A stretch of DNA of 54,366 nucleotides, counting the filler, from Perkinsus olseni (taxonomy: Eukaryota), in assembly GCA_013115125.1 (NCBI GenBank). It is 2 parts of 2 records of this genome, joined end to end, with 100 filler letters (N's around TTAATTAATTAA, not from the genome) between each part and the next. Parts side by side here need not be neighbours in the genome. Positions count along the whole stretch, not along the records: positions 1 to 27,142 come from JABANN010000471.1; 1 more part is not named here. One strand, 5' to 3'. Position numbers and translations under genes: made by a program. Shown piece by piece: positions 1 through 54,366 of the stretch (position 1 is the stretch's first letter; each line of letters begins with the position of its first letter). A model generated the notes under the pieces. The model worked only from the letters and a program-made list of their open reading frames with translations, ran no database searches and was not told the origin of the DNA.

Positions 1-72
<72 letters not shown>
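1..72. repeat. (AAC)n microsatellite, truncated by the window edge
   Basis: Perfect aac repeats from base 1 to about 72. Confidence 0.98.
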
Positions 73-74
<2 letters not shown>

Positions 75-1590
75 ATTGGGTTCTGATTAAGAATTTGAAA
101 GACCATCGCTTCAAGCGATTTGCTTGACTATCTATGAAATGATCAAGTCATGTCAGCAAAGTATCGACGAGCATGAAGATCGTACGGAACAGCTACGACC
201 AGTTCACGTGCTGGGCGTGACGCCTAGGACGATGGGCCAGCTTTTTTAGCTTACCGGATTTTTCCGCTCATTGGCCACGCGTGTATAGGTTTCTCCCTGT
301 GAGAAGGCATTCTCGGTGGGCTGTGCTATATCGCTAATCTGTTGCCACTGGCAACTTGCCAGCCGTGCAATTGCAGTGAACTCACCTTCTCAACGGGTTA
401 TGTGAAACCCGGTGGTTCGCCACCGGAGTAGTTCGGCCACCGAACCACCCGCCCGCCGGGTGGTTGCGCCAGTCTCACATTTCTCATTTCCTCCAGACCG
501 TGCTGTGTTATACCGTCTCGGACACGGCCATATAAGGCTGAGGACGAGAGTGTATTCAGTTCATTCTGTTCGTTAACTAAGAGTCGGATCGCGACGAGGA
601 GCGTTGTATCCTCCCGAATGATCATGGTCGAATAGGCCAACAGCAGTTCTTGATCTACTACTTCGCTCGTCTTGCAACATTACATTCCTACTTCTCAGTT
701 CGCGTCTCAGTTCGCGTTAGTCATTGGTAAACTCAGTATGCCTTGAGACGTGAGAGAGATGTGGCGAGTCCCCATCGAGGTACGGCCGTCTCGGCGCGTA
801 GCCCGTCCGGTCTTTGTAGGAGGGGACGGGCTGCGCACGAGCCTCCTAGTGAGGCATCACTGTGCGTCGCCTCCACAGCATAGTAACACTCGTGCATCTG
901 CTCTCACGGCTATGAGCATGGCTCCAAAGCTACCGCAACCAATGCTCGATGGGCGGAGAGCCGGGTGACCAATCAATCGTACGCTGTAAGCTCCGTGTTT
1001 TCATAGGGCCCCGAACAGTTGAAGATCTCTGTCCGATACCCTCTCTCTATGATGTCCATGAGTCAATCGTAAGGGCATTCTTCGGCTCCCATGCCTTACT
1101 CAGTTCACCCGTACGCGGCTAGCCTTTCTGTATGGACTCTCTGCTATCATAACTGTTGCGCCGTGTTGTGTTGTCGTTAGTTCACATTCTCGGTTGTGTT
1201 TTCCGAAGTCCGCATAACCGTTGGGCCTATTATACATGGCGAAAGTGGCCACTCAAGTAGATCTTGAGTTGAGGGCTATGAAAGTAGGCCCCTGGGTCTA
1301 TTAGTCAGCGCCTTATCGGCTTTTCATCGGCACACCATCATAGCGGCGCAATCCGCCTACTTTCATATTTTGATTTGTCATCTGATGTTGCGATGTGCGG
1401 GAATCGAACCTGGATCGCTGGATGGCTCGAATGTCATTTCTCCCGCGAGATCACCCACACTCCTCGTTGCGCTTCGCAGCTGGCTTAGGCGCGGAACTGC
1501 GTAGATTTTCTCTCGTGCCGTGAGCTTGTCATGAATCTCTCTCTCACCTGAGACTTTGCTTACTAGTTGTTTGCTTCTGCCAAATTGTCG

Positions 1591-4500
1591 ATGCCCCAAG
1601 CAGAGAACACCTCCGCGGTTCGGGCGTCATCATCACTACCCGAGTATCCTAAGGGTAGGTCAACTACCTCTCCCATGACGACCTAGGTCATGTGACGTAT
1701 CTTATCAACCTCAGGCACACAGGTGTGGATACGGGACGATGAACTGGTGTGGAAGTGCTGTGAGATACAGACTACTGTAGGGGATGATTTCATCGTCAAG
1801 TTCGACGATGACACCGAGGCTAAGATACCCAGGCAGCAGGAGGTAGTACTTGAGCTTCTCGCTTCGCTTGGTCTGTTTACTTTGATCGTTCCCAGTTCCA
1901 TCTTCGAAATAAGGATGTCTTCTCCTCGGAAGGGTTGGTAGTACTAGACGATCTCACCCAACTACAACACTTGCATGAGCCTGCGTTACTACATGCCCTG
2001 CAAATACGGTTCGACACCGACAAGATCTACACCTTCACAGGTTGGTCTTGCCAGTGTGCTGATCTCCTCCTTCCGACTGGAGTATGCTCAGGCCCGATAC
2101 TGATTGCCATGAACCCATTCAAACGTATACCGGGCCTCTACGATATCGATAAGCTCGACCAAGTACTGCGGAATCCTGCATGTGCCAGAGAGCCTCACGT
2201 CTTCGCTGTGTCGAACTACGCGTTTAGAGGCTTATGCGACACGGAAACCCCGCAGACTGTGCTCATATCTGGAGAGTCTGGTAATATTGAAGGGAGCGTC
2301 ACAATGTGGGGAAGAGAGGTCCTTCCCAGGCGCCGGTAAAACCGAAACGACCAAGTTCGTGATGAAATTCTTGGCCCTCGCTGGTGCCGGGGACCAGGGC
2401 GTATCTAATGTCGAGAAGAAGGTCTTAGAGAGCAACCCGGTGCTCGAGGCCTTCGGAAACGCCCGTACTCTGAGGAACGACAACTCTTCTCGGTAGGCTT
2501 TGTGAGCGTCCGTGGTCACTAGCTGAATGGCCCGGAGCAGGTTCGGCAAGTTTATCCAACTTCAATTCAAGGACACATCGCGGCATCGCCATCATCACGC
2601 CTTCCATGGTCCTCGAGGGAGCACTGCTGCTTACCTCCGCCGGGAACTGGAGACTTCGGAATTTTCTAACACCTACAGATTAGCGGGAGCCAAGACCCAA
2701 ACCTATCTTCTCGAGAAGGTACTGCGAAGCTGGTGCCTTTCCGGGTGGTGACTCGAGAGCTCGTGGCTTGTGATTCAGGTCCGAGTATGTGACCAACAGG
2801 AGGGGGAGAGAAACTACCATATCTTCTACCAGTGTGCTGCGGCTGCAATGGCCGTCGCTGGCTCGGTGAGTCCGACCTGTGTTGTGATGGAAATTGAAGT
2901 GATGGTTTTGTCAGAAACTGTATAAGTTTCCGCAGTACCTCGAAGATGCCCCTCAGAGCGCAGAGATCGATCTCACTGGCTTCAGCGATGTATCGACGTT
3001 CAAGTATCTTACTAAGTCCAGTACACTGGTGTTGGATGATGTTGATGATGTGGAGCAGTTTGAGATTACCAGTAGTAACGGCCCGGGCTTTGAGCGTGAC
3101 TGTGACATATCCAGCGGTCGAAGCTTGCTAAAGCTCCACTGTGCTGGAAACTGTTCGCCTGCCCGAAAAATGCAGTGTGATGTACTCGGCATGGGGCAAG
3201 GGAAATTAAGCCTAGTCCTAGTGAGCCTCTGGGGTACGCTGAGTACATTGTGGTTCGATACGGTTATCGGGCGGGGTATTTACGCCATACTGATACGAGT
3301 AACTTCCTGAAGCGTGGTAAACCTGTTGTCTTAGTCCGGGCTATGCTGACCGTCGGGATCTCGGTACCGGAGATCAACTCCATGATGAACGTCATAGCAG
3401 CTGTACTGCGACTGGGCAATGTAATAAATGGGTGGGGGCTTGGTCGTTATGATGATTTTAATTTTCCTTCAGATCAAATTCCGTTCTCCTAATTGGGATA
3501 GTGATGCATCGGAGTTGGACCCGAGCAGCGAGCCGGACTTCTTCCTTCTCATGAGGCTGTTGGGGTTGGAAGATGCTGAGGCCCTCCTCAGGGCCCTCAC
3601 CACCAAGACCATCACAACCCGTATGGAGGTCTATCATACCCCGGTCAGCGTCCATACTGTAATAACGTCTCTCGCCGGTCTGTTGTGAACTGCTTCTGCT
3701 GTGCTTCAGGCTGTGGAGTCGTGTGATTCCCTGGCACGGCAGCTGTACGGGCTGCTCTTCTTGAGGGTCGTCTCTCGAACCAATGACTCAATCGGTAATA
3801 TCGGGATGTCTGTAGCAGTGGAATCTACTGGGGACTGTTTTGTCACCGTACCGTAGCGTGTGTAGCACATATCCTCGAAGGAAGCCTCCCGAACTGGCAC
3901 AGCTTGGAACAAAGCTAGCGGAGAGCCCTCGACAAAATTTCTCACGATGCATGCCTATAGTAACCGTGGCATGCCATGGAAGGCAAACGCTGAGACATGG
4001 CAAAGCCCAGAATCAACGGAGGGATCGAAAGCTCACGTGTCCTGCCAAAAGTGACTGATCGGCCTGGGTGTAACTTCATAGGCGTTGGCATGGGGTTGGG
4101 AGTCTTCATAGGCCCCTTGTCATTCGAGTATGGGAGAATCTTTCCTTTTCAGGTTACGATCCCAAGGCCAAGCTCTTCTGTGGGGTATTGGATATCTTTG
4201 GCTTTGAATGCTTCAAGGTCAACTCATTCGAGCAGCTTTGCATCAACTACACCAATGAGAGGCTACAGCAGTTCTTCAATAATTTCATTTTTAAGATGGA
4301 GGTAATAATGATTTCAAGACGAATCTTTGCGTTTCTTCCTTGGATCAACCTATCATGAAAGATACCTCGTTAAACCGAACTAATAGCTCTTTGAGGGACC
4401 CTCTAATTCGCATTACTCAATCGTCGTGAGCTTACCGCACTTCTGTGTAGGAGCAACTGTACGCTGAGGAGGGCATCGCCTGGGACCCTCTTGACTTCCC

Positions 4501-7500
4501 AGACAACCAGGATGCTGTGGACCTCCTGGCCGACTCTCGAATGGGTATATTCGCTCTGTTGGACGAGGAATGTGTCATACCTGGGGGCTCGGATAAGAAC
4601 TTTTGCTCCAAGCTGTGCCATCGCTACAAGGACCATCGGAGGTGAGCCCCGATGGTGACGGCTGTGGAGGGGATGATGGTCTGTTCAGGTTCGACATCGT
4701 CAAGACTAGACAGGACTGTTTTGTGGTGAACCATTTCGCCGGTCCGGTAGAGTATGATACAGAGGGCTTTATGGACAAGAACAAGGACCAGGTACTTGGA
4801 GGGGATGCTGCGGCTTCTATAAGTCTGGGTTGTGATGGCTCATCATCATAATAATGAGTGGAAATTTTCGGATGACATAGCAATGGACATCATTATCGTT
4901 CACGTAGTGGGAATCACAACAGCTTGACCTTAACCAAATTTTACATAATTTTCGAGGATTGCTCGAGAGTGCTCCTTCCGCAGGCCCCCGCTCTTAGGCG
5001 GCCTGTTTTCTCCTGCGGTACTGCATTGGTCGCTGTTGCGTGTAGATGTCGTACTCCCTGTTTAAAGTGATGAAGGCGTCCACGTCGGCATATGTCTCCA
5101 CACTCTTTACGGAGTATGAGGACACCAAGTTCCAAGACCCAGACTCGGCCTCGAGCGGCAAGTCCAAGAAGAAACTTACGACCATCAGTGGAGAGTTTAA
5201 ACAACAGTTAAATGAGCTGATGGTAGGACGGGCGCATCTTAGGTTGAAGAGGGGTACTGATGGATATCTGCAGGATACGGTGAAGGAGACAGAGCCGCAC
5301 TTCATTCGGTGTATCAAGCCCAACCCGATGAACCTCCCGGATGTCTACGATCGACCTAGCGTCTGTGAGCAGCTGCGATACGGCGGTGTTCTGCAGGTGA
5401 GTAGCCGTCCCTCTGTGATTGTTTTTGTATATACGGAAGCTTAGGCCATCCAAGTGTCCCGAGCGGGTTACCCTGTCCGTATCTCTCACGAGGATTGCTG
5501 GCTGGACTACATGCAGCTGGTGAAGGGTAGGATGATGGTAGTAGATGGCTGCTCCTGTGTAGCGGTTGTCTTCAAGGTGACCTAGCTGAGTACCTGGCGG
5601 AGCCGGACATGTCCAAGAGATGCTTGAAGCTGCTCACGACAGTGTCGAAGGTGGTGGTAGTCTGTAGAGGCTTCTCGTTTACAGCCTGGATGGTGTTTAG
5701 GGCCTGGGTATTGAGGATGGCCTGTGGGAGGTTGGCAAGACTTTAGTGTTCTTCAAGCAGAAGGCCTTCGATACGCTCCAAGTGAGTCGTGGTGGTGGCG
5801 GCGTCTATTACTCAACATCGATCGTCCTCTCAGAATGCTCGATTGGAACTGCGCGCAGAGGCCGCTACGAAGATCCAGGCTCAGTGGCGCGGTCTGCGGA
5901 CTCGGGCGTGGTATCAGTTCGCCATCATATGCCTGGTGAAGATACAGGCTCTCATGCGGGGCAAGATCGCCCGGATCCGCGTTGCCAATATCCGTCGGGA
6001 GTCCGCCGCTCTCAGGATTCAGAGCTGGTAAGGGCAATCACGAAAGACAGCGAGCGTGATGTGGTGGCGTCAGGTGGCGTATGATAAAGGAAAGGGTGTG
6101 GTACGAGGATGTAGTGCGCAAGGTCGTCCTCATACAGTCGATCCAGCGCGGCAGGATGGCAAGGGCCTTTGCCGAGGAGGTTGGTGGTCAGTGGATGGGG
6201 GATGGATGGTAGAGTGTACTGTTGTTAGTATCGGGTGAATACAGCAGCAGCGAGGATCCAGGCGGCATGGAAGGCTTGGCACGTGCGGCGACAGTATGTT
6301 GCTCTGCGGGCTAGTGTACTGGCAGCCCAGAGGCAGTTCAGGATGAGGGCTGCCAAGATGCAGCTGAGGAGACTGAAGCAGGAGGCGAAGGTGGGGGGGG
6401 GAGGTAGCCAACTGGGCGTCCTGGATGGCTGATGGTGTCAGGAAGTTGGATCGTTGTTGGCCAAGTACCAGAACGCCCAGGCTGAGGTTACCTCTGTTAA
6501 GAAGAAGCTTGCTGAGACCGAGGCGTTGCTGCTGCAGTCGAGGAGTGAGAACCAGCAGTTGAAGACGGGCAGAGAGGTGAGGAGCTGCGTGGGGGACTGC
6601 AGCCTGCTGACTGTTGCCATCAGACGCTGAGTCAGCGTATTGTTCTGTTGGAGGGGCAGTTGGACGCTGCTGTGAAGAAGCATCACGAGGAGATGGAGCA
6701 ATTGGCGTCACAGCATACTGAGGAGCTTGCCGCAGTCGGTGGTAGTAGTAGCGGGGTGCCGGGATCGAACCTGCGCCAATGTCGGATTTTCCAGGTGCTG
6801 CATTGGTAGCGGGAGGCGCTGCTGGTGCTGGTGCCGGGACTATGGCTGGTGGAGCGAGTGCTGGTCAGTCGATGGTCTCCACAGCTGCCACTGGCGGTGG
6901 CCCTGCTGGTTTGTCGAGAGTACCCTCGCCTCGGGTGTCGCCCTCAGGGAGCGTATCAAGTCCTTCGGCCTCGGCGGTAAGGCTGGGGGTGGGGGTGGGG
7001 GTGGGGTGTCGTCCAGTGTGCATCGGTCTGTGATCAGGTTGGACTGGATGCTGCTGCTGCTGCTGTCGCGGGAGGTGCGGAGAGCGCCTCGGTGGTACGG
7101 CTGAGGCAGTCGCTGGTGGACGCAAACTCCAAGAGTGAAGTGTTGGAAAGTGAGAATGAGAGGCTGAAGGAGGAGCTGGCACGGGTCAACAAGGAGAGGG
7201 AGGTAGTATGGGTATCTTTCATGCGGGAGGCCGTGGGTTCGATTCTCTGCCGGGTCGTTTTCTCCTCTATCGTTATTGCTATTCAGGAGTCGGAGGCCAA
7301 ATACCAGACCATGTTGAAGAACACAGTCTACCAGTCCCAAGCTGCCACTCATCAGGGTCCTGCCCCGTCGAGAGCCGCCACAGATGCTGCTGGTCTGGGC
7401 GCGCGCAATGTGGATATCCAGCTGGTCGGACCTCAGGGAGTGGTAATTAGGATGCGGTGAAGTTGTGGTACAGGATCATGCCTCTCGTTGTTGTATAGGG

Positions 7501-10500
7501 CAAGTCACCTCTTCTGGCCGGCCTTATCCAACAGCTCGATCCGAGCAAGATGCCGGAGTTCGAGCGAAACCGGTCTAACCTGATGGCCCACTACCAGCTG
7601 CAATTCAAAGACAACGCTGGCAGGGACAGGTAAGGAGGCTGCTGCTGGTCCTTCAGGAGGACTTGCTTGGGTGTAGGGTACTGAAGGTTCTGGACTGCAA
7701 CGGCAACAAGAGGGCCCAGCATTTGGTGAGGGAGTGGTTCGCCCGGTCGCGATGGGTAGGCAAGGGAGGTGGTCTGTATCATGGAACTGTTGTTATTGTT
7801 ACAGGTCATCTGCGTGTATGATATATGTTCGAAAGATTCCTTACACCAGGCATTGTACCTGATGAGGGAAGGCGGCAGGATGGGTGCCAATGTAATCACC
7901 TCATGCGCTGATCGACGCGTGCGCAGCGAGCGTTCTGCTCTAAGAAGTTTTGGATGGTTATGATCGCTCATCGCTGTCGGCTTCAAGGCGAGCGTTATGG
8001 GCCGGAAAAAGGATTTTGCGTAGACTAACGTTCCCTGTGGCGTGCCTTGCCCTACAGGGTCTTCCTTCTGAACACCCTCTGTGCCCTTCTGAACTCTGAT
8101 GACCTTACTATGGGACCTTGCTTGTGGGTAGTGTTACTGTTGGTCGATGGTCAGGTCCTGTTGTTCGGCAACCTTCAGCCAGCCCAAGCAGGCAAGGCTG
8201 CTGCTGCTGCTGCCCCGGTGGACGTTATGGAGGCTAAGGATGCTGCAGCTAGTGCCAACGCTTTGGCTGTGGAGGGCAACAGGCTGATGGACGCGGTAAC
8301 GATTGGAGTGGTATGGACTGCTTCACCGTTCTCGCTATAGGTACGACTTATTTTGAGTGACCTTGATGCCAATAGAGTTGCCGCCGCGGCCTCTCAACAG
8401 CTGCCGAGTCGGAAGGAGACTGCTGTAAGCGGGGTAGTGCGGTCACGGACTGATGATGATTACTACCATCTACGGTGGTCTAGCTAGATTGTCTAATGGT
8501 CTCGACGGTGTTTGATTCCGTTGTGCTGTAGGTCTCCTCGACAGCGTCATCATCATCATCAACAGCAGCGGGGGGTGCTGGGGCAACACCATCAAGCCGC
8601 GTGCTGCGGGCCGACTCCCATGCCAGCTCCCATACACTGAGTGGTGCATTGGAGACCTTCAAGGGCTGGTTCAAGGGCTCGGGTAGTAGGGGCAAGGGTC
8701 ACGAGCAGCTCCATCGTACTCATCGTCATTTTCCATTTTTTGTGTGCGTCTCCCACCAGTGAGGCTGCTTGAATGAATCTTCTTTTCTCACGAGAGGTGC
8801 CCCCTTCCAAAGGTTGAGTGGATTACGGTTGTGATGGGTGTCAGGATCGTCGTCTGCCTCCTCATCTGGGTGGCCTGGCCTGCACCCTATGCAGGTCATC
8901 CGTGCCGGCTGGAGGCCTTATTTCTTCCAATGATAGTACTGAATGCTAATGAACTGCACTTTAGACGTACAAACTCACAGTATCGCTTGTGGGGCTGTGG
9001 AGTGTGCTGTTGCTGTACTAGCTCTCTTTGAAAGGAGGAGGCACAAAGGCCACTGGAGCCATTCTTGGCGCCTTTCGAGTCCTAAGAGACTGTTAGTAAT
9101 GCTTGTTAAGTTATAACCTTGAGCGTTCCTCCGCCTCTTCCGAGTTCTTGGTTGCTGTCACTGTCATCCTTCCATCGTCGATGCGTTGTTAATGGGCTTC
9201 ATGGCTATATCTCGTGATCAGATAACAAAGCTCATCGTTCTGGGGGAGTACTGAAGGCATCATTACGGGGCAACAAGACGATGAAAGAGCGTGGTAGTCC
9301 GAATAAGGATCCGCCGGTGGCAGACGTCCGACCTGTGCAGGAGATACAGGTAAGGGCTGAGCTGATGCGAAGGATCCTTTATCGTCACACCACACCTTTC
9401 CCTACAGGACTCGGAAACTGCTGTGACGTGTATTGCATTCGGACAGGAGAAGTTGCATCGATCGCACATCCTACTGGCCGCAGCCTCCAAGGATGGTAGG
9501 CGACGGCTCGACAGACGCCGGCGTTATCAGGGCATCTTCGACTATGATACGACCAGTGATGAGCATGAAGACTCTCACGACGATCAGAACTGCTTAATAT
9601 GATTATTATTATTTCTACTATTGATTGCCGCGCGTAAGGTACGGTCGTTATATACCGTTGCTACCGTACCGAGATGGAACTAGCTCGGCTGGAACCGTCT
9701 GATTTCCCCAACGACGATGCGTCGAGCGATCGGCAAGAGGCTCCGGGCGCCAAGGTTGTCCTGCATTCGAGGCTGGTAGGCTCCTGCCACTTGTTTCGCC
9801 TGGTCTCGTCCGCGTGTCTGTTCGCCTGTTGAAAGTATGAAGTTTGTTCGAAGGCAACTCGACTGTCTAGAAGGCCGATTGGTTGTACTCTTATTTATTG
9901 TTGTCGAAAATGGCAGTGATTCTAGCGGAGCGATGCTCATGTTACGATTGTATATTACTTGATTGCTGTGCTGTTTTTGCTGTTGTTCCTTATCCGCTGC
10001 TGTTTCGATACCTGTTGATGGTGTGTTCAGGTTGGTCACAGTAGGGCTATCACGTCTATGTTTTTCAATCTCCTGGAGGACACTATCGTGACCACCAGCA
10101 TCGACAAGTCGGTGCGCTTCTGGATGGTGGATACTGGAGAGATGCTTAAGGTGGGCGCCGGCCTTCCGACTGCTGCCATCGGATGTGGCTGTTGAAGGTC
10201 TTCACGGATAGCTCGCCCGTGCCGGTGGCGTGCTTCCTCCCGTTCAATCCGCAAGTGTTCGTGGCGGCCAACTCCAATGCGGTGCTCCGACTGGTAGGCG
10301 GGGTGGTTGTCGTCACGGGGTGTGATATAGCAATCAGGTGAACGTTCAAAATGGATTGGTACTGCAGAAGTTGAAGGTTGAGACAGAAGTGCGGTGCCTC
10401 CGGTTCGACGACACGGGTCTCTTCCTGCTGGCGGGAACTAAGAACGGCGCTATCCACGTGCTGGAGGCAAGCGACAGGTAATCACACACATCAAGGTTGA

Positions 10501-11281
10501 TTCTTTCGGAAACTCTTGGGGAGGGTGGTGATGATATCGATCGGCTCTGGAGCGTCATAGTATTCTTGAAGGGGCGGGCTGCTGCCTCCCTAAGCAGCCA
10601 CAATGTCTCGCTGTTGTTGTAGTGCCAACTTGAAGTTCAAGTTCAAGTTCCAATTGTCAAGGGCTGGTATCACGTGCATCACCTTCGTCTCTGCGGCACA
10701 CGGGAACCCTCCGATGCTCCTAGTCAACACTAGCGACTCGAATGTTAATGTCATCGATTGCACCTACGGTAGGGAATGGGTATGTTCCAACCATGCTGAG
10801 GTTCTCCTAGCAGGTCCCCCTCCTGGAGTACTCACCAACTTGACCGTGCGTCACCGCCTACGGGTGGCGCACTCGCTGCTGCCGATCAAAAGTTGCTATT
10901 CCCCAAGCGAGATGGGCTACTGTATATCAGGGTCGGAGGATAAGGGGGTTTATATCTACTCCTTGGCGAAGACAGGCAATTACCGTATGAGTATCTTACA
11001 CCATCATACGGTACCTGTAGTGGCAGTAGCGACCAACCAGCAGGTAGGGTGAGCCTGTGGACGCTGGGGCTGCCGGTCTTCTCTGGGATGGCTATCACCA
11101 CTGAGGGATGAGGAGTCGTTGGTGCTCAGGAGAGTGTTGTTGTCGTCTTCAGGATGCCCTCCTGGCGAGCGCGGACTCGCTAGGCAAGATAGTGTTGTGG
11201 CGGCGAGTGGACTTCTCCCATCTGGAGTCAGCCTCTGGTGGGGCATCTTCGAGCTCCCATCATCACCATCACGGCCGATGA
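1591..11281 (+). CDS. MyoF: Myosin F-like (alveolate class XXII) heavy chain, multi-exon: motor, IQ motifs, coiled coil, Rab-like domain, WD40 tail
   Basis: Spliced reading starts [15 protein letters not shown]. Motor motifs: [29 protein letters not shown]-loop GESGAGKT (split by intron 2281-2329), [71 protein letters not shown] motifs IQAQWRG and IQAAWK follow. The WD40 tail reads [65 protein letters not shown]. Stop TGA at 11279-11281. Confidence 0.92.
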
Positions 11282-11618
11282 TGGGGATTGCTGGAAATTC
11301 TAACCTAGGAGGATGTGTTGTGATTTCATAAACCTTTTTGTGCATCGATGGGGATCTCACAGGGATCTGCATCTGACTATTGTACAGGCCGTCGCCGCGT
11401 CACTGCTTCTCACTGCCTCTAGGGGATTGAGTCAATGAGTGTCAATAAGGATGGGCTACTGGGGTCGTTCAATGAGCTAATTTTCGAATCAAAAATCGGT
11501 CCTGGAACGGAATTTCACTTGTAAAAATCGATTCCAGAATCGATTGTGAGGTTCAGAATCACCTTAATGAACGGGGTGTGTGAGCTTGAATCTTTCGCAG
11601 TATCTTTAACTGCCTGTC

Positions 11619-14600
11619 ATGCAAGCAGCAGTCGAGAGAGGTCGGAGGTTGCGGGAGTGCCTACCAGCTGTGGCGGCCGCTGTCGACTGGGATGAGCGGA
11701 CGTTCGAAAATGAGGGCCAATCGTTATGGAAGTGCTTACGAGTCGGTATCCTTGACGCCGGCAAGGAGCCGAGGGTGAGGGAAGGGTCCCACCGTGGTCG
11801 TCGGGCATCGCCGCACTTGATCTTGTAGGTGCTTGATGAGATAGAGGACGCTGCAGTGAATGCAGCATGGGAGTTCATATTGAAAATTATGGAGAGATCT
11901 CCGAGAAGCGGACGTCAAGTGAGGTGCTGCAGGCCAGCGAGTTCCCCCACCGCCCGAATAGGTCCTCGAATGTGTTGCGATACTATCACCCTCCGTTCCT
12001 TGGCTGCATGGCTTTGCCAGAGTCAGCTCGCCTTCCAGACTGGCCCTGTGGCGGATAGCTCTGGGCAAGCGTCCCTCACCAGCTGACCCAGCCCAGGTGG
12101 CTCGACTGTTGCCTCGGGAGAGTCCTCGCGATCAGTTGACGGTGGTTCAGGTTATGCATCGGTTGATGTCGGGCGTTCGAGCTGTTGGTGAGAAATCGCC
12201 GAGCTGGGATGACCTACTGCGGCCGTTGGATTCGGTCCTGGCAAATCGCCACTTCCTCGACCAGTTGGTGGATTGTATGAGTAGTGACGAGCGCGCTCAG
12301 TTCACTACGGAGTGCCGAATTGGGCGATTTGTGGTACGTGGCAGCAGCTTGAGCGATGATGAAGTGGCCTCTGAGGGCGCAGTGGAGGGGGGTGAGTGGC
12401 TGAGGACCCAGCGTTGTCGCAATCTTCCCTCTCCCCCTCAGCTTCTGACGGATCGCCCAGCGTCTCCGACCGTCGCATGGCTGAGAGGCCTGGTGTTGAT
12501 GTTGCCTCGGGCAAGGACATAGTCCAGAGCCTTATCACCTCTACGGCAGAGGCTATGGAAGTCGCGTACGGTTGAATGGGGGATGGAGCCAGGGCGCAGT
12601 GGAAGCCGCATACAGCACAGTGCTTCTCGTTTGAAACCTAGCCGAAATGATAGCACCGTGCATTCCTCTAATATCGTCTTTATCATTCCGCGTTGCAGCG
12701 TATCAAGGCCTTCTCTACTGCCATTGTTTTGATGTTTTCCAGCGATTAGAAGTCCCAAATTGAGAGGATCATTCGATCGTATGGGAAGTTGGAGAACTCT
12801 CCTCGATGCCCGCCAGGAGCCGTCGCTCGTTCGTCACGCCCAAAAGTTGTCGATCGCCCCTCCGTGGTCTCCCCTGTGTATTCCGTTTCATTAGGTTCAG
12901 TATTCCTAGCATACTGGAAGCTTGATCAGGTGCGTTGATCACCTCCCCTTCAGGTCCGTATGCCTGGACAACTACTTCCATCTCGATGGGCTGTCCCCCC
13001 AGTGCGACTACAACAACATCGCTCGGCAGTGTCTCCAAGATTTGAAACGGTTATCGGCGCGTCTCGATAACCTAAAGGTCGGTCGAGCACTCACCGCTTC
13101 GCTTCAGTTTGTGTGTAAGCAGGCGAGGCTGTTGTTTTTCGGACCATGTCAAACGGGACGGACCAGTCTCGTTGCAGCACTGGTTGGGTTCCCGATGGAA
13201 ACAGTGGATACAAGGACGGCATGTGAGTCCCATCTCTGTTCTAGTGGCTCTTTGCACGCCATGCAAGGGATGGCTTATCGTGTTCTCAGTGACTACGGAG
13301 TGGCATCACTCGCCCTCGTTGGTGGTCCCTCGGATCGTCATGCCCTTGCAGTTGAATGAGCATCTGCAGGAATGGGAGGCGTCTTTGATGACCAGAAGAC
13401 ACGATGAAGAGGAGGATGGCCCTGCCCTGAGAGCCCCCCTGCCTTGCTCGGCCGAAGGGGTGAGTACGGCTTATCCTGACCTTGGTTGTCGATCGTCGCG
13501 GCTCCGGGATGCTACGGATTTATCGACTAATGCTTCGGTTACGAATTGTTATGGGCTCCTGAAGAGAATCAGAGAACGGTTCATTGGATATTGGAAACGC
13601 TTTACTTGCGTTCCCCTTCAGGTGGAGGCCGTAAATGCTTTGATGCAGCGTGTCAACGGCATCGTCTGGGCTGGCCGGGAGAAGGGTATAATAACGGAAC
13701 AGCAGGCCAGGCTTCTCACCCATCCAGAGATGGCTCTGTCAATATTCACAGACTTCGGCCACCCAACTTCGAGTACGTACGCTGCTACTGAGTGTGGTTC
13801 CGCAGCTGGCCTGTAGCTACTCCTGATGGGGATCGACCTGGCGAGCTCATCCTTGTTGACGCCCCGTCACCGGATGGCAAGCTGTTCGACGCGGGGTCCA
13901 TGTCCCAGATGCTGCGCGTCCAGGCAAAGCAGTCCAACGGCATGGTGAGCGGGCAGGGGTAGGCTCGCGTGGATATTTCTTGTAGATTCTGGTTGTCGAT
14001 GCGTCCCGTCATCCGACGGCGGCTGATTTCCCCTCACTGATCAACTTGTTGAGGAGCTTCCAGAGTGACGGCTGCCTCAGGGCGGAGGATCTGTGGATAG
14101 TCGGCAATTGCGTGGACAGACTCCCTGACTTCCACTTGCCGGATGATGGCCGTGCAGGCTGCGAAGCCGCTGCTAGGTGAGCTAATGCTCAGTTTTTAGG
14201 CTCAGTACCTGTCTCAGTAAGGGCTCGTGTGTTGGAGGTCGTCGAGGTGTGTGCCTTGAAGGCTCAGCCTTCAAGAGTGTCGCTCTAACAGGATCTGGTC
14301 GTATAGTGCAACATTGTCGTGCTATTCATCGGAAGACGTTCACTTGTTCCTGAGCTTAGTTCAGCTTAGTTCTAGTCGCTTGGTATATCGATTTTGACTG
14401 TACTGTAGGTCCTCACTGCGGGAGGTCTTCGCTCCTGTCTTGGCCGTCGAGTCGAGGATGGAGAGCGGCAATGAGAGATGCCTCGTCGCATCAGCTCGGC
14501 TAGCTAGTTTGGGAGAGTAAGGCACTACTGGGTGGTGGGTGAAAGTTCGAGTGGATCTTAATTTCGCTGTCGTTGGCGCTCGTCCAAAGCTGCTATCGTC

Positions 14601-16790
14601 ACCGCGACGTTCTAGTCCTTCTCGCTAGGGACGCAGTGACTGGCCCGAAAATGGTAATGGTGGAATCTTGAGGCGACTCGGTGGAACTGTAAAGTTGAAA
14701 CTGAAACGGGGAGTATGATGAGGAAGGTGTTGTGGAAAGCTGTACCTACTCAGTGGCCAGGTACGGCAAGTGGAAGATGCACACCCTGTTCGGTCATGGA
14801 CGGAAGAAGTCCAGCGCTGTTATGAATACTACAGCCATGATGGAACTTGGGAAGGACACTTGGTTTGCCAACGTGAGCTGTCCAACATATCAGGCCACAG
14901 CGCCGTTTCACTTTTGTTCGTTGAATTAACTCGGTTTGACTTGATGCATTCGATCTTCCATCGTTGGTGTTCCATCAGATCGCCTCTGTGCTACACGGCA
15001 TCCACTGGGCCGCATCCGTGAGGGGTATGTCCTTGAAGGCCTGGGACAAGGAGATGAGGGTGCTCATGTCACACGGCAAGGTTCAAGGTGAGAACGTCTG
15101 GTTTTACTGGAGTTTGTGAGACTGGAAGGATGGCAATGGTCATCTCGGCCATCCAGGAGCTTCCTTTTCTCCCTCAGGTCTTGTTGCGTCGTCCATCCTC
15201 GGGCCAGCATGCACGTCGATGATGCAGCGCAGTGTTGAGCTTACGCTACACCAATTACGAGCTATTGTAAGGTCTATCGTCGAAGCCGCTAGGTAGTGAT
15301 ACCTATTCTGTCAGGTTGGCGATTTCACGGAGGAGATCAGTGCCTTGTCCGGCGGCAACGTGGATGATCAGCGAGGAGCTGACTCTCATAAACTGGACCA
15401 ACTTCGCGCAGTTTTTGCTACATTCCTGGCGGACGTTGAGAGTGTAGAGGACTTGTGTATAATCTGCTTTCATGCTTGTTTTTGGTAGAGGGTCGCGGCA
15501 GCATTCTTGGAGCTTCCAGGAGAGGAGGAGAGCTGTGGGGAAGTCATACAGGAAGCGATGAAATCGGACGTAGGAGCAGCTTCACCACGGCCCTGTCGAA
15601 TATCATTTTTCTCCATTCGTCAGGAGCTGGTAAGGTTCGAGGACGTGAGCTCATCGCCGGTGTTGGAGTATCTTCGGAGAGTATCAGAGCAGGCTATGGA
15701 GGAATGGAATGGCGCGTGAGTTTGCTATACGATCCTTTTTCACTGGGTGATATCTTGGTGGCATCATAGTTAATCCCAAGTTGATGCATGGGAGTCTGTT
15801 CACGCAACCTGCTAGGACAGCGCTTCATCGATCTGGATTTCTCGAACTGTGCTACTGCGCTACGCTCGCTCTAGGTACACTGTATGTGCCAACCAGGCAT
15901 ACAAGTCAACGGTGACGGCCTTGGAAAAATGGACCAGAACCGTCGGGCATCACCTTCGGAGGAGTCGGGCGGATGGAGCGTTGCGGAAGCGGGTGGCTGA
16001 GAGGCTCTCGTCTCTCCACGACCGAATATCCGATGGCCCCTTCGAGTGCATTCCACCAGAGAATGCATGGAAGGACATCATCCTTGACACGGTCAAAAAG
16101 TGAGCCTCCTCGCAGCGGCTCGGCGTGCAAGCCTCGATCAGGGACGTAAGCGTCGTCAAGCAGCAGTCTCTGTTCAGTCGAGCGAAGGAGTATGAGCTGC
16201 ATCGGCCTGCAGTGGACAAGTAGGCTCTTCGGTAGGTAGGAATGAAAGGCGATTATCTTAGGTTCCTCCGAGCTTTTCACGCTCTCTGGTCAGCTCAAGT
16301 TGAGGCGGATTCAGTCACCAATTTCGTCAACCCAATCAAGCATAACTTCGAAGAAGTATAGAAGAGCTTGCTTATTCATCCTCAGTATGATACCAGCTCA
16401 GATCTGTGAAGTACTTTGCACGCCACCGAGCTCGCTGGGCGGGGAATCGCCAGACGGCAGCACGGACTTCGCCTTTGTGCCCGTCTTGAGCCGAGCATTA
16501 GACAAGCTCAAGGACTTCCATCTCGGCATGGGAGACGACGGACGGGTAGGGTATGGTTTACAGACCTGAGACCTAGCACTGACTACCGATTTCTAGGACT
16601 CCATGAGATTGGACAAGCAGCGGTGCAAGGGTGTACAAGCTGAAGTCTCAGAGGCAGTAGAGGCCGTGAAGGATATGGATTGGTAGGGGAAGCTACGGAT
16701 CCGAGTTGGCCGCCACCGTTTACTTGCAGTTACCACCGCAAAGAGCTTGGCGGGGTGAGCCCATCAAAGAGCTGGTTTCCTTGGATGTAA
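11619..16790 (+). CDS. Multi-exon hypothetical protein with a degenerate P-loop GTPase-like domain and a helical C-terminal region (may be two genes split at 14520)
   Basis: Chain of exon-sized ORFs with GT-AG borders from MQAAVERG. Motifs LLFFGPCQTGRTSLV (13129-13173), LILVDAP (~13846) and WIVGNCVD (~14094). Donor GTAAGG at 14517 joins acceptor CCAG at 14760 in frame (LASLGE|YGKWKMH). The last exon ends SWFPWM* at 16790. Confidence 0.55.
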
Positions 16791-18195
16791 CAAGTTTCTG
16801 AAACATAAGCTACGTTTCCGCGAGCTTCGCAACTGCGTTCTAGCTTTATCTCTTCCCCCCTGTGTCAATTACGCTCCCTACAGTGAAGCGCGTTGCCGAC
16901 CCATGCACACCCAACCAACGTTTGGCTTATGTGTTTCCTGTCTATGTAGCTCATCTCCCATCACCAATGGAGTAGTGCCCTCCGAGTGGGTTTATTGCCT
17001 CCCTGGCCATAGAAGCGAGTCAGGATTTCTTGCTCGCCCGTACGGCTGAGCCTCAGCCGCTGAAGGAACTCCATGAAACAAGCTCAGGGGGCGTCAGTTT
17101 ACGGCATGGGGATCAGTTTCACCTGGGCCGACTTTTATTATATTTCTCGTTGAGCGGCTCAGTTCGACCATCACTCCGAAGTTCGCGTTGGTGAGAACGA
17201 CGGACTGAGTTGTCTCTCGCGCCTGTATTAGAGACAAACGACCATCTCCCCGGCCAGTCTGGTACAGCTATCTTCAGCTGGACTCCGTGCTAGAGATGGA
17301 TCTATCGTGGATACTTTGCGGACTCGTCGGGTACATCCGCCGATGAAATTCCCACTCCTCTGCGACCGCATCATCGCGTTTGACCGAAGCCAACCCATCG
17401 CCATTCTGGTCGCGAAATCCCGAAATGTGAAACCGCGGTAGCGCCTTGGGTGGTTTCGGGAAATCGCGGTGTTTTGATACGGTTTCACGCGAAGTACTAA
17501 CTTCATTTACTACTTCGAGAAATTGGTGTCGTGGTTACTGGGTGCCCTTCGAGTGGAATGGCGGTAAACACGAAATGAAGACCTTGAAAATGCAAGCCGC
17601 TTCTGCTCAGAATCGCCTGCGCCATTCCGAGAAGCCAAAGGAGGCCTTCCTACCACGGTAAGGCAATCAACAATCAATCTTTTATCTAGCGTTACGCTAG
17701 ATGAGAAGGTGATTCTTGGCAGTGTTCAAAGCTCGACTGAGAAGTTGGTTGCGTTGGAAGACCTGAGTGTTCGCATCGCAGATACCGTTACAACTGTGCT
17801 TGAACACAACAGCGCAGAGTAAGCTCTCTTGGCGTAGCCCAGAGGCAGAGTTGTACTTGTGTACATTGTAACTGAGAAGCTGTGACGGCTAGATTTGCTG
17901 GGCGACCTAGGACGACATAGAAGAGAGGAGTTACATTGTACAGTACTTCAAGGAGAGGCAAGCCAGAGCCAATGGCATCACAGCAATGCACACGAATCAT
18001 GACGAGGGGATTTTGTTCAGTCATTACGATCAGCCACGTCCCTGTTAGGTTGCCCCTACATAGAAAAGAGTATGATGATCAGCCACTCTCCGGCCAGATC
18101 AGCAAATAGCAGATAAGTAGTCAAGTAATACCCTTGAAGTGGTCGCCGGTTGATAAAAAATAATAATAATATGAGTCCTTCTCCAACTGCTCCTC

Positions 18196-18985
18196 TCATA
18201 CCTTTTCTAGGAAATGATAGTCACCTCGCTTGGGAACAAGAACGACTACATCGATGTCCTCCACCAAAGCACCCTCCACCGTGGTCTTGAACAGCGACTG
18301 CATCTTGGTCAGAGCCGGGCTTGAAAAGGTCAGAGTTCGGAAGCTTTGGGGATTACTTGGCCCGAGACTCACCGGGACAACACCAGTGAAGGACACGCTG
18401 GTGTCATCGTTTCTACCACCGATGCTAAGCGCCGCGGTGGGTGGGTCTGCGTCGAGGGCCATGTAAACCTGAGCATACTGTCCTCGGGTCAAACTTTTGT
18501 ATTCATAGAGCTGCTGGGCTGAGAACTCTCTTATACGGCGACTGCTGCCGAAAATAGCAATAGGATCCAATCGGTGAGTAACAGGCCTCCTTCGTGAGCT
18601 TTATAGTAGCCGATCCATCCTTGGGGTATGCATAGACGACATTTGGTTCCTCGGGGGACACCTTGAGGTCGAACAGAACGTCGGCAAAGGGATACCTCAC
18701 GGGATCTAGTTTTTGGCCATCTATTTCAATAATAACCTGACCGTCCTCACCAAGGGTTACGTCGTTGAAGTGTAGATTCATAAACTGGCCGCTCGCAGAG
18801 TTGTATCCAAGTGAAGCGCTAGTTTCAGAATCGTATTGAAACATGAAGCAGGGAAGAGTGCTCAGAGACTCGGCGTCTTGAAGCGAGCAATATCTACCCG
18901 GGGTGAGAGCCTCGGACGGGTTTGCAACAAAGGTGGATATAACGATAGCGGTGATCCCGGCAAAGATTTGGTAACGATGAAACAT
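18196..18985 (-). CDS. Secreted protein with signal peptide, split over two overlapping frames (frameshifted or pseudogene)
   Basis: ORF 18503-18985 begins with hydrophobic MFHRYQIFAGITAIVISTFVANPSEA and has two G(R/S)YC starts. Coding-like sequence continues in another frame (18196-18570). No typical-size intron reconciles the two frames. Confidence 0.55.
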
Positions 18986-19038
18986 CGCTGAATGAACCTA
19001 ATGAAACCCACTTTAAAGAATGTGACTGCAATTTATGA

Positions 19039-19091
19039 TTTAAATTTCGAAAAAGGTATTTAAATTCTAAATACCTTTTTTGAAATTTGAA
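19039..19091. repeat. AT-rich inverted repeat (21-bp stem, 1 mismatch, 5-nt loop)
   Basis: aaatttcgaaaaaggtattta (19042-19062) pairs with taaataccttttttgaaattt (19068-19088). Confidence 0.9.
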
Positions 19092-19897
19092 ATGTATGAA
19101 AGGTCGTATTTTTAAAGTGAATTTTTGAGATCGATTTAAATAATGCAACTTCGTTTTCGAAAAATTTGATAAATTCTATTATATAAGCAATGGAAGTGTC
19201 AATTCTTGGGACTAGGCCTTCGGTGCGCAGGGGGGCGGAGCTCGCATGTAGAATTCAAGCCGAGGGAATAAACAAGTGTACTGATAAGTCCACATGGACT
19301 TCGTATAAACTTGGTGTGTTGAGCTGCTTTGTCGTATGTTTCCTCCGATAAGTTACTGTCACATGTGTCACCAGAGATGACAACTACGAGCTCCAGTTTC
19401 GGTCTTTCAGCGATTGTTGAGCTTTTGACTTCGTGTTGCACGAAGCTTGCTTAGGGATCGACTTCGACATGCATAAAATAGGAATGGAAATTCGTGAAAA
19501 GGATGTGGAAAAATATCGATCACCAGAAATTGAAACGAAAATAGATAATATGGAAGAGTCAATTCTTGGAATCGATCGGTGTATAAGATGAAAGGCTCTA
19601 TACTATAAGTCTCAGAGAAATACTTTTGGAGAGCGTGCTTTTCCAGCATGGGAATTAGCTTCTTCTGCGGTTACTTGTAAATTACAAGTTGTAATAGCGT
19701 TATCATACTTCAATTCAAGCGACGCAGTCCGAACTCAACTATACTGGCGGCATGGCTGATCTTGGGCTGCCTCTTATCGGACGTGTACATCCCAGCATAC
19801 CCCCAGGGGTGGGTCTCTATGACAGTCCCCGTTGGGGATAGATAATCACCCGTTGAAGACCTGCATCACCTCCTTAGTTTGTTCTCTCAACACCATC

Positions 19898-22517
19898 ATG
19901 TGCAGCTTCCTCGTCGTAGCTGCGAGCTTGTCACTCATATATAATCTCTCCCAAGTAACACGGCGTCAGCGGAACCGCGGGCCCGACCATCACTCCGAAG
20001 TTCGCGTTGGTGACTACATTTTCATCCACGACTTGCTCCACATGACGGGCCCGCTCACACCGCAACCGTTCCTATCGGACGATCGCTCAATCGCCGTTGT
20101 GTTCAATGGTGAAATCTACAACTACAAGGAGCTCTGTCCAACTTGTCTGAGTGATGGCGAGTGCCTGGTGGGACTGTATACAACCTATGGCGCCCCGATG
20201 TTTGCCCGGCTGCTTGACGGGGAGTTCGCGATTGTTATTCATGACTTTGCGCGGCAGGTAGCCGTTCTAGCCTCTGATCCATTCGGCACGAAACCTTTAA
20301 GTTACGCCTGCGACTCTCGCGGGGTCCACGCGGCCACTTACGAATCTTCCCTCATAGGCTTGGGCTTGGAGGCTCGTCACGTGCCGCCGAATACTGTGTT
20401 GGAGATTTCCCTCGATGGTGGGTGCCGCGAGACACCACTAGGGCCGACCTTCGAGTTCGACTTGCGCCAATTCAAGACGGACACTTCAGACTGGCAGCGA
20501 GCTTTCACGGCTGCGGTGGAGAAGCGTGTGAGGTATGCCCGACCTGGGGCGGTCTTCTTAGGGCTGTCGAGCGGATACGATAGCGGTGCCATTCAGTCCG
20601 CGTTGGTGGGCATGAGCAGACCCCACTCGGCTTACTCGATCTACTCTCAGGAGGACCTGGGCATCCTCGAGGCTCGGGCTGAGTACAGCCGGAATGTCTC
20701 TGATTCAACCTTGTTCATCCTCACTGAGGGGGGCCTGGCTCTGAGCCACACCATTCTGCAAGAGCGTGGTGAGCCTTTCCATTACTCCCAACGTGGCCGC
20801 CTTGGTATGATGTTCGACGACCCAGCAGCGTCCGGCATGGCCTTCATTTGCGGAGTAGCCCGAGAAGAAGGCCGGACGCTGTACCTCAGTGGCACTGGGG
20901 CGGATGAGACCATCAGTGACTACGGTTTCAACGGCACTCGAATTTTCCCGCATAGTGATTTTGGCGGCCTGTTCCCGACGGACTTGGAAGGACTCTTCCC
21001 GTGGCAATCATTTTTCTTGGGAACTCAGCGGGATTACTTGATGAAGGAGGAAATGGTGGCAGGTGCCTTCGGTATAGAAGCGCGGTATCCCTTCCTGGAC
21101 CGGAGGGTCGTCCAGGAGTACTTGTGGTTAACGGCCGATGTGAAAAATAGTGAATATAAGAAGCCCGTGGCCGACTTCCTCGAGGGGAGTCTCTATCCTG
21201 TCCTTGAAGGGAAGCGAGGTTTTGATGCACACGTTAATATCCTCCCCGGGGTCGATCTCTCCCAACGCGTCGTGCTGGGTACGACGCAGGGCGGTGGCAT
21301 GCCACCTACGGCCAGGCAGGACGATCTCTGGAGGCTAGAGGCAGAGCTTGACCGAGCTAGGCTCTTTGCGGAGAGCTTGCAATCGTCTTTCCTTCATATG
21401 CAGACGTGGTGGTATGTGAGGTTACAGCAGACCCTGCGGAGACCGTGGCCGGCCACTCACTTGCCAAACGAGGGCATCGTCAAGGCAATCACGTGCGTGA
21501 CGGATCAGAACGATACTGTAGCTGACCTCCCCGTGTTCAAGATACTGCAAGCGACTTCTCCCGTTACCGTTGTTAATACGTGTGCCGACCTTAGGAGTTC
21601 CGATTGGAGTGGTATGAATGTGAGAGTAAAGTCCTACGCGGACTACCTCTCTAGGGAACCTCCGGATGATGCACTGTATATAGTTGTTGATGGCATGGAC
21701 GTATTCTTCAACGACTTGAGTAGACTTTCAGACACCAGGGGATTGGCGGTCGACCAATTCATAAAGGAAGTCTTCGAAACGTTCGGCAAGCCGATAGTGC
21801 TGTCCACCGAGCGCCTGTGCGGATGGGGCGGCGCCAACGAGTGCAGCGACGAAGAGATCGCCAGGTTCCCCGAGGCCTCGACCGACAGTCGTTTCCTTAA
21901 CGCGGGTGCTTACATGGGTGGCAGAGACGCCCTCCTCAGCATGCTGTTATGGGTGATAGAATTCGCTGGTACCGCCGACTTCAAATCGGACCAAAGGCTG
22001 TTCTTCGAGTTCTACTGGTCGCATCCTCATCTCGTTGCCTTGGACCATCAACAACTTCTCTTTGGCAACTTCATAGAGACTGTGGGCGTGCCGTGTCCCG
22101 ATGGTTGGAAGCCTCCGTGTGCTCACCAGCCATGCTGCACAATTAGTGATGACTTCGGGCTCTTCAACGAGACACTAGGCCTCTATGAAATTCGGGGCTG
22201 CGAGGTGGCGCGCAGAGCTGATAGCGGCGATCACCGACTCCCCATTGCTTGGCACGGAAATGGCGTTGGAAAGTGGATGTTCCTGCTGGTACGTCGCCAC
22301 AGTTGCATCGCTCCGCCTGCCTCGCTTTACGGATGAGGGGCGAAGCGGTTGTTTTCAGATCGTCGATGAGCTTGCTCGACAGTGCCCTCCGGTTGCGGAA
22401 GCCATCCTCAGTTCTACGAGTGCCGACAATATACTAAGCGGCTTTGCGGCCATAGCGCATCACCAGGAACGCAGCGAATCCTATAGAGCCGCTACGGCGT
22501 CCAGGGTTGGAGGGTAA
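19898..22517 (+). CDS. Glutamine-hydrolysing asparagine-synthetase-like amidotransferase fused to a PLOD-type (GT-A) glycosyltransferase domain
   Basis: Start MCSF gives the Ntn Cys nucleophile. AsnB motifs: RGPD, VVFNGEIYNY, LDGEFA, DPFGTKPL, LSSGYDS, LSGTGADE, EARYPFLD. C-terminal GT motifs: YIVVDGMDVFF, IVLSTERLC, RFLNAGAYMG, SDQRLF, LDHQQLLF, HGNG. One intron (22289-22358); stop at 22515-22517. Confidence 0.88.
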
Positions 22518-22766
22518 CTGTAATAGCGCATAAGATGGCATGTCTTGTAACTCCGTGTAGCTTGTGTATTCTGTCTCTAACGACCGCTATGGACTTGACT
22601 TGCCAATTCAGTCAAATGAAAACTCTGAGTGACCACTTTTGATTCGGGCCCTGAACGCGGCCAGACCTTGTGAACTCCCTACCGGGGTCTCCTAGTTGTA
22701 GTGTTGTTGTACTACCTCTTTGGAGTCTTCGGAACTCGCAGAAGTTGCAGGATTGCCATCTTGAAG

Positions 22767-25700
22767 ATGAGCGACACTCAAGCAATGGACCACACAGTTG
22801 AATCAGCAGTATCTGATCAGTTTCCAACTGCAACCACTGAGGGTAGGGGTGCGATCCCCTCATCAGGTAGCTTGGATATATTCCGCCCCGAAATCTCCTT
22901 CGTGGACGCTGCGTCATGCGTCTCCACTCTGCAGTGTGGGCCATGGGAGTCTCAGCCCTGCCAGATACAATGGAGCCTGGTCACGGTGAGGTGATGGCCA
23001 CAGAGGGGATGCTGTTGGTGATCGACGTCGAGCCATCGATGATGACAGCTAATCCGAAGGAAATGTGATGGTCGGACGTCTAGCCGAGATCATGCAGGCC
23101 GAATACCTTAAGATACGCTGACCTGTGCCGCAAGAACGACCTCCGTCCGTTGGAGTGTATCGAAGATTCTCTTGGGGATCCTCAAAGGAGCTTCACTGCC
23201 GAGGGAGTTTCATGTTGCATTAGAGGTCAGGTCAGAATGAGGGGAAGCAGTTTCTTGCAAGCCTCTTCGATACCGTGCTTGCCGAATAGAATGCCCCATT
23301 CATCGCGTTGTCCGGTAGCATGCAGTAAATTACCGCCGCTCCCATCAGACCCTGTCTCCTGTGAAGAGTCGCTTTTTGGTGGCACTCGGGTGTCTCTATT
23401 ATCAGTCTCCAATTTCCTACGTAGGTGACGGACGTCCGCAGTGCACCAGAGTCACCGCGGTTCACTGTCGTCTACTGTGCCGAGCCTTGGAGATCGCAGG
23501 CGTCAGGATAGATACGATCGACTTGTCCTATAACCCAATACAGGATGAGGGGTGCACGGCCATCGCATCGCTAGTACAAGGTGCGCTGTTACAACACAGT
23601 CCCCTTCCAGTCCGAGATGCTCCAATTCTCATCCGTAGGTGGAGCCAATAAAATCAAGCTGCGTGGTTGTATGCTGTCCGGCACGGGGGTCTCAAGGTTG
23701 CTCAGTGCCTTACGGTAGGCCTTCTTGCCCACAGAAGCTCGCTTTGAAGTGGCCAGTCTCTGTCGCCATTGATTCTGTCCGTTTGATTCCTCCATTCCTG
23801 TAATTGTGCTACATCTCTCAGAATCTTCAGGTCATCCTCGTGCGATACGGAAGAGCTCGATTTCAGTGACAATCCGATAGGAACAGCGGCCGGTGTGGAA
23901 ATAGCGGAGTACGCCTAACGCAATGATCTGCCTCTGGTCCATTCGACCAGCGATTCGCTCGCCAAACTCATCCTCAGTTGGTTGCGTCGTACTGCTGAGG
24001 AGGGGGCTGTTCTGAAAAGTAACGAAGGAGATGGAGGCGGCAACACAGGTATCGATCGTAGCACAACAGCCCATTGAAAAGAAATACGGCCACACCGCAA
24101 TCTTCCGCGGAATCACCTTTGCTCGGTACTCCGTCCTCTGGAGTGCTTCGATCACTGTGTCAACTGGAATGGTGCCAGTACTGCCAGACGGCCCGCCCTC
24201 ATCTCGTGCTCGCCAAAAACTTGGTTGTTGACGCTCTCGGATCTCACCTCGAGCGTTCGAGACCTTTCTCGGAGGCACTATCGAGGAGCGTGTTTGTGCC
24301 AGGACTGAAGTCACTGTTGGTGGATTCTTGCGACCTCGGCTACGACGCTGTGCATGCCATCATCAACGTGCTCGACCCAAATAATGCCGAGCGTCGAGCG
24401 GCGGTTGTCGAGGGGTTGGATATCTCCAATCCTCGTCTACAGAATCATCAGAACTCTCAGCTACTGTTCGAGCACATGGGCCGTATGTTGTCCAGTAACA
24501 CACGACTCCGGAAGCTGTACGTGACATCCGTGTGAAGTGACGCCGATCGAGATTCCGCTGGGGGGCATTGACGTAAACCTATTGTTGTCATTGCATTTGC
24601 CGTTGTGAGCTCGGTTTTATAACATGTATACTCCTGCTACCGCTGTCGCACGAAGACTCAAATATCTCGATGGCGGTTTCCTTTTGTCTCAACAGTTGGT
24701 TCGAGCAGGCACCTCGGCAAGATGCGAATGAAAGACGACACACTGAAGATTCTTATCGACGCTCTTGCGAGCAACCTCGATAACGAGATTGCTGTGCTCG
24801 ACCTAAGGTGAGCGATGCCACTTGTCCTTCCAGGAGTGGGCTCTCTTGTATTCGAAAGGTGCAACCTTATCGGGTGGAAGGGGTTGCAGGTATTGGCAGC
24901 GTACATTCAATCGGATTCGTGCAAGCTGACACACCTCAATCTGGAAGCCAACAGGATCGGTAAGACTGCAGGAATATTGGAGGTCCCTCCCCGTCTTCTA
25001 AGGGGGTAAAGCCGCATCCGTGATATAGAGTCCACAACGAGGGTGCAACTCACCCACTTGCGTGAAACGCCAACGTTGAAGGCATAGCGCACAACACAAG
25101 GCAACGCTTACGATCTCAAACACGGCATGAGGTATACAAACGCGCAGTGGTAACGCCCCAGACGCGACGTCCATCATCTCAAAACCTCTTCGGGGAGCTG
25201 CCGCTTCCGCGACCACGCGTCCGAATGACGACCTGATGACGAGGCTCCATCTCACCTGACGCGCATGGTGAGAAACGCGTTCAACCAACGCTGTGGGGCG
25301 CGCTACGCGTGGGAAGGCGTTGTGTCCGGATCATTGAACGCGTTATAACGTTGTTGACCCGATTAACTAGATGGACCTTTCTCAGGTGATATGTTGGAGA
25401 CAGCCGCGGTCGTCCAGTTTTGTCACGCAGTCGCACAACCGGGGGGCGGGATTGTAGCCCTGAATGTCAACCGCAATTCACTATGCGGGAATGCCCTACT
25501 TGCCCTCGTGAAGTGCGTGCGAGAGTGCGCCCCTCGCCTAGGGACAGTCATGTGGTACTTCAATGATTGGGATGAGGAGGCCAAAGAATCTGTGAGGCCT
25601 TCCACCTCTTCGTTTTGATCCACGTAAATTGTTGTGGATCCGTCATGGAAGACAATGCCTGCGTGCCAATCTTGCCTTGCTCCTTCATTCAGCTCAAGGC

Positions 25701-25818
25701 CATTCCACATCTGGAGTATCTCTCCACTGATATCTTCATACAGGAGGTATGTGACGAGAACCAGACTGCCTCGCATGCCGTTTATAATGGTAACATAGCA
25801 TGGAACTATGGTGTCTAG
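22767..25818 (+). CDS. RNI-like leucine-rich repeat protein (LRRC34-like), multi-exon
   Basis: LRRs: IDTIDLSYNPIQDEGCTAIA, SDNPIGTAAG, LKSLLVDSCDLG, LDISNP, LRKLHLGKMRMKD, LDLRCNLIGWKG, LTHLNLEANRIG, IVALNVNRNSL. Confidence 0.75.
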
Positions 25819-27142
25819 CATCAATGCCTCGGAGATACATCACTTCGAGCGTTCTCGAGTTTAAGAAAGAGTTTCGAGCCCAGAGTGGGCCCGAACTGGG
25901 TAAATGTCTTCAGAATTTTCCCGGGAAGAGCATTTGTATGGAAGCTTCCTTTTCCCATAGCGTGGCGGCATCAGGATGTGGCAGTGATGGGGCCTGGCCA
26001 CTGTACCAACCCGTGCAGTAGCAACCCGGGGTAGACGAGTGGGGACTGGCAACAGATCGAGGGCGAGGTAGCCATCACGGTCCTGGGTGACCACTGAGCT
26101 AGAGGCAGCAAAAAACAATGGTCTCACCTTCATGCCAGAAGAGGTGAAAAACAGGAAGACGGCATCTGCTCGGGTTTCGAACTTCGGAATCAAGCATGCC
26201 ATCGCCACCTGAATGCCATAAGCTGACACTTGGAGGCCCTCGGACTCCGAGGCTCGGAGGGCCACCCTCTAACTTCTCCCCACTGGAGAAACATATTCAT
26301 TCATTCTCGTACTATCCTCCCGTATCGGAGCATCCCACAATCGTAGAGTACTCTCGCTAGTTGTTTCCCTGATGCTGTTCTAGCTCGTTTTACCAGCCTG
26401 AGGGCCCATTTGCCGCACCAAAACGCTCCCACCCAAATTCGAACTCGAGGCGATTGCGTGCTAACAACACACTCTCGAGGAGTGCCTCCCCGCGCTGAAG
26501 CATTCTAGTGGTACCGATGCCGTGGCGACGCGCGAACCACCTTTTGGCCGGCCACCTCCTCTAGTCATGGGCCTACAGTTTTACGCGACAACGGCATGAG
26601 CGAGTACGCGATTTTAAGACCTGGCCTTCGTACCCGCTGGTAGAATCCCCTCAGAGCCTTCCACCGCTGCGTATCTCAGTTACGTGAGGGTGATGAGTAA
26701 CGATAACCCTAGTATGTCCATCTAGATGTGGATCAATCCGTTGGCCGCGAGATGTCGCAGTCTGCGACTCGCAGGGGCTGCTGTTTCATGGCCACGTTGG
26801 TCCACTTCGTGTTTTACAACTTCTTTACTGGAAACTGCTAGTCGCGGACCGCGACTCGCGGTTGTACGATCTTGTCAAGACGACGGCTATACCATCCGGA
26901 CCATTCACAACTTCATAACTCTATGCACAGCTCAATCGGTCTGTGAATCTTCGTTGAGCTCCTTTGAGGGAAGTTTTTTTGCGCGGTAAGTGCCTGACTA
27001 TATCTGGAGAGAAGATTCCGAACGGCGATGACCTCGATGTCTCACTGCCCGTTGTCAACTCTGGAGGCACTGTAGATTGGTGCCAACTCAACCTTGATAG
27101 TATGATAGGAAGTGATGTACTTATCTAATCCTAGACGGATCA

Positions 27143-27242
27143 NNNNNNNNNNNNNNNNNNNNNNNNNNNNNNNNNNNNNNNNNNNNTTAATTAATTAANN
27201 NNNNNNNNNNNNNNNNNNNNNNNNNNNNNNNNNNNNNNNNNN
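27143..27242. other. Assembly gap with artificial six-frame stop linker (N44-TTAATTAATTAA-N44)
   Basis: Exactly 100 bp. TTAATTAATTAA gives stops in all six frames, as expected of a scaffolding spacer. Confidence 0.97.
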
Positions 27243-27299
27243 GTTCCGTACTCGTCCAGGTGACAGTGCACGAGTCGAAAAACCGGATATGCTAAGAAT

Positions 27300-29840
27300 T
27301 TGTGGAGGGGTGTAGATATTTCATGAGGGTGCGGATGCCTCTGGTGGTTGCTACAGGTCCACAGCCTCGGTGAGGTGCCTGTGCCGTGTCATGTAAGCTG
27401 CGTAGCTGAAGGCCTGCGGAGAAGTGAACTCTTCAGGCGTAGGGTATCAGTCCTTACCCCTCGTAGACGCGGTACAGCCGCCAACGCTAGCGTGGGAGGT
27501 TTGTCCTCCTCCTCATTCTCATCATCCTCGTCAACCTCTTGAGGTGTCTGAGCACCGCCACGAGTCAGCTACCTCGGATGGGCGGTGGGGTCCCCACCTC
27601 CTCCGATGGGAGCTCAGCACCGCATAGGAAATGTAGTGCTGTCTGGTTCTCTGGTGTGCTCTGGGAGACCTAGTCGATGGATTAGCCTGGCGGGCCGTGG
27701 GCCACCATCCAGCAGTACCTTGCCATCGCTGGAGAGGATGTGACGAAGCAACGACAGCTGATGACGGCGGTGGTCGGCTGACACAACCCGAGGGGTTCCG
27801 AGACTTCAGATGCTTCACCCCACAGCTAACAGCTTTGTAGACAGAGTCACAACAGAGCATAAGGAGGGTGAGGTACTTTGGCAGCTCGACTGGCCGAAGG
27901 AGGTCCGGAGCGCCGCACCTGGTAGGTTGGAACTACGCGAGGACGATGCGCTGCTCCTCACCGCAGGGCCATGTCGCCGATGGCGGTGTTCAGCTGAGGA
28001 CGCTTGTCCCCCGTGAGAGCCTCCAGCTGCCGAACCTGCGACTTCCATTGCCCCGCCAGCAGGCCAGTATGTGAACGCTCGGGTTGTCGGCTCACAGGCT
28101 CAACATGATCATCCATAGCCGCTCGCTTGATGGCGTGCATGCTACTGCCGTCGGTGAGGGCCTGGTCGGAGAAGAGGGCTCGGAGGTCCGAGTGCTTGGC
28201 AAGCTCAGCTGAGGGGGACAATCATCGCACTGTAGAGTAAGGACAGGGAGGCCTTACGCAGCATACCCTCCCATCCTCTGCTTACCGAGTACCTGCAGTC
28301 AACCGGGGGTGGGTGGAGGTGGGAGCTCGCCCTTAGCCACTGCCCGCGAATGGATACCGGCAGGACCTCTGATATACCTACCACGCTGCTGAGCGTCCCA
28401 GGGAATCTACCACAGTAGCATCTGTGTGGTCCCTACACGCGTCCACGAGCAGCTTTACTGCCCCCACCCTGACGGAACACTATCCATGCCTAATTGGTTG
28501 GAGCATCCCTACCTGCCTAGGGCCGAAGCCATTACCAGTGGGCTCTGCTTCCGCCCAGCCAGGGTCTTAGCATCTAGCGTATCTAGCTTACCGGTCTCGA
28601 GGGCCTTGTGGATGAGGTAGTCCAACACCTGTGTTGATGACGTTGTGTCGTTACACCCTGCCTCAGCCGCTACCTCGATGTGGTTGTACTCTATCGCAAT
28701 ATGGAGACAGTTGCCACCAGAGGCGGCAGGGGGAGGGGGCCTGTACAGCCGCCTTATCAGCTCTTCTCTCTCTTGTGCCTTGGCATCCTTCCCACCGCCT
28801 AATGCACCTCACCCTCGGCCAGGCTCACCCTTCTTGTCAATCGTTACCGCCCTTCTTTGCGTCCTCCTTCCCTTGTTTCGCGGCCTCCTTTCCCTTCCCG
28901 TCCTTCCCTTTGGCAGCCGATTTTGCCTTGGCTACCGCCTCCTGCTGTTGCTGGCCCGAGAGGCTCGTGCCTGGCGTCGCTCTACACCATGGATGTAGTC
29001 CGCAGTGCTCCTACCATCGTCGCGAAGGGAGGCGTCACCACCCAGTCGCTCCATCATCAACTTCACTAGAGGCAGGTTGCCATTGCGGACTGCAACCTGG
29101 GATGCTCAGTCGGGCAGCACTCGGCCATCGCATGCCATCGCGTTCCACTACCTGTAGGAGGGTCCATCGGCGTAGTGCCTTCGCGCGCAAGTTGACGGAT
29201 ATGTTGAAGATTTGGCACAACCTCGCCACTTCGGTGGTTAGCTCAGTAGTATCTGTCCGACCATCCAACGGCACCCCTGAGAGTAGCATCACCAGCATGG
29301 TCCTCGTGCTGAGCCGTGGACGACACCACCAACTGCCTCAGTCGGGCCTCCGCCGCTTCCCTAACAGCTACTTGTTGTGCGGCTGAGGAGGGATGCACTC
29401 TGGCTTAGCCCCCACACTGCTCAGCGTACGCGTCAGTGCGTAGGTCTTCGTTGCCTGCTTGCCCTTCTTCTTCCCTTTCTTCTTCCCAGCAGCCTTCTTA
29501 CCCATGTTGAATTAAACAGTCCCTTCCCAGCCCGTTCCTCAGACGCACTGCCTCTATGAGCATACCACCACCGATGATACTTCATCGTACTCAACAGCAC
29601 AGGCAACCGTGATAAGAGGTCTCTGGCTATGTAATAGTGCAGCACTATTAGTGCCCATGTTACCCTTCCTTATCAGTCTTATAATACTAGTTGCTGTTGT
29701 CTCCTCAGGCAGTCTCGACCTTACTCCACTATGCTTCATACTCTCAAGTTCATAGTGGGATTGATGCTTCCCATTGTGCTCCTTCGAACCCTCGGAGTTC
29801 CTCAACCATAAAGCACCTGCGAGCCAACTTCGACATCCCG
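27300..29840 (-). CDS. Multi-exon ankyrin-repeat-containing protein (ends approximate)
   Basis: Minus-strand exons read GGNCLHIAIEYNHIEV / VLDYLIHKA..KQSPLVMASALG / WGAVKLLVDAC..DSLGRSAAW (about 28380-28720), which resembles the ankyrin consensus. Confidence 0.55.
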
Positions 29841-30149
29841 TCTCGCTGTTCTCGTTCTTGGCGATCCTGTACTCCCTGCCCTCCGATGAAAGTCTAGCGC
29901 GTTCGTCGCGTTCAATCGTCAAGACTCTTAGTCCAGGAACCAGCAGTCTCGAGCCGAGAGAGGCAAGGACGAAGGTGCAGTGGTCGTCCGGCCGTCTCGA
30001 AGTGATACTGCCTCCGCGCAGTCCCCCCCCTCGTCCTCCCTGGGGAAATAAGATTCTCCCGTACCCAGGACTCCTCGGCTACTCCTTAGCAGCAGAAGGA
30101 TTGAGCGACTAAGCGAAAATCCAGGGCGGAATGGTAGTGGGACATCATC

Positions 30150-32445
30150 CTAGGAAGGCATGCCGGTAAACTTTGCTTTGGTAAAGACGGCCTCCTCCAG
30201 TCGCTTCAGAGCATCCTAAGAGGGGTTACATTATAAGTCGACAAGAAGGCAGCATGGCGGCGTCCCATACCAGTTTTTGTTTGAAGTCCTCAGCCTTGAC
30301 TCGACTCCGATCTGACACCTCCCGACCCCTCTCCAGTACCTTGCGTACCAGGAGTTCGTTGAAGTGGTAGGGGCTTCCTGCACGTTCGAGTGGCCGGGAC
30401 TTGGTCGACGCTGTAGCCCTGTCGGATACTCCGCTCCCGACGCCGCCGGTCGGCCGGGTCGTGTCAGGGCCACTCTGTCGCCGATCAATTGGAGCATCGG
30501 TGCTATGGATTGCCGCAGCAGTCCCGCTCGTCGACTCGACAGCAAGAGGCTTGCCCTCAGGGCGGCCTCTAGTGAGTGTACTGTCGAGGCTCGCTGCCCA
30601 GGGGACCTGGCTAGCGTCCACCATTGCTGGCAACGGCCGTGGCACCCCCACAGGCGCTCGTCGGGGTGACGCTGGTACGAACACTGGCCCTTGGTACCTA
30701 CAACGAGCGGACTGTGGGGCATGAGATCTCTCTCAGACACTCACAGTTCCACTCCTGATGTCCTCCGAGGGGTGACTAGAGGCTGTTGCGCCCTTTGTGC
30801 TGCCGGTAGACTGCCCACTGACGGCGGTGATTCTGGACGAGACCTAGCAAGAGCGGCATACAACAGCGGAGTGCTGGAGGGCCACGCTACCTGGCCGGGC
30901 TTTCTAACTCCCTCGCTCCCGCGGACAGTGGCGCTGGCATCTGCGGTAGGCCTCGATGGGCAGTCGGCCGCGGGGTGCCGTTGCGTTCACGCCTTTCTGC
31001 AAGCTTGCGACGAAGCTGTTCCACGGTTGCATGCAAATCCTCTTCGTGCCTAGCGCGCTGGCTGAGACCTTCGTTGAGCCTCTCAGTCTGCTTACAACAG
31101 AAATAGAGTCAGAGAGCAGCGAGGAGTAGCCTCACCTCCGTAGCCATACACCATCTCCTCCAGGCACTCCACGCCCTTCCTAGCACCAATCGGCCAGCCT
31201 CCCCGGCCCACTTGTCGCCGAGAGCCAGTATTCTAGCAGTCACTGAGGGGTAGCCGAAGCTCGTCATGAGCTCATCGTGTTGTTCCCCGCTTACCCTCCA
31301 CTTTGTAAGAGCAGTAAGCATCCACCAGGGCTGCGTATGATGATTGATTGCTTTCATCGACTGCCTCATCGGTCTGGACGAGCCGGTCCACTTTCGTGCT
31401 CTGCGATCGTCCGTTCCTCCCGGCGGCTCCACCGCCCTCTTGTGTAGCAGGGAAGCGCTGAAGAGAAGGAAGGACCCGGATCATGCCGGTTGCACAGCCG
31501 CTACGGAGCCGGCTAGGAACGCAGTATCCTCACCTTCCCTCGCTGGTACCTCGAAGTCCCATGAGACCTGCGTCTAGGGAGGCTGCTCTCAGGCTCATCC
31601 CTCTTGCTCGGAACACTCAGCAATGCCGAGCTCAAGGACTCGACCGAGGGGCTGCCATCCTCGGTAGGAGCGGCCGCCATGACCACCGCATCTCGGCACG
31701 GACGAGACTCTGTACCGACGCCCGTCGACGTCTTAGGCGGCGGCCCATGACGGAGGTACACCATTCTTGTCTTCACTCCCTTCCACGTTTTTCGTGAGGA
31801 GCTCAGGCACCCATCCAACCGCTGCTTCAACTCCGGCAATCCCTCGCGCGCCCGCGTTATAGCGGATCGTACTCTGCGGTACGCCCGTACGGGCAAGTTG
31901 GAGGGCAGGCAGGCCGAGCTTCGCCCACCATTGGATTTGGGCTCCCCTCCGGCCATTGTGGACTTCCCAACTGCAGCCAAGTCGATTACTGCTTTATTGA
32001 CAACGCTGTGCCACTTAGTGGTCGCACGAACGGCAATAGGTAGTGAACACGGTGCAAGGGGCACAAGCCTGGCAATGATGCATGGGTAGAAATCATGGAC
32101 GATGGGGTGGTGGGGGAGGGAGCCCACTAGGGCCTCGACCGGACTGCCGGCCAGGGGTCCTGGGCGAGACTCCACCTCCGAACGAACCTGAGAGCAAGTA
32201 CAGTTCGCTGAGACTGAAGGGTAGATGGTCACTACCGGGCCCTCCATGAGCAAGCGCAGCAGCAGGGGCTGAAAAAATGTGATCGGTCGAGCACGATGGT
32301 GAGGAGGGATGACTGCCCTACGCTGGCTGCCGCTCGAGCGACTCCGGGCTGACGTCGGTGATGGAGGTGCTACTCGGCGAGGGGTCGACGGGGCACTCCT
32401 CTCTAGGTTGCCGAGAATACCAGCGGCCCGATTGCTCTCTGCCAT
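30150..32445 (-). CDS. Multi-exon hypothetical protein, low complexity, with one Sfi1-like Trp motif
   Basis: Start MAESNRAAG at 32445; exon-like ORFs including LGRAWSAWRRWC; final exon DALKRLEEAVFTKAKFTGMPS* ends at 30150. Confidence 0.5.
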
Positions 32446-32874
32446 TCGTCCGAGGGAGAACCTAGAGGGGACGATCCACGGTGGCCCGTACATGAGGGAC
32501 GAGGCAATGAGCTTACTTTCCCTTGGGGGACTTCGGAGGGGACTCTGCTGGCTTGTACTTAAGCAAACTGCTGGTAGCCGAGAGGTCAAGAGGATCCGGC
32601 TCGGGCACTGCAAAAGACCAAGTTTGATGGCCACCCGGATGCTAGCCCTGACCCTCACCTTCTTCGCTTCTCTCACCGATCTTCAGATGAGGGGGAGGAG
32701 CCTTTCGGCTAGGGGATGGAGGGGCCTGTTGAGCGAGTCCAGCAGTGGATGTAGCGGCTATCTCCCACTACTTGCGGCGAAGGAGCAGTACTGCCATCAG
32801 CACCTCCTTCCACTTCGACCGAGGTCTCGACACCCCCTGGTAGGGATACGGGAGGGGACATAGCAATGGTCTCG

Positions 32875-35800
32875 TCAGAAGGGGGAACCTGATAAATGAG
32901 TATCCTGGACTTTTGGATGCTCACTCGGGTGACCTCCTCTGAGGGCCTCCGGGGCAGAGGGTTGCTTAGTAAGAGGCTCTCCACAGATCTGTGGGTCTGC
33001 TCTAGAGGGTCCTGGTCCAGACCCTTTTCCTGCTGCTGACCATGGATAGGACCATGCGTTTACGTCTGAATAATTAGCACTCACCTCGGGGGCCTCCACC
33101 GTGTCATTGACTGTTGCGGCTGGTACGGGTGCGTTAGCTTCCTCAGCTGCAGAGGAGAGTGTCGCATGCTCCTGCTCGGCCGGAGCCTCTGTCTTAGTCG
33201 AGGGGACGCCGTCCTCGGGGCCATCAGGAACAGAGAGAAGTGCCTTCGACTCGACGCTGCCAGCGGAGGGCTCTTCTCCCGCGGGATGGCCCGCATCCTC
33301 ATTAACATTGTCTGGGGGCTGCGGTGGCTGCAGTGGCTGTGGAGGTGGTGGCAGCACACTCGGCGCCCGCTGTCGGCCGATCTAAATAAGGAGTAAATTA
33401 CTAGACACCAGCAACATGCCAGCCACCTACCGGCGAATCGTCGGCTCCCCCCTCCCCGGTGCTAACTCGTGATGCAATCAGAATATCCTTAGAGAGAGTT
33501 GGTCCCTCGGTCTTGCCGAGTGCACCACCAACGTCGGTTAGATCATGGTCCTGAGGAGTCAACGTCAGCTGTCGACCTTCTCCCTACAACAGCCATGGAT
33601 GATACCCCACTGCCCGCGGCCCAGTCCGTGGGACAGACCACGATGACGATCACCTTAGCATGGTCATCAGTGAGCGGCAAGGGAACGACCTTGTCGCGTC
33701 TACTCCTCGACCACAAAGCATCGAACATCTCCTTCTTGTGACTGGTGAAGGATTGGCCGAGAGCCGCTAGTCCCTTCCTCCCCGACGACATCAACGACGC
33801 AACCTACAGCAACAGTCGACTTGGCTGATGGGAGAACGTCCAATCTCACTGAAACGCTCAATCTCTGACCGAAGGCGTATGCCCTAGCCGAGAGAGGCCC
33901 GCCACGAGTCGTGGTCCACGACCCCGCTTCTTCCTCCGAGCCAATACGTGATAACGGCCAGACAGAATAAGCCCGCTCACCTTCCTGTTGATGTTGGATG
34001 TTGACGGCGGCGACGGGCTTTCTGGTCGAGCATCCTCATCGCCCCCGGCTCTGTTGTTCCCCGAGCTCTCGACTACTCCATCGCCAGGTGCTTCGACTGC
34101 GAAGAAAGCTACAAGTCTCGTCAGCGAGGGCAACCACTGAGCTCACCTGAAGCTGCTGCCCTCTCTCGGTCGTCCTCGCCATCCTCCTTCAAGCCCGACT
34201 CTCCTTCCCCCTGCCATGCAGGCAGAGGGCTCAACTCCTGGTTCAGGAAGCCTGAGAATGTATACCAGTACTGAGGTGGCAATGGAAGGAGCTTCTTACT
34301 GGCTGCTGCAGTCCTCGGCGTCAGAGGCCTCGGTAGGGCTACTTCAGGAGGGGAGTCGGGTCGGCCATAGGGGTCGTCCCAGTACACAGGCTGTCCATCG
34401 TACGGGTAGGCAGGCAAGGCAAGCATGGGCGTTGGTGGTGGAAGGGCGTACTCCACGGGCGGGGTCATTGGCCGCATCGGCATGGACGGCGGTGCCTGTT
34501 GCATCATCGGGTGAGTCAGAATCTCCACCGAGTATCTTAGCTCACCATGAGCTGCGGCAGAGGAGGTCGCGCTTCGTACATCGGGGGCGCATAGAGAGCG
34601 CCGAATGATGCCTGGAGTCGGTGAAGATGGGGATGAGCAAGCGTGATGCAAGAAAGCCTACAGTCCTGCTTCGTGGTGGCGTGGGGACCGTGTCCAGTAT
34701 AGCCAGCGGCTTGGGGGCCGTGAGTCCTTCCGGCGTTATACCGAACATCTCGAATGCCGTACCTCGCAGCCCAGGCATGGCTGAGGCGGCGACAGCGGTG
34801 AGGCTGAGCTACCTCTCTTGTAGCCGATAGAGACGTAGTAGTCATCCCATTGCTTTATGAAGTCAAAGCTGGGCAGGTCGTCCTCACCGAGCATCGTCGT
34901 CGTACTATCATCAGTAGTTGCCTGAGCCGTCCCAACACCGGTGAGCCGACAGCGCTGTTCCCAATGCCCTACCAAGTTCTGTTTCTCCTTACGCTTGGAG
35001 CGGCGGTACAGTGCGAGTGCCCCAGCCGCAGCCAACATGCATACCAGGGCAGCTACGAGGATGACCGGCCAAGTAGAGCTGGCCTCCGACGCTGGGCCAG
35101 CAGGGCCGACATAGAGGCCGAAGTCACTGCTGGGTCCGACTTGAATGACCCCACCAGTCACAGGCTGCAGCTCATAATGTGACGCCTTGCTGCAGGGCTC
35201 GACCACCTCCGATGCCACCGCCCCTGATGTCGCTATCTTACCTGGCCAAGGCGACGATGGTCGGACGTGGAAGCCTGTTGTGGCTTACTTGCAATGTAGT
35301 CGTAGTCACAAATGCATACCCGTACCTGCAGGACAGCTTGCCCGTATTATTGCTACTACTGTACTGTGGTTGTGCAAACTCACTGTAGCTTCATTCGTTA
35401 TCCTTATACTGGACACACCATCACCACACACTAGACGCTGATCGTGATGGCCGTCGTAGTTGCAAGCAGCACCACCGTAGTGGGTAGCATTATCGGCCCC
35501 ACACTGTGCGGAAGAGGCCGAGAAAAGCATCACTCGGTCCTCTGCTGGGGACAGCTTATCCCCATCTACAACGACTTTGAACGGGACGCCGGCGGTGATA
35601 TCGGGCGGGACGGTGGTGGCTGACTCCACTACGGCTACTGGGCAAAGGTCGGTGTTGCACTGCACCGTCTTGGTGAGGAGGGACTCGATCGGACAGGCCG
35701 TACCCCCGCCTCTGGACGTGACCAGGATGTTCCGACGGAATGCTTGGGACCCGGTACCGCATGGCTTGGAGCAGTCCTCCGCCGCCCACCAATCGCCAAC

Positions 35801-54366: not shown

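Follow-up and report, generated by a model that had tools for sequence, protein, structure and literature searches.

The two-exon gene and its locus

A Perkinsus olseni gene of two exons, encoding 849 amino acids on the plus strand, lies at positions 19,898 to 22,517 of the DNA analysed here (the window: 54,366 nucleotides including filler, of which positions 1 to 27,142 come from JABANN010000471.1 of the GenBank assembly GCA_013115125.1). Exon 1 (19,898..22,288, +) has 797 codons, starts with Met-Cys (MCSF) and holds the AsnB-like domain, a linker and the core of a GT-A domain. It is followed by a 70-nt intron of the GT..AG type (22,289..22,358, +; GTACGT...TTGTTTTCAG). Exon 2 (22,359..22,517, +) has 52 codons and a TAA stop codon, and encodes a conserved C-terminal helix region (..ARQCPP..HHQERSESY..). 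From the ATG at 19,898 the frame is open without a stop up to 22,336. The longest ORF of the window by far has 834 amino acids, counted from an upstream TTG, and the next has 391 (seven ORFs reach at least 200 amino acids).

The initial annotation had placed the gene at 19,898 to 22,517 and described one uninterrupted frame that joins AsnB, linker and GT-A domain. This holds for the AsnB-like part, the linker and the GT-A core, while the last 52 residues need a splice; the end at 22,517 was right, yet it lies in another frame, which is reached through the intron. Two public P. olseni models, P0002 and P0003, use the 22,289-22,358 splice, and the P. chesapeaki protein P0004 implies it. P0002 is 100% identical across the shared part, and P0004 (843 amino acids, 74% identity) likewise begins with MCSF and ends at the same point. 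In BLASTP, exon 2 matches residues 796-842 of P0004, the P. chesapeaki orthologue (6e-22), and residues 770-820 of P0005, a metagenomic homologue (2e-9); the C-termini of both proteins fall within a few residues of the end point of exon 2. If unspliced, the frame stops at 22,336 after 15 extra residues that have no homologue. The public models of this locus start at Met49, lack the catalytic Cys and continue into a downstream LRR gene, and the gene structure given here corrects them in these respects.

A Pfam search of the 38 long ORFs from 9.6 to 33.4 kb revealed no glycan genes near the gene and one weak LRR_6 match. When OGFOD2-like and other domains were compared with the window by tblastn, the only matches were this gene and the LRR exons downstream of it.

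An AsnB-like half and an LH3-type half

The N-terminal half is composed of two domains. An Ntn (class II) glutaminase domain (19,898..20,470, +; residues 1 to ~190) was recognised by Pfam GATase_7 and GATase_6, by a profile alignment with 1CT9 and by an AF2 model, and it contains Cys2, N70-G71-E72, D86 and Leu46. A PP-loop (adenylating) synthetase domain (20,471..21,247, +; residues ~191-450) was recognised by Pfam Asn_synthase, the 1CT9 profile and Foldseek, and it contains S224-S-G-Y-D-S229, S331-G-T333-G-A-D336-E337 and K439. GATase_7 matches residues 55-146 (7.7e-17; 61.9 bits against a gathering score of 25) and Asn_synthase matches residues 200-342 (2.9e-12; 47.3 against 21 bits). The family profile matches E. 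coli AsnB (1CT9) with an E-value of 6.5e-34. The AF2 model of this half has a pLDDT of 92.4, and Foldseek with residues 1-450 returned human ASNS first (3.6e-25, TM 0.73), followed by AsnB, TsnB9, beta-lactam synthetase and CarA. The half thus has both Pfam domains and the two-domain fold of the AsnB superfamily, within which it belongs to a distinct 'compact' clade.

Residues for catalysis are highly conserved in 41 family members. In the glutaminase domain, the N-terminal nucleophile Cys, which directly follows the initiator Met, is kept in 40 of the 41, N70 and G71 in all, and E72 and D86 in 38 each. S224, G226, D228 and S229 of the PP-loop are kept in 41/41, as are D336, E337 and K439. The first Gly of the SGGxDS motif, which reads SSGYDS here, is the exception; this column has Ser in 37, Gly in three and Cys in one member.

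Compared with E. coli AsnB and human ASNS (6GQ3), the protein shares the two-domain fold, the Ntn Cys, the Asn-Gly-Glu oxyanion/recognition triad, the Asp, a PP-loop, the SGxGxDE motif and a Lys near K449/K466. It differs in the SSGYDS version of the PP-loop, in the fused glycosyltransferase, in an AsnB-like domain that stops about 100 residues before the end of AsnB, and in two residues. Leu46 aligns with E. coli R49 (human R48); this column has Leu in 39 of the 41 members and Arg in none. R48 of human ASNS is reported as a part of the glutamine-recognition network (PMC6748925). Since the corresponding Arg is replaced by Leu, glutamine may not be the nitrogen donor, and another donor is possible. 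Thr333 aligns with E. coli E348 (human E364); the family has Gln in 30, Thr in five, Ser in four, and Met and Ala in one each, but never Glu. The human variants E364A and E364Q are reported as inactive (PMC6748925). Among the NCBIfam equivalog models for asparagine synthetase, TIGR01536 gave 121.2 bits against a cut-off of 267.1 and PRK09431 gave 88.1 bits against 499.

TsnB9 hydroxyamidotransferase, beta-lactam synthetase and carbapenam synthetase are also strong structural matches (1e-22 to 1e-14), and these enzymes show that the AsnB fold adenylates many different carboxylates. In contrast to the Perkinsus protein, none of them is fused to a glycosyltransferase, and their substrates are small secondary metabolites. 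Beta-lactam synthetase and CarA lack a functional glutaminase site, while the Perkinsus protein retains the Ntn Cys.

The linker (21,248..21,466, +; residues ~451-523) is partly helical and little conserved, and its length varies among homologues. It is gappy in alignment A1, the pLDDT of the AsnB model is below 50 at residues 452-458, and a linker helix appears at local residues 2-12 of the GT model with a pLDDT of about 75.

The C-terminal half contains an LH3/R699-type GT-A domain (21,467..22,288, +; residues 524-797), which was recognised by AF2, Foldseek, VIA-align and profile comparison and contains D598-G-M-D601, E638, D698-Q699 and H786..K792. The AF2 model has a pLDDT of 88.5. VIA-align placed the GT domain of human LH3 (6wfv) closest, over the whole domain (Z 22.7, rmsd 2.5 Å, 211/233 residues, 22% identity), with mimivirus R699 (9dyt) at Z 22.1 and the next tier at Z of about 12. 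Foldseek matched the model to 6wfv with 2.4e-13. The GT sequence profile matched R699 (7e-7) and LH3 (2e-5) among PDB sequences, with STE..C.W, FLNAGG and SDQ aligned. In the domain scan, in which GATase_7 and Asn_synthase exceeded their gathering scores, Pfam GT_PLOD (PF25342) matched residues 577-725 (4e-6) with 26.6 bits, 0.4 bit under the 27-bit gathering score; three fusion homologues exceed that score (P0073 with 114.7, P0058 with 84.6 and P0041 with 55 bits).

The fusion of a compact AsnB-type amidotransferase with a PLOD/LH3-type GT-A domain, as the initial annotation had proposed, is thus borne out by fold and motif evidence for both halves. Its boundaries (AsnB to ~21,235 and GT-A at ~21,470-22,288) agree with a pLDDT that falls after residue 450 of the AsnB model and with an LH3 alignment that spans residues 524-797. 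The motifs that it had named were all located: DGMD at 598-601, FLNAG at 666-670, DQ at 698-699 and HGNG at 786-789.

Roles are reported for the corresponding residues of R699: D83 and D86 for Mn2+, E114 for the acceptor, and H216 and K222 for the UDP-sugar site (PMC12279948). By fold position and spacing rather than by residue-level structural alignment, D598xxD601 corresponds to D83/D86, and H786 and K792 keep the spacing of H216 and K222; by profile alignment, E638 corresponds to E114. In 13 fusion proteins and in alignment A3 (27 sequences), the conservation of the GT catalytic motifs is complete or reaches at least 90%. The domain thus resembles LH3 (PLOD3) and R699 in its GT-A fold, the DxxD motif, the acceptor Glu, the His and Lys spacing, FLN(A/S)GG and DQ, while its identity to them is about 20%. 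In contrast to them, it has ten conserved cysteines (nine in the GT-A domain and C806 in exon 2) and a Cys-rich insert at residues ~727-770, lacks the accessory domain and the lysyl hydroxylase domain, and has Met at the position of the uridine-stacking Tyr. Among proteins of known structure, those closest to the GT domain use as acceptor a sugar attached to protein (Gal-hydroxylysine of collagen), not a polysaccharide.

Relatives in eukaryotes, bacteria and phages

Members of the compact AsnB family recur as fusions with glycosyltransferases or as neighbours of glycosyltransferase genes. The family comprises 352 clusters at E <1e-30. Asn_synthase and GT_PLOD occur together in 21 of the best 120 matches, and the hosts of the AsnB-GT_PLOD fusion are perkinsids, dinoflagellates, Amoebophrya and Triparma. 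One AsnB-GT fusion, P0014 of Polykrikos kofoidii, is a transcriptome ORF marked complete. Other domains are also fused in the family, namely GT25 (P0041) and an EamA transporter domain (P0047 and P0270). The C-terminal half of the ~1040-aa family members has a lead to GT2 (Pfam 3.9e-4, under the cut-off; Atlas score 0.85) and has no match among PDB sequences. A search for the GT domain on its own returned only 10 matches (162-518 amino acids), which look for the most part like pieces of the fusion, plus one Durusdinium protein.

In prokaryote genomes, 564 relatives were found, and the best 80 of them are generic AsnB paralogues with 23-37% identity. A close bacterial relative is P0096 of Roseibium porphyridii.

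Viral contigs carry 219 loci with standalone relatives, and the best 80 of the 219 show 39-45% identity to the family query (~440 residues). Phage members are 37-46% identical to the AsnB domain of the window protein (alignment A4). At the six annotated loci, the relatives lie in glycosyltransferase and sugar-nucleotide islands of T4-like phages. The gene directly upstream encodes a TOD1/MUCI70-type glycosyltransferase at 36 of 61 loci; when the loci are clustered at 90% identity, this applies to 22 of 40 clusters. MUCI70/RGGAT1 is reported to be a galacturonosyltransferase in vitro (PMC10576798). The arrangement recurs in a cultured cyanophage, S-SCSM1, in which gp242 is annotated as 'asparagine synthase' and gp243 is the glycosyltransferase; the authors of the S-SCSM1 paper relate such islands to cell-wall and LPS synthesis. 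The protein gp242 and its relatives in uncultured T4-like phages have in common with the Perkinsus protein the compact AsnB family, the Arg-to-Leu and Glu-to-Gln/Thr replacements and the tie to a glycosyltransferase; in contrast, the phage glycosyltransferase is encoded by a separate upstream gene and belongs to another, TOD1/MUCI70-like family. No specific relation was detected between it and the GT domain of the window protein (hhalign, probability 0.3%). No clear UDP-glucose dehydrogenase was found beside the phage genes, where two weak sub-threshold matches fell on 250-aa ORFs. In a quick IQ-TREE analysis, the phage proteins lie across the main split from the window protein (SH-aLRT 92).

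The corresponding PHROGs family, phrog_16728, is annotated as of unknown function. The word 'asparagine' is absent from the main text of the S-SCSM1 paper. Judged by titles and the openings of abstracts, none of the publications listed on an AsnB-like enzyme with a glycosyltransferase in cyanophages concerned this enzyme, and a literature search linking Perkinsus with asparagine synthetase or synthase found none. To my knowledge, there is no experimental work on any protein of the compact family.

Proposed function and its alternatives

With a probability of roughly 0.6, this one two-exon gene encodes a bifunctional glycoconjugate-modifying enzyme of 849 amino acids, not an asparagine synthetase, which likely amidates a sugar acid to a uronamide. 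What I infer is each chemical step of this proposal, which carboxylate and which donor sugar are used, whether the acceptor scaffold is a polysaccharide or a protein, and where in the cell the enzyme acts. Removal of the initiator Met would expose Cys2 as the N-terminal nucleophile, which would act on an amide donor, presumably glutamine, to set ammonia free. Using ATP, the PP-loop domain would adenylate a carboxylate, and the ammonia would turn the acyl-adenylate into a carboxamide. The C-terminal half would act as a Mn2+-dependent, retaining GT-A enzyme of the LH3/R699 type that moves a sugar from a UDP-sugar. The two activities would most likely share one glycan as their target. As the carboxylate, a sugar acid is the most probable, namely a uronic acid either on a UDP-sugar or already in a chain, and the product would be a uronamide, as with WbpS-type enzymes.

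Some bacterial AsnB paralogues, such as WbpS and LtsA, amidate glycans or cell-wall polymers instead of making asparagine. The likeness of the window protein to these enzymes is an analogy. WbpS is reported as an AsnB-like amidotransferase needed for HexNAcAN in glycans (PMC6025236). WbpS-type enzymes (GalNAcAN/HexNAcAN) may be compared with the Perkinsus protein in their AsnB superfamily membership, in being encoded with or joined to glycan-synthesis genes, and in the proposed conversion of a sugar carboxylate to a carboxamide; however, WbpS is a standalone bacterial enzyme, while the Perkinsus protein belongs to a compact clade of eukaryotes and phages and is fused to a glycosyltransferase. 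The earlier suggestion of an amidated sugar or glycoconjugate rather than asparagine has thus gained indirect support, from two residues of asparagine synthesis that are replaced family-wide and from the recurrent link to glycosyltransferases. The uronic-acid idea rests on the phage neighbourhood, and a MUCI70-type neighbour occurs in only about half of the phage clusters. Further points that weigh against the preferred reading are that no clear UDP-glucose dehydrogenase was found beside the phage genes, that hhalign gave no specific relation between the phage glycosyltransferase and this GT domain, that LH3 and R699 use a protein-linked acceptor, and that GT_PLOD misses its Pfam threshold by a narrow margin.

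Is this simply an asparagine synthetase with an additional domain at its C-terminus, active or inactive? This is quite improbable. Some homologues are publicly named 'asparagine synthetase', the AsnB/ASNS fold is present, and the Ntn Cys, the NGE triad, the Ser, Gly, Asp and Ser of the PP-loop and the Lys near E. coli K449 are all kept. In addition, D336 is invariant and aligned with human D367, which is reported to bind the alpha-amino group of Asp in a modelled intermediate (PMC6748925). However, an ordinary glutamine-dependent enzyme would hardly score so far under both equivalog cut-offs (121 against 267.1 and 88 against 499). The catalytic Glu (E348/E364), whose change to Gln inactivates the human enzyme, is absent in 41/41 members, Leu takes the place of R49/R48, the domain falls about 100 residues short of AsnB, and the family is found in glycosyltransferase islands or fusions. 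That an adjacent AsnB-like gene and a GT gene were wrongly read as one is hardly to be expected at all. The public models are certainly unreliable in their start at Met49 and in their run into the LRR gene, but the two halves share one frame of 797 codons without a stop, the same domain order recurs in 21 of the best 120 matches from several lineages, and the Polykrikos fusion is a transcriptome ORF marked complete.

The GT-A domain might be catalytically dead and do no more than bind a UDP-sugar or a glycan, by which the amidotransferase would be recruited to its substrate. Its marginal Pfam score would fit this, as would the position of the uridine-stacking Tyr of R699 (Y85, the third position of DxxD), which is Met here and variable in the homologues (DGxD); the LH family, too, includes GT domains of little activity. 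Nevertheless, 13 to 27 homologues at only ~40-50% identity show little or no variation in the DxxD motif, the acceptor Glu, DQ and HGNG..K, a pattern expected of purifying selection on catalysis, and a dead domain is improbable. A protein-directed pathway, which differs from the best explanation mainly in its scaffold, is rather unlikely. In such a pathway, a secreted or wall protein would carry a sugar on one of its hydroxylated residues, the glycosyltransferase would extend this sugar, and the AsnB-like domain would amidate a sugar acid of its glycan or an Asp, Glu or C-terminal carboxylate of the protein. The only close structural relatives, LH3 and R699, are collagen Gal-Hyl glucosyltransferases, and the homologue P0041 carries a domain of GT25, the family of the collagen galactosyltransferase ColGalT. 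Moreover, an AsnB-GT_PLOD gene of Durusdinium trenchii adjoins a gene for an OGFOD2-like 2OG oxygenase (adjacent accessions; P0269, of 1946 amino acids, merges both), a pairing reminiscent of the GT and hydroxylase of LH3. On the other hand, neither an OGFOD2-like nor a GT25 gene was found in the window (tblastn; Pfam on 38 ORFs), and neighbours are often merged in dinoflagellate gene models. The S-SCSM1 authors' tie of such islands to cell-wall and LPS synthesis indicates polysaccharide or lipid-linked glycans for the phage relatives, and I know of no AsnB-family enzyme that amidates protein side chains.

If the preferred reading, a glycan-modifying uronamide-forming enzyme, is true, it would define a function for a large uncharacterised family (352 clusters and 219 viral-contig loci), whose members are now automatically named 'asparagine synthase' and also appear in lists of cyanophage 'auxiliary metabolic genes'. 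The wall and surface chemistry of perkinsids and dinoflagellates, of which little is known, would be extended by sugars that bear an amide, and the LH3-type glycosyltransferase fold would gain a second, non-collagen setting. Clams and oysters are hosts of Perkinsus, an important parasite.

A wider reading is offered tentatively, as a possibility and not an expectation. The compact AsnB clade might be an unrecognised, widespread group of glycan-carboxylate amidotransferases in alveolates, stramenopiles and marine T4-like phages. Many of its eukaryotic members might be secretory, with a signal peptide that ends exactly at the catalytic Cys, so that signal peptidase, not methionine aminopeptidase, would create the N-terminal nucleophile. 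The Perkinsus fusion would then make a uronamide-type wall or surface glycan, and the Arg-to-Leu replacement would imply that the amide donor, or the way in which it is bound, differs from that of all studied class II amidotransferases. Signal-peptide-like leaders are present in several homologues. The P. olseni protein itself starts with Met-Cys without a signal peptide, though its GT half has ten conserved cysteines.

Gene structure and public models

An ORF scan of the window revealed a reading frame that starts with ATG at 19898 and stays open until 22336. Since there are seven ORFs of at least 200 amino acids in the 54 kb and the second longest has 391, the length of this frame is far beyond chance for an intron-rich genome. 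Exon 1 (19898-22288, plus strand) begins with this ATG and ends at a GTACGT donor at 22289. It is followed by a 70-nt intron (22289-22358, plus strand), whose TTTTCAG acceptor ends at 22358, and by exon 2 (22359-22517, plus strand), which has 52 codons and then a TAA stop codon at 22515-22517. The exon 2 translation matches residues 796-842 of the 843-residue Perkinsus chesapeaki orthologue P0004 (6e-22) and residues 770-820 of the 824-residue metagenomic homologue P0005 (2e-9). The 15 residues that would be added by unspliced reading are without counterpart in the homologues. The intron and the exon 2 homology both agree with the coordinates of the initial annotation, including the end of the gene at 22517 and that of exon 1 at 22288. 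The protein is 849 amino acids long and begins with Met-Cys-Ser-Phe.

The best database match is P0002, "hypothetical protein FOL46_006936 [Perkinsus olseni]", with 100% identity over the part shared with the ORF. The 849-aa two-exon model is better than the public P. olseni models of this locus, P0002 and P0003, which together span 20042-25815 of the window. Both begin at Met49 and are thus without the catalytic Cys2, and both continue beyond the stop codon at 22515-22517 into downstream sequence. P0002 (1232 aa) is merged with a downstream LRR (RNI-like) gene (exons ~22869-25815), while P0003 has a different continuation; these models from two isolates disagree after ~22505. The 2-kb stretch before the gene (18001-20000) has the lowest GC content of the window (0.457 vs 0.51-0.60 elsewhere) and just short minus-strand ORFs without Pfam matches. 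This is probably an intergenic or promoter region.

An AsnB-like half and an LH3-like half

The initial annotation described an AsnB domain fused to a PLOD/LH3-type glycosyltransferase (GT), and this architecture was borne out by Pfam, fold models, and motifs. In the N-terminal half, Pfam detects GATase_7 (7.7e-17) and Asn_synthase (2.9e-12). A profile of 41 members of the compact AsnB family, the shortened AsnB-superfamily clade to which this half belongs, matches Escherichia coli AsnB (1CT9; 6.5e-34) and human ASNS (1e-31). The AlphaFold model made from the same alignment (pLDDT 92.4, pTM 0.92) retrieved human ASNS in a structure search (3.6e-25, TM 0.73), as well as E. coli AsnB, the hydroxyamidotransferase TsnB9, beta-lactam synthetase, and carbapenam synthetase. 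The residues for making and using ammonia are conserved: on the glutaminase side, Cys2 (40/41), Asn70-Gly71 (41/41), Glu72 (38/41), and Asp86 (38/41); in the PP-loop, Ser224, Gly226, Asp228, and Ser229 (all 41/41); and, also in every sequence (41/41), Asp336-Glu337 and Lys439.

Nevertheless, AsnB and ASNS are a close known system in fold, not in function, and identity as an asparagine synthetase was rejected on several grounds. The window protein scores 121 bits for TIGR01536 against a cut-off of 267 and 88 for PRK09431 against 499, and its AsnB-like domain ends ~100 residues earlier than AsnB. Human Arg48 (E. coli Arg49) belongs to the glutamine-recognition network, as reported in PMC6748925; this column has Leu in 39 of the 41 family members and Arg in none. 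The same report describes the E364A and E364Q variants of human ASNS as inactive, and the corresponding column (E. coli Glu348) has Gln, Thr, Ser, Met, or Ala, but Glu in none of the 41. The family-wide change from Arg to Leu in the glutaminase pocket may point to another donor or another mode of binding.

The GT_PLOD Pfam score of the window protein is marginal (26.6 bits, under the 27-bit cut-off). Unlike this score, the fold evidence for an LH3/R699-type GT-A domain is not marginal. In structural alignment, the predicted structure of residues 502-797 (pLDDT 88.5, pTM 0.89) reaches Z 22.7 with the human LH3 GT domain (rmsd 2.5 A, 211/233 residues, 22% identity) and Z 22.1 with the mimivirus collagen glucosyltransferase R699, while PBCV-1 A64R and GT6 form the next structural tier (Z ~12); Foldseek gave 2.4e-13 for LH3 vs 5e-6 for GT6. 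The GT-domain sequence profile also matches R699 (7e-7) and LH3 (2e-5), with aligned segments S-T-E..C.W, FLNAGG, and SDQ. According to PMC12279948, R699 is a retaining-type enzyme that coordinates Mn2+ through D83 and D86, packs Y85 against uridine, contacts the acceptor with E114, and has H216 and K222 in its UDP-sugar site. The window protein carries D598-G-M-D601 and E638, as well as H786 and K792 at the same +6 spacing, where the equivalence of E638 comes from the profile alignment and that of the DxxD and His/Lys residues from position and spacing in the whole-domain structural alignment rather than residue-level superposition. D598/D601, E638, H786, and K792 are invariant or nearly so in fusion homologues only ~40-50% identical, and all ten cysteines of the GT half (533, 562, 641, 649, 733, 741, 746, 747, 768, and 806) lie in conserved columns (10/10). 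The LH3/R699 glycosyltransferases are among the closest known systems, both in fold and in catalytic motifs.

Distribution of the fusion and N-terminal leaders

Is this fusion peculiar to Perkinsus? Asn_synthase and GT_PLOD occur together in 21 of the best 120 matches. Those with a named source come from the perkinsids P. olseni and P. chesapeaki, the dinoflagellates Effrenium voratum, Durusdinium trenchii, and Polykrikos kofoidii, the syndinian Amoebophrya, and the stramenopile Triparma laevis. Since several lineages carry the fusion and the P. kofoidii one is a transcriptome ORF marked complete, the single-frame fusion is old, and at least one relative transcribes it as a single unit. A literature search found no paper on the AsnB-GT_PLOD fusion or the compact AsnB family. 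This family comprises 352 clusters at E < 1e-30, mostly standalone proteins of 430-470 aa; other partners are GT_PLOD plus GT25 (P0041), TPR repeats, an EamA transporter (P0047 and P0270), and a chalcone-isomerase-like domain. Other contigs of P. olseni encode a further, second paralogue with a compact AsnB (P0025 and P0275-P0279, 560-700 aa), with 48% identity over the AsnB half and no GT domain recognisable by Pfam.

A quick maximum-likelihood tree with a midpoint root was made from 79 domains picked from the match lists, none of which was dropped after selection. The 33 rows from eukaryotes, whether fused or not, all fall on one side of a split (SH-aLRT 92), and the 46 phage, short, and 1040-aa rows fall on the other. 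The closest neighbour of the window domain is P. chesapeaki (support 100), and P0005 joins this pair next (98). Four changes of the fusion label are required on this tree, but the well-supported branches force only one change. A tight, AT-rich-looking clade of ~1040-aa proteins (P0059, P0061, P0075, P0078, P0086, and P0090) joins a compact AsnB domain, in which the PP-loop is the canonical SGGYDS, to a 560-residue C-terminal half with a DEDM motif. The match of this half to GT2 is at the level of a lead (Pfam 3.9e-4, Atlas 0.85), and the clade may be an independent AsnB-GT fusion.

Among 243 family proteins, 176 start with Met-Cys, an N-terminal extension is present in 54, and in 13 the motif detects no nucleophile Cys. 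Of the 54 extended proteins, 23 fit a crude signal-peptide rule that asks for a hydrophobic core, for small residues at -1 and -3, and for a leader that stops immediately in front of the Cys; six of the 23 are near-identical, and the fusion proteins P0008, P0011, and P0058 are among the 23. Among eukaryote-like members, hydrophobic leaders of 13-37 residues occur in P0008, P0011, P0047, P0058, P0101, P0159, P0190, P0225, P0250, and others. These sequences suggest a lumenal location for many eukaryotic members, with a nucleophile created by signal peptidase. If true, this would be an unusual activation route for a class II amidotransferase and would imply lumenal enzymes. Although the Perkinsus protein lacks a leader of this kind, the ten cysteines of its GT half are kept. 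The MMETSP transcripts P0047 and P0270 combine a compact AsnB, a signal-peptide-like leader, and a membrane domain of EamA, the drug/metabolite or nucleotide-sugar transporter superfamily.

Phage neighbourhoods and the putative substrate

Relatives of the AsnB half were also found in T4-like marine phages. Of 219 loci from the viral collection, the best 80 have 39-45% identity over ~440 residues, while the prokaryote genome collection gave generic AsnB paralogues (23-37% identity among the 80 loci listed). The 80 phage loci (IMG/VR, L081-L160) are low-GC contigs with dense, co-directional genes. L082 and L140 are from T4-like phages, because both have gp32-like genes and L140 also has a RecA/UvsX-like gene. 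In all six annotated loci, the compact AsnB gene lies amid glycan-synthesis genes, namely glycosyltransferases (GT2, GT4, GT10, GT11, GT25, GT29, GT47, O-FucT, and Nucleotid_trans), sugar-nucleotide epimerases and dehydratases, and methyltransferases. In the cultured Synechococcus phage S-SCSM1 (L161, 107030-126349), gp242 ("asparagine synthase") belongs to a gene island that also encodes three nucleotide-sugar epimerases, at least eight glycosyl-/fucosyltransferases, and two methyltransferases; the main text of the published description never mentions asparagine, and gp242 is undiscussed there. The directly upstream ORF was callable in 61 of the 80 loci (the motif filter missed the AsnB ORF in 15, and four have no upstream ORF). 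It is TOD1/MUCI70-type GT-like in 36 of the 61 (35 above the gathering score), another sugar-related enzyme in 11, and without a Pfam match in 14. After collapsing near-duplicates, the MUCI70-type neighbour remains in 22/40 clusters at 90% identity and 13/28 at 70%, and its stop codon often overlaps with the AsnB start. No family shared by the phage MUCI70-like GT and the Perkinsus GT domain was detectable, and no convincing UDP-sugar dehydrogenase was seen beside the phage AsnB genes.

Arabidopsis MUCI70/RGGAT1 is reported to transfer galacturonic acid in vitro (PMC10576798), and the AsnB-like WbpS is described as required for HexNAc-uronamide in bacterial glycans (PMC6025236); WbpS-type uronamide synthesis is compared as an analogy only. 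Taken together, these findings suggest, as the most economical guess, that the compact AsnB acts on the carboxylate of a sugar acid. The earlier functional reading, an amidated sugar or glycoconjugate, is strengthened, not proven. Met removal would expose Cys2, which would hydrolyse an amide donor; the ammonia would move on to the PP-loop site, where a carboxylate, already adenylated, would be converted into a carboxamide. The LH3-like domain would use Mn2+ bound at D598/D601 to transfer the sugar of a UDP-sugar, retaining its configuration, and the fusion would hold both steps to one glycan. Amidation may come before the transfer, on a UDP-uronic acid, or after it.

The scaffold may be a polysaccharide or a protein. 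The protein alternative deserves weight, as the nearest solved GT relatives act on collagen, a GT25 domain is added in one homologue, and the Durusdinium fusion gene adjoins an OGFOD2-like 2OG oxygenase gene, which recalls the domain pair of LH3. Neither chalcone-isomerase-like nor OGFOD2-like neighbours were found in the Perkinsus window. On three D. trenchii contigs (P0007/P0267, P0266/P0265, and P0269), a chalcone-isomerase-like domain and the OGFOD2-like 2OG/Fe(II) oxygenase gene come after the AsnB-GT_PLOD gene, and one D. trenchii model merges all three parts into a protein of 1946 aa.
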